Assembly: GCA_963823335.1 (NCBI GenBank)
Contig: CAWGLD010000001.1
Location: 768,001-832,000 of the forward strand
Source of the DNA: an uncultured delta proteobacterium
GTDB lineage: Bacteria > Desulfobacterota > Desulfobacteria > Desulfobacterales > B30-G6
DNA length: 64,000 bases
Reading direction: 5' to 3'
A program made the translations under genes and the position numbers. Shown piece after piece: positions 1-64,000 of this stretch. Every line of letters begins with the position of its first letter. Positions within the stretch are counted from its first letter, which is position 1. Below the pieces are notes generated by a model that did not search any database, was not told the DNA's origin, and saw only the letters and a program-made list of their open reading frames with translations.

Positions 1-224
1 AATCACTTTCATTTGTATACCCCCTTTTTCACGTCATTATAGAAATATCAAACAAATAGTGTACCTTATATTTTGGCATTTAAGACAATACTGCCGATAG
101 CATCTTGTCGTGCCCAACGTAGCATAATAATCCCTATCAATGCAAGAAATGGTCGGTTGTGATTAACATTGTACACCGGTTAGAAGTCTCTTCATCACAG
201 TCGGAATAGGTCTCCCTTTATTAT

Positions 225-1979
225 CTATCTGGTGATAGATACCGTTTTCGATATAGAATTGCTTACCCCTTCATTGTCGGTAACTGTTAGCGTGACGGTG
301 TAATTTCCAGACGTGCCATATCTATGCCAGGGATTTTGCCTGGTGCTGTACTTACCATCGCCAAAGTTCCAAAGCCATGACACAACGCTTCCATCACTAT
401 CAGTACTGCGATCTCTAAAAATAGCTATTGTTCTCCATTTGGTATAGCTGAAGTCAACGGCAGGTGAATGGTTTTGAGGAACGTCAGCGATCGTTATACG
501 ATGTGTGTCGGACCGGCCCCCATAACTCGCTGTTATCGTACACGACTGATCCGATCCCACCAGACTGGCAGTTAAATACCCGTTGCTGTTGATACTCGCA
601 TAACTGGAATTATCGTTCCAGCCGGCAAAGCCGGTCACCTCGCTGCTGTTCCCGTCACTGTAGATAGCCGTAAGAATATACTGTGCGCCAGTCTCCTCAT
701 TGACCTGGGCTGGGCCGGATATTGCAACAGAATTCAATGTTGGGGTCTCGTTATGCGTGACATAAATAAAACTATCTGTCGTGTCTTTTAGACCTCCATG
801 GTCTGTCACCGTTAATTTCAATTCGATGTTTTTATCAAAAGACTCTGCTTTTGGCGTTGTAAACGTCGTTACGGCTGATGTGGGATTTGAAAAAAAGACA
901 GGGTCTCCTTCAACCTGGGTCCAAAGATATGAGGCAATACCATCATCAGAATCCGTTGAGGCTGAGGCATCCAATGTGACCAAGGTCTCCCCTGTAGTCT
1001 CCAGATAATCTGGAATGGCAACTGCAGTTGGTGGTTCATTTTGCCAGCTGACATTGACAATACATGAGTCAGTGCCCTGCAGCCCGCCAGTATCCGCTAC
1101 GGTAAGAATAAAGGTAAGAGAAACGCCACCAGATCCAACGTTCGGTGCTATAAATGTCGGCTTTGATGATGCAGGATCTGAAAGCGTAACCGCTGGAGCG
1201 CCGCTTTGGGTCCAAAGATAAGAGGAAATCCCATCATCAATATCCAACGACAACGATCCATCCAACGTAACAACCATGCCTTCAGCCACTGTTTGATCGG
1301 TCCCGGCGATGGCACGTGGTGGTTCGTTCTGAGATGTTACATTCACAACACACGCATCTTTTCCCTCGTTTCCATTGTGATCTGTAACAGTTAGTTCAAA
1401 GGTTAGGGCAGCACCTCCAAAATCTACATCAGGTGCTGTAAAAGTCGGTTGCTCTGCATGAGGATCAGATAGATTTACCACAGGCTCACCAGTTTGAACC
1501 CAGTGATACATTGCAATACCATCATCTGGGTCGGTCGAGTTCGAGCCGTTTAACAACACAGCCTGCCCTTTATTCACGGTCTGATCCGGGCCGGCATCTG
1601 CTGTTGGTGGTTTATTAATTATACTTCCTGGTTCAAGGCTAGCCTCTATGGAGTTTTCACTCTCATAGCCTTCGTTGTCGAATGCTCTTGCCACGAAAAA
1701 ATACGTCTTGCTTTCATCCAGATCGTAAATTGTACAATATGTGTCTGTTCCTTCCCAGGATGGATTTGCGTAATTGTAGGATTGGCTTTGTTCACGGTGG
1801 AAAATTCTGTAACCGGCCAAGTCCGGTTCAGTGTTCGGTTCCCATCTAAACGAGGCCTGGGTTGCGGCTGAAACATCGGGTATGAAGAAAAATGGGAAGT
1901 TTAGTGTTAAGAGAATAAACCAAAAAGAAAAAGAATAGTTGAATCGATATTTACTTAAATTTATAAACATATACCTCAC
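225..1979 (-). CDS. Secreted/surface protein: fibronectin type III domain, three PKD-like (PxAxAGxDQxV...LDGSxSxDxD) repeats, Ig-like domain and C-terminal PKD domain
   Basis: Hydrophobic N-terminus; WEPNTEPDLAGY...YFFVARAFD Fn3 motif; repeated PTADAGPDQTV / PRAIAGTDQTV units; WLWNFGDG...PWHRY...YTVTLTVTD PKD motif. Confidence 0.85.
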   Translation of the reverse strand: MRYMFINLSKYRFNYSFSFWFILLTLNFPFFFIPDVSAATQASFRWEPNTEPDLAGYRIFHREQSQSYNYANPSWEGTDTYCTIYDLDESKTYFFVARAFDNEGYESENSIEASLEPGSIINKPPTADAGPDQTVNKGQAVLLNGSNSTDPDDGIAMYHWVQTGEPVVNLSDPHAEQPTFTAPDVDFGGAALTFELTVTDHNGNEGKDACVVNVTSQNEPPRAIAGTDQTVAEGMVVTLDGSLSLDIDDGISSYLWTQSGAPAVTLSDPASSKPTFIAPNVGSGGVSLTFILTVADTGGLQGTDSCIVNVSWQNEPPTAVAIPDYLETTGETLVTLDASASTDSDDGIASYLWTQVEGDPVFFSNPTSAVTTFTTPKAESFDKNIELKLTVTDHGGLKDTTDSFIYVTHNETPTLNSVAISGPAQVNEETGAQYILTAIYSDGNSSEVTGFAGWNDNSSYASINSNGYLTASLVGSDQSCTITASYGGRSDTHRITIADVPQNHSPAVDFSYTKWRTIAIFRDRSTDSDGSVVSWLWNFGDGKYSTRQNPWHRYGTSGNYTVTLTVTDNEGVSNSISKTVSITR

Positions 1980-2459
1980 TTGCCTTCTTGCGTTATCGTT
2001 TCTGCGATCGTGGATGCTTCTTCTTTCAGACCGTGATAACCCCCACCGTCAACACCATATCGCCCCTGGTCTACAATTCTGAGATCTATACTAAGGCGCT
2101 TATCTTGCCCCATTCGCTACTTCCAACTTGTTAGTTACTGTTTCTCAGGATTGAGCCGGGCACTCTTATAGGGCCGATTCAGTGTTTGCAAGGAAATAAA
2201 ACAATACTGAGGAAAATTAGGCATTGATGCTGGGGTTGAAGTAAATAGAAAGTATTTATTAATTAACTTATTAATTAACTAGTTAACCACAAGAAATGGG
2301 CTGTGGGCCCCGAAGAGGAATAACTCTGATTATTTTCTATTGATTAATCGAGAAGACACTTAGGGGCGCTTAAGTAGAATTGGTTGTAGGAATTGCTATT
2401 CTGAAAATCACATTAAAAAAGGGCTTACAAGCCTTATGCTCGTAAACCCTTGTTATTGA

Positions 2460-2534
2460 TGGTAGGCACGGTTGGATTTGAACCAACGACTTCTACCGTG
2501 TCAGGGTAGCGCTCTCCCCCTGAGCTACGTGCCT
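2460..2534 (-). tRNA. tRNA-Val(GAC)
   Basis: Reverse complement AGGCACGTAGCTCAGGGGGAGAGCGCTACCCTGACACGGTAGAAGTCGTTGGTTCAAATCCAACCGTGCCTACCA folds as a cloverleaf, with anticodon GAC and encoded CCA. Confidence 0.95.
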
Positions 2535-2604
2535 TTAAATCAAGCATTCTGGATATCACTGCCCCGGGATGCTGTCAAGAAAAATGAAAACAGGCAGAAA
2601 CTCC

Positions 2605-3159
2605 CTAGGTTTCTTCATTTTTGGAACCATTCTGAAGAATGTTCATGCCAAAATAGATATAATGCAGCCCTGATACAGTCGTGAGACCGGCCGTAACCCA
2701 GAACAGAATTCTCATGAGCACGGAATATCCAGCCAGCCCGACGTGCACCAGGGCCAGAATGATCGTCGTAATCTGGGCCACTGTCGTAATTTTACTGATG
2801 ATGCTGGGTTTAATTTTATAGGATTTTTCCGTCAGCGTAAAAATGGCAATGCCCATGACGATAAGCACATCCCGGCTGATAACGATGACCGTGACCCAGC
2901 TGGGCACGATTTTCAGTATGGCCAGGCTGACAAAAGCAGACACCAGCAACAGCTTGTCCGCTATCGGATCAAGATAGGCCCCCAGCGTTGTGCGCTGATT
3001 AAAATATCTGGCAATAAATCCGTCCAGACCATCGCTGATGCCTGCAACGGTAAAAATCAGCAACGCCGGACCAAAGAGGTCCCTCAGGAGTACGATCACA
3101 AAGAGCGGCGTGAGCAAAATCCTGATAATCGTCAGTAGGTTGGGCACATTGATAGGCAT
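2605..3159 (-). CDS. pgsA: CDP-alcohol phosphatidyltransferase (PgsA-like)
   Basis: PNLLTIIR start; DGLDGFIAR...G..LDPIADK signature. Confidence 0.85.
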   Translation of the reverse strand: MPINVPNLLTIIRILLTPLFVIVLLRDLFGPALLIFTVAGISDGLDGFIARYFNQRTTLGAYLDPIADKLLLVSAFVSLAILKIVPSWVTVIVISRDVLIVMGIAIFTLTEKSYKIKPSIISKITTVAQITTIILALVHVGLAGYSVLMRILFWVTAGLTTVSGLHYIYFGMNILQNGSKNEET

Positions 3160-3205
3160 ATTAAAAACGTTCCACGGTTCTTGAACCTAAAGTGAGTGTT
3201 TCGGG

Positions 3206-4396
3206 TTAACCGACCACAAGCTCTATACCCAATCGCCCCGGAGACACCTCATAAATATCGATACCAAAAGATTCAAAGGTCTTTAATAACAATTCATCGG
3301 CAAGAGACTGGGCCGTGCCCTCGTAATCCACGGAAATAATCGACTCATCCGCCTTCATGACCTTGATGTGTATCGCTTTTACCCCGGGAATTTTCCCCAG
3401 TGCTTTGCGAAACTTGATAAAATTTGCCAGCTCCCGGGTACCGTGAACACTGATTTCCACCAGAGATTGCTGATCGGACTCGCTTTCCCAGGCAGATGTC
3501 AGTTGCAGAATCATTTCCTGGCCAACGAGCGTGCCGGCATTGAACAACGCCTCGCGTCCACCCATTTCATCGTTTTCACTTGCAAAAACCGCCGTTCTTG
3601 CAGCAAAGGCAATTTCCTTTCCGGTCTCCGTGCGATATGCTTTTGCGCTTACAGAGCCTTTAAAGGTTTTCACGGTACCATCCATCACATTGCTTGTTTT
3701 TTCTGCTGTGGCCGTTCCGATAATCACGACATCCGCTGTCATGTGCTTGCTGAGGTCGATGGCATCCTGCAGGGAAATGTCGGTCCGATAGTTCAAGGGT
3801 TCCACGATAACGCCATGGTTGATCACCGTCATGCCTTTATCTCGCATGGTTTGCGCCATGGCCTCTTCTGATAAAGGAACCACGAATACGAGGTCTTTGC
3901 CCCACCAGTAAACCGGCTTATTGTCCCCTATTTTTTTCTCTGCCAGAAGAAAAAGGATCTTCGGCATTACATGTTCCTGCACAATCAGGTCGGCACGCAG
4001 GAGGGTTTCCTTGATTCTGTCTTTCATTACCGTGGCCTGCACAATAGCCCGATAGTTGTTTCCGGACAGGTACTCCGTCAACACCTTGTAACCCTGGATG
4101 AAACGATCGGTCTTATTATAAAGAAGCTCATTAAAAAGCTTGAATTCACCTACCTGCTGCTGGAAAGACTGAATTTCAGCGGCTACGGTAGCTACCGCGG
4201 ACACAAGGGCATTCGAGATAGCCTGTTCCTTGGCCGATGCCATATCATTACCATGAATGGCTCCGGACCCAACAACATCCACAACGCGTACGTTATCCTT
4301 TTCCTGCGCCAGAACAGGGCAACACAATGTCCATAAGAGGACCATATTGACCAGCAGAAAACCCGTTCTTTTAATTGATTTTAAAGCAAAATACAT
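3206..4396 (-). CDS. Exported protein with FlgT N-terminal-like domain
   Basis: Signal peptide; G-x-G...AKEQAISNALVSAV pattern resembles the flagellar assembly protein T N-terminal domain. Confidence 0.55.
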   Translation of the reverse strand: MYFALKSIKRTGFLLVNMVLLWTLCCPVLAQEKDNVRVVDVVGSGAIHGNDMASAKEQAISNALVSAVATVAAEIQSFQQQVGEFKLFNELLYNKTDRFIQGYKVLTEYLSGNNYRAIVQATVMKDRIKETLLRADLIVQEHVMPKILFLLAEKKIGDNKPVYWWGKDLVFVVPLSEEAMAQTMRDKGMTVINHGVIVEPLNYRTDISLQDAIDLSKHMTADVVIIGTATAEKTSNVMDGTVKTFKGSVSAKAYRTETGKEIAFAARTAVFASENDEMGGREALFNAGTLVGQEMILQLTSAWESESDQQSLVEISVHGTRELANFIKFRKALGKIPGVKAIHIKVMKADESIISVDYEGTAQSLADELLLKTFESFGIDIYEVSPGRLGIELVVG

Positions 4397-4508
4397 GCGC
4401 CTTCACCTTTTCTTAAAAACGGTTTTTGTCATTTGGAAAACTTCCCAACCCTGATATGCCGGGATCCCCCACAGGCCATAGAGAATGGAATGCGCTCACT
4501 GCTGCGGC

Positions 4509-5489
4509 TCAGTGCGTTCTTTCAAGAGCATACCCGGCTATATCGAACAGAATATCCCTGGTGGGCGACACCGGAAACAGCTCAAGCGCCTGGCGGGATT
4601 TGGCGGTGTGCTCAAACGCCAATGTCCTGGTATAGTCAAAGCCGCCATATTCTGATATCTTTTCTGCCAGCCATCTGAAATCATTATCGCTAAATTTTTC
4701 GTCTCGGATGATTTTCTCCATCAAAACACGGTCCCCGGGCGCGGCCTGGTTTAACGCAACAATGACAGGCAGCGTCAGTTTCCCCTCCCTGAGATCTGCC
4801 CCGACTGTTTTACCGAGAATCTGCGTGTCAAAGGTGTAGTCGAGCAGGTCATCCACCATCTGAAAGGCCATGCCAAGATTGTAGCCATATTGTGCAAGGG
4901 CCAGTTCTTTTTCTTCAGATGCCTCTGCAAGGATAGCACTGATACGGCATGCGCCTTGAAACAACACGGCTGTTTTACACTTGATGATATCCATGTACTC
5001 TCTTTCGGTCAGGTCTAGTTTGCCTTTGCGGTGGATCTGGTGAATTTCGCCCTGTGACATGTTTTCAGTGATTTCGGAAATAATCTTAATGATTCTGGGT
5101 TCCTCTGTCTCTGCGGCAATCGCCAGGCCGCGTGCCAGAAGAAAATCTCCCACCAGCACCGCAATCTCGTTGCCCCATACAGCATGAGAGGCGGGTTTTC
5201 CTCTACGCAGGTCGGCACCGTCCACCAGGTCGTCGTGCAACAGGGTCGCGGCATGGAGATATTCAAAAATGACCGAAAAGGTTTTGTCATAATCACCACG
5301 GTAATCACACAGTCTTGCCGACAGTACCATCAACAAGGGCCGCAGGCGTTTCCCGCCGCTGAAGAGTATGTGATGGGCCACCTTGGAAACCAGGTCCAGA
5401 TTGGGGTGCAGATTTTCGAGCAGCGCCACCTCGATACCGGCTAGATCGTCTTCGACCAGCGACAGGATTTTATTTTTCAGATCGTTCAC
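4509..5489 (-). CDS. ispB: Polyprenyl (octaprenyl-type) diphosphate synthase
   Basis: GGKRLRP, HDDLVDGADLRRG (FARM), FQMVDDLLD (SARM), DLREGKLTLP. Confidence 0.9.
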   Translation of the reverse strand: MNDLKNKILSLVEDDLAGIEVALLENLHPNLDLVSKVAHHILFSGGKRLRPLLMVLSARLCDYRGDYDKTFSVIFEYLHAATLLHDDLVDGADLRRGKPASHAVWGNEIAVLVGDFLLARGLAIAAETEEPRIIKIISEITENMSQGEIHQIHRKGKLDLTEREYMDIIKCKTAVLFQGACRISAILAEASEEKELALAQYGYNLGMAFQMVDDLLDYTFDTQILGKTVGADLREGKLTLPVIVALNQAAPGDRVLMEKIIRDEKFSDNDFRWLAEKISEYGGFDYTRTLAFEHTAKSRQALELFPVSPTRDILFDIAGYALERTH

Positions 5490-6802
5490 AATGCCTCTCC
5501 GGTCAAGTCATACTCCAGTGTGTCGGTAATCCGAACATCTGCAAATCCACCAATTGTCAATCGGTCCTTGTGAACATAGGTAATACCATCAACTTCAGGT
5601 GCCTGGAAAACGGTCCTGCCGATGTATAGTCCTTTTTCGGGCATTTCTTCGATGAGCACAGGCAGGGTCTGGTGCAGATATTTTTCATTGTTTCCGGCAG
5701 ACAGCTCCATCTGTCGTGACATGATCGCGTCGTAGCGTTTCATGGCAATCTCCTCCGGCACATGGCGACCCAGACCGTGTGATGCTAAATCCTCTGAATC
5801 AGAATAATTAAAAACACCCAGGTGGTCAAATTGAATTTTCTCGATACAACTGAACAGTTCATCAAAATCCGATTCGCTTTCCCCCGGGAATCCCGTGATG
5901 ACGGTTGTTCTGAGGCATGCGTCACCGGCAATGGAACGGATTCGGTCAAACAGCCTGAAAAGATCCTCTTTTTGATACTGCCTTCCCATTTTTTTCAATA
6001 TCCGGTCGCTTGCATGCTGGATGGGAATGTCAAAATAAGAGCAGATATTGTCTGCCTGGTGCATGGTTCGAATCAGGGTGTCGTCCATGCTCTCCGGGTG
6101 CCCGTAAAGTATCCGGATCCATATGTCCGATGATATGGCCGATAGTTCCCGCAACAGACGGGAAAGACCATTGGACAAACCAATGTCGCTACCATAGGCG
6201 GTTGTTTCCTGCGCCACCAGCACCAGTTCTTTGACACCCGATTGAACCAGGGTGTCGGCTTCCTGAACAATTTTGTTAATTGGACGGCTTTTTTGTCTGC
6301 CGCGCAGTTTAGGGATGATGCAGTAAGTGCAGTGCCGGTCGCACCCTTCGGCAATTTTGAGATAGGACATGGGCAGGGATTGCCCGACTCTCGGCAATAC
6401 TTCGCTGTAGCTCTGCAATGCGTCCGGGTCCGGCAAAATACACCTGGGGCGGTTCTCCTGCTCCATGACGGCTTCGACAATTCGGTCGTAAGCACCGGTA
6501 CCCAGAAACATGTCGACTTCGGGGAGACTGCTGACAATCTCTTCCCGAAAACGTTCCGGGAGGCAACCCGCGACGATCAATCGGCGGCAGGTACCATGGG
6601 TCTTATGCCTGGCCAGTGCGAGAATGGTATCGATGGATTCGTTGATAGCCGATTCGATAAAGCTGCAGGTGTTGATGACAATCACTTCCGCCTCGGCCGG
6701 GGTTTCCGTGGTTTCGTGTCCGGCAGCCAGCAATCGACCTGTCATGGATTCGCTGTCAACAAGATTGCGGGCGCAACCGAGACTGGCAACATGAAATATC
6801 AT
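5486..6802 (-). CDS. rimO: Ribosomal protein S12 methylthiotransferase RimO
   Basis: SLGCARNLVDSE, NTCSFIESA, radical SAM CDRHCTYC, APEVDG, C-terminal TRAM. Confidence 0.95.
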   Translation of the reverse strand: MIFHVASLGCARNLVDSESMTGRLLAAGHETTETPAEAEVIVINTCSFIESAINESIDTILALARHKTHGTCRRLIVAGCLPERFREEIVSSLPEVDMFLGTGAYDRIVEAVMEQENRPRCILPDPDALQSYSEVLPRVGQSLPMSYLKIAEGCDRHCTYCIIPKLRGRQKSRPINKIVQEADTLVQSGVKELVLVAQETTAYGSDIGLSNGLSRLLRELSAISSDIWIRILYGHPESMDDTLIRTMHQADNICSYFDIPIQHASDRILKKMGRQYQKEDLFRLFDRIRSIAGDACLRTTVITGFPGESESDFDELFSCIEKIQFDHLGVFNYSDSEDLASHGLGRHVPEEIAMKRYDAIMSRQMELSAGNNEKYLHQTLPVLIEEMPEKGLYIGRTVFQAPEVDGITYVHKDRLTIGGFADVRITDTLEYDLTGEAL

Positions 6803-7764
6803 CCTGAAATCTTTTTAATTTCTTCGGTGATATAGGGTGCAATTTCAAACAGGTCTGCCACAACAGCATAATCGGCCTTGGCAAATATGGGCGCTTCCGA
6901 ATCATTGTTGATGGCCACGATAACCTTGGAGGACGACATGCCGGCCAGATGCTGAATAGCGCCGGAGATACCAAAAGCCATGTAGAGCCCGGGTGATACG
7001 ACCTTGCCGGTCTGGCCCACCTGGTCTGAGTGGGCTCGCCAGCCCTCGTCCACAGCCGCCCGGGATGCCCCCACGGCCGCACCAAGAACATCTGCCAGGG
7101 CTTCAACCACGGAATAGTCGTCTCCGCCCATACCCCGGCCCCCTGAAACGACGATATTTGCCTCGGTCAGGTCGATTTTACCGGTTTCCATTCTTTTTTC
7201 AACAAAAGTCATGCTCACCTTGCCGATCTCTGCCGATATTTTTTCCACGACGGCCTCACCACCGGTTTTATTGATCTTGGCTGTATTGGGTCGCACTGAG
7301 AACATCTGGCGCTCTCCCTCTAAAACGACATTCGCCAGCAGCTTGCCACCGTAGATGGGCCGTGTGGCAGTCAGGCCCTCACCATCACATGTGATGGTCA
7401 CACAATCCGCTGCCAGGGGTGCACCAAACCGCGCCGCGACACGCGCGGAAAGGTCTTTCCCCTGGACCGAAGCGCCAAAGAGGAGTATGCCCGGGTCTTC
7501 CTGTTGAATGACCACTGACAAGGCATTGGCATAGGCGTCTGTCAGGTACTCGGCAAGCTGTGAATCCTCAACTGCCAGGATCCTGTCCGGGCCATACGCC
7601 TGGAGCTCCTGCGCTGATGCCTCAATACCAGCCCCCAAAACAACGGCCGTCAATTGACAGCCCAGTTTATCCGCGATCCGCTTTCCTTCGCTCAAAACTT
7701 CAAAAGTGACCTTTCTAAAGATACCGTCACTCTGCTCTGCAACGACCATGATTCCCTTTGTCAT
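6799..7764 (-). CDS. etfA: Electron transfer flavoprotein alpha subunit
   Basis: VVSGGRG, GASRAAVD, QVGQTGK, GISGAIQHLAGM. Confidence 0.95.
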   Translation of the reverse strand: MTKGIMVVAEQSDGIFRKVTFEVLSEGKRIADKLGCQLTAVVLGAGIEASAQELQAYGPDRILAVEDSQLAEYLTDAYANALSVVIQQEDPGILLFGASVQGKDLSARVAARFGAPLAADCVTITCDGEGLTATRPIYGGKLLANVVLEGERQMFSVRPNTAKINKTGGEAVVEKISAEIGKVSMTFVEKRMETGKIDLTEANIVVSGGRGMGGDDYSVVEALADVLGAAVGASRAAVDEGWRAHSDQVGQTGKVVSPGLYMAFGISGAIQHLAGMSSSKVIVAINNDSEAPIFAKADYAVVADLFEIAPYITEEIKKISG

Positions 7765-7887
7765 GTTTCACCTCTTATTTTAACCGGGCCAGAAGCCTTG
7801 ATATGATTAAATTCTAGGGTAATTAAATTTTAGAAATATTATGCAGATGAAATTCTAAATCCGAATATCGAAATTCGTGCTTCGGAT

Positions 7888-8670
7888 TTAAATAACCTTC
7901 GCCTCTTCGTGTAATATTCTCACCAGTTCCCGGGCCTTTTCCTGGGGGGTCTCCCCCTCGACAACCTGGCCCCCTTTTCTTTCCGGCGGCGGTTTCAAGG
8001 CCTTGATTTTCATTTTGACTGCCGGGAAGGTCTGGGGATCAAAACCCAGATCGGTCAGCGTTTTGCTGTCCAGGGGTTTCTTTTTGGCTTTCATAATACC
8101 CGGCAGCGACGCGTACCTGGGATCGTTCAAGCCCCTCTGGGTCGTAATGAGCGCCGGCAGCGGCGCTTCCACCACGGCGACACCCCCATCGATGGTCTTG
8201 TGGCATTTGATCCTGTTTTCAGCGATCTCCTCTTTTATCACCATGGTGATGCTCGGGATGCCCAGGATCTCGGCCACGGCCGAACCAACCATGTAGGCAT
8301 CGTCGTCCACGGCCCGCTGCCCTGCAATGATCAGGTCAAAGGGTTCCTCCTTGGCCACCGCGGCCAACACCGTTGCCGTACTAAAAGGGTCACAGTCCAC
8401 CAGAACAGGGTCTGAAACCAGTACCCCCCTGTCGGCGCCCATGGCCAAAGCCGTTCGAATCGCCTCGGCCGCTTTTTCACGCCCCACACTCAGAATCGTT
8501 ACAGTCCCGCCGTGGGCCTCCCGTAAACGGAGCGCCTCTTCCACGGCCAGTTCATCGTACGGGTTGATGACCCATTTGAGGTCATCGGTCTTGATGGAGA
8601 CCCCATCTCCTGCTATTTCAATTATCGACTCAGTCGAAGGAACCTGTTTTAACAGTACCAAAACGTCCAC
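7888..8670 (-). CDS. etfB: Electron transfer flavoprotein beta subunit
   Basis: KQVP, NPYDELAVEEAL, ALAMGAD, PRYASLPGIMKAKKK. Confidence 0.95.
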   Translation of the reverse strand: MDVLVLLKQVPSTESIIEIAGDGVSIKTDDLKWVINPYDELAVEEALRLREAHGGTVTILSVGREKAAEAIRTALAMGADRGVLVSDPVLVDCDPFSTATVLAAVAKEEPFDLIIAGQRAVDDDAYMVGSAVAEILGIPSITMVIKEEIAENRIKCHKTIDGGVAVVEAPLPALITTQRGLNDPRYASLPGIMKAKKKPLDSKTLTDLGFDPQTFPAVKMKIKALKPPPERKGGQVVEGETPQEKARELVRILHEEAKVI

Positions 8671-8979
8671 GCGGATGCCTCCTTTATTTTTACCGTTTAT
8701 AACAACCAGATATATTTGCGCTTTCCAAATGATAATTCCTACAGAACTGCCATTTCATTGTCAAATAAAATCGTTACACGATTTTATCAGACGCGGCGGT
8801 GCCGCTCTTAAGGGTCCACATTTGGCGACAGATAAATTTATCCTGGGCGGTGCGGGGACGTATAGGTCGTGATGCCGACAATTAGCCGGGCAAGGGATAT
8901 TTAGATGATAACAAAGGGTTAATATCTCTCACAGAGACCACAGAGTCGCAGGGAAATATTTTTTTCTTTTCTTTTTAGG

Positions 8980-9043
8980 ATGTAGCGCAGAGCTTCAGCT
9001 CTGCCTGTACATGTTTTTGCAGGTCTAAAGACCTGCGCTACAT
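8980..9043. repeat. GTAG-type REP doublet (REPIN-like), copy 1
   Basis: GTAG-C-GCAGAGC-TTCA-GCTCTGC, spacer, GCAGGTC-TAAA-GACCTGC-GCTAC; same structure at 14352 and 30647. Confidence 0.8.
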
Positions 9044-10548
9044 TACATGGAACCACCTACAACCTTTAAGTGTCGGCAGGAAAAATGAGCTTGAAAATCG
9101 TTTCGACCGGAGCTGTGGCAATCCTCTGTTTTCTTGCAGAACGCACACGCTGTAATTTCTCCTGGACAGATGTCAGTGGAATTCGGGATATATGGGCATC
9201 TTGACGATGTCATATCCATGTTGAAATGATACCGTTCGGAAAATATCTTGATGCGCATGAGATCTGTCCCTTTTCCACCGGCATTGAAATCAAAGGGCTT
9301 TTTTGTGGAATATCCATCCGTGTCCTGGGTTGGATAAAAGCCTTCAAACATGTACTTGCGATGCCTGGCCACGATACCGGTCCCAAAATCATGAACTGTC
9401 AAGTTTACACTTTTTTCCGTATCCTTTACCGAAATATCGATTCTGCCCTCATCCGGTGTGTTTTCGATGGCATTTTTTATGAGTCCAAACACGATCGAAA
9501 AGAGAATTCTTTTGGGGATGGTAATCCTTTTGGATGCCTCGGCATGGATGCGCATATCGAGCTTTCTGTGACCGATCTCCGATTCCACCCGCTGCAGGGT
9601 TTCTCTTAAAAAACGTCCCAGATCGAGGGATTCCGGAACCTGTTCTACCGGGCGGTACAGTTCATCGATTCGTTTCTTCATCTTTTCAACAACCATGCCT
9701 TCGCCCGCCTGTTCTGCGGTCAAGGCCTCTATCATATCGCTGCATTCTTTAAAAAGCGCCGAAAGGATACGATGATGTGGAAACGCCCTGTCCTGCATAA
9801 TATCTTCTACACCCCGCTGAATGCTCGACAGTCGTGCCAGACTCCTCTCCGCCCTGTCAAATGTTCGGATCCACCGGGTCTCCGGTATTTCCGACAGGGG
9901 TCTCCGCAAAATCGACAGCGCCGTTTTCAGAAGTGAAATAGGTGTTTTCAACTCATGAGAAAGATGGTTGATGACCTTGCTTTTTGCCCGGTTAAGGCTG
10001 TTGACCTCTCGAAATGCCGATTTCAATGCCAGGGTAGAGCGAACATTTTTCAACGTAACCGCCAGATTGATTAACAGTGTTTCCAGCAGTTCCGTATCAT
10101 CAGCGGTGTAGGGGTCGCCGACAATCTTGGCGCCCAATCCCATAATACCGTTGCAGTTATATGCGATATTAAAAATCAAGACATCGGCAAAAAAGGGAGG
10201 GAAAAGTGACACGCGTTGCTTTTCGTCTACATGGTCCATGGCTGGGATGTACTCATAAGTGGCGAGCAGTTTCTGGCACCCCTTTTCGATAAGCGGGCGG
10301 GTCTCTTCATCGATTCCAACGCTAATCAATTTATTGGGAATCAAGGCTTTCTCTTCGTCGATGAATGCAAATCCTTCGATAACACCAAAACTGCCCAGGG
10401 TCATCAAGAGAAAATTTCGCAAGGTGCCGTCAATATTTCCCTGATCCAGGAGCACGTGGCTGACATCGCACAGGGTTTTTAGATGAAACAGTCTTTTACT
10501 GAGCTCAGATTCCGCGGCTTCGTTTTCCTTATGATAATCTTCCTTCAC
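9043..10548 (-). CDS. Cytoplasmic sensor histidine kinase (GAF-like, HisKA, HATPase); apparent +1 frameshift near the 3' end, corrected stop about 9066
   Basis: HLSHELKTP H-box, LIKNAIENT N-box, DFGTGI G1; shifting frame near 9100 restores a SG.TIFKLIFPADT* ending typical of HATPase domains. Confidence 0.85.
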   Translation of the reverse strand: MKEDYHKENEAAESELSKRLFHLKTLCDVSHVLLDQGNIDGTLRNFLLMTLGSFGVIEGFAFIDEEKALIPNKLISVGIDEETRPLIEKGCQKLLATYEYIPAMDHVDEKQRVSLFPPFFADVLIFNIAYNCNGIMGLGAKIVGDPYTADDTELLETLLINLAVTLKNVRSTLALKSAFREVNSLNRAKSKVINHLSHELKTPISLLKTALSILRRPLSEIPETRWIRTFDRAERSLARLSSIQRGVEDIMQDRAFPHHRILSALFKECSDMIEALTAEQAGEGMVVEKMKKRIDELYRPVEQVPESLDLGRFLRETLQRVESEIGHRKLDMRIHAEASKRITIPKRILFSIVFGLIKNAIENTPDEGRIDISVKDTEKSVNLTVHDFGTGIVARHRKYMFEGFYPTQDTDGYSTKKPFDFNAGGKGTDLMRIKIFSERYHFNMDMTSSRCPYIPNSTDICPGEITACAFCKKTEDCHSSGRNDFQAHFSCRHLKVVGGSM

Positions 10549-10655
10549 ATCTAAATCTCCCCTAAGGATGGATGGAATTGCTTTAAAATCGTATTTCTAG
10601 TATAGTGTCCCATCTTTTATTGTGGGTTTTTTCTGCGTGCTAACTAGTCAAACCC

Positions 10656-10745
10656 CGTCATGCTGGGCGTGACAAGCCTGCCCCGGCAAGTAGTTAGCCG
10701 GGGGCATCCAGAGTCTTTCTGGACTCCCGCCGCCGCGGGAGTGAC
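10656..10745. repeat. CGTCA-type palindromic repeat; partial second copy at 34656-34711
   Basis: Shared core CCTGCCCCGG(C/T)AAGTAG(T/C)TAGCCGGGGGCATCCAG at both sites; this copy is bounded by GTCA...TGAC. Confidence 0.6.
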
Positions 10746-10802
10746 AGTATTTTTTATGGAATCTTGTAAATATCGATTCTAAAGATGATGCCTAGGACAT
10801 AA

Positions 10803-11711
10803 ATGCACACAAAACATAAAAAAGAAAACCCTTCTTCTTTACAGCTATCCCTGCTTGTGGACACCACCGACCCCTATAAGGTCCTGGAAGAAGTTAAAAT
10901 CATTTTTCTGAAGATGTTCAACACTGAAGATGTTACACTTCTGTCCGCTGTCTTTGAAGATGTTGTTGCCTTGTTTTCCGGAACATTTCAAGGGTTTAAA
11001 CCCTCTGACACACCCTATCACAACCTCAGGCATACCACGGATGTCTTTCTTGCCATGGCACGGCTCATTCACGGCGCCCATATTGAGGGCGTGGTTTTAA
11101 GTGCGATGGATGCCAGTATGGGACTGGCCGCCGCACTCATGCACGACGTCGGTTATATTCAAAAATATTCGGAGAATTACGACAGCAGTGCCAAACTGGC
11201 ACCGGCGCATGTAGACCGCAGCATCGAATTCATGGCTCACCTCCTGACACACAAAGGTTATCCACAAGACAGCATCCTGCAGTGTGAACAAGCCATTTTG
11301 TGCACCGATTTAGAGAGACCCCTTACCACCATACCCTTTACGTCACCATCCGGTGAACTGATCGGGAAAATGCTGGCATCTGCCGACCTGCTGGCACAAA
11401 CATCCGACAGGACATATCTTGAAAAACTGCCGCTTTTGTATCGTGAATTCAAAGAAGCCGGTACTGGAAATTATGACTGCGAACTCGATCTCATCGAAGA
11501 CGCGACCCAGTTTAATCGCCGGATGAACGAGCGTCTAACCACTCAGTTGGACCGTGTAAACCGTTTTTATCAGAATCATTTCAGGATTCGCTGGAATATC
11601 GATGCGGATCTTTACCAGGTTGCCATCGAGCGGGCCATGACCTACCTTGCCCACATGTTGGAATCCGATGCCGAAAGTTATAAGTCCCATCTCAGACGAG
11701 CCCTAACCTGA
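10803..11711 (+). CDS. HD-domain metal-dependent phosphohydrolase
   Basis: PYHNLRHT, ALMHDVGY, HVDRS, ADLL motifs. Confidence 0.85.
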   Translation: MHTKHKKENPSSLQLSLLVDTTDPYKVLEEVKIIFLKMFNTEDVTLLSAVFEDVVALFSGTFQGFKPSDTPYHNLRHTTDVFLAMARLIHGAHIEGVVLSAMDASMGLAAALMHDVGYIQKYSENYDSSAKLAPAHVDRSIEFMAHLLTHKGYPQDSILQCEQAILCTDLERPLTTIPFTSPSGELIGKMLASADLLAQTSDRTYLEKLPLLYREFKEAGTGNYDCELDLIEDATQFNRRMNERLTTQLDRVNRFYQNHFRIRWNIDADLYQVAIERAMTYLAHMLESDAESYKSHLRRALT

Positions 11712-11948
11712 ACATTTATGTTCGTGATATATTCGGGGTTAGAGATACCGGGTTAATATTTTCCGCTGAGCTTTTATTTTTTCGGACAATTTATATGAAA
11801 ATAGTTTAAAATCTTTCATCCCTGCGCCGGCGGGGTCACGGAATCAAGCTTTGGCTTTCCAGAAAATCACCGGATTCGGATCACTCCGGAATGGACTGGT
11901 TTGATTATTGGTCAACCGGCTAACAAGTGTGGGGATTTATTTACTAAA

Positions 11949-12095
11949 TAGTGTCCGTCCAGAAATGAGGATTTTTGCGTGAGATCAAGGCGGACGACAG
12001 ATTTAACCCGGAGTAATAGCGTGCTATTTTGAGGAGTTAAATCCTGGCGCCCAACGCCGATATCGCGGAAAAAGACCATTTGTGGATGGGCACTA
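11949..12095. mobile_element. ~147 bp TA-bounded MITE-like element, copy A
   Basis: Imperfect TIR TAGTGTCCGTCCAGAAAT / ATTTGTGGATGGGCACTA; internal GATCAAGGCGG...TATTTTGAGGAGTT...AAAAGAC shared with 32017-32162. Confidence 0.7.
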
Positions 12096-14238
12096 AGTGG
12101 ATACACCCAGCACAATGATGGTCAAGTCATCATGCTGGGCCACGTTGCCTGCGAAGGCGTTGACGCTATCGACGATTTGATTGAGAAGCGATTCCGGATC
12201 CATATCGCCTGCATGCTGCATGATCTCCATCAACCGCTCGAACCCGAACATCTCTTCTTTGGCATTCATGGCCTCAACAATGCCGTCCGTGTAAAATATA
12301 ATTTTGTCCCCCGGCTGGAATTGAATATTTGTTTCCTGATAATCCGCATCGTCCAGAATTCCCAGGGGAAAGCTGTCACCTTCCGTCTCCACCAGGATGG
12401 CTTCACCGGTTTCTGCCACGTAATGGACCGGCTGGGTCTGCCCGGCACTGCACAGCGTCAGGATCTTCTTTTTGATATCCAAACTGGCAAACAGGAGGGC
12501 CACAAACATACCGCTTCGGATGTCCTTTTTCAAGCGCTTGTTGGCCTGGATCATGATGTTGCTCACTGACAGATCCTGTTCCGAGAGCATGCGGAATACA
12601 CTTCTCGAAGCCGACATCACCAGGGCGCCGGTCACGCTTTTTCCGGTGACGTCGCCGATGACCAGCCCCAGCTTGTCCTCGCCGGCTCTCGATGAAATCA
12701 AAGAAGTCGCCGCCCACTTCCCGGGCCTGCGTCGATTTGGCCGCAATCTGATATCCCTCGATTTCAGGGCACTCGCCCGGCATCATGCTCTCCTGAAGGC
12801 CGCCGGCGCTGGTGAGGTCCTCCTCCATGCGCTGCTTGACCAGAAACTCCTTGAAGAGCCAGGCGTACTTGATGCCCGTCGAACCCAGAAAGGCCAGGGG
12901 CGCCTGCAGCACCAGGGGAATGATGATGGGATACCACAGGTGAAAAAATTTGAACTGCAAAACGGAACTGATGAAATACAGAACACTCAACCCGACAACC
13001 CAGGAAGCGCTGACCAACACCGGGTACAGGCGGCAGACAATCCCCAGACCGGTTCCCCACAGGAGAATAAACACAACATAAACCCACGTGTTGATGGGCC
13101 GGACAGGTTTGTTTTCGATGATATTTGCAAATGCTGTGGCTGCGATCTCCACCCCGCTGATAAAAACACCGTTGGCCTGGGAATAGACGGTGTAGAAGCT
13201 GTCTTTTCTCTCCGCCAGCAGCACCTCGGAAAGACCCACGAACACGGCTTTGCCTGTCAGGTCGATATCGGGAGCACCCTGGCTGTCCTGGCCCAGTTGA
13301 AGGGCCCGGTGGTAGGGGATGGTGGTGATGGTGCGCGGGGGACCGTAATAGTTGATATATTGGCGGTTGTCGCCGCCGTACATTTGAATCAGCGATTGGA
13401 TCATGCCACTCTTTTTTTCATCGGACGCAAGAATGGTGGATTGCGCCAGGGCTGTCATCATTCGTTTTTCGACCTGGGGCTCGGTTTGGAAAATTCCCCT
13501 GATATTGCTGATCAGCCGCTTCACCCCATTGTTTTTCATAACGGCCCCGATATCCCCAGGCAGTTTGGGAGCCCACTCCGGGCTTGCCTTTTTAAGCAGG
13601 TCAAGAAAGGATTCATAGGCTGAAGCGGTATAAAGCTGAAACACCACCACCGGCAGGGTGGGCGAATCGCCGGCGCCGGTCTTGAAAGCCCAGTACTGGT
13701 TGACCTTGAAGGGGATTCTGGGCAGGGCAAAGGGGGCGGTTTCAACACAGGCATCGGCAAAAAGCGCCAGGGGTTTGACCCGTTTTTCAATACTGTGAAC
13801 CGCTGAAGGTTTGCCACTCTTATCGGAGAGGGGGATCTCTTTGGCGATCATGGGCTCGCAGAGGACCACGTTGCCGGCTGTGGCCAGTGCATCGGCAAAC
13901 AGGTTGTCATCCTCGGGGACCCGTGGCTCGATAAAGTGAACGTCAAAGGCCACTACCTCCGCACCGGCATCGGCCAATATCGGTGCCAAACGAGCGTGAA
14001 TGGAGCGGGGCCACTTGTCGGGGTTGTTTGGCAAGCCCAGTTCGTCCGAAGACTCCTTGTCAATGCTGACCACCACCACGTCGGGCGGGGCTTTCCGCTG
14101 ACCCCGCAGCTTGAACAGCAAGCCAAGCCCCGAATTTTCGTCGAGCCTGGAAATTGTCTGGGAAAACCCGCCCAGCAGTCCCAATATTCCGATGAGCAGA
14201 CCAAAGAGAATCGCTTTCACCAGACGGCGGGATGGCAT
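12093..14238 (-). CDS. CHASE2 sensor, transmembrane helices and SpoIIE/PP2C-type phosphatase; split by one frameshift near 12690
   Basis: CHASE2 motifs (VVVVSID, WPRSIHA, VAFDVHF, SGVEIAA); PP2C motif GGDFFDF continues in the next frame as LVIGDVTGK...YTDGIVEA...HDDLT. Confidence 0.85.
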
Positions 14239-14351
14239 CTACTTCCTCCGGAGCAGTCGTCGTTATCAACATCAAGTTTTATTTGCGTATGAATTAAGTA
14301 TAGAATGAAGGGTCTTTAGGTGTCAACATCCCAATGCCATTAACTTAATGA

Positions 14352-14414
14352 TGTAGCGCAGAGCTTTAGCTCTGCTCATGCCAAGTCTTGGCATGTCTAA
14401 AGACCTGCGCTACA
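14352..14414. repeat. GTAG-type REP doublet, copy 2, next to the Y1 transposase
   Basis: TGTAGCGCAGAGCTTTAGCTCTGC...GCATGTCTAAAGACCTGCGCTACA. Confidence 0.8.
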
Positions 14415-14438
14415 ATATATAAACCAGTTTACTAATAC

Positions 14439-15516
14439 GGGACGTTCGTGCAGAACATTCACAACTCTAAATCGATGTCATCGATATCCGGCATTGGTCC
14501 TGCCGATATCAAGCGTGTCACACAAGAGTTGCCAACACCAAGATATCTCGCAACATCAGCACCGGAATAGCCGAGTTCTCTGACACCAATCCATGACATG
14601 GCACGCCTGGCTTGCACAACTGCCCTTCTTCGGCCTCCTGACCGAAGTTCACCAATAGAAACATTGTACTTTTCAGCCACTTTTTCGGCAAGCGCTTTCA
14701 TATCTATGCGCTGCCCGGAAAGCCTTAAGTTCTTTTTTACAAGATCATCGAGACCCGATATGACCTGTTTGACAAAATCTCCATCACCCAGTATGCGCTG
14801 GTCAGCCACCTCTTTTGCACCACGCCTGCGCATAGCGAGAACCGCAGACCAGCCGCCCATGCTCCGTATTAACCCTCCGCCCACCAATTCCGGCCTGCGG
14901 CCTTGATCAACACCTTCTTTTACGTATTGCAGATAATTCTTTCTCGAATTGCCGGATCTATTGAAAAAAGACAGCACATACTCCGTGTTCTGCCACTTCC
15001 TCTTAATTTTACCCGTAAGTGCTGAGTGACCCGACCAGGGATTTCGATTCAGCGCCTTCATATCTTTCACAAGACCCGCCCGCAAAAGATTCAGGTGAAT
15101 ATATCGAACCAGCTCCTTGAGATAAACATCCTCCTGGCAAACAATGGATTTGTAGCGGTTTTGAAATAAATGCCCGTATCTCTTATGACGCCTGTTAAAA
15201 TTTACGACATAGCCGGTAAGCAATCTGCGCATGCTATCGGCCAACGGTAAATTTTTTGTCTTACAAAGCAGATGAAAATGATTCGGCATCAACACCCAGG
15301 CATAGATTTCCATCGCTCCATCTATCGCCAGTGATGCCAGGCGGTCTATGAAATCATTGCGATCCATATCGCTATAAAATATTTTTTTTCGCTCGATGCC
15401 CCGGCCCATTACATGGTGCAACACGCCTGGCGCATCCAATCTTGCTAATCTCGGCATATTATGATATGTCCCATATTGAACATCATTCTTCAAGCACTTT
15501 CTGCACGAACGTCCCC
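14439..15516 (-). mobile_element. TIR-flanked HUH/Y1 tyrosine transposase element (RAYT/TIRYT-like)
   Basis: Inverted repeats GGGACGTTCGTGCAGAA (14439-14455) and TTCTGCACGAACGTCCCC (15499-15516) tightly enclose the transposase gene. Confidence 0.8.
14459..15457 (-). CDS. Y1 (IS200-like/REP-associated) tyrosine transposase with C-terminal DnaA-like HTH
   Basis: MPRLARLDAPGVLHHVMGRG start, MPNHFHLL HUH motif, GHLFQNRYKS, RYIHLN catalytic Tyr, C-terminal helical HTH region. Confidence 0.9.
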   Translation of the reverse strand: MPRLARLDAPGVLHHVMGRGIERKKIFYSDMDRNDFIDRLASLAIDGAMEIYAWVLMPNHFHLLCKTKNLPLADSMRRLLTGYVVNFNRRHKRYGHLFQNRYKSIVCQEDVYLKELVRYIHLNLLRAGLVKDMKALNRNPWSGHSALTGKIKRKWQNTEYVLSFFNRSGNSRKNYLQYVKEGVDQGRRPELVGGGLIRSMGGWSAVLAMRRRGAKEVADQRILGDGDFVKQVISGLDDLVKKNLRLSGQRIDMKALAEKVAEKYNVSIGELRSGGRRRAVVQARRAMSWIGVRELGYSGADVARYLGVGNSCVTRLISAGPMPDIDDIDLEL

Positions 15517-16611
15517 TTTTGAATCTTTGACTCTGGAAAGCAGGTGAATGTTCGGCATCAACACCCAGGCATAGATTTCCATCGCTCCATCTATAGCCAG
15601 TGATGCCAAGCGGTCTATGAAATCATTGCGATCCATATCGTTATAAAATATTTTTTTTCGCTCGATGCCCCGGCCCATTACATGGTGCAATACGCCAGGC
15701 ACATCCAATCTTGCTAATCTCGGCATAGTATGTATGTCCCATATTGAACATCATTCTTCAAGCACTTTCTGCACGAACGTCCCCTTATACTTCAATCTTG
15801 CTAATCTCGGCATATTAGGTATGTCTCATATCAAACATCATTCTTAAAGCACTTTCTGCACGAACGTCCCCTTTTACGGTGAGCAATCTGCGCATGATAG
15901 CGGCCAAAGGTAACATTTTTGTCTTGCAAAGCAGATGAAAATGATTCGGCATCAACACCCAGGCATAGATTTCCATCGCGCCTTCTATAGCCAATGATGA
16001 CAGACGGTCTATAAAATCATTGCGATCGTTATCGCTATAGAATATTTTTTTTCGCTCGATGCCCCGACCCATTACATGGTGCAACACGCCCGGCGCATCC
16101 AATCTCGCTAATCTCGGCATATTATGAGTGTCCCATATTGAGCATCAACCGTCAAGCACGTTCTGCACGAACGTCCCCTTAAACCTGACGCCAGGCGCAT
16201 CCAATCTCGCTAATCTCGGCATATCATGTAGTTCTCATTCTAAATATCGACCGTCAAGCACGTTTTGCACGAACGTCCCCTTCTTTTCCCATTACATGGT
16301 GCAACACGCCAGGCGCATCCAATCTTGCTAATCTCGGCATAGTATGGTTGTTTCATTTTGAATATCATTCGTCAAGCACGTTCTGCACGAACGTCCCCTT
16401 TTTTTCACACCGCGCCTTCTATGGCCAGTGATGCCAGGCGATCTATGAAATCACTGCGATCCATATCGCTGTAAAATATTTTTTTTGCTCGATGCCCCGG
16501 CCCATTACATGGTGCAAAACGCCTGGCGCATCCAATCTGGCTAATCTCGGCATATCATGTAGGTCTCATTCTAAATATCAACCGTCAAGCACGTTCTGCA
16601 CGAACGTCCCC
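15517..16611 (-). repeat. Tandem array of six truncated 5' ends of the adjacent transposase element
   Basis: GCACGAACGTCCCC recurs ending at 15784, 15871, 16178, 16280, 16398 and 16611; on the minus strand each is followed after ~58 nt by ATGCCGAGATTAGC and a variable length of transposase coding sequence. Confidence 0.9.
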
Positions 16612-16711
16612 TTCTACACGTCCTCTTTTAATTATAGAATGTCCCCTTTAGTGGCATAAGGAGGTAGTAATCTCCTCTTTTATTTCGCCTCCTTTAATTT
16701 CTAAAAAAATA

Positions 16712-16744
16712 CACAGGTAGGACCGGGAACGAGCCCTACCTGTG
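16712..16744 (-). terminator. Hairpin, probable terminator after the secreted-protein gene
   Basis: CACAGGTAGG...CCTACCTGTG with a T-rich tail on the minus strand. Confidence 0.5.
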
Positions 16745-16754
16745 CGGCCTCCCA

Positions 16755-17378
16755 TTAATACGGCGCTGTAATTTCGCAGAATGTGTCGGGAGTTTTTTTA
16801 TACCATCCACATTCTTGTTCAGTTTCGCAATCGTATGCGGTCCCATAGTTATCAAGTGTACAAGGTCCACCTATAACGGCCGTTCTATCATTTACCTCAT
16901 TGTCATCATCCATCTCAGAGAATCCTTCTATCAGTACATACATCTCAACAACGGTAATATCTAACATCGTCCACCCTGGATTTGGAGGGTCACCAATATC
17001 AGGTCCTATGAAACTTTTAAGGTATTCTTCATCAAAACAAATTTCCATCATGTATTTCCCATTTTTTGTAATAGGATCACTTAGCGGCTCTCCCTCCAAT
17101 GTAGCTGTAACATCGACATAAAAGGGTACTCCTATTCCTCCGGGTTGACCACCAGGATTTTGATAATGTACCAGCACTTTATCAATATAAAGTGTAACGG
17201 TCACATCTGTAGGCGTTACGTCATAGTTTGCAACCTGTTTCCATTCTGTCCAAACGCATACCGAACCTGGCCAAGCACCCCATCCTCCTATTATAGCGGG
17301 GTATGCATTTGCGTTTGTCCCAAGTAGTGTTAAAAGGCTAATGCACAGTATAACCATCATCAAAAATTTTTTAAACAT
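16755..17378 (-). CDS. Hypothetical secreted protein, Cys-containing C-terminus
   Basis: RBS AGGAGG before MFKKFL; signal peptide ending ANA; no recognised domain; AT-rich. Confidence 0.7.
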   Translation of the reverse strand: MFKKFLMMVILCISLLTLLGTNANAYPAIIGGWGAWPGSVCVWTEWKQVANYDVTPTDVTVTLYIDKVLVHYQNPGGQPGGIGVPFYVDVTATLEGEPLSDPITKNGKYMMEICFDEEYLKSFIGPDIGDPPNPGWTMLDITVVEMYVLIEGFSEMDDDNEVNDRTAVIGGPCTLDNYGTAYDCETEQECGWYKKTPDTFCEITAPY

Positions 17379-17535
17379 GGCTTCCTCCTTTTTTGTTTGA
17401 ATATTTATTACCCACATTTTAATCCACCGTAGCTTGTGGCAGGTAGCTTCAATCCTTCAATTTTTTCCTCCGGCAACTCAATCTTTACCGCTATTTGCTA
17501 TATACCTTGTATGACACTATTTGAATTTATGAGTT

Positions 17536-20500
17536 TCAGGGAAGCGCCAACGTAATCTTACCAAAAATGGTCCTTTCAGGCTGGATTCTGGGATTGTCAA
17601 CATCTGTTTCAGCATAGTTGAATCCTTTGTCAAACAAATTGGTAACCCCTATTTTCAGGAAACCATAGCGCTTCGGTAAGCGGTAACTGACGGCGGCATC
17701 CGTCACCCAAAAAGTATCATTGCCCTTTTCAAACTCAAGTGTCTCTTTTCTTACAAACTCACCATCTTGATCATAATAGGTTGTTGTCAGCCCAACACTC
17801 AATCCGGATGGGTGGAAAAAGTTAACCCCTAACGGGACAGAATGCGTTTCCACATCCCTTATACCTTGGCTGTATTTATCCGTCCTATCAAATTTCTCAT
17901 ACATATATTCCGCATGGAGTGCCAACCACTGGTGAGGGGTCCAGTAAGCATAAGCACGGCCCACATATTCTTCCCAGTCAGTCTCCAAGAACTTAAAAGG
18001 ATCATCCGGTGACTTTTGTCCAAAATAAGGCGTTTCCAGGTCCCTGTAGAAAAATTCCACTCCCCCGTATATACTTTTAGAGAATTTCTGATCCGCAGCT
18101 GCGCCATAGACCCATGCCTTCGTTGCATTGATATCATCAAAAAATTGATTGAAACCAGCTACTTGTGTTGGTTCAAGTGTTTGGTCTGTAATCAGTGTTC
18201 TTTTCAGAACTCTGAATACAGCACCACGGATTGTTGTCTTTGACAGGATTCCAGATGACCCCAAATTTGGGGTTGAATTGATCTTCATCTAATCCGTTGT
18301 TATATCGCTTTCACTGTCGAAGAAGTCACCACTTGCTCCAATGGTAAGAGTCAAATTTTCTATGGGCTTGTAATTGGAATAAAGATAGACGTTGGTGTGA
18401 TCCACATTCTCGTCAATTTTTTCAGGAAAAGAACCAATAAAAACAGGTGGTTCTACAATAGGAAAAGAAAGATCCTCTCTAAGTATCAAGATCCTACGAT
18501 CTATAGCGAAATATCCACCACCGATAATGATATTTACGTATTTCGAGCGGAAAAGGTACTGCAACTCGCCACTGTACGTCCTCATCATCACTATAGGAAA
18601 AATCTTTCAAAAGCGGAGGCGGCGGTGGGCCTCTATGATTTGTGGGTCAAAAAGAAACAGGTTTATGAGTCCCATCCTTCATTGTACATAAAATTTCCAA
18701 TGAAATTAGACTCCGGTGAAAAGGAATGACGAAATCCAATTCGAAATGATTTATTCTATCCTCGTTGTAATAATCTTGTGAGGCAATATTGTCATCAGAA
18801 AAGAAGCTCAAGATCACCTCTTTCGGTATCTCTGTACCTGTATTCACCCTGAATGCTGGTTTTGTAGGTAAGTTCTACTGCGCAAATACATTGCGCAATC
18901 TTGTCTTCCTGGTCAGTGTTTTTTCGCCACCCGTCTGTTTCAAAATGGGTGTAACCGGCACTCATAGACAATTTACCATAGATGCCGGAAACAATGCCCT
19001 CGCCGCCCCATGTGTCGTCTTCACCGACCATGCCGCTGGCCTGCAGGGCAATCCGGTCCCGGTTGAACATCGGGTTGAACTCGTTAAAGGATGAGGCCGC
19101 CCTCTGGAGCTGATGAGAAATAGGTTGCTTTCCGCCAAGCTCGGCTGGATCGGCGTCATGTTGCTGGGCTGCAGCAGTTGGGATTGCAGCAGTTCGCTGA
19201 CCCGGGCGATCTCGTGACGGGGCAGGGCCGAATAGGAGTCGGACAGAAACCGGTGGGCAGAATGGTTGCTGGGATCGGTGTTGACCGAGTTGTAGCCTTC
19301 CACCAGGCCACGCTGCTGAAACCCCAGGTCGCTGTAAATTCTGGCCAGACTGGCACTGCGTGCGGCCAGGTCTGAATCGAGCAGCAGTTTTGATCGGTAG
19401 ACCGCCCGGTTGTCGTTGAGCTCAATGGCTTTCTGCAGGTCCTGCAGGGCCTCCACCGGCCGGTTGAGGGTCTGCTTGCGAATGGCATCGTAAAACCAGG
19501 GCGTGGGGTCGTTGGGGTCCAGTTCCTTGGCGGCGGCATATTCGCGCCCGTCCAGCTTGTCGTTCTTTTCTTCAAAGTAGGCCTTGCCCAGATAACTGCG
19601 GATCATGGAATTGTTGGGGTCGAGACCGGCGGCGATTTCCAGGTCTCTGCGGCCTTCCGCCAGATCACCATCCCGGATCTTTGCCAGGCCCTGCCCCATG
19701 CGCGGGAGCGGATCCGCCTGGTCGAGCTCTATGGCCTTTTCAAAGGCTTTTTTGGCCTCTGTTGTCTTGACCTGGGTCAGGTAGGCATAACCCAGCACGG
19801 TTTGCGTTCTGGACAAATTCGGGTCCAGGGCCGCCGCTTTTTCGGCCGCATCCAGGGCTTTGTCCAGCGCACCGAAGGACATGTGGATTTCCGCCAGTCT
19901 GGCCCAGGCCAGGGCATTGTCCGGCGTCTGCTTCACCGCTTCCTCGAGGGTGGTCCTGGCGCCTTCGAGATCGAACTCCGCCTGCTGGGCATAGGAGAGG
20001 GCCACCTGGGCGGTGGCGGATTCCGGGTCGGCCTCTACGGCCTTCTGGGCCAGGGTGAGTCCTTTGGCCTTGTCGTTGTGCACCAGGGCGATGATGGACT
20101 GCAGGGCCATGGCATCACTGTTGTTCGGATCTATACGCAGGATTCGGTCTATATCGCTGCTGGCTTCATCCACACGGCCCACCGCGAGTCGGGAGGAAGC
20201 CCGGGCTGCCAGATAGCCCGTGTCGAATGAATCGCTGGCCGTTATTTTTTCCGGCGACACACCTAAAACCGGTGGATAATACAAGGCCCACCGGACCGCA
20301 TCCCTTGGACTGGCAACAACACGCGCCACAGGCGCCTGCCCGGCTTTGGCGGCGGCCGAATGCCCGCTGCCTATGCCCAGGCTTCCGGCGTCGTTGAATG
20401 CGAGAACCCTTCCCTCAAACACGGAAATAAAGGTTTCATCGCTTCCCACCCTGACGAAGAACTCCGTCCCTTCAACACCTGCGTTTACAAAGGCCGTGTT

Positions 20501-20887
20501 CACCAAAATACTTCGCGGGGCCCGGCTGAAAAAATGGGCTGCGCCTTGGATCAGCTCGACGAGAAAGGTTCGCTCTTCTTGGACGCCACCGAGGGTGATC
20601 GTGCTGTTCTGGTCTAGACGGAGGATGGGCTGATTAACGAGGGACAGCTCTGCCCTGCTGTTTTCCAGCACCCGGATGGTGTCACCCGCACAAAAGGTGC
20701 TGTTTAAAGTGACCGGCATCCACAGCGGTTCATCCGACCTTTTGGATTCGACATCTCCTTCCACCGAAACCGCTTTTGCCACCCACTGCTCACAGGTTTC
20801 TGCAAAGGAAACACTGGCCATTAGGAATACGACCAAAAAGCCAATGCACATTTCATTAAACCCAATAAATTGCCATGGTCTCTTCAT
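17536..20887 (-). pseudogene. FecR, TPR repeats and TonB-dependent-receptor-like beta-barrel protein; several frameshifts between ~18280 and 19110 (real or sequencing)
   Basis: FecR region (GDTIRVLENSRA...GVEGTEF), many TPRs, LLLDSDLAARSASLARIY; barrel fragments in successive frames ending GVTNLFD...RTIFGKITLALP. Confidence 0.75.
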
Positions 20888-21063
20888 CGCCTACCTCCGA
20901 CTTCGTTTTATTGTAATGAACAGACAATACACCAGCCACAGGTATTCATGATGAACTACCCGGGACAGGTATCCTGAACACTACCCATTCAATATGTAAA
21001 ATCAGTTAGGTCTTTGATCAGAAACTAAAGGAACAAATTATATAAACTCTTTTGCTTCAGCGT

Positions 21064-21114
21064 TTGAAGATCCTCGCAGCTAGCTACGGGGAATGTGCTC
21101 GCTTTTTCGGTTCA
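21064..21114 (+). repeat. TTGAAG...CGGTTCA modular repeat, copy 1 (minimal form)
   Basis: Matches copies at 21962, 25207, 41007, 41690 and 42442 (last one inverted). Confidence 0.75.
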
Positions 21115-21280
21115 AAAGAGAATATTAGTCGGTACCATCTTGAGACGTGTTGCCATATATAGCGGATCTTTAATTCGTTTTAAAATTAACTTAAAACGGG
21201 ACGCAAAATTCATACACAGCTTGACTTTTTCAGCAATTCATTTCTTGTGCATTATCAGCAAGCACGTTATTTCATAAAGG

Positions 21281-21802
21281 TTATAATATTTTCTCCAGCT
21301 CTTCCCTTGAATGAACCAGGGTTTTGTCAAATTCCTGCCAGAATGGACGGTCTTTTTCCCGCCATCCTTTTCCAAATGTTTGGTCGAAATCCGGTTTCAA
21401 TCGCGAGAACCAGTTTTCTTTTTTCTTTTTTTCAATCGCCGGTGCATCGATCAACTCCACAAGAAAGGATTCGATATCGATCATGCGGTCTTTGGGGAGA
21501 TAGGCCCGGGCCCCTTTGTTGATGGACACGATCAGGTTTTCCGGTGAGAGGGCGTGGGCGGTGAGCATCAGGGCAGGGATGTTTTTCCGGTTGGCGATCT
21601 CCAGGAGCTTGTACCCGTCGACACCCATGATGTCGAACACGGCGGCATCATAACTGTTTTTTGACAGGTGTTTTTCAGCGGATTCAAAGGTAGTGGCTGT
21701 GTCGATGCGGCACATGTCCAGAATGTCTGCCAGGGTTTCCAGGACATCCGTTTCATCATCCACGACCAGGAGCCTTTTTCCGTCCAATACGTTTTTGCTC
21801 AT
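21281..21802 (-). CDS. Response regulator receiver protein
   Basis: LLVVDDE, FDIMGVDG, MLTAHA, YLPK. Confidence 0.9.
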   Translation of the reverse strand: MSKNVLDGKRLLVVDDETDVLETLADILDMCRIDTATTFESAEKHLSKNSYDAAVFDIMGVDGYKLLEIANRKNIPALMLTAHALSPENLIVSINKGARAYLPKDRMIDIESFLVELIDAPAIEKKKKENWFSRLKPDFDQTFGKGWREKDRPFWQEFDKTLVHSREELEKIL

Positions 21803-21961
21803 GCTACTCTCCTGTTTAACGCCACTATAAACCTATTGCCATATCGACAAAGTGACAAGCCCCAATTTTTACCCATAAATACCGTATGGTATCTGGGTGT
21901 TTTACAGATTAAAGGAATGTTGTCTTTTTTGGTGGGACACTATCTGATGGAACGCCAGTGA

Positions 21962-22014
21962 TTGAAGACCCTCGCACCAAGCTACGGTGAATGCGCTCGC
22001 TTTTTTTCGGTTCA
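21962..22014 (+). repeat. TTGAAG...CGGTTCA modular repeat, copy 2
   Basis: TTGAAGACCCTCGCACCAAGCTACGGTGAATGCGCTCGCTTTTTTTCGGTTCA. Confidence 0.75.
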
Positions 22015-22047
22015 GCACGTGAAAACAGCAGCAGATTTCTGGATGGA

Positions 22048-22398
22048 TCATTTGGACATAGCAGCGATGGCGCTTTCAACATCATTGTGAATATTGGCAA
22101 ATTTGGTGATGCCCACCATGTTGAATATTTTTTTAAAATGCTCGGACAGACCCGTAATGCTGATCTGTTGATTGTTCTTTTTGGTTTGAGCTAGAATCTG
22201 GATCAGGACGGCAATGCCGCCGCTGTTGATATAGGCGCCTTCTTCAAGATTGAGTAATATTTTTTCGGTTCCCTGGTCATTGGCATCTTTGTAGGCTTGA
22301 TTGAGAAACGGCTCGGAAAAGGAAGTGACATCTCCCTGTATCTTCAAAATGACAACCGACCCGTATTTTTCGAGTACTATTTCATTCTTGTTTTGCAT
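22048..22398 (-). CDS. STAS-domain anti-sigma factor antagonist
   Basis: YINSGGIAVL motif, KIFNMVGI. Confidence 0.85.
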   Translation of the reverse strand: MQNKNEIVLEKYGSVVILKIQGDVTSFSEPFLNQAYKDANDQGTEKILLNLEEGAYINSGGIAVLIQILAQTKKNNQQISITGLSEHFKKIFNMVGITKFANIHNDVESAIAAMSK

Positions 22399-22405
22399 AT
22401 TCAGC

Positions 22406-22855
22406 CTACGCTTTCATTTTAAGGACCATTTCAACCACATGGCCTCTACCTGCGCCCTCTTTGAATTCCACCTGATCTGCCAATTGCTCGATCAAAAATA
22501 AGCCGAAACCGCTCAAAACCTCATCTGCCTCGATTATTTTTTCGATGTCAGGACTCGGTGGTCTTTCCTTGATACCATCTCCTTCATCCGTTACCCACAC
22601 CCGAATGGTGTCGTTTTGGCAGAGCATGGAAACAATGACTTTTGCATCCACGCGCCCCTTGTTCCCGTGCTGCATGGCGTTAATGGATGCTTCCGCCACG
22701 ATGGTCTTTAAATCTTCGATACGGTCTTTGGGAAAGCCGAACATTTCTGCAAAGGATGCAGAGCATGCCATTGCGATGCGTTCATAGCCTATCTGGCTGG
22801 TCAATATGATCTCTACGGTTCTTTCAGCTTGATTTTCCGACATATTTATCGTCAT
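22406..22855 (-). CDS. Anti-sigma factor / Ser kinase (RsbW/SpoIIAB-like HATPase)
   Basis: EASINAMQHG, VTDEGDG, GFGLFLIEQLADQV. Confidence 0.85.
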   Translation of the reverse strand: MTINMSENQAERTVEIILTSQIGYERIAMACSASFAEMFGFPKDRIEDLKTIVAEASINAMQHGNKGRVDAKVIVSMLCQNDTIRVWVTDEGDGIKERPPSPDIEKIIEADEVLSGFGLFLIEQLADQVEFKEGAGRGHVVEMVLKMKA

Positions 22856-23106
22856 CCGCTAGACTAAGACCTGTACTGAGTGATTTTTATCTCGATCTGC
22901 ACCAATCTCTTCGGGAAAAATCGCTCAGCTTAGCTCAGGTAAGACTTTGATTCATTTTTAGATCCTAACTTTAATAATTCATTTTAAGGAAAGAGAAATC
23001 ACAAGTCAACATAAATAAAACCGTGTGCCGATTTTATGAAACACACCCTTGTCACTCCGCCCACCAAAGGTAAAAACAATGGTTCTAAAGTTAAGAATCG
23101 ATGAGA

Positions 23107-24888
23107 TCAAACCGTTAGGGAAAATATTTCCACGTCTTCGGCCAAATTTTTAAGAGCGAATTTCCCCAGCGATGAGAATTGAAACACGCCTTTGGCCCGC
23201 TGAACCGTTTCTCCGGCCAGCAGAATTTCTCCGCCCTTGGCCTTTCCGCAAAGCCTGGCGGCGACATTGACAATGGTTCCATGGGTCGTGTACGTCCATC
23301 TCGAACCGATGATGCTTTCGAATTTTGCCGCCCCCACAAAGGCTTTTCCCGAAGCCACCCCGACATTCACGAGACACTGCTGAGACGCCATGGTGCAGTC
23401 ATCGTTTATGGAGCAGGCCTTTTCCATAATTGTCTTTGCCGCGCGCACCGCCTGAAGGGCGTTCTCTTTTTCGTCCATTGATATAAAAAGAACCATCAGC
23501 CCATCCCCTGCCGTCTCGACGACATCCCCGTCATTGGCATAAATGGCATCCATGAAAACAGAAAAATATTTTTCAATCAACGTATTCACATTGGTGGCGC
23601 CGATCTTGTCCGTAATTTTCGTGTACCCCTCGATATCGAGAAACAGGACAGATATGTCCTGCTCCTGGGCTTCATGAATTTCTGACGAAGACGCATTTTC
23701 CACCAATCTGGTTACCGCCGTGGGCACAAATTTGCTCAGGTTCGATTTAATGCTCTCCAGAAGCTCTACTTTTCTCAGGGCGGCCTTCAGCTCCTTGAGC
23801 GCTTTTTCGAGCTGGGTATTCTTTTCCAGAAGATCCTGGTTGAGCTGTTTGATGTTTTTGAAAGAGAGGGCATTTTTTAAGGAAACCACCAGGCTGTTGG
23901 CCAGGGTCCCCATGAGCTCTTTATCGTCTTCATTAAAGGGCCCGCCGATAATTTTGGCACCCAGCCCCATGAATCCGCAACAGTCATCCGTCACCTGGAA
24001 TGGCAGGGCACACATATCCAGCGGCTCCAGTTCCTCAGGATTCACCAGCACAGAATGACCGTTTACTTCATGATCGCGTGTGTGGTTTCGAACGAGGCGT
24101 TTTGCGTCACGCTCCAACAGAGCTGATTCTTCTTCATCGTATCCCATGACCTTGAAAAAAGTAACCGCGTCCGTTTCTCTGGACATCAGCATCACAACGC
24201 CCTGCATCACACCGAAATTGCCCATGATCATCAGTAAAAAATGATTGATGATGGTGTCAAATTCCACCGTACTGAAGATGTCCCGGCTGATGTCGTTCAG
24301 TGTTTTTAGATGATATACCCGCCGGTCCAGCTCCTCGAAGGCATTTTCAAGGTCCAGATTTTTTCTTTTCAGATCCTGGTTGAGGTGGTCCATCTGCTGC
24401 AGAAACTTGGCATTTCTCAATGCAACAATGAGATGGTTTGTGAGTGTCAGCAGCAGATCGATGTCTCTTTTTGCAAAATGCCTGGTATTTATCCTTTCTC
24501 CCAGGAGCAGAACACCCTTGGTTTCTTTATCCAGGCCAAAAGGAATCACGGTTTTAATGGTTTCGGGGAACGTGCCTGTGTTTTTTTCAAAAAAAGGGTG
24601 GTGGATGTTCTGGGAACCATTGGTGTTAAAAAATTGGGTGCAGGCCAGAGTCAACACAAGCAGTGCATCTTCGTCAAATCCCCTGTCGATGACAGGTGTG
24701 ATGCGGCCCGAATGGTTATCGTACAAAGCGATGAGCCCCTCAAGAATACCCATGGACCCGATAATGGTGAGCAGAAAATTATGAAGAACCGTTTCCGTGT
24801 CTTTTGCTTCAAACAGTTCCTTGCTGACGTCGTACAGGGTTTTCAGCTGAAACATGTTGTCAGGTGCATCCGCTGTCGATTCGGCCAT
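23107..24888 (-). CDS. Class III nucleotidyl cyclase with two GAF-like domains
   Basis: LFLDIEGYT, ETAGDGLM, VNVAARL; two N-terminal LKTLxDxS...NxL..xLxNA repeats. Confidence 0.9.
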   Translation of the reverse strand: MAESTADAPDNMFQLKTLYDVSKELFEAKDTETVLHNFLLTIIGSMGILEGLIALYDNHSGRITPVIDRGFDEDALLVLTLACTQFFNTNGSQNIHHPFFEKNTGTFPETIKTVIPFGLDKETKGVLLLGERINTRHFAKRDIDLLLTLTNHLIVALRNAKFLQQMDHLNQDLKRKNLDLENAFEELDRRVYHLKTLNDISRDIFSTVEFDTIINHFLLMIMGNFGVMQGVVMLMSRETDAVTFFKVMGYDEEESALLERDAKRLVRNHTRDHEVNGHSVLVNPEELEPLDMCALPFQVTDDCCGFMGLGAKIIGGPFNEDDKELMGTLANSLVVSLKNALSFKNIKQLNQDLLEKNTQLEKALKELKAALRKVELLESIKSNLSKFVPTAVTRLVENASSSEIHEAQEQDISVLFLDIEGYTKITDKIGATNVNTLIEKYFSVFMDAIYANDGDVVETAGDGLMVLFISMDEKENALQAVRAAKTIMEKACSINDDCTMASQQCLVNVGVASGKAFVGAAKFESIIGSRWTYTTHGTIVNVAARLCGKAKGGEILLAGETVQRAKGVFQFSSLGKFALKNLAEDVEIFSLTV

Positions 24889-25013
24889 AGATGGAGCTTC
24901 CTTTAACAGTGCTGTATTCGGTTCAATGTATCCCGCCCCGCAAGCAGCTAAAAATTAGCAAATTAGGATCTTCTCCCAATTAGCTGGGAGAAAGGGTTCA
25001 AGGAGTCCAGGAT

Positions 25014-25207
25014 TCAAGGATTCAAGTGTTTGTTTTCCAGGGATTTGATCACCGCTTTTAGCATTCTCTCTACATCCCCAAGCTCCTCTTTTAATTCCTG
25101 AAGCTTTTCCTTCTTCATATAATCCAAATCACCGGATATCCTCGTTTATCAAAACAAAGTTTATACGCTTTTTTCCAGATCTTTAACTCTTTATAGTTCT
25201 TAAGCAT
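25014..25207 (-). pseudogene. Four-helix-bundle (23S rRNA IVS protein-like) remnant with internal deletion
   Basis: MLKNYKELKIWKKAYKLC N-terminus joined out of frame to ISGDLDY...VERMLKAVIKSLENKHLNP*. Confidence 0.7.
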
Positions 25208-25314
25208 TGAAGAACCTCGCAGCAAGCTACGAGGAATGTTCTGCCGTACGGCAGTGCTTCGCATCGACCGTAAGGAATTCTGTCTAATTTAGATTTGCTC
25301 GCTATTGCGGTTCA
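25207..25314 (+). repeat. TTGAAG...CGGTTCA modular repeat, copy 3 (extended form)
   Basis: Minimal unit plus CTGCCGTACGGCAG and CCGTAAGGAATTCTGTCTAATTTAGA modules. Confidence 0.75.
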
Positions 25315-25414
25315 ACTGGTGCCTCACGTCATCTCACTCGAACCCTAGACCCCTGGAATCCTTGAATCCTTAATTTGGATCAACTCTTTGGGAGATGATC
25401 CGCAAATTATACAT

Positions 25415-26704
25415 CTAGGTCAACTGAAATATCTCTATTTCCCTGGAGATATTTTTCAGCTCGAACATCCCCAAACTGTTCGTGTGACAACGGCCTGCCA
25501 GCCGTTCCGATGTCTGTTTCGAAACCAGGATACGGCCGCCGGTTGCCAGTTTGCCGATGCGGGCGGCTAAATTGACAGCGCCACCCCTGGCCGTGTAGGT
25601 CCATCGGGAACCGGTATAGCTGTCGAACTTGGCCGCACCCACCAGGGCCGGCCCCGAGTTGATACCCATGTTTATTTCGAGCGGCTTGTAAAGGCTGCCG
25701 ATGGTGCTGAAAATATGTTTGGTCTCCTTTTGAACCGTCAGGGCCGTCCGGGCGGCATCCAGTGCATTTTTCTTTTGATCCTCATCCAGAAACAGCACCA
25801 TCAACCCGTCACCGGCAGTTTCGTTGACATCACCTCTGTTGGCATGAATGGCGTCCATAAATACAGAGAAATGTTTTTCTATGACGGAATTCACCTCGTC
25901 ACTGCCGAGCTTCTCGCACAACCGCGTATATCCTTCGATATCCAAAAATAGAATCGAAAGATCCTGTTTTTTTTGCTCCAGGTTGTTTCCGGTGGGCGAT
26001 TGTTCTATCATCCGAGAAACCGTAACCGGCACAAATTTACTCAAATTTTCCTTAACGCTCTCAAGAATCTCAACCTTTCTCATGGCGTTTTTCAGCTTAT
26101 CAAGTGTCTTTTCGAGTTCGATGTTTTTGTCACGGAGATCCAGGTTGATCGTCCAGATTTCTTCAAATAACTTTGCATTTTTTAGGGCAACAATCAAATT
26201 GTTGATCAGGGTATCCAGCAGCTCCTGATCGTTTTCATCATACCCGTCTCCCACAAGTTTGTCGCCCAGGCCTAAAAAACCCTGCCATTGCTCCTCGATA
26301 AGGAAAACAGAAAAGTAACTTGCTTTTGGAGGAATGAGACCTTGTTTTCTTAAACGTGATGTATGTTCAATTCCCTGCACTTGTTTTTGTCTTGAAACGA
26401 TCTCTTCGATCGTCTGGGCTACAGCGGTCTTTTCGGCCTGCAAATATCCAAGCGATTCAAACCTGTCTATTTTTTTTGCCTTTTGCAACGAAAGTGCCAC
26501 AAACCCTCGCTTGCTGCCAAACGTTCCCATCGCCATCAGTAGAAAATTTCGGATGATTTTTTCCGATGCGACACAACTATAAATATCACGACTCACATCA
26601 TATAGGGTCTTCAGATGAAACACTTTCCGGTCCAGGTTTGCCTGGACAGCTTCCGACTCTTCTAAGGCGGCTTTAAGCCGCTGGATTTCTTCTCTCAGTT
26701 TCAT
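25415..26704 (-). CDS. Class III nucleotidyl cyclase with one GAF-like domain
   Basis: LFLDIEGYT, NETAGDGLM, AVNLAARI; paralogous to 23107-24888. Confidence 0.9.
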   Translation of the reverse strand: MKLREEIQRLKAALEESEAVQANLDRKVFHLKTLYDVSRDIYSCVASEKIIRNFLLMAMGTFGSKRGFVALSLQKAKKIDRFESLGYLQAEKTAVAQTIEEIVSRQKQVQGIEHTSRLRKQGLIPPKASYFSVFLIEEQWQGFLGLGDKLVGDGYDENDQELLDTLINNLIVALKNAKLFEEIWTINLDLRDKNIELEKTLDKLKNAMRKVEILESVKENLSKFVPVTVSRMIEQSPTGNNLEQKKQDLSILFLDIEGYTRLCEKLGSDEVNSVIEKHFSVFMDAIHANRGDVNETAGDGLMVLFLDEDQKKNALDAARTALTVQKETKHIFSTIGSLYKPLEINMGINSGPALVGAAKFDSYTGSRWTYTARGGAVNLAARIGKLATGGRILVSKQTSERLAGRCHTNSLGMFELKNISREIEIFQLT

Positions 26705-26734
26705 CAGACACCGGTATGGCTTTTCGTGCTCATT

Positions 26735-27199
26735 TTAAAACTGCATCACCTTGAAAAGCGTTTTAAAATGAATTTTGACTTCCTGACGGGTCTCTTTAAG
26801 ACGGTCCAGAAATGTTTTTGCGAGGTTCGACATGATGACAAAGCCCACTTCAGGATCATGTTTTGCCTGCTCCATCAATCGGCTTCGTTTGATGACCATC
26901 AGGATGCTGTCTTCATAGCTTCTGGCGGAAAGGCTGTAGATGTATGGGGGAACCAGAGATGAGGTGCCGAAATGGCTGCCTGCCGATCTCATTATCGTGA
27001 TGGGCAACTCGACATGATCGTCAATCGATGTCAACATCTCTACAGCGCCTTGCTTGATGCAGTAAAGTTGTTCTGCCGCCTGCCCTTCACGAAAAATCTG
27101 TGCGTTTTTTTTAACGCTAATTTCCTCTATCAACGTATTCAGATGCTCAAGCTGAATTTCTGAAAGGCCCTCAAACAGGTGACAAAATGGTCGGTTCAT
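26735..27199 (-). CDS. Stand-alone cyclic nucleotide-binding domain protein
   Basis: LFEGLS...IFREGQAAEQLYCIKQGAVE...FGTSSL; no HTH. Confidence 0.85.
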   Translation of the reverse strand: MNRPFCHLFEGLSEIQLEHLNTLIEEISVKKNAQIFREGQAAEQLYCIKQGAVEMLTSIDDHVELPITIMRSAGSHFGTSSLVPPYIYSLSARSYEDSILMVIKRSRLMEQAKHDPEVGFVIMSNLAKTFLDRLKETRQEVKIHFKTLFKVMQF

Positions 27200-27350
27200 G
27201 GCAATTCCCCCTCACAAAATCGTTTTTTTTACGAGGACAGGTGCGGGTGCTGTTCTATGCTGTGGAAAAAGCTTCGGATGCGAGAATCAGGCTCAGATAA
27301 ACGGATGTGTCCGTATTAAAACCTTAGGAACGATATACTCTGGGACTATA

Positions 27351-30300
27351 TTATTGTGGAATGTCCGCTGTCAAGGATATAGCATTTCTGGACCGCGCCA
27401 GCATTTGCAGGGCTGTCTCTTTAGACTGATGCTCAAATCCGACAATGCTGAGGACAACCTCCAGGCGGATACCGTCGGTATCCAGATTTTTCTCCAGCAG
27501 CAGGTTGCGCAGCCGATTGCAAACCGGCTCCGCTTTTGAAGCGGACGTTTGCGGCATGAGAAGCGCAAACGTTTCAGCGTCAAGCCGCCCGAGATAATCA
27601 CTTTTACGAATCAGGGTGGAAAGGGTCTGGCCGATCAATCGAAAATTCCTGTCTTTGATTTCAAAGCTCATTCGTTTGTCCGACACCTCGAGATCGATCC
27701 CCATCAGGCACAGGGCAAGGTGCTCCTGATAACGTCTGGATCGATGGATTTCCGTTTCAAGTATGTTGATAAACCCACGCCGGTTGTACCAGCCGGTAAG
27801 GTCATCGACGATACTTTCACACGCAAAGTTGTTGGTTACGGCTTCGATACGGTCACACAGTATCGTCATAAGGTTCATAAAAAACCTGTTTGCCGTCGGT
27901 GGATAAAGCCACTGCAGCCGTTTAATCATTTTCAGGTTGATTTCCAGATAATCACAGGGTTCGGTTGCGATGACCGTTGCAGAACGGGGAACACCTCTCA
28001 AAAGACCCATCTCGCCCAGCACATCGCCCTCTCCGGCCTGGTTTATCTGTTTGTATATCCCGTGTTCCATTATTTTCTCATCATCGTTTTCAGGTTCCAC
28101 CACATCCATGGCCCCGGATATAATGGCGCACATGGAATCGCTCTTTTCCCCTTTGTGAAACAAAACCTTCCCGGCCTCGATTTTCTTCAAGGTCCCGGCC
28201 AGAATAATATAATGAATCTGGGTTCGGGAAAGACCGTTGAACAAGGGGATGCCGAATCCCGGATCTTTCCCCAGCTTCAATCGTATCAGATCCCACAAGG
28301 TCACCAGTTCTACGTGCAACAGCAGAGACGGCAGAAGGATGAGATCCCCCACAAGAGCCGAGAACATGGTAATGGCCATCATGGTTCCAAAAATTGCCGT
28401 GGGCTTGAAACCCGACATGGCCAGAATCGAAAAGCCGATACTGATGGTCAAGGTTGTATATATGATGGGGCGCCCAATATGACGCAGGGTCTCTTTGAGG
28501 GCTCTCTTGTCATTCAGATCCTTTCTGAACTCCCGGTTGTACCGAACCAGATAGTGGATCGTATCGTCTACCGCCAGACCGATGGCGATACTGGCAATCA
28601 GGCTGGTAAACATGGAAAGCTCGACACCGAACCATCCCATGATACCGAAATTGATAACGATGGGAAATATATTGGGAACAATGGCAATCAGTCCGACCTT
28701 GCTCGATAAAAAGAGCAGAAACATGATACCGAAGATAATGACCATGGTAATGGACAGGCTTTTCACCTGCCCGCTGGTAATCTGGTGACTGCTTTCGGAA
28801 ATCACCATCCCGAAGCCGGTGACATTCCAGCGGGCGTCTTTGGAAAACATATTTTCCGCGTGCAGAAGAATCTGTTTCTTGGCCTTGAGAAACATCCGTG
28901 AACTGGAGATATGCGTCAGAAGAAGAATATTGGCTTGTGAAAAATCCGGTGTCATGAACCGATTCAGCATATCTTCGCCCAGCATCATTTTATAACTGTT
29001 GATGAGCATCCTCAGTTCCCAGGTCTCTTCGGGCAAGCGGTAATATTCCGGACTGAACTGGTTGGTGGCATAGTTGACGAGTTTCAGGTAGTCGGCAAAT
29101 GAAATGGTCTTGTCGATACCCGGTAAGGTGTCGATATATTTTTGCATGGTATCTATTTTGACGATATTCTCTACCGTTTGAAAATACTCCTCGGTGTCGC
29201 CCTGCATGGTGACATTGATGGGGAAACTGCCGGAAAGGTGCTGATAGATATCGTGAAAATTGCGGCTCACTTCCGTGTCTTCCTTGAAATACCCCACCGG
29301 ATTGCTCTCTACCGGTATTTTGAAGATGCCCACAATACAGAACAGAACCAGGATACCGATCACAGGAAACGTTATCTTCTGATAGTTTAAATCAATGGTC
29401 ACGATACCGTCTATAATCCGATCCAAGATATTGAAGCCGTGAGAATCCGGGCGGCTTTTCTTTTTTGGCATGGGGAGCAGCGACATGACCGCCGGCATCA
29501 GGGTCAAAAGAATGACCAGAAAACTGATGATACCCAGACAAGCCGATATGGCAAAAGCCTGGATGGCTGTTATGCGGCTGATGAGCAGAGAACCCAGCCC
29601 GACAACCGTGGTCAGTACCGCCAGAATCGTCGGGAATGTAATGGTATCATAGGTGGCAATTGCAGCAGCAGGACTGTTTTCAGCAGTGCGCACCTGGTCG
29701 CGGTACTCCGTGACAATGTGCAGGCAATAGGCCGTTCCCACAGCAAGCAGAAACACGGGTACAATCATGGTCAGGATGGAGAGCGGTATGCCTGCCATGG
29801 ACATGAGTCCAAAGTTCCAGACCAGTGCCAGGGTCACACACAGCAACGGAAGCATGACATAAAAAAACTTGCGGTACAGACATAACAGCACCAAGGCAAC
29901 CAGGATGAACGTGATGGGCGGCAGTCTGATAAAATCTTCTTGAGTCAACTGCGCCAGGGCCTGGGAAACCAGCGGCATCCCTATCTGGTAGAGACTGAGC
30001 GTTTTAGGGGAGGATTCGATCAATTGATTGACCGCGGCGATGACACTTTCCGGATCGGCGTCATTGCCGAGAACGAGGGTTAAAACGGTTGTTTTGCCAT
30101 CGTCTGAGAAAAGGTTTTCTTTGAACAGATCCACATGCTGCATGACATCGGAAAATTTTGTCAGATCCCATTTCCCGCTAAAATCCACCGCTTTTTTGAC
30201 TTCCGGCAGGCTGATCACCCTTCGAACACCTGCAATCTTTGTCGCTTCATCTGACAACGCCGTTATTTTTTTAAAGGTGTTCTCTTCGTATATGCCGTCA

Positions 30301-30545
30301 CTTTTGATGACGACCCGGATAATTTCATCCGACCCAAAAAGGGACTTGAATTCTTCATAGCGTGTTGTGGCCGGGAGATCTTCAATGATCAGATCGTAGA
30401 CGGAGGTTTTGAATGTCAGTGTCGGGATGCGCCAGGCAAACGCGGCGGTTGCGATCAAAATAATCAAAATAGCGATTACTGGATGCTTTATGACCCGTTC
30501 AATAAGCTGCTGCGGTGAGAACCTGCTCAACAGTTGCTTGTGCAT
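27351..30545 (-). CDS. MMPL/RND-family transporter fused to a cNMP-binding domain and a degenerate GGDEF domain
   Basis: Two TM clusters with IAIGLAVDDTIH; GDVLGEMGLLRGVPRSATV cNMP motif; DDLTGWYNRRGF...RLDAETF. Confidence 0.85.
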   Translation of the reverse strand: MHKQLLSRFSPQQLIERVIKHPVIAILIILIATAAFAWRIPTLTFKTSVYDLIIEDLPATTRYEEFKSLFGSDEIIRVVIKSDGIYEENTFKKITALSDEATKIAGVRRVISLPEVKKAVDFSGKWDLTKFSDVMQHVDLFKENLFSDDGKTTVLTLVLGNDADPESVIAAVNQLIESSPKTLSLYQIGMPLVSQALAQLTQEDFIRLPPITFILVALVLLCLYRKFFYVMLPLLCVTLALVWNFGLMSMAGIPLSILTMIVPVFLLAVGTAYCLHIVTEYRDQVRTAENSPAAAIATYDTITFPTILAVLTTVVGLGSLLISRITAIQAFAISACLGIISFLVILLTLMPAVMSLLPMPKKKSRPDSHGFNILDRIIDGIVTIDLNYQKITFPVIGILVLFCIVGIFKIPVESNPVGYFKEDTEVSRNFHDIYQHLSGSFPINVTMQGDTEEYFQTVENIVKIDTMQKYIDTLPGIDKTISFADYLKLVNYATNQFSPEYYRLPEETWELRMLINSYKMMLGEDMLNRFMTPDFSQANILLLTHISSSRMFLKAKKQILLHAENMFSKDARWNVTGFGMVISESSHQITSGQVKSLSITMVIIFGIMFLLFLSSKVGLIAIVPNIFPIVINFGIMGWFGVELSMFTSLIASIAIGLAVDDTIHYLVRYNREFRKDLNDKRALKETLRHIGRPIIYTTLTISIGFSILAMSGFKPTAIFGTMMAITMFSALVGDLILLPSLLLHVELVTLWDLIRLKLGKDPGFGIPLFNGLSRTQIHYIILAGTLKKIEAGKVLFHKGEKSDSMCAIISGAMDVVEPENDDEKIMEHGIYKQINQAGEGDVLGEMGLLRGVPRSATVIATEPCDYLEINLKMIKRLQWLYPPTANRFFMNLMTILCDRIEAVTNNFACESIVDDLTGWYNRRGFINILETEIHRSRRYQEHLALCLMGIDLEVSDKRMSFEIKDRNFRLIGQTLSTLIRKSDYLGRLDAETFALLMPQTSASKAEPVCNRLRNLLLEKNLDTDGIRLEVVLSIVGFEHQSKETALQMLARSRNAISLTADIPQ

Positions 30546-30646
30546 GATCAGAGGTCTTTCATGGATTTTATTTTAATCGGATTAAAGACGTGACTGTCAG
30601 TACCTGACCAATGTCATTGACTTAAGGAGATCCGCAGGTCCATGTA

Positions 30647-30711
30647 ATGTAGCGCAGGTCTTTAGACCTGCAAGAAAGCTATCCGAGCAGAGCTGAAGCT
30701 CTGCGCTACAT
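30647..30711. repeat. GTAG-type REP doublet, copy 3 (opposite orientation)
   Basis: ATGTAGCGCAGGTCTTTAGACCTGC...GCAGAGCTGAAGCTCTGCGCTACAT. Confidence 0.8.
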
Positions 30712-30902
30712 CATTAAGTCAACGGCATTGAGTATTTATATGTAACACTGAAAAGGCTGTCAATAGTGCAATGGGCCAAGGTTGAAACCCGTTGGGATTG
30801 CCGATCTTACCGCATCTACGGCGTCAGATGCCATCCCGCGTAGTTCACTATAGCGGAACAGCCTCTTCCTTGTAGCTACGACAACCTCGACAATCGCACA
30901 TC

Positions 30903-31922
30903 TTACAGGATCCTGAAAGCATCCGTCATATAAGGGACAATCTCATCGTCGGTTTTCCGAACGATGACAAACCCCTCCACATCTTTCAGGGAACGGATCA
31001 ATGCCATTCCCTGCTCGAGCCCCATCACCATGATTGCCGTTGCCAGACCGTCCGCAAACATACAGCTATCCGCTACGATGGAAACACTTACGACAGCATT
31101 GTTTACGGGATAGCCGGTTCTTGGGTCTATGATGTGAGAAAAGCGCTTGCCGCCGGTTTCGAAATAATTTCGATAGTCTCCACTGGTGGCCATGGCACGA
31201 TTGTGAAGGGGTACCACCTGGTAAACGTCGGTGGTTGAGGCGGTTGTGGATGGCCGGTTGATCCCCACGCGCCACGGTTGTCCATCTTTTCGGTATCCCG
31301 CGGCAAACACTTCCCCACCGATTTCCACCAGAAAGTGTTTTATTCCTGATGCTTGTAGCAGGTCAGAAATCTGGTCAACGGCGTATCCTTTGGCGATACT
31401 TGCCAGGTCAAGCGTGATGGTGCTTCTCTTTTTTTGAAGATATCCTTCCGGAAAGATGTCGATGTGCTGAAATCCAATCCAGCGCATCTGTTTTTCGATT
31501 TCGGATTCATCCGGCACCTGGTGCGCCTGCCGGGTATTGCCAAAACCCCAGAGATTGACCAGCGGCTTGATTGTGCCATCCCAGGCACCACCGGTTTTCT
31601 CGTATATGTCTCTGGCCGCCAGCATGACCTGAAGAAAGTCATCCGACACGGCCAGTCTTTCCCGCGTGTCCTGGATGGCATTGAACCGGCTGATTTCACT
31701 GTCCGGAAGATACGTGGACATGCTCTGGTTGATGGCCTGCAGCCGCTTGTCGATCTTGTCTTTTAATCCGGACATGCTTTTGAAATATCCGGTGATGAGT
31801 TTGACCTGATAGGTCGTGCCCATGGTGGTGCCGTCAAAAACCACTTCCTTCTGTCCGCCACAGGCGGACAAAAAGAGCAGCGATAGGATGCATGGGATGA
31901 TTTTTCTCACTATTGGATTCAT
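30903..31922 (-). CDS. apbE: FAD:protein FMN transferase ApbE (lipoprotein)
   Basis: Lipobox LSAC, TMGTTY, DLASIAKGYAVD, ATSGDYRN, HIIDPRTG, ADGLATA. Confidence 0.95.
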   Translation of the reverse strand: MNPIVRKIIPCILSLLFLSACGGQKEVVFDGTTMGTTYQVKLITGYFKSMSGLKDKIDKRLQAINQSMSTYLPDSEISRFNAIQDTRERLAVSDDFLQVMLAARDIYEKTGGAWDGTIKPLVNLWGFGNTRQAHQVPDESEIEKQMRWIGFQHIDIFPEGYLQKKRSTITLDLASIAKGYAVDQISDLLQASGIKHFLVEIGGEVFAAGYRKDGQPWRVGINRPSTTASTTDVYQVVPLHNRAMATSGDYRNYFETGGKRFSHIIDPRTGYPVNNAVVSVSIVADSCMFADGLATAIMVMGLEQGMALIRSLKDVEGFVIVRKTDDEIVPYMTDAFRIL

Positions 31923-32016
31923 AATTGTTCTATGGAGCTGTAAGCGATAAGCTGTAAGCCTTAAGCAGCTAACTGCTTAGAGCTTACAGCTTAATGCTTA
32001 TGTGAGAGCTTTCAAT

Positions 32017-32162
32017 TAGAAGCTATCTAAAAAATAGGATTTTGGCCCAAGATCAAGGCGGCCCCGTATTTCAACCCGCAGGAATACTGTCGTATTTTGA
32101 GGAGTTGAAAAGCGGGACCAACACAGAGGTTGGGCCAAAAGACATTTTTTAGATGGCTTCTA
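32017..32162. mobile_element. ~146 bp TA-bounded MITE-like element, copy B
   Basis: TIR TAGAAGCTATCTAAAAAAT / ATTTTTTAGATGGCTTCTA; internal similarity to 11949-12095. Confidence 0.7.
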
Positions 32163-33170
32163 ACAGATGCGTGGGAGTTGTTCGCCTGTGAGCATATCCA
32201 CAATGCGTCTCCCGCCGATACGGGTCTGCATGAAGACCCGGCCGGGATTGTCTGAAATCACCTCTCCTATGATGCCGGCATCTCTGGCCACGGGGTCTTC
32301 CTTCATCACGGACAGAACCGCCTCGGCATCCCCGGGCGCCACAAAAGCCAGCAACTTTCCTTCGTTGGCAAGATAAAGCGGGTCAAGCCCCAACAGTTCG
32401 CACATGCCCCGCACCTCGGGTTTGACGGGAATGGTATCCTCGAAAATTTTGATCCCCACACCCGATGCTGCCGCAATTTCATTCAAGGAGGTTGCCACCC
32501 CCCCCCGGGTGGGATCCCGCAGCACGTGAATCCTGCGACTGGATTCAAACATGCGCCGGGTCAGATGATTCAATGGTGCCGTATCGCTTTTGACACTCAC
32601 ATCAAAGCTCAGGCCTTCCCGTTTTGCCAGAATCGTCACACCATGATCCGCAATGGTTCCGCTGAGAATGATGACATCGCCGGGTGTCGCATTTTTGCAG
32701 GCCACATCGACACCGTCACAGAGGACTCCCACACCGGACGTATTAATGAATATCTTGTCCACAGCACCCTTGGGAACCACCTTGGTGTCTCCGGTGACAA
32801 CGCTTACATCCGCTGCTTTTGCGGACAGACCCATCTGTCGCACAATGGCCTTCAAATCAGCGATGGGAAACCCCTCTTCAAGAATCAACCCGACGCTCAA
32901 ATAGCGTGGTGAGGCCCCGCACATGGCAATATCATTGACAGTCCCGTTGATGGCCAGATCCCCGATGTTTCCACCCGGGAAAAAAATGGGGTCCACGGTA
33001 TATGTGTCCGTTGAAAAAGCCAGTCGTTGACTTCCGGCTTCAAAAATCGCCCCGTCATCCAGGCCTGCCAGCAAGGGGCTGTCAAAAACGGGTAGCAGAA
33101 TATCCATGGTCAATTGATGCGACATCCTGCCGCCGGCACCGTGGTCGAGTAGTATTTTGTCGTTTTTCAT
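32160..33170 (-). CDS. hypE: Hydrogenase maturation protein HypE
   Basis: HGAGG, GTVNDIAMCGA, TGDTKVV, RDPTRGG, C-terminal PRIC. Confidence 0.95.
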   Translation of the reverse strand: MKNDKILLDHGAGGRMSHQLTMDILLPVFDSPLLAGLDDGAIFEAGSQRLAFSTDTYTVDPIFFPGGNIGDLAINGTVNDIAMCGASPRYLSVGLILEEGFPIADLKAIVRQMGLSAKAADVSVVTGDTKVVPKGAVDKIFINTSGVGVLCDGVDVACKNATPGDVIILSGTIADHGVTILAKREGLSFDVSVKSDTAPLNHLTRRMFESSRRIHVLRDPTRGGVATSLNEIAAASGVGIKIFEDTIPVKPEVRGMCELLGLDPLYLANEGKLLAFVAPGDAEAVLSVMKEDPVARDAGIIGEVISDNPGRVFMQTRIGGRRIVDMLTGEQLPRIC

Positions 33171-33408
33171 GTGTTTTGTGTTTGGCATTTCGTGTTTGGT
33201 GTTTTGGGTTTGGTGTTTGGTTTTAGGTGTTAAGTGTTGAGTGTTAGTGCCTTAACTGAAAAATTTTATATATTTTATGTCAAGAAAAAGAAACCACGAA
33301 AATTTTCGTGGTTCCGTGTTTTCGTGATAAATGCTTTTTCCCTTTCCGGTTTGCCCGGCTTGCTCTGTAAGAATCAGCTACGGACTAAGAGCTACCAGCT
33401 ACATGTGT

Positions 33409-34497
33409 TCACTCGTGGTACCTGTAGTACGCGGCACAGGTCCCCTCGCTGGACACCATGCAGGGGCCCACCGGATCCATGGGCGTACAGCGCGTTTTGT
33501 ACAGCGGGCATTCGAATGGCTTTTTAATACCGGTAAGGATGTCTCCGCAGGCGCATCCTTTGGGGTCTTCAGAAGCAGGCACGTCAATTGAAAATCGCTT
33601 TTCCGCATCAAAGACCCCGAGGTCCGGGTTGATTTTCAAGCCGCTTGCGGGGATGACCCCGATGCCGCGCCAGGCAACATCCCTTATTTCAAAAGTATCC
33701 TGCAGCAGTCTCTGGGCGGTGGGGTTGCCTTTGTCGGTCACGGCTCTGCCATAAGCATTGGCCAGTTCCGGGGATTCTGTTTCAATTTGCAGCACCAGCA
33801 GATAAATTGCCTGCAGGATATCTGCCGGCTCGAATCCTGCGATGACACAGGGTGTCTGAAATCGATCAAAAAAAGGTTGATACGCATCTCGGCCGGTGAT
33901 CACGGACACGTGACCGGGCAGAATAAAACCGTTGACCCGGACATTTTCCATGGACATCAAGGCGTGGAGTGCCGGTGGAACCGTTTTGTGGGCCGAGAAC
34001 ACACTAAAATTATCCAACTGCATCTGTTTGGCTGTCTGGATGGCTGCAGCAATGGTGGGTGCCGTGGTCTCAAATCCAACCCCCAGGAAAACAATTTTCT
34101 TTTCCGGATACTTTACAGCAAGCTCAATGGCATCCATGGTGGAGTATACCACCCGAATGTCACAGCCCTCGGCTTTTTCTTTCTGCAGAGATGTCTCGGT
34201 ACCCGGAACACGCATGAGGTCCCCAAACGTCGTGAGGATTACGTTCTCGAACCGGGCCAGCGCGATGAACGCATCGATCTCTTTCTGGTCGGTAACACAC
34301 ACCGGACATCCCGGCCCTGAAAGAAGGGATATGGTGTCAGGCAGCAGGGAACGGATGCCGCTTCTGAAGATGGAAACTGTATGGGTCCCGCACACCTCCA
34401 TCAGGCGGACCTTGCGGGTACTTCTATCCCGAATTTTTTCCACAAGACCCCGGGAAATATCCGCATCCCGGTATTCTTCCATGTATTTTATTGTCAT
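33409..34497 (-). CDS. hypD: Hydrogenase maturation protein HypD
   Basis: MEVCGTHT, GPGCPVC, GFETT, PGHVS, CMVSSEGTC. Confidence 0.95.
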   Translation of the reverse strand: MTIKYMEEYRDADISRGLVEKIRDRSTRKVRLMEVCGTHTVSIFRSGIRSLLPDTISLLSGPGCPVCVTDQKEIDAFIALARFENVILTTFGDLMRVPGTETSLQKEKAEGCDIRVVYSTMDAIELAVKYPEKKIVFLGVGFETTAPTIAAAIQTAKQMQLDNFSVFSAHKTVPPALHALMSMENVRVNGFILPGHVSVITGRDAYQPFFDRFQTPCVIAGFEPADILQAIYLLVLQIETESPELANAYGRAVTDKGNPTAQRLLQDTFEIRDVAWRGIGVIPASGLKINPDLGVFDAEKRFSIDVPASEDPKGCACGDILTGIKKPFECPLYKTRCTPMDPVGPCMVSSEGTCAAYYRYHE

Positions 34498-34782
34498 GTC
34501 TTTTCTCCAGCAATAAAATCGTTTGCACGAGTTTATTTGACGCGACGTTGTCGCTATTTATTAAAAATCGGACCTAAATACCAAATAAAGGTAAGGCACT
34601 AAGGCTGATGGGTGATCCCTGAGCGGCTGTGAAACTGTCTGAGTTCTTTAGTGACTGTTATGCCGGACTTGATAATCCTGCCCCGGTAAGTAGCTAGCCG
34701 GGGGCATCCAGTGTTTTTAATGACAACCTGCGGCTTTTTAAGCGCTCGTTTTTCACGGTCGCATGTTGATTGTCCCTCGACC

Positions 34783-37077
34783 TCACCCGGCGTGCCGGGC
34801 AATGGCATCTGCAATCACGGCCTGCCCCAGGGCAATGCCGCCATCGTTGGCCGGTACCCTTTCATGGGTCAACACGTGAAAGCCCCTGTCACGAAGACGT
34901 TTTGTCAGGCCCGAAAGAAGAATGGCATTTTGAAAACAGCCGCCACTTAGGGCTACCCGGGACAGACCGCTTTCCTTTCTGATAACCTGGCACAGATCCG
35001 TGAACATCGCCATGAGTGTGATATGAAACTTGCCACTGACAATCGAAAGACTGACACCTTTCTCAATATCCTTGACAACACCGCTGATGATAGGATGTGG
35101 ATCGATCTGTAGCGTGTCCTCTGATGACCATGCGTATTCGTAGAGATCGGTGGTCGACGTTTCCGCCAGCATTTCGAGCTCCATGGCGGCCTGCCCCTCG
35201 AAGGCCACCTGGCTCCGTATGCCGACCATGGCGGCAATACCATCGAAAAAACGCCCCAGACTCGATGTTCCGGGAGCGTTGACGCCTTTTTCGATCATCG
35301 CGACAATGATGTTGAGCTTGTTTTGATCCAATTTTTCCAGGAAGGGCAGACGTCGATTAAAAAGATCTTTTCCGTAGACACCGTAAAGATAACTGACGGC
35401 CATCCGCCAGGGTTCTTTTATGGCCGCTGCCCCCCCCGGCATGGGGGTGCAGGCGAGATGGGCCACTCTTTCAAACCTGTCGAGCCGGGCAATCAGAACC
35501 TCCCCCCCCCAGATGCTGCCATCGTTTCCATACCCGGTTCCATCGAAGGCGAGACCGATGACCGGTTCCTCAACATGATTTTCGGCCATACAGCTTACGA
35601 TATGAGCATGATGATGTTGAATCTCAATCCGCATCACGCGTTTCTGTTCCAAGGCATACCGGGTACTCAGATAATCCGGGTGCATGTCGTGAGCGATAAT
35701 TTCCGGTTCGATGGACAATATCCGCTTCAGATGAGCGATGGTCATTTCAAAAAATTCATAGGTGGACAGGTTTTCAAGATCGCCGATATGCTGGCTTAAA
35801 AAAGCATGCTCCTCTCTGGTAAGGCAGACCGTGTTTTTCAGCTCTGCACCACAGGCAAGAATCGGCTTCACACGGTTTTTCAAAAAAATGGGGACCGGGA
35901 CATACCCCCTGGAACGTCTTAAAAATCGCGCCTTGTCGTCCACGACCCTGAGAACCGAATCATCACTTCTAAGATAGATATCCCGATCGTGTATCAGAAA
36001 ATAGTCGGCAATATCCCGGAGACGATCAAAGGCATCTGTATTGTCGATAGCAATCGGCTCTTCACTCAGATTGCCACTGGTCATGACAAGGGCTGTAAAA
36101 TTGTCTTTCACCAGCAGATAATGAAGAGGGGTATAGGGCAGCATGACCCCCACGGTGCAATTTTTCGGAGAAACACCCCCGGCCAGGGCATACTCATTCT
36201 TTTTCTCCAGCAGTACGATGGGACGCTGCCGGGATTGCAGCAAGGTTTCCTCTTCCTGACCAACCCGTGCAAACTGTTGGATGCTCTCGATATCCCCGGA
36301 CATGACAGCCAGGGGTTTTTCTTCGCGATGTTTTCGTTGTCTCAGGGTTGCCACCGACGCTTCATTTTCTGCATCCACCACCAGGTGAAAACCACCCAGT
36401 CCTTTTACGGCCACGACATGTCCGGCCTTTAAGAGGGAAATGGTCGTTTCTATGGCATTTCCGGTTTCAACCCGTTTTTTCTCACGATCATGGAGAAGCA
36501 CCTGGGGCCCGCAGACAGGGCAGGCATTGGGCTGGGCATGAAACCGGCGGTTGAACGGATCGTCATATTCGGTCTGGCATTCCCGGCACATCCGGAAATG
36601 TCGCATGGAGGTCTTGGGGCGGTCATAGGGGATATCATCGATGATGGTATATCGCGGACCACAGTTGGTACAGTTTATAAACGGGTACCCATGTCGGCGA
36701 TCATCAGGATCGAAAAGTTCGTCTTTACAGTCTTTACAGATGGATACATCTGGTGAAATCAAGGTAAACCGCTGGGCATCTTTCCGGCTTTGGCTGATGG
36801 AAAAATCATCACAGCCCGTCGGGGCCAGGGACTCGACATCCACCTGGGTAATGTGGGCCAGGGGAGGGCTTTGGGTGGTCAGGCGTTGTAAAAAGGATTC
36901 GATGCCATCGAGAGGACCTTCCAGAGTGATGGTAACCCCGTTGGACGTATTGGCCACCTGGCCTTTCAGCTTCAGTGTCGTTGCCAGCTGATATACAAAG
37001 GGTCTGAATCCGACACCCTGAACAATTCCCTTGACGTTGAGCCTTCTTGCTTCTTTGGCCGAACGCTCCTGTTGCAT
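34783..37077 (-). CDS. hypF: Carbamoyltransferase HypF (start uncertain, 37077 or 37119)
   Basis: GIVQGVGFRP acylphosphatase domain, two zinc fingers, KGLGGFHL, QHHHAH, NDGGIALGQ. Confidence 0.95.
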   Translation of the reverse strand: MQQERSAKEARRLNVKGIVQGVGFRPFVYQLATTLKLKGQVANTSNGVTITLEGPLDGIESFLQRLTTQSPPLAHITQVDVESLAPTGCDDFSISQSRKDAQRFTLISPDVSICKDCKDELFDPDDRRHGYPFINCTNCGPRYTIIDDIPYDRPKTSMRHFRMCRECQTEYDDPFNRRFHAQPNACPVCGPQVLLHDREKKRVETGNAIETTISLLKAGHVVAVKGLGGFHLVVDAENEASVATLRQRKHREEKPLAVMSGDIESIQQFARVGQEEETLLQSRQRPIVLLEKKNEYALAGGVSPKNCTVGVMLPYTPLHYLLVKDNFTALVMTSGNLSEEPIAIDNTDAFDRLRDIADYFLIHDRDIYLRSDDSVLRVVDDKARFLRRSRGYVPVPIFLKNRVKPILACGAELKNTVCLTREEHAFLSQHIGDLENLSTYEFFEMTIAHLKRILSIEPEIIAHDMHPDYLSTRYALEQKRVMRIEIQHHHAHIVSCMAENHVEEPVIGLAFDGTGYGNDGSIWGGEVLIARLDRFERVAHLACTPMPGGAAAIKEPWRMAVSYLYGVYGKDLFNRRLPFLEKLDQNKLNIIVAMIEKGVNAPGTSSLGRFFDGIAAMVGIRSQVAFEGQAAMELEMLAETSTTDLYEYAWSSEDTLQIDPHPIISGVVKDIEKGVSLSIVSGKFHITLMAMFTDLCQVIRKESGLSRVALSGGCFQNAILLSGLTKRLRDRGFHVLTHERVPANDGGIALGQAVIADAIARHAG

Positions 37078-37081
37078 GTTA

Positions 37082-37330
37082 TCAAGACTCGATATTTTCG
37101 TCACTGCTCTTTTCAGCAAAAGCAGCTGCTTCTTTCAATATTTTCAATGATTCCATGGCCGCCGCCTCATCGATTTTATGGAGGGCAAACCCGGCATGAA
37201 CGATCACGTAATCACCAACACCGGCATCCTCCAATAGCAGGAGACTTGTTTTTCTCTGAACACCATCCACATCGATGGTTGCCATGCCGTTGTCAATTTT
37301 GACGATTTTAGATGGGATTGCCAGACACAT
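37082..37330 (-). CDS. hypC: Hydrogenase chaperone HypC
   Basis: MCLAIP, GDYVIVHAGFA. Confidence 0.95.
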   Translation of the reverse strand: MCLAIPSKIVKIDNGMATIDVDGVQRKTSLLLLEDAGVGDYVIVHAGFALHKIDEAAAMESLKILKEAAAFAEKSSDENIES

Positions 37331-37823
37331 ACTTTTCTTTCCTCTTCTGATAAGGCGTATCGAGTCGATTCAGTTCGGACAGAACCATGTCGATCATGGG
37401 TGCAATTTTGGCCGCTGTCACCGGCGTCAACTCGATACTGAGGGTCTCGATATCGAGGGGCTCCACACCAACGATCACGGTTTCAGGAACCTTGTCCAGC
37501 GCCTGGCACAATGTCAGGGCTTCCAGGAAATCTACCTGGTGAATTGAGTTTTTGGCCCGGATACGGGCCGGTATCTGGTCACCGGACAAGCGGTACACGT
37601 CGCCCGGGTTGCCTTTGTTACGGATGACATCCACGACAATCAACTGGTCGGCCAGTGAGATGACCCCCAGCAGGTTGACGCCTAAAACGCCGCCGTCCAC
37701 AAGCGAAACATTGTCCGGAAAGGTATATGTTTCTTCAAGTTTTTCAATGACCCGGACGCCAAAACCTTCATCCGAAAACAGAAGACAGCCGACCCCCAGA
37801 ATCATGATATGCGGTGAATTCAA
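37308..37823 (-). CDS. Hydrogenase maturation endopeptidase (HyaD/HybD family)
   Basis: LGVGCLLFSDEGFGV, VDGG, SIHQ. Confidence 0.9.
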   Translation of the reverse strand: MNSPHIMILGVGCLLFSDEGFGVRVIEKLEETYTFPDNVSLVDGGVLGVNLLGVISLADQLIVVDVIRNKGNPGDVYRLSGDQIPARIRAKNSIHQVDFLEALTLCQALDKVPETVIVGVEPLDIETLSIELTPVTAAKIAPMIDMVLSELNRLDTPYQKRKEKYVSGNPI

Positions 37824-37966
37824 GCCAGATCCTTCCTACCTGTTCATTTTTTCGAGAATATCTCACCAGTCAAACCACACCCGCCCGTCAAAATGAGGTA
37901 CGCCGAATAGGATGCCCGAGACAGGGCATGTGTACTTTATCTGTGAGGCATTGTTTCGGGGAAATA

Positions 37967-37997
37967 TTCCGGCTTCCCCTGAACGGGGAAGCCGGAA
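37967..37997 (-). terminator. Strong hairpin after the hydrogenase large subunit gene
   Basis: TTCCGGCTTCCCC-TGAAC-GGGGAAGCCGGAA. Confidence 0.65.
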
Positions 37998-38009
37998 AGA
38001 TGATCTCGA

Positions 38010-39659
38010 TTATAATACCTTGATGTCATACACCTGGTTTGACTCAGGATCGATCACATGCACACCGCAGGCGATACAGGGGTCAAAGGAGTGTACGGTT
38101 CTCAATACTTCGAGCGGCCTTGCCGGGTCTGCTATGGGTGTTCCAATGAGCGCTTCCTCAATTGGTCCCAATTTGCCTTTTTCGTCTCGAGGTCCAAGGT
38201 TCCATGTGGACGGCACGACGTACTGATAGTTCTTGATTTTCTTGTCTTCGATCTCAATCCAGTGTCCCAGGGATCCCCTGGGAACATCGTTGAGCCCGAC
38301 GCCGCGACCGGAATTCGGCATTTCCCACGGCTGGTAGGTCTTGGTGTCACCCGCTTTCAGGTTTTCCACCAGTTCCATGACCCAGCCCGGCATGGCCTGG
38401 CCGATGGCGACCGTCTCAAGACCTCTGGCCGCCGTTCTACCCAGGGTGGAAAAAAGGGCCTGGACCGGGACACCCAGTTTCTGCAGGGTGCTGTCCACGA
38501 GGGCCTGGATCTCCTTTTTGCCGGCGCCATAGGCCACAAGAACCCTTGCCAGAGGACCGACTTCACAGGGTTCCCCTTCATACCTGGGGGCCTTGAACCA
38601 GGAGTACTTGCCACCACCGGGTCGATATTGCGGATCTTCCTGCAAGGGCTTTGTTTCACCCGAATAGGGATGCAGAGGCGCCCCCTCTTCGTACCACGCC
38701 CGTGCAACATGCTCGGTCACCTTGTCCTGAGATGCCATCGTCATACCACCCAGATTACGATTCATGATGACACCCCTGGGCATGAACAGGCTTTGCGGCT
38801 CGTCGTCACCCATAGGAAACTCACCCCAGGCCATGAAGTTTTTACAGCCACCAATGGCCCCCCAGTCCTTGTAAAAAGATGCCACAGCCAGCAGATCCGG
38901 GATATAGACATTCTCGATAAAGGACTGCGTTTCCTTGGTGATATACAGAAATTCCGCTATGCGGTCAGGCGTCAGGTCTTTGACAGAGGTTACGCCACCC
39001 ACCACGAGGGACTGCAGATGGGGATTCTTGGCGCCGAAAATGGCGTGCATCCTGGCCGCTTTGGCCTGGAGCCGCAAGGCTTCGATATAATGCGCCGCCG
39101 CCATCAGGTTGGCTTCCGGCGGCAGAACATACGCTGGATGACCCCAGTACGCATTGGTGAACGGTCCCAGCTGACCGCTGTCGACAAATGTCTGCAGCCG
39201 CTGCTGAACATTTCTGAAGTAATTGGCCCCGCCCCAGGGGGCGTTGCTGACATTGTCGGATAGCGTTGCAGTGGCTTTTGGATCGGCTTTCAAGGCCGAT
39301 ACGATGTCGACCCAGTCCAGTGCATGCAGATGATAGAAGTGCACAATGTGATCGTGCTGGAATTGTGCGCCATGCAGCAGGTTTCTGATAAGTCGTGCAT
39401 TTTTCGGTATCTTTACGCCAACGGCGTCTTCGACTGCCCTCACCGAGGACAAGGCATGTGTGTACGTTCAGACCCCGCACGAACGTTGAACAAAATGGTG
39501 AGCATCCCTTGGGTCCCGTCCCTGGAGAATCAATTCGATGCCCCTGAACATCTGGCCGGAGCTCCAGGCGTTTACGACCTTACCACCTTCAACCTCAACC
39601 TCGATACGAAGGTGGCCTTCTATTCTTGTAATCGGATCTATCGTTATTCTCTTGCCCAT
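38010..39659 (-). CDS. Periplasmic [NiFe]-hydrogenase large subunit (group 1b-like), 549 aa, in-frame TGA at codon 64 (probable selenocysteine)
   Basis: ORFs 39468-39659 and 38010-39452 are in the same frame; [21 protein letters not shown]1 motif, [20 protein letters not shown]2 motif plus 15-aa cleavable tail. Confidence 0.93.
39435..39451 (-). promoter_or_regulatory. Putative bacterial SECIS hairpin
   Basis: mRNA UGUCCUC-GGU-GAGGGCA; the loop begins 23 nt after the in-frame UGA. Confidence 0.65.
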
Positions 39660-39710
39660 ATGTTTCCTCCCTCTCTCTTAAAAAGGATAATTTGCATCAT
39701 TCGTGTTCAA

Positions 39711-40661
39711 TTACATTTCCTCATAAAACGGGCTCATGGTATCCCAGAAATCCGGTTCACTGCATCCGATGCAGGGATGACCGGCTTCGATGGGCCAGCT
39801 CGTACCATCGTTGAATTTGACAATGGGACAGTTGTTGTAGGTCTCGGGTCCTCTGCAGCCAAGTTTGTAAAGACAGTAACCCAGGGCCGCCTCTTCGGAT
39901 CCGAACTCTTCAACAAACTCATCATTTTCAAAATGAGATCTTCTGGGGCATTGATCATGAATGGTCTTTCCATAGGCAAAGAGGGGCCGGCCAAGATCGT
40001 CCAGCGCAGGAAGCTTGCCCAGCAGGAGATAATTCACAACCGTTCCAACAAAATTAATCGGGTTGGGTGGACATCCGGGAATATTCAGGGTTTTTATTCC
40101 AAGGGCAGCTCCGACACCTTTGTATCCACCAGGATTTGGTTTGGCTGCCTGAACACCGCCATAGGCGGCGCAGGTTCCCAGGGCTATAGTAGCGGCAGCC
40201 TTGGGTACGATGTCCTTGGCAATTTCCAGAAACGTCCTTCCGGCCACTTTTCCATAACCACCATTGAACTTGGTTGCGACCCCGCCTTCAACCACGCAGA
40301 TGAATTTCCCCTCATACTTCTTCACAGCAGCATGGAGTGCCTCCTCAGCCTGGTGCCCGGCTGCGGCCATGATGGTCTCGTGATATTCAACCGAAAGCAC
40401 TTCGAGAACAAGTTCATCGATAAACGGATAGATGGAACGCAAGATGGCTTCAGAACATCCCGTACATTCTGCGAAATGAAGCCACACCACAGGCGGTCTC
40501 TGGGAGGGCGCAGCAAAGACATCCGCAACCCTGGGAACGAAAGATGAAGAAAGTCCCATGCTCGCAGTCAGGAATGTACAGTACTTCATAAAGTCTCTTC
40601 GTGAGACCCCCTTTTTCTCCAGTCTTTCGTAAAACTCTCTCTTTTCCTTGTCCATTGGCAC
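39711..40661 (-). CDS. [NiFe]-hydrogenase small subunit with Tat signal
   Basis: SRRDFMK Tat motif, [32 protein letters not shown] (Pro at the medial site implies [3Fe-4S]). Confidence 0.95.
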
Positions 40662-41006
40662 CTCCTGATGCTGTTGATGTTAATTATTTTGAGACGTTCT
40701 TCGGGAAGTCTGATTTATTCCGGCAGGTATCCGTGGGTTCTTACGGCAATTTGGAACTTGTGTCAAGGCAAAAGCCGTCCCGAATGGCAAGTGTGGCGCC
40801 GGTCCGCAACGTTCCCGCATCAATTGCATGAGCAGCGCAGGCCCTATTTACAATACGAAGGATTGCTGCAAATTTTTATAGCGATTGAAACTGGTGCCCA
40901 GCACAGGATTTGGGCCAAAAGACATTTTTGAGTTGGCTTCTATAAACAGTAAACATTGGGGGCGCTTGCTTCCAGGAGAAATGCTTGACGACTGGGCTTT
41001 GGGTTA

Positions 41007-41057
41007 TTGAAGAACCTCGCAGCATGCCACGAGGAATGCTCTCGCTTTTTCGGTTCA
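41007..41057 (+). repeat. TTGAAG...CGGTTCA modular repeat, copy 4
   Basis: TTGAAGAACCTCGCAGCATGCCACGAGGAATGCTCTCGCTTTTTCGGTTCA. Confidence 0.75.
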
Positions 41058-41145
41058 AAGAGCGTTGGCAGTAGCGGAAAAGAAAAGACACGTGTTTTTA
41101 ACATTTGCCGCGTTGGGTGTGTTTTCAGACTGGTCCGCGTATGGG

Positions 41146-41619
41146 TTAAACATCCTCCTCTGTATCAACGGACTCATCATCGGCCACTTTCAAAGAGGAT
41201 TTCAAGTTTTTGATCAGCTGTTTATCTTCATAGTCATCATCGATTTCGTCATCCAGAATATCGTCAAGCCCTTCTTCTTCAGCCTCGATATCTTCTTCAG
41301 GTTCTTCGGTGATGGCCTCTTTTTCGAAGAGCTCTTTGTCGTCAAACATGATTTCGATGGATTGTTCATCCCCGGAATCATAGAGCGACACTACCGCTGA
41401 TGCAATTTTGCTGACAATAGCGCTGGGTGGATACATGTTGCGTGTTCGCAATGCCCTGATGAGGGCAGCCGAGCCATTTTGGATAGCGGATACAACCCAG
41501 GCATCATCATACGATTCTTCACAAAGAAGTGACAGAATTTCTTTGTCGAGTTCTGCATACTCCTTGATGATGAGTCTTTGGTTATCGGTGTCCTTGTGTA
41601 TGGTATATTGTTGCTTCAT
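41146..41619 (-). CDS. Hypothetical protein with acidic C-terminus
   Basis: 157-aa ORF with plausible RBS; D/E-rich tail. Confidence 0.7.
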   Translation of the reverse strand: MKQQYTIHKDTDNQRLIIKEYAELDKEILSLLCEESYDDAWVVSAIQNGSAALIRALRTRNMYPPSAIVSKIASAVVSLYDSGDEQSIEIMFDDKELFEKEAITEEPEEDIEAEEEGLDDILDDEIDDDYEDKQLIKNLKSSLKVADDESVDTEEDV

Positions 41620-41689
41620 CTACCGTCCCCTTTTGTGGTTATACTCGATGCCTTTGGTTATAAAAAATCTGCCTCATTACAGGTAATTA

Positions 41690-41761
41690 CAGAACCCTGC
41701 AGCATGCGAAACACTGCCGCACGGCAGAACCTGCGAGGAATATGTCCGCTATTTCGGTTCA
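41690..41761 (+). repeat. TTGAAG...CGGTTCA modular repeat, copy 5 (variant)
   Basis: Contains a CTGCCGCACGGCAG module inside the main hairpin and ends GCTATTTCGGTTCA. Confidence 0.65.
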
Positions 41762-41862
41762 GACCCAACGAACCCCGGAAATCATATATCGAATGCCATG
41801 TCAATATCCAAATAAAATATTGACCCAGTTTTTTCAAAATGCTATCCATGCGACTCACGTTG

Positions 41863-41948
41863 GGAGGGATGGCCGAGTGGTTGAAGGCGGCGGTCTTGAA
41901 AACCGTTGAGCGAAAGCTCCGTGGGTTCGAATCCTACTCCCTCCGCCA
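41863..41948 (+). tRNA. tRNA-Ser(TGA)
   Basis: GGAGGGA acceptor, anticodon loop CTTGAAA, long variable arm, GGTTCGAATCC, GCCA end. Confidence 0.95.
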
Positions 41949-42024
41949 AGAAATTCCATAGGATTGAATTTCACTTTTAGCTGATAGCAAGTAGCTGGTA
42001 GCTGTTGGTTGCGGGCAGGTCGGC

Positions 42025-42150
42025 ATGAAATTTCGTTTTAAAGAATTCAGGGTCTACCAAGAAGCCAAGGAATACTGTTTATTTTGTCGGAATATTACCT
42101 CAACACAGATTGAAAAAATCGATAGGAATCTGGCAAGCCAAATAGCTAGA
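42025..42150 (+). pseudogene. Four-helix-bundle protein N-terminal fragment
   Basis: MKFRFKEFRVYQEAKEY...LASQIAR, preceded by TAGCTGA-type heptamer repeats and truncated before the tRNA. Confidence 0.5.
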
Positions 42151-42175
42151 GTGTATGCTGATTCATCAGCATCCA

Positions 42176-42269
42176 GGAGAGATGGCCGAGCCGGCTGAAG
42201 GCGCTCGCCTGCTAAGCGAGTGTGGGGGGAAACTTGCCACCGAGGGTTCGAATCCCTCTCTCTCCGCCA
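42176..42269 (+). tRNA. tRNA-Ser(GCT)
   Basis: GGAGAGA acceptor, CTCGC-CTGCTAA-GCGAG anticodon arm, long variable arm, GCCA end. Confidence 0.95.
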
Positions 42270-42282
42270 TATCAATACAGTT

Positions 42283-42316
42283 AGGCCTCCTTTTAACAAG
42301 GGAGGCCTTTCTTTTT
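42283..42316 (+). terminator. Intrinsic terminator after tRNA-Ser(GCT)
   Basis: AGGCCTCCTT...AGGGAGGCCT followed by a T-rich run. Confidence 0.7.
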
Positions 42317-42441
42317 GGTGGGCTGATTTATCCAAATCGTTATAAAAATCGTTATAATGCGCTTCGGAAATCGGTGTTTGGGGATTGTTTCAACGGGTGT
42401 GGCTTGAGAAGGGAATTATTGCCTGTCAGTCCTCGAAACTG

Positions 42442-42582
42442 TGAACCGAAATAGCGAGCGCATTCCCCGTAGGTTCTGCCGTTCGGCAGTGCTTCGCATG
42501 CTGCGGGGTTAGCGAGCGAATCTAAATTAGACAGAATTCCTTACGGCGAAGATTCCTCGTAGCTTGCTGCGAGGTTCTTCAA
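42442..42582 (-). repeat. TTGAAG...CGGTTCA modular repeat, copy 6 (longest, inverted)
   Basis: TGAACCG...CTCGTAGCTTGCTGCGAGGTTCTTCAA containing all modules. Confidence 0.75.
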
Positions 42583-42640
42583 TAATTTTGTCTACGATCC
42601 TCATACGGGTCGAAAGCTTCAGTAAAGCGACTTCCGATTC

Positions 42641-43405
42641 TCAGATGCGCAGGTCGTATATGTTTCGAAGCAATTCAACGATCTCGTCGAAGTTGCTGCC
42701 ACCAAGCCCAAACGGTTTTAAAGTTGGAGGCGGGTCGGCTATCACCGCCTCCACAAAGCGTCGCATGTCACCTTTGATTACTTTCGGCAGGGTAATACGT
42801 TTGTCTGGTTCAATTACTTGGAAAAGCCGAAAGACATCGTTTTTATGTTTCTTGATGTCATTTCGATCAACCTTTTCGCCCGCATCTCTCCTTTCGGTGA
42901 GATCCAACCAAGCCCTTGCCTTTAAAGGGACAATTATTTCCGGAGGAACTGTTGGAATGCCATTGATATCAATTTTGGAGTCGTGAATGAAGTCGTAATA
43001 GCCGTCGTCCAACAAAATCGCTGAAAGACTTGACAGATCCTCATCCACCGGGATGGGGGTCAAATGGGCATCATCGGATAGTTTCAATACATCTGGAATG
43101 CGGGAAAAAAGCTCCAACATATATGGGAATGCTGCATCCTCGGGATCGAAAAACCGGTAAAACAGCTTTTTCCCAGTGCTCTTCTGAGTATTTTTGTACT
43201 TTCCCCTTTCAACAAAAGCCCAAAATGCTTTTGCAAATTTGGCGTCCAACGCCTCCACGCATAAAACGATATCAAGGTCCTTTGTAGCCCTGAAATCCAA
43301 ACCAGCCTCGTCCAAAGCAAGAAAACAGGCGGCACCGCCAATCAGGACATACCGATCATTGAATGCCTCAAAATGTGCTTTAAACTGGTCGATCCCTTTT
43401 ACCAT
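42641..43405 (-). CDS. Nucleotidyltransferase-fold protein (AbiEii-like toxin candidate)
   Basis: LIGGAA...RATKDLD, LKARAW, KHKNDVFRL. Confidence 0.7.
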   Translation of the reverse strand: MVKGIDQFKAHFEAFNDRYVLIGGAACFLALDEAGLDFRATKDLDIVLCVEALDAKFAKAFWAFVERGKYKNTQKSTGKKLFYRFFDPEDAAFPYMLELFSRIPDVLKLSDDAHLTPIPVDEDLSSLSAILLDDGYYDFIHDSKIDINGIPTVPPEIIVPLKARAWLDLTERRDAGEKVDRNDIKKHKNDVFRLFQVIEPDKRITLPKVIKGDMRRFVEAVIADPPPTLKPFGLGGSNFDEIVELLRNIYDLRI

Positions 43406-44377
43406 TCAACTTGCTCCATCATGTCTTCCAGTGCAGATTGGACCCGTTCGTCTTCATCCTCCCTCATGCTTAAAAAGAGGGAGAAGCGATCCACCACCCC
43501 CTTTTCCCCAAACAGCTGTCGGGGAATAACTCCAAATTTCAAGTTCACTGGCATTGGGTTCGGCAATATCCAGGATCATTACATCATCGTTAGTTTTAAC
43601 TTTTTTCCACCGGTTCCCTTCCAAGGCCAGCACCGGGTTTACCGGCTCCGCCAAATTGGAATAGTGCGCCAGAGCGGACAGGCCTGCTTTCACCCCAAAG
43701 GTCTTGTTGGAAAAGGTCTTTACCCATAATCTTTTTTTAACCGGGCTGCGCAGTCGTTCGAGCGCGGTTTCCCAAACCTGTTTCTTGTCCCGATTAAAAC
43801 GCAGAACCCGCTCACGGCCTTCCATGACGATTGTGCCCAGTCCCACGCCATCCAATTCATTCAATGCGCGGGTCATCGTCATGATGCTATAGCCAAGCGC
43901 ATTGGCCAACGCCTTTGGCGTTAAGCGACGTTGACCGTTTTGGGATAAATAATACAATACAACCACTTGAGTAGATGGGCTAAAGCTTGCCTCCGTTTCC
44001 CGGATGTTTTTGAAATGCTCGCGCAGATCGATGCCAAGAAATGGAAGATACATTTGGTTCAAAGGAACAATGAAAGGTATCTTATACTGGATTAGCCGCT
44101 TGCGATTATATGAGGTCACTTTCTGCTGTACATATATCACCTCATCTTGCCACTTTTTTCGGACTTGGAGCATATGCTTCTGGATTGTTGCAGGGGTTTG
44201 CTCTGCCCTGTCCTTGGCCGCCATTATCAGGCAGGGCAACCCTAAAATACATACTTCAAGAAAAACATACATATTCCGAAGGAATATCGGCAGAGTCTCC
44301 GGCCATTGTTTTGGTCGCACATCGATATCCAGTGTTTCTTTCAGATAGCGCTTAAAGTTGGTTACAAGCTGATCCAT
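43399..44377 (-). CDS. HTH-containing protein (AbiEi/MarR-like antitoxin candidate); +1 frameshift near 43520
   Basis: TPKALANALGYSIMTMTRALNEL HTH; the shifted frame gives QLFGEKGVVDRFSLFLS...DERVQSALEDMMEQVEW*, overlapping the next ATG. Confidence 0.7.
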
Positions 44378-45037
44378 GATCACATCCTAATAACAATTTT
44401 TATGCACACTAACATACTATATGTTATCGTGCAACATAAATGTTAACCAGCTTGTTTTCTAAGGGGTTGGTGAAGAGTGGGATCACTATTACTATTTTAC
44501 TGCTATGGCCTATAAGTGCACCCAATTGATTAGAAAGGAACAATTCCAGTTATTTTTACACAGATTCCGCTCTGTTATGAAATCTTCCTTTTGGGTTAAA
44601 TTGTCATTCTGATGATATGAAGAATTACAATTTGACTCTAAAATGAATTCTAAAAAGCAAAGAAATAATAATAAGATAGACAAATTCATCAATTGTGGAA
44701 GGTCTACTGTGTTGGTGAATATTTATACATGGTAGGTATTTTGCCCCACACTATCTCCAGGTGCCAAACACACACACTTTCCGTTTTCTTTATTTCTGAT
44801 TGAACAACACAATAATTTCGGACAGAAATCGTTATAAAAATCGTTATAATCAGATCTCAAAACAGGCAAGATCTTGAAAGTTGCTGAAAGTTGACATTCG
44901 CCAGAGACCCGCTAATAGCAGGTTTCCGGCGATATTTCATTTATTTCGAAATTTCCGATCCTCGCCTGCTAAGCGAGTGTGGGGGGAAACTTCCACCGAG
45001 GGTTCGAATCCCTCTCTCTCCGCCATTTTTTATTGAA

Positions 45038-45068
45038 ACGGGTCCCGATAACGGGGCCCGTTTTTTTT
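45038..45068 (+). terminator. Terminator after the displaced tRNA 3' fragment
   Basis: AACGGGTCCCG-ATAA-CGGGGCCCGTT plus a T run. Confidence 0.7.
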
Positions 45069-45190
45069 GTTAGCGCTTGCAATAATCCAACAGGTTTATG
45101 ATACTGTGATCAAATATCAGTTCGGTATTTGATCACAGTATCATTCCAATATCGGCAACAATCTTATATCCAACAAGACAGGAGACGTGA

Positions 45191-47341
45191 ATGGATCAAC
45201 TGGATGCCATATTTTCACCCAAATCACTCGCCGTTGTGGGTGCATCCACAACACCCGGCAAGGTGGGGCACGACATTTTTGTCAATATATTGAATGGCAA
45301 GTATACCGGCACACTGTACCCGGTGAATCCAAAAGCCCGTTCGGTGGCCTGCGTGAAGGCCTATCCGACCCTTACGGACATCCCGGATGACATCGATCTG
45401 GCCATGATTATCCTGCCGCCCCACCTGGCACTGAAATCCACCCAAGACGCCATCTCCAAAGGCGTCAAGGGAATCGTCATCGTGTCGGCCGGGTTTCGCG
45501 AAGTGGGAGGTGAAGGGCTGGAGATCGAGAACAAGATTGTGGCCCTCTGTAAGGAGGCGGGTGTGCGGATGATCGGCCCCAACTGCCTGGGGGTTATCAA
45601 CCCGAATCCCGACATACGGCTCAATGCCAGCTTTTCAGCACGAATGCCAGAATCAGGCAATGTCTCGTTCATCTCCCAGAGTGGCGCGCTCTGCACGGCG
45701 GTGCTGGATTTTGCCGCCGACCGGGACTTTGGTTTTTCCAAGTTTATCTCCATCGGGAACAAAGCAGATGTGGATGAACTCGACCTGCTGCGTTATCTGC
45801 ATGCCGACCAGGAAACGGAAGTCATCATGATATACCTGGAAGAGCTAAGGCACGGCGCCGAATTCGTGGACACCGTCAAGATGATCACATCGGGTGACAC
45901 CCCCAAACCTGTCCTGGTGATCAAATCCGGTCGCACTGGGGCCGGCGCCAAAGCCGCTGCATCCCATACCGGGGCCCTGGCCGGCACCGAAGCGGTCTAT
46001 GACGCCATCTTCCAGCAGTCCGGCATCATTCGTGTGGAAAGTATCGATGAGTTGTTCGATTTTGCAACGGCTTTTGCCTATAAGGACGAAAGTGCTCTGG
46101 GCAAGCGTCGTCGAAAAGTACCCCATGGCAACCGTGTGGCCATTGTAACCAACGCCGGTGGTCCGGGTATCGTGGCCACAGACGTCACCGTGTCATCGGG
46201 GCTTCAGTTGTCGCAACTGAGTCAGGACACCTTGGAGGCGCTCGCCAGCCACCTGCCTTCGACCGCCAATATCAACAATCCTGTGGACATCATCGGTGAT
46301 GCTGCCCAGGACCGCTATGAAAACGCTTTGTCAGCTGTCATTCGGGATGAGAATGTCGACGGCGCCCTGGTGATTCTGACCCCCCAGTCAATGACCAACG
46401 CCCTGGCCACAGCAGAAGCCATCGTCCGTATCGCCAGCCGTTCTCACAAACCGGTTCTTTGCTGTTTCATGGGAATCATCGATGTGTCGGCAGGTGTAAA
46501 ATATCTCCAGGAACACGGCATCCCGGTCTTCAAGTTCCCTGAAAATGCAGCCAAGGCTTTTGGTGCCCTCTATCGATACGCCAAATGGCTGAACCGTCAA
46601 ATCCTGGCACCCTTTCAACTCAAACACGACCGGAATCGTGCTACAGAATTGATCCAGACATTTATCGACCAGGGCCTGACCCATGTGGGCGAAAGGGAAG
46701 GGCTCGAGCTGCTCAAGTGCTATGGATTCAACACCCTTGAAACACAGCTTACCACAACTGCATCGGACGCTGCCGGTGCGGCAGAAAAAATGGGTTTCCC
46801 GGTGGTAATGAAAATCGTTTCTCCCCAGATCATTCACAAATCAGATGCCGGGGGCGTCAAAGTGGGCTTGGAAACCCGCACGGCCGTCGAAAGGGCCTTC
46901 GAAACCATCGTTGCCAATGCAAAAAACTACCAGAGCGATGTGAAAATTACCGGTGTGCTGGTCCAGAAACTGGCGCCCCGGGGCGAGGAGGTAATTCTGG
47001 GCATGAATCGCTATCCAGTGTTTGGCCCGCTGATCATGTTCGGTCTGGGAGGCATTTTCGTGGAACTCTTTGCGGATGTCGTTTTTCGCCTGGCTCCGGT
47101 AAACCGGAATTCTGTACGCCGGATGATCCGGCAGATCAAGGGTTTCAAACTATTGAACGGATTCAGGGGTCGACCTATAACCGATCTGGAAGAAATCGAA
47201 AAATCCCTGGTGCGCCTCTCGGATATGGTGATCTCCCATCCGGAAATCCAGGAACTGGATATCAACCCGCTTATCACCCATGAAAAAGGTCGCGGTGCAA
47301 CCGTGGCGGATTGTCGGATGATTCTCAAGGCGATGCCATGA
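45191..47341 (+). CDS. ADP-forming acetate/acyl-CoA ligase (fused alpha-beta)
   Basis: AVVGAS, GPNCLG, SQSGA, ASHTGALAG phospho-His, TNAGGPG, HKSDAGGV, ELDINPL. Confidence 0.92.
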   Translation: MDQLDAIFSPKSLAVVGASTTPGKVGHDIFVNILNGKYTGTLYPVNPKARSVACVKAYPTLTDIPDDIDLAMIILPPHLALKSTQDAISKGVKGIVIVSAGFREVGGEGLEIENKIVALCKEAGVRMIGPNCLGVINPNPDIRLNASFSARMPESGNVSFISQSGALCTAVLDFAADRDFGFSKFISIGNKADVDELDLLRYLHADQETEVIMIYLEELRHGAEFVDTVKMITSGDTPKPVLVIKSGRTGAGAKAAASHTGALAGTEAVYDAIFQQSGIIRVESIDELFDFATAFAYKDESALGKRRRKVPHGNRVAIVTNAGGPGIVATDVTVSSGLQLSQLSQDTLEALASHLPSTANINNPVDIIGDAAQDRYENALSAVIRDENVDGALVILTPQSMTNALATAEAIVRIASRSHKPVLCCFMGIIDVSAGVKYLQEHGIPVFKFPENAAKAFGALYRYAKWLNRQILAPFQLKHDRNRATELIQTFIDQGLTHVGEREGLELLKCYGFNTLETQLTTTASDAAGAAEKMGFPVVMKIVSPQIIHKSDAGGVKVGLETRTAVERAFETIVANAKNYQSDVKITGVLVQKLAPRGEEVILGMNRYPVFGPLIMFGLGGIFVELFADVVFRLAPVNRNSVRRMIRQIKGFKLLNGFRGRPITDLEEIEKSLVRLSDMVISHPEIQELDINPLITHEKGRGATVADCRMILKAMP

Positions 47342-47437
47342 AAACGGACTGCAAACCCTGTTCTTCTATGAAACAGCGGCTTTCCATATGACCTGATGTT
47401 ATCGCAGATTTTTTTTCTTGTACCCTGAAAAAAAAAC

Positions 47438-47480
47438 TTGACATCTCTTCTGTCTGCGATATAGTTCATGCTATGAACCT
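47438..47480 (+). promoter_or_regulatory. Sigma70-like promoter with overlapping TAGTTC-N7-GAACCT palindrome
   Basis: TTGACA-16-TATAGT immediately before the MarR ATG; related palindrome at 47967-47985. Confidence 0.55.
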
Positions 47481-47952
47481 TACAAGAGAAACCAATCGAA
47501 ATCGTGCGTCAGACAATCAAATCGTTCAGTTTCAGGGACTTATAACCAAATTGTTTCAGTGCTGCCAGGAACGACTGCAGTACCAGTGTGAGCGGTTCGA
47601 ACTTCCGGACGCCGAGCTGCGCTGTCTGTCGCTGTTTGGTGAAGAGCGCTACCTGACACCCAAAGGGATTGCTTTGAAGATGAATCTCGTCAAAAGCAGG
47701 ATATCCAAGATCGTTTCTGGTCTGGTCCGGAAAGAATTGATCCAAAAATTTTCCGATCCTGAAGACTCCCGGGTTACCTTGTTGAGCCTGACCGCTAAAG
47801 GTCAAAACAAACTTAATGATATCAATGGCTTTTTAAATGACATGCACCTGGAGGTCTTACGACAGATGGAACCGGAGCAGCGTAAAACCATGATTACCAA
47901 TCTCGAACTCTTGAAAGCCTCCATGGAGTCTGTCAAGGAGCTCATGGTTTAA
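47473..47952 (+). CDS. MarR-family transcriptional regulator
   Basis: TPKGIALKMNLVKSRISKIVSGL HTH, DPEDSRVTLLSLTAKG wing. Confidence 0.9.
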   Translation: MNLTRETNRNRASDNQIVQFQGLITKLFQCCQERLQYQCERFELPDAELRCLSLFGEERYLTPKGIALKMNLVKSRISKIVSGLVRKELIQKFSDPEDSRVTLLSLTAKGQNKLNDINGFLNDMHLEVLRQMEPEQRKTMITNLELLKASMESVKELMV

Positions 47953-47966
47953 ATTTTTTGTGCTTA

Positions 47967-47985
47967 TAGTTCTCAATAAGAACTA
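47967..47985. promoter_or_regulatory. Putative MarR operator upstream of the dsrE2-like gene
   Basis: TAGTTC-TCAATAA-GAACTA perfect inverted repeat. Confidence 0.55.
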
Positions 47986-48065
47986 ATGTGCGAGGTTATT
48001 CTATTAACTATCTATTATTTAAATACAATTTTCGTTTATACTGCTAACAATTAAAGGAGGATAAC

Positions 48066-48611
48066 ATGTCGAACTTGGAAGAACAGGTTGCGCAGCTACA
48101 AGCCCAACTGGATGAAATGAAAAGCCAAACACCATCCAACAAGCTGGCCATGATCGTTTTCAGTGGTGACCTGGACAAGGCCCTGGCTGCCTTTATCATC
48201 GCCACCGGCGCCACAGCCATGGGTATGGAAGTGGTCATGTTTTTCACTTTCTGGGGGACCCCGATCCTGCGGGACAATAACAAAACCGTCGGTGGCAAGG
48301 ACACCATGGGTAAAATGTTCGGTGCCATGCTGCCAAAGGGTGCCGGAAAGGTCAAATTGTCCAAGATGAACATGGGTGGCATGGGAACCGCCATGATGAA
48401 ATCCCTGATGAAACAGAAAAACGTGGCCTCCTTGGAAGAGATGATTGCACTGGCGGAGGAGTTGGGGGTCAAAATCTACATTTGCGAAATGTCCATGGGC
48501 CTCATGGGATTCAAACGGGAGGAGATGATCGAATACGAAGGTGTCCAGTATGTCGGTGTGGCCACATTTCTGGCAGAGGCCGCGGACAGCAAAATTCAGC
48601 TGTTCCTGTAG
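48066..48611 (+). CDS. DsrE2/YrkE-like sulfurtransferase
   Basis: FSGDLDKA, FFTFWG, SKMNMGGMG, ICEMSM. Confidence 0.9.
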   Translation: MSNLEEQVAQLQAQLDEMKSQTPSNKLAMIVFSGDLDKALAAFIIATGATAMGMEVVMFFTFWGTPILRDNNKTVGGKDTMGKMFGAMLPKGAGKVKLSKMNMGGMGTAMMKSLMKQKNVASLEEMIALAEELGVKIYICEMSMGLMGFKREEMIEYEGVQYVGVATFLAEAADSKIQLFL

Positions 48612-48714
48612 CGCAACCCAGAACCTGAGAGCGACATAACTATTTCCAATATACACGTAGAACAATCACCTATAAAATCAACCAATAGAACACGCACACA
48701 ACAGGAGGTATATC

Positions 48715-48957
48715 ATGAGCGATGACATTAAAGTCGATAAATCACTGGATCTGAAAGGGCTGGCCTGCCCCATGCCGGTCGTCAAAGTCAGCAAGGGTAT
48801 CAAAGAAGTTGAAATAGGTCAGGTTATTGAAGCCGTAACCACCGACCCGGGCTCTTTGACCGATTTTCCTGCCTGGGCAAAAACCAGTGGAAACGAGATT
48901 CTCAAGAGTGAACAGGACGGCAACGAAATTAAATTTTATATTAAACGCAAAAAATAG
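48715..48957 (+). CDS. tusA: TusA-family sulfur carrier
   Basis: LDLKGLACPMP, TDPGSLTDFPAWA. Confidence 0.9.
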   Translation: MSDDIKVDKSLDLKGLACPMPVVKVSKGIKEVEIGQVIEAVTTDPGSLTDFPAWAKTSGNEILKSEQDGNEIKFYIKRKK

Positions 48958-49041
48958 CCCTGCATCTGAATGTTAAATTTTAGGTGTCCAGCTTTACCGA
49001 CAACAACGACGCATGACGAGTTCTAATACATAGGAGGTGTC

Positions 49042-49752
49042 TTGCAAACAATTTTTTACATCATTCTGGTACCCATGGTTTATTTTGCCGCTGCTGTCTT
49101 CGCCCTGGGATCACTTGTCCGGATCATCAGGATTTTCAAGGCGCCCAAGCACCCCACCACACTTCAAATCTATCCTGAGCAAAAAGCCAAATGGCTTGGG
49201 GCCCTGTATGATACATTCTTTTTTCCAACCGTTCGAAAACACAAGCCGGTTTTATGGATATTTCTAATCCTGTTCCATGCCGGGCTGCTATTGCTCTTTA
49301 TCGGTCATCTTGAATTGATCTGGGATCTGAACATATTTCAGATAATACCCCATGAACCGTTTCTCGGCAAAGGCTTTGTAGGTTTGACACTGGCGGTATC
49401 ACTGCTTTTCTTCCTGTTTCGCCGGTTTTCTTCTCCTGTCCGGGAACTGTCGGTGCCGGAAGACTACTATCTGCTCATCCTGCTGTTTTTGATTGTCCTG
49501 TTTGGAAGCCAGATGGATTGGGCCAGAAGATGGTATGACTATGGTGAACTCTCCCTGGAAGACTATCGGGTCTACTTTATGAGCCTGGTGACATTCAGAC
49601 CGGAACTGCCCTACAATGCAACGTTTTCAGGCCATTCCTTTATGCTGATACTGCATGTTTTTCTTGCCAATCTGTTTCTCATTTTTTTCCCGTTCAGCCA
49701 GAGCATGCACGCCTTTTTATCGTTGCCGATAAACAAACTGCGGAGAGGTTAA
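49042..49752 (+). CDS. NarI/DsrM-like di-haem cytochrome b membrane subunit
   Basis: Five TM segments; His pairs in FHAGLLLLFIGH and LHV...FPFSQSMH. Confidence 0.85.
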   Translation: MQTIFYIILVPMVYFAAAVFALGSLVRIIRIFKAPKHPTTLQIYPEQKAKWLGALYDTFFFPTVRKHKPVLWIFLILFHAGLLLLFIGHLELIWDLNIFQIIPHEPFLGKGFVGLTLAVSLLFFLFRRFSSPVRELSVPEDYYLLILLFLIVLFGSQMDWARRWYDYGELSLEDYRVYFMSLVTFRPELPYNATFSGHSFMLILHVFLANLFLIFFPFSQSMHAFLSLPINKLRRG

Positions 49753-49756
49753 ACCC

Positions 49757-51013
49757 ATGGACCAGAATACCCGAAACGACCTTTTAAAGCTTTTTAAAAG
49801 CAAGCTCAGTGAAGCCATGCGGCTTTACCTGGAAACATGCACCCGCTGTGGTGTCTGCACAGAAGCATGCCATGTTTACGCATCCACCGGACAGGTTAAG
49901 CACATCGCTGCCTACCGCGCTGAAATTATCCGCAGGCTATACAAAAAGTATTTCAAAGTCAGAGGAAAACTCTGGCCGTCTCTCAGCGAATCCAAGGAAT
50001 TGACCGATGTGGCGCTGGAGGAACTTTTTGAAGCGGCCTATTCCTGCACCGGCTGTCGGCGATGCATGGTCTATTGTCCCTTCGGTATCGACACTCAGAT
50101 GCTCATGTCCATTGCCAAGCTGCTGCTCATCGGTGCCAATACCGAGCCTGAAATCCTGACGCTATTGGCCGACACCTCCGTTGAAAAGGGCAAATCCATC
50201 GATCTTTTCAAGGAAGGGTTCCTCCAGGGCATTAAAAACCTGGAGAAAGACGTCGTCAAAAAATGGAAAGCGGAAGCCGGCGAAAGTGTTATTCCCGTCG
50301 ATGTCATGGGGGCCGACATCCTGTATGTCGCACTGGCAGGCGCCCATTCCATCATACCGGCCGCGGCCATTTTCAACGCTGCCGGAGAAAACTGGACTCT
50401 CAGTTTTTTCGAGGCTGTCAATTTCGGCGCCTTCGTGGGGGATCCCGGCAAAACCAAGCTCATACTGGATCGAATTATCAACGAGGCCCTGCGCCTCAAG
50501 GTCAAAGAAGTCTGCATCTGCGAATGCGGCACGGCCTTCCGGGTCATGAAACAGCTGTCTGGCAAACAGCCTTTCAAGGTATCTTCCATTACGGAAGTCC
50601 ATGCCCGCTATCTCAGGGAGGCTCGCATCAATATCGACCCGGCCAAATTCAATACTGCCATCACCTATCACGATCCCTGCCAGTTGGCACGCAATGCCGG
50701 TGTCATGGATGAACCCCGCTATATCCTGAGCCGGCTGACACAAGACTTCCGGGACATGTCTCCCGATCCGACATACAACTGGTGCTGCGGCGGCGGCGGC
50801 GGTCTGGTGGCACTGGGGGAGGAAACCATTGATTTTCGAATGAAATCGTCCCGCGTCAAAGCCGATCAGGTCAAAGAGACAGGGGCTGGAATTCTGGTTA
50901 CCGCCTGTGAAAACTGCCATTCCCAGTTGAGTGACCTGAACGACCACTACAAAATGAATGTGGAGGTGAAATTTCTATCCTCCATGATTGCGGACGCTTT
51001 GATACCAAAATAA
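49757..51013 (+). CDS. DsrK/HdrD-like Fe-S protein with CCG domain
   Basis: CTRCGVCTEAC, CTGCRRCMVYCPFGID, ECG, YHDPCQ, CCGGGGG, TACENC. Confidence 0.88.
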   Translation: MDQNTRNDLLKLFKSKLSEAMRLYLETCTRCGVCTEACHVYASTGQVKHIAAYRAEIIRRLYKKYFKVRGKLWPSLSESKELTDVALEELFEAAYSCTGCRRCMVYCPFGIDTQMLMSIAKLLLIGANTEPEILTLLADTSVEKGKSIDLFKEGFLQGIKNLEKDVVKKWKAEAGESVIPVDVMGADILYVALAGAHSIIPAAAIFNAAGENWTLSFFEAVNFGAFVGDPGKTKLILDRIINEALRLKVKEVCICECGTAFRVMKQLSGKQPFKVSSITEVHARYLREARINIDPAKFNTAITYHDPCQLARNAGVMDEPRYILSRLTQDFRDMSPDPTYNWCCGGGGGLVALGEETIDFRMKSSRVKADQVKETGAGILVTACENCHSQLSDLNDHYKMNVEVKFLSSMIADALIPK

Positions 51014-51102
51014 AATCGTTCCACGATTTTATAAATCGCGACAGTGTCGCTCCTACACTAGGACCGGGTGCCGAAATTAACTTACATAGAGGAGTTATTA
51101 AC

Positions 51103-52332
51103 ATGAGAAATTTAACCATCGTTATTGCTATATTTACCATTGTCGCCATGAGCGCCGGCGCAGCCTGGGCGACCAACGGCGACAACCTCATCGGTGTCGG
51201 CCCCATATCGAGATCCATGGGCGGTGTCGGTGTGGCCTCTCCCCAGGATTCCATCAGCGCCATATTCGCCAACCCGGCGGCCATGTGTTTCGGAGCCTAC
51301 TGTCCGGGGTCCGAGGCCACCTTTGCCGGAACCTTTTTTGATCCCAGCGTGGATGGGAAAGCCGATTACACAGCTTTTGGTCCGGGTTTCCCCGAAGGAG
51401 ATTCTGACAGCCAGATGGACCCGTTTGTGGTTCCGGCCATCGGCATCAGCACACCCCTGACCTCCCGTCTGCGATTTGGCATCGGTGCCTATGGCGTATC
51501 CGGTATGGGCGTCAACTACAAGGAAGAGGATATCCCGGTTGGGGATATGTACACCAAGCTGGAGGTCATGAAATTCGCTCCCAACCTGGCCTATCTGGTC
51601 ACGTCTGACTTCTCGGTGGGTGCGTCCCTGAGCGTCAGCTACCAGAATCTCGATCTGGGGTCCGGTGGCGCACACGGGTATGCCTACGGTGCACAGCTCG
51701 GGGCACTTTACCGTTTCAACATCTTCAATTTTGGTGTGTCCTACACCACCCCCCAGAAGGTGACCCATGAGAATGTTTTCGATTTTGACGGAAACGGCGA
51801 TTTTGACGATCTGGACCTCGAGGCACCCCAGACCCTGGCGTTCGGTGTGTCGGCCGAGCCCAACGATTCCCTGCTGGTGGAGTTCGACACCAAGTGGATC
51901 AACTGGTCGGATGCCGATGGGTACGAGGATTTCGACTGGGATGATCAGTGGGTATTTGCCGTAGGCGCGCAGTACAAGGTCACTCAGGACTTTTCTTTGA
52001 GAATCGGATACAACTACGGCAAGAACCCGGTCAATGAACACAACGGTTTCAGTCCTACGGGCAGCACCAATGTCCAGGGCACGGATGTCAGCAATGTGAA
52101 TTATGAAACCTTTCGCATAATCGGATTCCCGGCCATCATAGAACACCACCTGACGCTGGGTGCCGGATACAAATTTACCGACAAAATAGCCGTCAACATC
52201 TCCTATATGCACGGGTTTGAAGAAACCATTAAAGAAAAGTCTGATGGACTGCCCCCTGCTGGCGACGAAGTGAAGCTGGAGTCCACCATAAAAGAAGACT
52301 CGGTGAGTGTCGGCTTTACGGTTCAGTTTTAG
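51103..52332 (+). CDS. FadL/OmpP1/TodX-family outer membrane channel
   Basis: Signal peptide, SRSMGGVGVA...NPAAM hatch motif, W..WS, LRIGYNYG, C-terminal Phe. Confidence 0.88.
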   Translation: MRNLTIVIAIFTIVAMSAGAAWATNGDNLIGVGPISRSMGGVGVASPQDSISAIFANPAAMCFGAYCPGSEATFAGTFFDPSVDGKADYTAFGPGFPEGDSDSQMDPFVVPAIGISTPLTSRLRFGIGAYGVSGMGVNYKEEDIPVGDMYTKLEVMKFAPNLAYLVTSDFSVGASLSVSYQNLDLGSGGAHGYAYGAQLGALYRFNIFNFGVSYTTPQKVTHENVFDFDGNGDFDDLDLEAPQTLAFGVSAEPNDSLLVEFDTKWINWSDADGYEDFDWDDQWVFAVGAQYKVTQDFSLRIGYNYGKNPVNEHNGFSPTGSTNVQGTDVSNVNYETFRIIGFPAIIEHHLTLGAGYKFTDKIAVNISYMHGFEETIKEKSDGLPPAGDEVKLESTIKEDSVSVGFTVQF

Positions 52333-52360
52333 TCCATAAAATTATTGAGTTCATGATGTC

Positions 52361-52395
52361 ATAGGGAAAGGCAGATTGCCTTTCCCTATTTTTTT
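52361..52395 (+). terminator. Intrinsic terminator
   Basis: ATAGGGAAAGGCA-GAT-TGCCTTTCCCTAT plus a T run. Confidence 0.8.
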
Positions 52396-52666
52396 CTTGT
52401 TTCATTATTGATTTTCTGCAAGATTTCGTAGATGACCGCTTAACAACTCAACTTTCGGGATTCAGGAAACGCGAAATGAATCATCCCATTTCGCTCTATC
52501 TGTGGTGAAACCTTAAAGTTGAGTTAACAAGTTATAAACTGTTTTTTTATGGATATATTTCATTGGATGTGTTTGGCATTAACTATATCATAAAACCTAA
52601 AACCCAAAACTTAACACCAGATGATTTCGGTTTTTTTAGAAATCATCGATTTAATGAGGTGCACCC

Positions 52667-53809
52667 ATGTCCGTACAATCTTTCACCGCACAGGATTTGT
52701 TTGAATGGCTCGTTTCCAAAGAAACCTTTCTTCTGCTGGACGTCCGTAACGAGGAAGAGTTCGGCAGGTTTAAAGTGGAAGGGCCTTATCCCTTCGAGAT
52801 GGTCAATGTTCCCTACATGGAATTCATCGAGCATGAAGAAGAAAGTGTCGCAAAAGTGCCCAAGGGCAAAAAGCTGCGTATTGTCTGCGCCAAGGAAGGT
52901 TCTTCCAAATATGTGGGCGAGATCCTGGTCAATCATGGCCACACGGATGTGGCTCACCTGCTGGTGGGCATCAAAGCCTGGGGGAATCTACTGGCCCCCG
53001 TCCGTGTCGCCGCCGGGACCGGCTATGAACTGTATCAGTTCCGAAGGCCTGGAAAGGCATCCTGCAGCTATGGGTTGATTTGCGGAAAAGAAATGATGCT
53101 CTTTGATCCGGCAAAGAATATCACGGCCTATCAAGCCTTTGCAGACGAAAAAGGCTGTGCCATTACCAAGGCCTTTGAAACGCACAGACAGGCGGACTAC
53201 ATCTCCGGTGGCCCAATGCTTCAACAGACCCTGGGCGCGGAGATTCTCGTGCCTCCGGCCGATTTTCAAGGCGCAGCCATCGATTACACGCCGGTAAACG
53301 ACGGCGACCAGTTTCGTTTCACCAACGGCGGCCCGCTTGTCCAGGCCATCCACACACCTGGGCATACCCCCGGCAGCACCTCCTATCTCATCGACGACAA
53401 ATTTATTGTGTCCGGCGACACGATTTTCATTTTTAGCATGGGCAGGCCGGATCTGGGAGGCATGGCAAAAGCCTGGTCCAAGATGCTGTTTCAAACCATG
53501 ACCGAAAAGATCATGACCCTGGATGAGTCGATCCTGGTGCTGCCCGGTCACTACATGGATTGGAAAGAGGCCAACCAGGACCTTGTTTTTGCCGAGACGC
53601 TGGGGGCAATAAAAAAATTAAATGCCTCCATTTACGGCATCACCGATGAAAGCGAATTTTTCGATTTTATCCAGTCCAACATGCGGCCCCAGCCCGAAGA
53701 ATATGCCAAGATCCGTGACATCAACGCCGGCCTCGTTCAAGTCGATACCGAGGAAGCAGACACCATGGACCTGGGCAAAAACGAATGTGCCGCCAGCATG
53801 CATGCTTAA
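52667..53809 (+). CDS. Rhodanese and metallo-beta-lactamase fusion (YrkH/persulfide-dioxygenase-like)
   Basis: LLDVRNEEEF...VCAKEGSS rhodanese; ETHRQADYISG, HTPGHTPGS, SGDTIF, GRPDL, LPGH, G.NECA. Confidence 0.85.
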   Translation: MSVQSFTAQDLFEWLVSKETFLLLDVRNEEEFGRFKVEGPYPFEMVNVPYMEFIEHEEESVAKVPKGKKLRIVCAKEGSSKYVGEILVNHGHTDVAHLLVGIKAWGNLLAPVRVAAGTGYELYQFRRPGKASCSYGLICGKEMMLFDPAKNITAYQAFADEKGCAITKAFETHRQADYISGGPMLQQTLGAEILVPPADFQGAAIDYTPVNDGDQFRFTNGGPLVQAIHTPGHTPGSTSYLIDDKFIVSGDTIFIFSMGRPDLGGMAKAWSKMLFQTMTEKIMTLDESILVLPGHYMDWKEANQDLVFAETLGAIKKLNASIYGITDESEFFDFIQSNMRPQPEEYAKIRDINAGLVQVDTEEADTMDLGKNECAASMHA

Positions 53810-53933
53810 GCGCCAACTCCGATTACGCTTGACAAATCCATGCTTCCTTTATAACTCATAGCCTTCGGTTATCATTCGAAGGCATATCTGTGTTCACAGA
53901 TAAAAATTAAACCAATGAAAGGAGAAAGAAACA

Positions 53934-55208
53934 ATGGCTCAATTGATTCCCCCTCATGGTGGAAAAGGTCTGACCTGTTGCCTGCTTGAAGGCGCAGCGT
54001 TGGAGGCGGAAAAGACAAAAGCGGAAGGTCTCAAGAAAATCGAGATTTCTCCACGCGTAAAAGGTGATTTGATTATGATGGGTATCGGCGGTTTCAGCCC
54101 ACTCACCGGTTTTATGACCAAAGCCGACTGGAAAGGTGTCTGTGAAGATTATCTGCTGGCGGACGGCACTTTCTGGCCGATTCCCGTCACCATGGATGCC
54201 TCCAAAGAAGATGCGGATGCCATCAACATCGGCGATGAGATTGCCCTGTACGATCCCGAAGGGGACGAAATCATGGCAACCATGAAGGTCACCGAGAAAT
54301 TTGAGATGTCCGAGGCAGACAAGACCTTTGAATGTGAAAAATGCTATATGGGTGAAGGAACCCCTACGGCAGCGGATTTCTGGAAAATTGCCAAGGAAGA
54401 CCACCCCGGTGTCCAGATGGTCATGGACCAAAAAGCGGTCAATCTGGCAGGGCCGGTCAAGGTGTTGAGTGAAGCCGAATACCCCACCCGCTACAAGGGT
54501 GTCTACGTGCGTCCCGAAGAGTCCCGCAAGATGTTCGAAGAAAGAGGATGGAGTGACGTCGCTGCCCTGCAGCTGCGAAATCCCATGCATCGGTCCCATG
54601 AATATCTATGCAAGATCGCTGTTGAAGTCTGTGACGGTGTCTACATTCATTCCCTGGTGGGCAATCTGAAACCCGGCGACATTCCGGCGTCGGTCCGTGT
54701 CAAATGTATCGATGCCCTCGTGAAGAATTATTTTGTCGAAAAGAATGTCATTCAGGGTGGTTATCCTCTGGACATGCGCTATGCCGGTCCGAGAGAAGGC
54801 TTGCTCCATGCCACGTTCCGCCAGAACTACGGATGTTCCCGCATGATTATCGGACGCGATCATGCCGGCGTGGGCGATTTTTACGGCATGTTCGAAGCAC
54901 AGACCATTTTTGACAAGATTCCGACACCCGCGGAACCCGGAAAAGCACTTCTTTGTACACCGCTCAAAATCGACTGGACCTTCTATTGTTTCAAATGCGA
55001 CGGTATGGCTTCCCTGAGAACCTGCCCGCATGCCAAGGAAGATCGTGTACTGCTCTCTGGAACCATGCTGAGAAAAATGCTTTCCGAGGGCCAGGAACTG
55101 CCGGATCACTTCGGCCGTGACGAAGTTGTGGCAATCCTCAGAGAATACTACGAAGGATTGGACGAAAAGGTCGAGATCAAAACTCATAAGGCCGCAACCG
55201 GCAATTAA
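53934..55208 (+). CDS. sat: Sulfate adenylyltransferase
   Basis: [42 protein letters not shown]. Confidence 0.97.
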
Positions 55209-55263
55209 ATTCATAAATTAGCTCCGCGAATTTAATCGTCGCGGCTTCGCCGCTCTTCACCAC

Positions 55264-55301
55264 AAAAAGGGGGGAAACTAAAATAGTTTCCCCCCTTTTT
55301 T
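55264..55301. terminator. Bidirectional terminator between sat and qmoC
   Basis: AAAAAGGGGGGAAACTA-AAA-TAGTTTCCCCCCTTTTT. Confidence 0.8.
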
Positions 55302-55427
55302 AATTGTATCTATGTTTAATTTATATTGAAAACAATCACAGCAGCTAACTTGAAAATCTCTTTCCTGTTACTGTCATGTTTTTAGCGGCGCAGCCGCCAA
55401 GTCGAAAATACAACCGCGTTAGCGGTT

Positions 55428-56561
55428 TTATTTTCGACCTATGTACTCGTTATAAGCCATGGCCGTGGTTCGATACACCAGGTGGGCCAGTTTGGAGTAT
55501 GGAATGAAAAAGAAAAGACTCCAGATAAACATTAAGTGGACATAATATACCGTATAGGAAATTCCTGCCAGGCCCAACAGACGAGCCACCTGGGTTCCCA
55601 TACCCGTGACACCCAGCGCCAAAGCCCATCCCACCAGCCACCAGTCTTTGTAAGCCGACACCTGATCTTTCTTGGACAGTCGGCTGCGGATCATCAGAAG
55701 ACTGCCGATGATCAAGGCCACGCCACTTACATTGGCAAGCCACTTGACCGGGTTCAACTGAGAATAGGGCCCATATAGCTGCAGTCCGTATATGGCCACA
55801 AAGAAAATGTTGGTCACGATAAACAGACCGACAAATCCAAACAAGACCATCATGTGCGCTGTGGCGCGGTCCTTGTTTTCACTGCACTCGTTGAATTTGT
55901 CATGCTTTATAATGGCCGGGATCACTCGGATCAATCCCATAATCATGCCTTTGGGATCAATTTTTTCGATATCGGTTTTGCCTTCCTGTAACGCATTCTG
56001 GTGCATATCATTCAGAAAACGCTTCAAACCCAGCGCAAAATTGATAACCGCCCAGGCGGCCGCTGGCAGCATCACCATGTCCACCAGCCAGGTGGAGAAA
56101 AAGTGATCATGAACAATCCTGTCTCCACCCGGATTAAAATTGAGAAAACCGGTGGCAAGTCCCAGCACCAGAAACAGGAGGGCTGGAATGCCTAGAACAA
56201 TCGGCAGTTTTTTGGGATCATTGATGAGCTTGCCTATGGCCTTTACCGGTCCGTACTCGGTAACCGCATAGGCCCGAATCGCCCCCAGCACATCCCCTGG
56301 TTTCGCTCCACGGGGACAAAGGGTGGTGCAATCCCCGCAGTTGTGGCAAAGCCATATATCGCCATTGCCCACCAGTTTTTCTTTAAGCCCCCAGGATGCT
56401 GCAATCATCTCTTTTCTGGGAAACGGTTTGTTGTCTGGTGATATCGGGCAAGCAACCGAGCAGGTTGCACATTGAAAACATTTTTTCAGATCTCCGCCGC
56501 CAAGCCCTTTAACCTCATTTATAAAGCTTATATCAGGCTCAATAACATATGCATCCGCCAT
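55428..56561 (-). CDS. qmoC: QmoC membrane subunit
   Basis: CFQCATCSVAC, PFPRKEM, CHNCGDCTTLC, TM domain ending YSKLAHLVYR. Confidence 0.95.
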   Translation of the reverse strand: MADAYVIEPDISFINEVKGLGGGDLKKCFQCATCSVACPISPDNKPFPRKEMIAASWGLKEKLVGNGDIWLCHNCGDCTTLCPRGAKPGDVLGAIRAYAVTEYGPVKAIGKLINDPKKLPIVLGIPALLFLVLGLATGFLNFNPGGDRIVHDHFFSTWLVDMVMLPAAAWAVINFALGLKRFLNDMHQNALQEGKTDIEKIDPKGMIMGLIRVIPAIIKHDKFNECSENKDRATAHMMVLFGFVGLFIVTNIFFVAIYGLQLYGPYSQLNPVKWLANVSGVALIIGSLLMIRSRLSKKDQVSAYKDWWLVGWALALGVTGMGTQVARLLGLAGISYTVYYVHLMFIWSLFFFIPYSKLAHLVYRTTAMAYNEYIGRK

Positions 56562-56625
56562 ATGAGTTCCTCCTCTTTGGATGACGTGTTCACGTTCCCT
56601 ATTCATCGAACGCAAAGAATCCAGG

Positions 56626-58962
56626 TTAAAAGCCCTTGAACGGGTTCGGGCCAAGATCTTGGATCAACTCTGCAAAATCATTCACGATCTGTGGTAACTT
56701 GTCGTATTCATCGATGGCTATCTGGAACTGCGCGACACGTTCATTCTCCAGAGCCAGACTCGACAGAGCTTCACCGATCTTCTTCATGCGGACTTCCGCC
56801 AGTTCGCTTCCCTTGACAAAATGGCACTGATAATCATCACCATGTTTGCACCCGAGCAGGAAAACACCGTCCATACCCTGTGACAGGGCATCTTTGATCC
56901 AGATAACATTTACAGACCCCAAACAGCGAACCGGGATAAATCGAACTTCTGCGGAATAGGGCATCCTGTTGAGCCCGACGATATCCAGGGCCGGGTAGGC
57001 ATCGTTTTCACAGACAAGCCCCAATATACGCATGGGGGGTTCGTCGTAATCATCTTCGGATGGCACCTGAATGGATTTGACCATGGAGCCGACACTGTCG
57101 ATGTTGTAATCGGCAAAACCGATGATCCGCTCCGGACAGGCTCCCATGCAGGTACCACAGCGCCGGCAACGGGTCGGGTTCGGTTTGGGGGTTCCCTTTT
57201 CATCATCATCCAGGGCGCCAAAAGGACACTCCTCGGTACAGCGCTTGCACTGGGTGCAACGCTGAAAGAAAAAATCCGGAAAGGTCATGTCCCCCGATCT
57301 CGGATGAACGGAAACACCCCTGTTGGCCGAATCAATGCACTGAATCGCCTTTAAGGCCGCTCCCGAAGCATCTTCAATTGACTCTTCCACGGTGAGCGCA
57401 CGCCGTATGCCACCGGCCGCATAAATACCCGTCCGCTGGGTCTCATACGGGAAACAAATAAAGTTGGAATCCGCATAGGCCTGGAATAAGGCATTGTCCC
57501 TGAACCCCGGTCCCTGGCGATATGCTAGATTGACCACCGGGTCGTCTTTGGTTACCGGTACCATACCGGTGCCGAGTACGACCATGTCTGCCTTGACCTG
57601 TACTTTTTTCCCCAGGAGGGTATTTTCGGCCTCGACAATCAGGCCGTCGCCGTTTTTAGAAACCTTCGTCACCTCTCCCTTTGTCATGAAAATACCCGGA
57701 TCCTGCTGCAGGCTCTTGTAGAAATTCTCGCTCAGACCAGGCGTGCGCATGTGCTGATAAAAAAGAAACGCTTTTCCTTCGGGAAAATCTTCCCGGACGT
57801 ATTTGGCTTGCTTGAGCGCCACCAGGCTTGTGACCGATCCTGCATATTCGAAATCGCTGTCATCGTCGCCGGCCCCCGGACTCTGGACAAAAACCACCGA
57901 CGAGGCTTCCTTGCCATCCGAAGGTCTGACGATTTTACCCTTTTTGGCAATCTCTTCAAACTCGGTGTTGGTCACGACATCCGGCAGTTCTCCATACCCC
58001 AGGTGGGAAAACTCACCCGCCTTGGGTTTATAGGGCCGCCAGCCAGCTGCCAGGATTACGGCACCAAAAGCTTCCCCGTTTGGATCGAACTTGAGGATAT
58101 CGTTCTTGCCCACATTGTACTCCATGAATTTTTCATGCAGCTGCTCAGCATTCAGCTCCTTACCGCTGTCATCCACTTTCATCTCGTCCGGAAGCGGATA
58201 GGGAACATCGAATTCCATTTTTTCACCCGGCTTTTTCAAGGTGACGATAAAATTTCCCGGCTCTCCGGCAATTCGGGCAGCCACTGTCTCCGTCTTAACG
58301 GTGATGTTCGACATGGACGCCACTTCCTGTATCATCTGCGCCACAACCGGCGGGATCAACTGTTCGTATGGGCTTTTCAGCGGCAGTTGTTTACGCCAGT
58401 TATTGGCGTTGCCCCCCAATATTCCTTGTTTTTCGACAATGGTGACCTCGTATCCGGTCTTGGCCGCATCGAGAGCCGCCGACATGCCGGTGACACCCCC
58501 CCCGATCACCAGGATTTTACGACTGAAATTGTCCAGCTTGTAGGGCTCCGGCAGGTTGATTTTTTCAACTTTCGCCATCCCCATGCGGATGTAGTCCTGG
58601 GCCAGCATCTCCAGACGGTCGAAGTGCTCTTCGTCTCCTTTTTGATCTTCGGTCAATGCCGGGAATTCGGAACGGGGATGAGACCAGACCACCTGTTCCC
58701 GTAAATTCACACGGTCCACAATACAGCCGTCAAATCGGAACACGTCAAAATTAACCCGCCGCGAACATGCTGCGATAACGAGCGTATTGGTACCTTCCTC
58801 GATATCCTTCTTGAGAAGGGCAACACCGTCTTTGCCGCAAAGGATGGGGTGCGTTTTTACCGGAACGCCCTCTTCCTCTGGGATTTCACACAGTGCTTTC
58901 ATGTCCAGGGCATCACCGATGCCACAGCCTTCACATATATACACACCATACTTTTTATCCAT
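56626..58962 (-). CDS. qmoB: QmoB (HdrA-like with MvhD domain)
   Basis: IGGGVTGM, two ferredoxin motifs, CENDAYPA...RCLGS...GCKHGDDYQCHF. Confidence 0.95.
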   Translation of the reverse strand: MDKKYGVYICEGCGIGDALDMKALCEIPEEEGVPVKTHPILCGKDGVALLKKDIEEGTNTLVIAACSRRVNFDVFRFDGCIVDRVNLREQVVWSHPRSEFPALTEDQKGDEEHFDRLEMLAQDYIRMGMAKVEKINLPEPYKLDNFSRKILVIGGGVTGMSAALDAAKTGYEVTIVEKQGILGGNANNWRKQLPLKSPYEQLIPPVVAQMIQEVASMSNITVKTETVAARIAGEPGNFIVTLKKPGEKMEFDVPYPLPDEMKVDDSGKELNAEQLHEKFMEYNVGKNDILKFDPNGEAFGAVILAAGWRPYKPKAGEFSHLGYGELPDVVTNTEFEEIAKKGKIVRPSDGKEASSVVFVQSPGAGDDDSDFEYAGSVTSLVALKQAKYVREDFPEGKAFLFYQHMRTPGLSENFYKSLQQDPGIFMTKGEVTKVSKNGDGLIVEAENTLLGKKVQVKADMVVLGTGMVPVTKDDPVVNLAYRQGPGFRDNALFQAYADSNFICFPYETQRTGIYAAGGIRRALTVEESIEDASGAALKAIQCIDSANRGVSVHPRSGDMTFPDFFFQRCTQCKRCTEECPFGALDDDEKGTPKPNPTRCRRCGTCMGACPERIIGFADYNIDSVGSMVKSIQVPSEDDYDEPPMRILGLVCENDAYPALDIVGLNRMPYSAEVRFIPVRCLGSVNVIWIKDALSQGMDGVFLLGCKHGDDYQCHFVKGSELAEVRMKKIGEALSSLALENERVAQFQIAIDEYDKLPQIVNDFAELIQDLGPNPFKGF

Positions 58963-58972
58963 GGATACCCTC

Positions 58973-60250
58973 CTACCTGTTCACCAGCGTTTGAATCGCT
59001 TTCAAAGCCATTCCGGTTGCATTCTGATTCGATGAAACAACGTCCGCCGGTTTGTTGGCACAACCGGCTGCAAACATGCCGCCTTTTTCGAAGTCGTTGA
59101 TGATAAATCCGTCTTCGGTATATGTTAACTCGGCAGGAAGCTTTGCATTGGCCGCAGTCGGTTGCATTCCGGTGGCCAGGACCGCCATCTCAACCGTTTG
59201 GTGAATCTTCTCGCCGGTTACCGCATTCTCTGCAACCACGGTGATGTTTTTGGTTTTTGGATCTTCACTGACCTCGGCAACTTTGCCTTTGACAAAAAAG
59301 ACATTTTCATCTTCTTTTATACGCTTGTAAAATTTTTCATACCGGTAGCCCGGGGCCCTGAGATCGATATAGAAAATGTATATCTTGGCGTCTGGATATC
59401 TTTCCCGGATATAGGTGGCATGTTTTAGAGAAGCCATGCAGCATATATAAGAACAATAAGGGAGATGATTTTCATCCCGCGACCCTGCGCACTGGACAAA
59501 GGCGATGCTCTCGATATCTTTTTTGTCGGACGGGCGTTGAATGGTTCCCTTTGTGGGTCCGTTGGGGGAGGCCAGTCGCTCGAGCATCATATTGGTAATC
59601 ACATTCTCATATTGGCCAAAGCCTAGATTGTCGATTTTGGATGCATCGTAGGGCTCCCATCCAGTGGCCCAGACCAGTGCACCAACCTTCAGGTTCACTG
59701 TGTTGGCTTCCATCTCTAGATCGATGGCATCGTACTTACAGGCTTCTTTACACCGCACGGCATCATCGGTGCCGATGATTCGGGGTGACAGGACATACCG
59801 GGCAGGAAACGCCATTTCAAAGGGCTGATAGGCCGCTTTGATCTGCTTCATACCCAAATCAAAATCACTGTCAATTTCTGTTTCACAGACCGCTGCGCAG
59901 TCACCACAACAGGTGCAGTTTTCATTCACATAGCGGGGTGCCAACTTGATCGAAACATCGTAGTTTCCAGGGGTTCCGGTCACTTTTTCTACTTCGGCAA
60001 GTGTAAAAACCTTGATTTTGGGGTTGTCCTTGATCCGCCGAAAATTGATTTCCAGACCACAGGAAGGTGGGCACAGCTTGGGAAAATATTGATTGAGCTG
60101 CGATACTCTTCCGCCTAAGTATGGATTTTTTTCGACCAGGAACACTTCGTACCCCACTTCGGCGGCCTCTATGGCTGTGGTCAGCCCACTGATACCGCCA
60201 CCCACGACCATGATACTTTCACTAGCAGGGGCTCCTCTGTCTTCTGTCAT
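58973..60250 (-). CDS. qmoA: QmoA (HdrA-like)
   Basis: VGGGISG, YFPKLCPPSCG, QCAGSRD..HLPYCSYICC. Confidence 0.95.
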   Translation of the reverse strand: MTEDRGAPASESIMVVGGGISGLTTAIEAAEVGYEVFLVEKNPYLGGRVSQLNQYFPKLCPPSCGLEINFRRIKDNPKIKVFTLAEVEKVTGTPGNYDVSIKLAPRYVNENCTCCGDCAAVCETEIDSDFDLGMKQIKAAYQPFEMAFPARYVLSPRIIGTDDAVRCKEACKYDAIDLEMEANTVNLKVGALVWATGWEPYDASKIDNLGFGQYENVITNMMLERLASPNGPTKGTIQRPSDKKDIESIAFVQCAGSRDENHLPYCSYICCMASLKHATYIRERYPDAKIYIFYIDLRAPGYRYEKFYKRIKEDENVFFVKGKVAEVSEDPKTKNITVVAENAVTGEKIHQTVEMAVLATGMQPTAANAKLPAELTYTEDGFIINDFEKGGMFAAGCANKPADVVSSNQNATGMALKAIQTLVNR

Positions 60251-60521
60251 GCTATCCCTCCGTACAATAGTGGTTTCTGATTGACTTAAACATGTCTTTA
60301 CGGCTTCAGATGATATCCTATTTGAAAAGAATAAATAACGCCTGGAATAAATTCGTTATTAAAAAAGCGAGGATATCGCTCCTGTCGATGACTCCAGCCG
60401 TTAGTTGCTGTCTTCAAAACGTTGGATATCACCTGAGACCAAGGGACCTTAATAAAAACCTCCAGGCATCTCGCGACACCTGGAGGTTTGCATTTTAAAC
60501 TAACTCACAATTGGCATGTAA

Positions 60522-62501
60522 TTAATCAGGAATGATCTGGACGTAATCTCTCTTGAACACATCCCATTCTCCTGATTTTGGATCGAATTTGGAATTGACA
60601 AATGCGAACCAGTTTTCATCATCCTGGCCAGGATAATCCGCCTGATAATAGAACCCAGGATAACGGGTTTCTTTCCTGAACTGGATGTGGCGCAGGTGGG
60701 ACTCCACCGTCCAGATACGGTGATAGATTTCCCAGCAGCGCATAAGCTCATGAAGATCCCCGGCAGCCAGACTTTCACAGTCTTCACGCATCACCTGGAG
60801 CAATTCCATGATGACTTCGAGATTCTTGCTGGTGGTCAGGTAGTAGGTCGCCGTTCCACCACCATACTCGTGGGTGGCTTTCATGAGTCTCAAGGCCATC
60901 CCGGAAGGCTTGATATAAGCCGGGTTGACATCTTCCATGGTGGTGTACTTGTAGTTGTCCAGATAGGTTCTGACAGGTTTGTACACCAGATCGACCAGTT
61001 CCTGATTTGACTGTGCCAATGTCGGGCTAAAATCCGCATGGTCTTTTGCATACCTTACGCATTGCTTGACAGCCATACGACCTTCGGCATGGGAACCGGA
61101 AGAGAACTTGTGCCCTGATCCGCCAACACCATCACCGGAGGTAAAAAGACCGTTGACGGTGGTCATGCGGTTGTAAATTTTACCGTTGTCGGCCTTGATT
61201 TTATAAGAATCCGGTACCCAGTCATAATCCGGTCCCGATGTCCAGAGACCGCAGCAGCCTGAGTGGGATCCCAGCAGATAGGGTTCCGTCGGCATAACTT
61301 CGGAATTCTTCTTTTCCGGCTCGGTGTTTGTAGCACACCAGAGGTTGGCCTGACCACAGGTCATGTCAAGGAAGTCTTCCCAGGCTTCTGATTCGAGATG
61401 CCGGAGTTCCTTCTTGTCCATGGTTTTCCCAAGCTCCGCCAGAGCAGACACGGTATCCATGATAATGGGTCCGCGGCCTTCTTTCATTTCGAACAGCATC
61501 AGATGGTTCCGCAGACAGGTCGGTGTAATGGCAGCGGTTCCATAAGGCGCATATTTCTCGAGCTCTGCCTTGGCGGCATCACTTGCGGCAAAGTTTTCGC
61601 CAAGACCGTTCAGTGTTTTGGCTTTGAAAAGCAGGAACCAGGCGCCAACAGGGCCATATCCGTCTTTAAAACGAGCCGGGGTGAAACGGTTTTCCATCAT
61701 GGTTAGCTCGGCGCCGACTTTCATACACATGGTGTAGGTGGAGCCCGCATTCCAGACCGGATACCATGCACGGCCTTTGCCTTCGCCCACAGATCGCGGC
61801 TGATAGATATTGACCGCACCACCACAGGCAACCATCATGGTTTTACATTTAATAATATAAACTTTGTTCTCGCGAACGGAGAAACCTACTGCACCGGCGA
61901 TCTGATTTTCTTTGTTGGCGTCCAGCAGAAGCTCAACGATAAAGCAGCGCTCGAGGACGTTGTCATCACCAATGGCTTTTTTTGCGGCTTCAGCAACGAT
62001 CCGCTTGTAAGATTCACCATTGATCATGATCTGCCATTTTCCGGTACGAACAGGACTGGCACCGCCTTTCAGCGAACCCATTTTCAGGCCTTTTTTACCA
62101 TCCAGGTTTTTGCCTTCTTCTGTCTTCTTCCAGACCGGCAATCCCCATTCCTCAAACAAATGAACCGAGTCATCCACGTGACAACCCAGATCAAAGATCA
62201 GGTCTTCACGAACGATTCCCATAAGGTCGTTGCGGACCATGCGGACATAATCATCCGGTGAATTATCGCCAATATAGGTGTTGATGGCTGACAGGCCCTG
62301 TGCAACGGCGCCACTTCTCTCCATGGCTGCCTTGTCGCACAACAGTACGGTCTGATCGTCACCCAACCATTTTTTAACTTCGAATGCCGAGCCGCAAGCC
62401 GCCATACCACCACCGACGATCAAAACGTCGACTTCTCGCTCTTCAATTTCGGGATCTCTGATAGCCTTGAGCTCTCCCATTGGTTTGTTCGGTAATGCCA
62501 T
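60522..62501 (-). CDS. aprA: Adenylylsulfate reductase alpha subunit
   Basis: RSGAVAQGLSAINTY, WQIMINGESYK, GRAWYPVWNAGS, GHKFSSGSHAEG. Confidence 0.98.
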   Translation of the reverse strand: MALPNKPMGELKAIRDPEIEEREVDVLIVGGGMAACGSAFEVKKWLGDDQTVLLCDKAAMERSGAVAQGLSAINTYIGDNSPDDYVRMVRNDLMGIVREDLIFDLGCHVDDSVHLFEEWGLPVWKKTEEGKNLDGKKGLKMGSLKGGASPVRTGKWQIMINGESYKRIVAEAAKKAIGDDNVLERCFIVELLLDANKENQIAGAVGFSVRENKVYIIKCKTMMVACGGAVNIYQPRSVGEGKGRAWYPVWNAGSTYTMCMKVGAELTMMENRFTPARFKDGYGPVGAWFLLFKAKTLNGLGENFAASDAAKAELEKYAPYGTAAITPTCLRNHLMLFEMKEGRGPIIMDTVSALAELGKTMDKKELRHLESEAWEDFLDMTCGQANLWCATNTEPEKKNSEVMPTEPYLLGSHSGCCGLWTSGPDYDWVPDSYKIKADNGKIYNRMTTVNGLFTSGDGVGGSGHKFSSGSHAEGRMAVKQCVRYAKDHADFSPTLAQSNQELVDLVYKPVRTYLDNYKYTTMEDVNPAYIKPSGMALRLMKATHEYGGGTATYYLTTSKNLEVIMELLQVMREDCESLAAGDLHELMRCWEIYHRIWTVESHLRHIQFRKETRYPGFYYQADYPGQDDENWFAFVNSKFDPKSGEWDVFKRDYVQIIPD

Positions 62502-62567
62502 ATTGTATCCTCCTTAACTAAATTTTCCTATTTGATTGGTTACGAATGCGTTAACATCAAACAACGG

Positions 62568-63005
62568 TTAGACCGTCGCCTGGGGTGTCGGCATGACATA
62601 CCCGTCGGCTTCCTCAGTTGAAAGAAATTCACTTTCAATGTCCTTGCCTTTCAGACCAGAATATTCATTGGCAGCACCTTCCGGGGTTGTCCGGATGGGG
62701 AACTTGAAGCGCTTGATGGTTCCGTTTCTGAACTTGCATGTCCACATGACATCCTCGGTACCCAGCATCGGCATTACACTGCTTCCCAATGGCACGAAAT
62801 CGGAGTAACCCCTCACCTCAATTGCCTGGGTGGGGCAGATCTTCACACATGAAAAACATTCCCAGCACTGATCCGGCTCTTGATTGTAAGCCTTCATTTC
62901 ATTGGGCTCTAGAACCATAAGGTCATTGGGACAAATATACATACATGCGGTTTTGTCCCCGCCTTTACAGCCATCACATTTTTCGTTAATTACAAAACTT
63001 GGCAT
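62568..63005 (-). CDS. aprB: Adenylylsulfate reductase beta subunit
   Basis: CDGCKG...CMYICPNDLM, CWECFSCVKICP, FKFPIRTTPEG. Confidence 0.98.
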   Translation of the reverse strand: MPSFVINEKCDGCKGGDKTACMYICPNDLMVLEPNEMKAYNQEPDQCWECFSCVKICPTQAIEVRGYSDFVPLGSSVMPMLGTEDVMWTCKFRNGTIKRFKFPIRTTPEGAANEYSGLKGKDIESEFLSTEEADGYVMPTPQATV

Positions 63006-63670
63006 TTAATGCACCTCCTAAGTTAGCATTGTTAGTGCTCGTTGTTGAACTTTCCATACAATTGGTTCACGTCGACCTTGCTTTATTAATTGCACCTCCC
63101 TTCTGTCCCTTAAAGTTTCTTGGCTTGATAATTCAGATTCACTAATGACATCGCTGCTGCATCCAGCGATTGATATTCTTATAATCGATGTTATCTACGA
63201 CCACGGCAAACCTGGCTTGCCCCTGCGTTCTTACGAAATGACAATGACCCGCCACAGTTGATACAGCGCAGCCGGCATGCGTATTCCGCACCGGCGTCAT
63301 CTCATTTTCCATTAGTTTTTCAGCGGGTTATCGTTCGAAATATCTCTATAGATATCAACAAGATACCCACGACCAAGGTCAATTGCATATCATTCAGCCT
63401 TTTTCTTGTCAAGAACTTTCGGCCCAAGCGATTCCAAAGCGTCCAAATCCCCTGGGCCCTTTTTCCCATGTTCAATATATTGATTTATTTATTTGATTAT
63501 ACACCACATATTGTAGTAGTAACATGAAAGCCACAACACAGATCCACCCATTGCCGAATGACCCGTGATGGTTTCAGGTGTTCACGGTCCCAGAATTCTG
63601 AAACCCGTCAAAATATGATGGGCTTCATTTTGGGTTGACATCCGCCAGGACCCTCATTCAAAATAGGGAT

Positions 63671-64000
63671 ATGGAACCCGATATCAGACCACTCGCACCC
63701 GACGAAGCTTTCAGGTTCGCCTGTTCGCATTGCGTTGCCTGTTTCAACGAATGCTGCCGGGATCTGAACCAGTTTTTGACGCCATACGATATTCTGAGAC
63801 TGAAAAAACGCCTGGCAATGACATCAAACCGTTTTCTGGAAACACATACGACACAACACGTGGGTCCGGAAACCGGATTTCCAGTCGTGGCACTCAAACC
63901 CGTCCACACCGAATCGTTGCGGTGCCCCTTTGTGACAACATCCGGTTGCAGTGTGTACCTGGACCGCCCGTCTTCCTGCCGTATCTATCCCTTGGCGCGC
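63671..64000 (+). CDS. YkgJ/UPF0153-family cysteine cluster protein (runs off the window end)
   Basis: Manual translation MEPDIRPL...FRFAC...CFNECC...LTPYDILRL...CPF...GCSVYLDRPSSCRIYPL. Confidence 0.8.
   Translation, partial: MEPDIRPLAPDEAFRFACSHCVACFNECCRDLNQFLTPYDILRLKKRLAMTSNRFLETHTTQHVGPETGFPVVALKPVHTESLRCPFVTTSGCSVYLDRPSSCRIYPLAR

Follow-up and report, generated by a model that had tools for sequence, protein, structure and literature searches.

Canonical [NiFeSe] hydrogenases make H2 fast and resist O2, qualities for which they are valued and which are attributed to selenocysteine (Sec) as a terminal Ni ligand. A hydrogenase gene in the window analyzed here, by which we mean the whole stretch of 64,000 nucleotides, raises the question of whether selenium can also serve as the other kind of ligand. 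The gene is interrupted by an in-frame TGA where the large subunit of a [NiFe] hydrogenase should have the second Cys of its N-terminal L1 motif, RxCGxC. Is this TGA a broken Cys codon, a stop codon read through with some other amino acid, or a Sec codon served by its own RNA signal? Judging from comparison with orthologous genes, the TGA is almost certainly a conserved Sec codon at the position of a Cys that bridges Ni and Fe. Very probably, the locus is an intact selenoprotein gene of a Desulfobacterales bacterium, for a periplasmic [NiFe] large subunit that resembles HynAB of Desulfovibrio and in which UGA64 is decoded as Sec.

An interrupted large subunit and its operon

The features of the locus are as follows.

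39711 to 40661, minus strand: hynA-like small subunit, upstream of the large subunit (Tat motif SRRDFMK; TIGR00391, 422 bits; 1H2A_S, 414 bits)
38010 to 39659, minus strand: hynB-like [NiFe] hydrogenase large subunit, 549 codons including the putative Sec64 (PF00374; best solved relative 1H2A_L, 716 bits)
39468 to 39470, minus strand: UGA codon 64, in place of the second Cys of RxCGxC (80 of the 110 orthologous loci examined have TGA here)
39434 to 39452, minus strand: candidate SECIS hairpin, beginning 15 nt downstream of the UGA, with a 7- to 8-bp stem and a GGU loop
approximately 38058 to 38075, minus strand: L2 motif DPCIAC with ordinary Cys codons (coordinates worked out by hand from the sequence)
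37308 to 37823, minus strand: maturation endopeptidase of the HyaD/HybD (HupD) family (TIGR00140, 158.7 bits, cut-off 151.8)
37082 to 37330, minus strand: hypC (PF01455, E 2.3e-27)
34783 to 37119, minus strand: hypF (five HypF domains)
33409 to 34497, minus strand: hypD (PF01924, E 2.4e-151)
32160 to 33188, minus strand: hypE (TIGR02124, 452 bits, cut-off 251.6)

Under translation table 11, the large-subunit gene falls into two open reading frames of 63 and 480 aa. The break lies on the minus strand within QRSCGV-TGA-TYTH (CAA CGT TCG TGC GGG GTC TGA ACG TAC ACA CAT), with the TGA at 39470-39468. When the TGA is read as Sec (U), a single 549-residue frame extends from the ATG at 39659 to the TAA at 38010, with U as residue 64, and the read-through translation of 38010-39659 contains no further stop. 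A Pfam search matched PF00374 (NiFeSe_Hases) to residues 39-534 of this frame (E 5e-220). The L2 motif reads DPCIACGVH, with Cys codons of the TGC/TGT type, and the metal-ligand set thus consists of three Cys codons and one UGA codon rather than the four Cys that mark prototypical [NiFe] enzymes. Mature chains of solved enzymes align up to residue 534 and stop there, and the 15 C-terminal residues after His534 are likely a cleaved extension.

The rest of the operon is in place. Each of its genes, from the small subunit through the endopeptidase to hypC, hypF, hypD, and hypE, has a profile match; the small subunit scores 23.1 against the TAT_signal model (cut-off 16.7), and the hupD-family gene lies directly downstream of the large subunit. 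The original prediction had described a TGA at codon 64 as the second L1 Cys, ordinary Cys codons in L2, and an operon with a Tat small subunit, an endopeptidase, and hypC/F/D/E intact, and all of these observations hold, with codon 64 the only interruption of the frame.

It had also regarded the enzyme as of the standard [NiFe] rather than the NiFeSe type, with an independent origin of selenium use, and the solved structures and family models support both points. The top solved match is 1H2A of D. vulgaris Miyazaki for both subunits, with 716 bits over residues 5-549 for the large subunit and 414 bits for the small subunit. Large-subunit matches to E. coli Hyd-2 and Hyd-1 reach about 510 bits, and those to the [NiFeSe] enzymes 1CC1 and 2WPN reach about 350 bits, in two stretches. 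The NCBIfam HysA model NF045518 scores 429.6 against a cut-off of 780, and the accompanying [NiFeSe] small-subunit and protease models also stay below theirs (NF045520, 265.5 versus 470; NF045519, 102 versus 190). Canonical [NiFeSe] enzymes have a medial [4Fe-4S] cluster in the small subunit in place of [3Fe-4S]; a 14-residue segment of the small subunit aligns with its 1H2A_S counterpart and may thus be of the standard [NiFe] type. The scores place the enzyme in the prototypical periplasmic [NiFe] lineage, not in the HysAB [NiFeSe] lineage, which argues that its use of Sec arose separately from that of the canonical [NiFeSe] enzymes. In HydDB, Desulfovibrio HynAB-type enzymes are labeled group 1b.

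The alignment to 1H2A_L is free of gaps over residues 5-108 and sets U64 on chain residue 84, supporting the second L1 Cys, and not the canonical DPUxxC, as the putative Sec site. In 1H2A, Cys84 and Cys549 are the ligands that bridge Ni and Fe, and Cys81 and Cys546 are the terminal ones. For the CXXU motif in general, the second position is likewise predicted to bridge Ni and Fe in the available text of Takano et al. 2026 (PMC13582414).

Conservation of the UGA codon

An in-frame TGA in a single assembled genome may be a TGC/TGT-to-TGA error or a pseudogene's lesion, either of which would leave a large subunit truncated after 63 residues. The table 11 split into two frames is what such damage would produce, and the genome is an assembly of 11 contigs (4.37 Mb) with an estimated completeness of 93.9%. 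Relatives were examined, as the original prediction had advised, for TGA/Cys pairs at this column. The genomes of 60 relatives were searched with stops read through, which returned 30 loci including the window's own gene; TGA stands at exactly the codon-64 column in 24 of them and TGC or TGT in the other 6. A second set comprised the best 80 of approximately 590 matches from a scan of species-representative genomes, nearly all of them metagenome-assembled genomes labeled Desulfobacterales, Desulfobacteraceae, or Desulfosarcinaceae. Over both sets, the column holds TGA in 80 of 110 orthologous loci and TGC or TGT in the remaining 30. The 110 loci reduce to 102 distinct proteins, 73 with Sec and 29 with Cys; locus L037, of an Eth-SRB1-type consortium partner, has the Sec form. 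Because TGA and Cys codons share one column in all 110 loci, a chance occurrence of the TGA is unlikely. All of the hydrogenase rows aligned show DPCxxC at the C-terminal motif.

The pattern extends beyond close relatives. A single genome per family, taken across 46 other families of the order, gave orthologs whose frame contains a TGA in 15 families and Cys orthologs in 11 (manual tally); the position of the TGA was confirmed for 12 of the 15, the families of G015, G053, and G022 falling outside this check. Among 300 genomes drawn evenly from the phylum, further Sec forms came from beyond the order (loci L123 to L127).

Assemblies from other studies cover the codon as well. Four runs, two of DNA and two of RNA, have contigs that span 39468-39470 (bin depths, 87.8, 207.5, 4.26, and 26.8), and none of the 40 difference rows listed, of 52, for these Logan contigs, which are assemblies rather than raw reads, falls there. 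Two of the contigs that span codon 64, of 603 and 464 nt, are from RNA libraries, and an RNA library can contain DNA.

Taken together, the TGA in orthologs and the independent DNA and RNA contigs exclude a sequencing error, which the original prediction had judged only to be less likely. Genuine decay of the gene has one further point in its favor, since two relatives (L106 and L126) have a second TGA at the position of Trp172 that may be real damage. Against decay at codon 64, the same TGA recurs in many assemblies with full-length frames downstream of it and in the other families sampled, and both the operon and the Sec machinery (see below) are intact. We consider it extremely unlikely that the gene is a pseudogene or the product of an error.

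The UGA also affects how these proteins appear in databases. Of the best 120 database proteins listed, 105 have the full length, a CxxC motif, and at most 86% identity to the window's protein. The other 15, at 89-94% identity, are 477 aa long and start at VRAV, with a GTG that lies inside the hairpin described below. Thus, among the matches listed, the closest relatives appear only as N-terminally cut calls, as would be expected from the earlier suggestion that gene callers split this gene. Such systematic misannotation bears on hydrogenase surveys, on estimates of selenium demand, and on metaproteomic searches in sediments.

The downstream hairpin and the decoding of UGA

The consensus geometry of a bacterial SECIS element is a stem-loop shortly downstream of the UGA with a G-containing apical loop. 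The hairpin noted at the outset, UGUCCUC-GGU-GAGGGCA with its loop 23 nt after the UGA, is an element of both the minimum free energy (MFE) and the centroid fold of the 81-nt region. In isolation, the 81-nt fold is no better than those of shuffled sequences (z, -0.37), so the hairpin gains significance only through comparison with relatives. An Rfam scan of 39350-39550 with E values up to 10 matched no family.

The comparison separates Sec genes from Cys genes clearly. Of 73 distinct Sec genes, 67 match the 17-nt core of the hairpin exactly, as against none of 29 Cys genes, and the core is therefore far from equally present in the Cys orthologs. Within it, Arg is encoded by AGG in 73/73 Sec genes versus 5/29 Cys genes, Ala by GCA in 72/73 versus 1/29, and Ser by TCC in 69/73 versus 4/29. 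The mean folding energy of the 21-nt hairpin segment is -10.9 kcal/mol in Sec genes and -4.2 kcal/mol in Cys genes. The Cys genes encode the same peptide, LSSVRAV, but with synonymous codons that erase the hairpin. Synonymous sites flanking the hairpin vary freely in both groups, and the freeze within it therefore goes with the UGA rather than with the protein.

UGA genes are not quite alone in having the hairpin, since one Cys gene (L079) has an almost intact copy (-10.6 kcal/mol). Three others (L096, L099, and L130) keep parts of the stem, and such relics are what would be left by a recent reversion from Sec to Cys.

The original prediction had also advised looking for TGA/Cys pairs among homologs that come with a covarying hairpin. 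The pairs were found, but the covariation was not: across 74 distinct aligned Sec sequences, there is no base-pair covariation in the stem, which is essentially invariant. Only the outermost pair varies (CG 61, UG 9, UA 2, CA 2), and double changes are confined to one stem pair. Since the stem does not vary, covariation is usable as evidence in neither direction, and the case for an RNA structure rests on the contrast between Sec and Cys genes.

A rival view is that the nucleotides after the UGA are conserved for another reason, be it codon bias, the protein sequence, or an internal start at the GTG of VRAV, with the Sec signal lying elsewhere. The conservation of LSSVRAV in Cys forms, the 477-aa gene calls that begin at that GTG, and the missing covariation are all compatible with it. 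However, the Cys orthologs spell this peptide in a variety of codons and have lost the stem, so the synonymous-site freeze follows the UGA and not a general codon bias. We regard a constraint unrelated to Sec insertion as very unlikely, and the UGA/Cys pairing in one column, together with a hairpin confined largely to UGA genes, supports the earlier proposal of a Sec codon with its own downstream hairpin.

A Sec codon presupposes the means to read it, and the genome holds every component that the original prediction had wished to see confirmed: selA (524.5 bits), selB (SelB-wing_3 domain, 73.4 bits, in a 647-aa frame), one tRNA-SeC found by ARAGORN, and selD (372 bits). The selD gene has an in-frame TGA of its own, at GAG-U-ASK, and a molybdopterin-family gene that we take as fdhA has one at CARL-U-HSS. 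By eye, both show short stems with GG-starting loops at a similar distance from the UGA, a visual lead only; MFE folds of the two regions did not return these small apical hairpins. The suggested comparison of the hydrogenase hairpin with those of fdhA and selD therefore yields a resemblance by eye that the computed folds do not reproduce.

A different reading accepts that the UGA is translated but holds that the residue is not Sec, being Trp or Cys through near-cognate read-through or Cys carried by tRNA(Sec) at low selenium. The mature site would then be an ordinary four-Cys site or a defective one, and the hairpin would act mainly as a selenium-dependent translational switch. The evidence on the inserted residue is sequence based, which leaves this reading some scope. 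The one other NiFe large subunit found in the genome is a Cys-type gene on contig C2, and expression of the periplasmic enzyme would consequently depend on codon 64. Yet true selenoproteins are classically recognized by just this combination of Sec/Cys pairing at a metal ligand, a hairpin of the SelB type at the expected distance, and a full set of Sec genes; Trp as a ligand of Ni or Fe would destroy the site; and an engineered Sec variant at the equivalent position is active. We consider decoding as a residue other than Sec to be unlikely.

If UGA64 is decoded as Sec, the following sequence of events can be proposed. SelB carrying Sec-tRNA(Sec) would bind the conserved hairpin, with its GGU loop 23 nt downstream of the UGA, and would deliver Sec as the UGA enters the A site of the ribosome. 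The complete precursor would receive its NiFe(CN)2CO center from the neighboring Hyp proteins, the HupD-type protease would trim it after His534, and the trimmed large subunit would be exported together with the Tat-signal small subunit. In the mature enzyme, selenium would stand in for sulfur at the second L1 ligand, the one that bridges Ni and Fe in solved relatives. We infer the insertion of selenium, its bridging geometry, and any catalytic consequence from the conserved features of the gene and its genome.

Origin of the Sec codon and relation to known hydrogenases

In a maximum likelihood tree of 101 distinct proteins, built with the Sec/Cys column masked, Sec and Cys states interleave; at least 16 changes are needed, of which 12 to 13 are forced by the starred branches. 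An enlarged tree with 22 more rows, including more distant Cys orthologs, places all 76 Sec tips inside one clade of 103 tips (SH-aLRT 95). The root is approximate, as the outgroup of 13 rows at 62-66% identity does not form one clade. With gains and losses weighted equally, parsimony yields 5 gains and 12 losses; it yields 1 gain and 16 losses when a gain is at least twice as costly as a loss, and 23 gains and 1 loss when a loss is twice as costly as a gain. Because Sec can be gained only with a UGA and a functional hairpin together but lost by a single base change, we infer a single origin of Sec followed by many reversions from Sec to Cys. Furthermore, six orthologous loci (L094, L095, L105, L109, L110, and L127) have a TGA at the first L1 Cys as well, which gives the motif UxxU.

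Joining these observations, we lean toward a broader reading in which bridging selenium is the ancestral and predominant state in the periplasmic uptake hydrogenase of Desulfobacterales and neighboring orders, with one origin, a dozen or more reversions to Cys, and some lineages with a two-selenium UxxU site. If so, many of this group's sulfate reducers in sediments would need selenium to oxidize H2 in the periplasm, and the oxidation would proceed by Ni-(mu-Se)-Fe chemistry, for which the literature searched contained no study of a natural enzyme.

The original prediction took the variant to be undescribed, and this does not stand. According to the available portions of the papers concerned, Zhang et al. 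2007 (PMC1976440) reported a new Sec, in a CxxU motif, in a hydrogenase large subunit of Olavius symbionts, and Takano et al. 2026 (PMC13582414) credit Baltazar et al. 2011 with reporting an N-terminal CXXU in two Group 1 sequences and one Group 3 sequence. The equivalent substitution has been engineered by Evans et al. 2021 (PMC8020662), in whose accessible text the C79U variant of E. coli Hyd-1 oxidizes H2 at 13% of the native level, more than any other of the four Cys-to-Sec variants, and has a lower apparent KM for H2; the same text mentions "purported examples" of a bridging substitution. By comparison, the accessible part of a 2026 selenoproteome review (PMC13188914) gives only UxxC for hydrogenase large subunits, and that of the D. 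autotrophicum genome paper records one periplasmic [Ni/Fe/Se] hydrogenase with the Sec position not stated. In the literature searched, which takes in few subscription journals, no work on the biochemistry of a naturally occurring CxxU enzyme was found. Hence, this kind of hydrogenase has already been noted in silico and has apparently never been studied biochemically; new here are its breadth in Desulfobacterales, the evidence for a Sec-specific hairpin, the pattern of reversion from Sec to Cys, and the UxxU relatives.

The variant is no two-sequence curiosity: in the Desulfobacterales genomes sampled, this enzyme has it more often than not. A natural enzyme with bridging selenium would test the role of selenium at the other kind of ligand, which has so far been approached only through the engineered E. 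coli variant. Orthologs with Cys, CxxU, and UxxU at 75-85% identity offer a clean natural series for comparative enzymology.

Among known systems, the solved HynAB enzymes of D. vulgaris Miyazaki F (1H2A, 4U9H) and the D. gigas and D. fructosovorans enzymes share the L1 and L2 motifs, the Tat small subunit, and the C-terminal processing site. Those enzymes have Cys as all four ligands, whereas the present gene has UGA as the codon that aligns with chain position 84. The canonical HysAB enzymes of Desulfomicrobium baculatum (1CC1) and D. vulgaris Hildenborough (2WPN) are likewise periplasmic enzymes of sulfate reducers with one Sec metal ligand. In them, Sec opens the C-terminal motif and is a terminal Ni ligand; the corresponding motif here is DPCIAC.

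Closest in kind are the Group 1 CXXU variants identified in silico by Baltazar and in the Olavius symbionts, which also have Sec at the second N-terminal Cys, a predicted Ni-Fe bridge, and deltaproteobacterial sulfate-reducing hosts. Baltazar's Group 1 sequences number two according to the available text of PMC13582414, whereas Sec here is the majority state (73 of the 102 distinct orthologs sampled) and comes with an invariant hairpin. Hyd-1 C79U resembles the present case, as far as the accessible text of PMC8020662 goes, in being an active Group 1 enzyme with Sec at the equivalent second N-terminal Cys. It is artificial, made by EF-Tu-driven insertion at a UAG in an O2-tolerant, membrane-bound enzyme, and is not a natural UGA/SECIS gene. 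Finally, the Group 4 CXXU, UXXC, and UXXU variants, as set out in the portion of PMC13582414 available, share N-terminal Sec by UGA read-through, a sporadic distribution of Sec and Cys on the tree, and UXXU forms. They belong to membrane-bound, energy-converting enzymes and are rare (about 0.2% of sequences); the enzyme described here is of the periplasmic uptake type, in a clade where Sec predominates.

Probable selenocysteine codons in the N-terminal motif

In six orthologs of the hydrogenase large subunit (L094, L095, L105, L109, L110, and L127; 76-78% identity), TGA takes the place of both cysteine codons in the N-terminal motif, giving QRT-U-GV-U-TMTH, and the same hairpin lies 3′ of the motif. 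Five of these loci came from the search for related loci, and L127 was found in a separate genome search. On the ortholog tree, this doubly substituted (UxxU) state requires at least 2-3 changes.

The hairpin is largely kept in four Cys-type orthologs, L079 (folding energy, -10.6 kcal/mol), L096, L099, and L130, which look like recent Sec-to-Cys reversions.

Among metagenome contigs of ≥90% likeness, depth rose to a peak at window positions 39413-39466, where the hairpin and the codons for CGV-U-TYTH lie. It reached 590 and 1657 there, whereas most other bins had a depth of roughly 3-50. The peak probably reflects the same nucleotides being common to many community members.

Other probable selenoprotein genes and neighboring ORFs

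Two further genes of the source genome (G000) have an in-frame TGA at the usual Sec position:

C5:144246-145172, minus strand, selD
C1:1677626-1678900, plus strand, molybdopterin-family gene, taken as fdhA

Reading by eye, we noted a short stem with a loop starting in GG approximately 21-26 nt past each UGA; these stems are absent from the minimum free energy (MFE) fold.

Two other ORFs in the window were annotated:

41146-41619, minus strand, 157-aa ORF, located 5′ of the small-subunit gene and very acidic in its C-terminal half
27351-30545, minus strand, 1064-aa ORF with an HAE3/MMPL-type RND transporter, a region resembling a cyclic-nucleotide-binding domain, and a GGDEF domain at the C terminus

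The 157-aa ORF matches no Pfam family and contains no CxxCH motif, and, because of the latter, a cytochrome c3 gene is not evident next to the hydrogenase operon.

In-frame TGA codons elsewhere in large subunits

The large subunits of L106 and L126, which may share one genome of origin, have an additional in-frame TGA in place of the Trp codon at residue 172, reading NAY-TGA-GHPAY. This codon could be genuine damage, an error, or a site of read-through.

NiFe large subunits of lower similarity (50-55% identity) from other families of the phylum likewise contain in-frame TGA; counted regardless of position, there are two each in genomes G214 and G134 and one each in G289 and G146.
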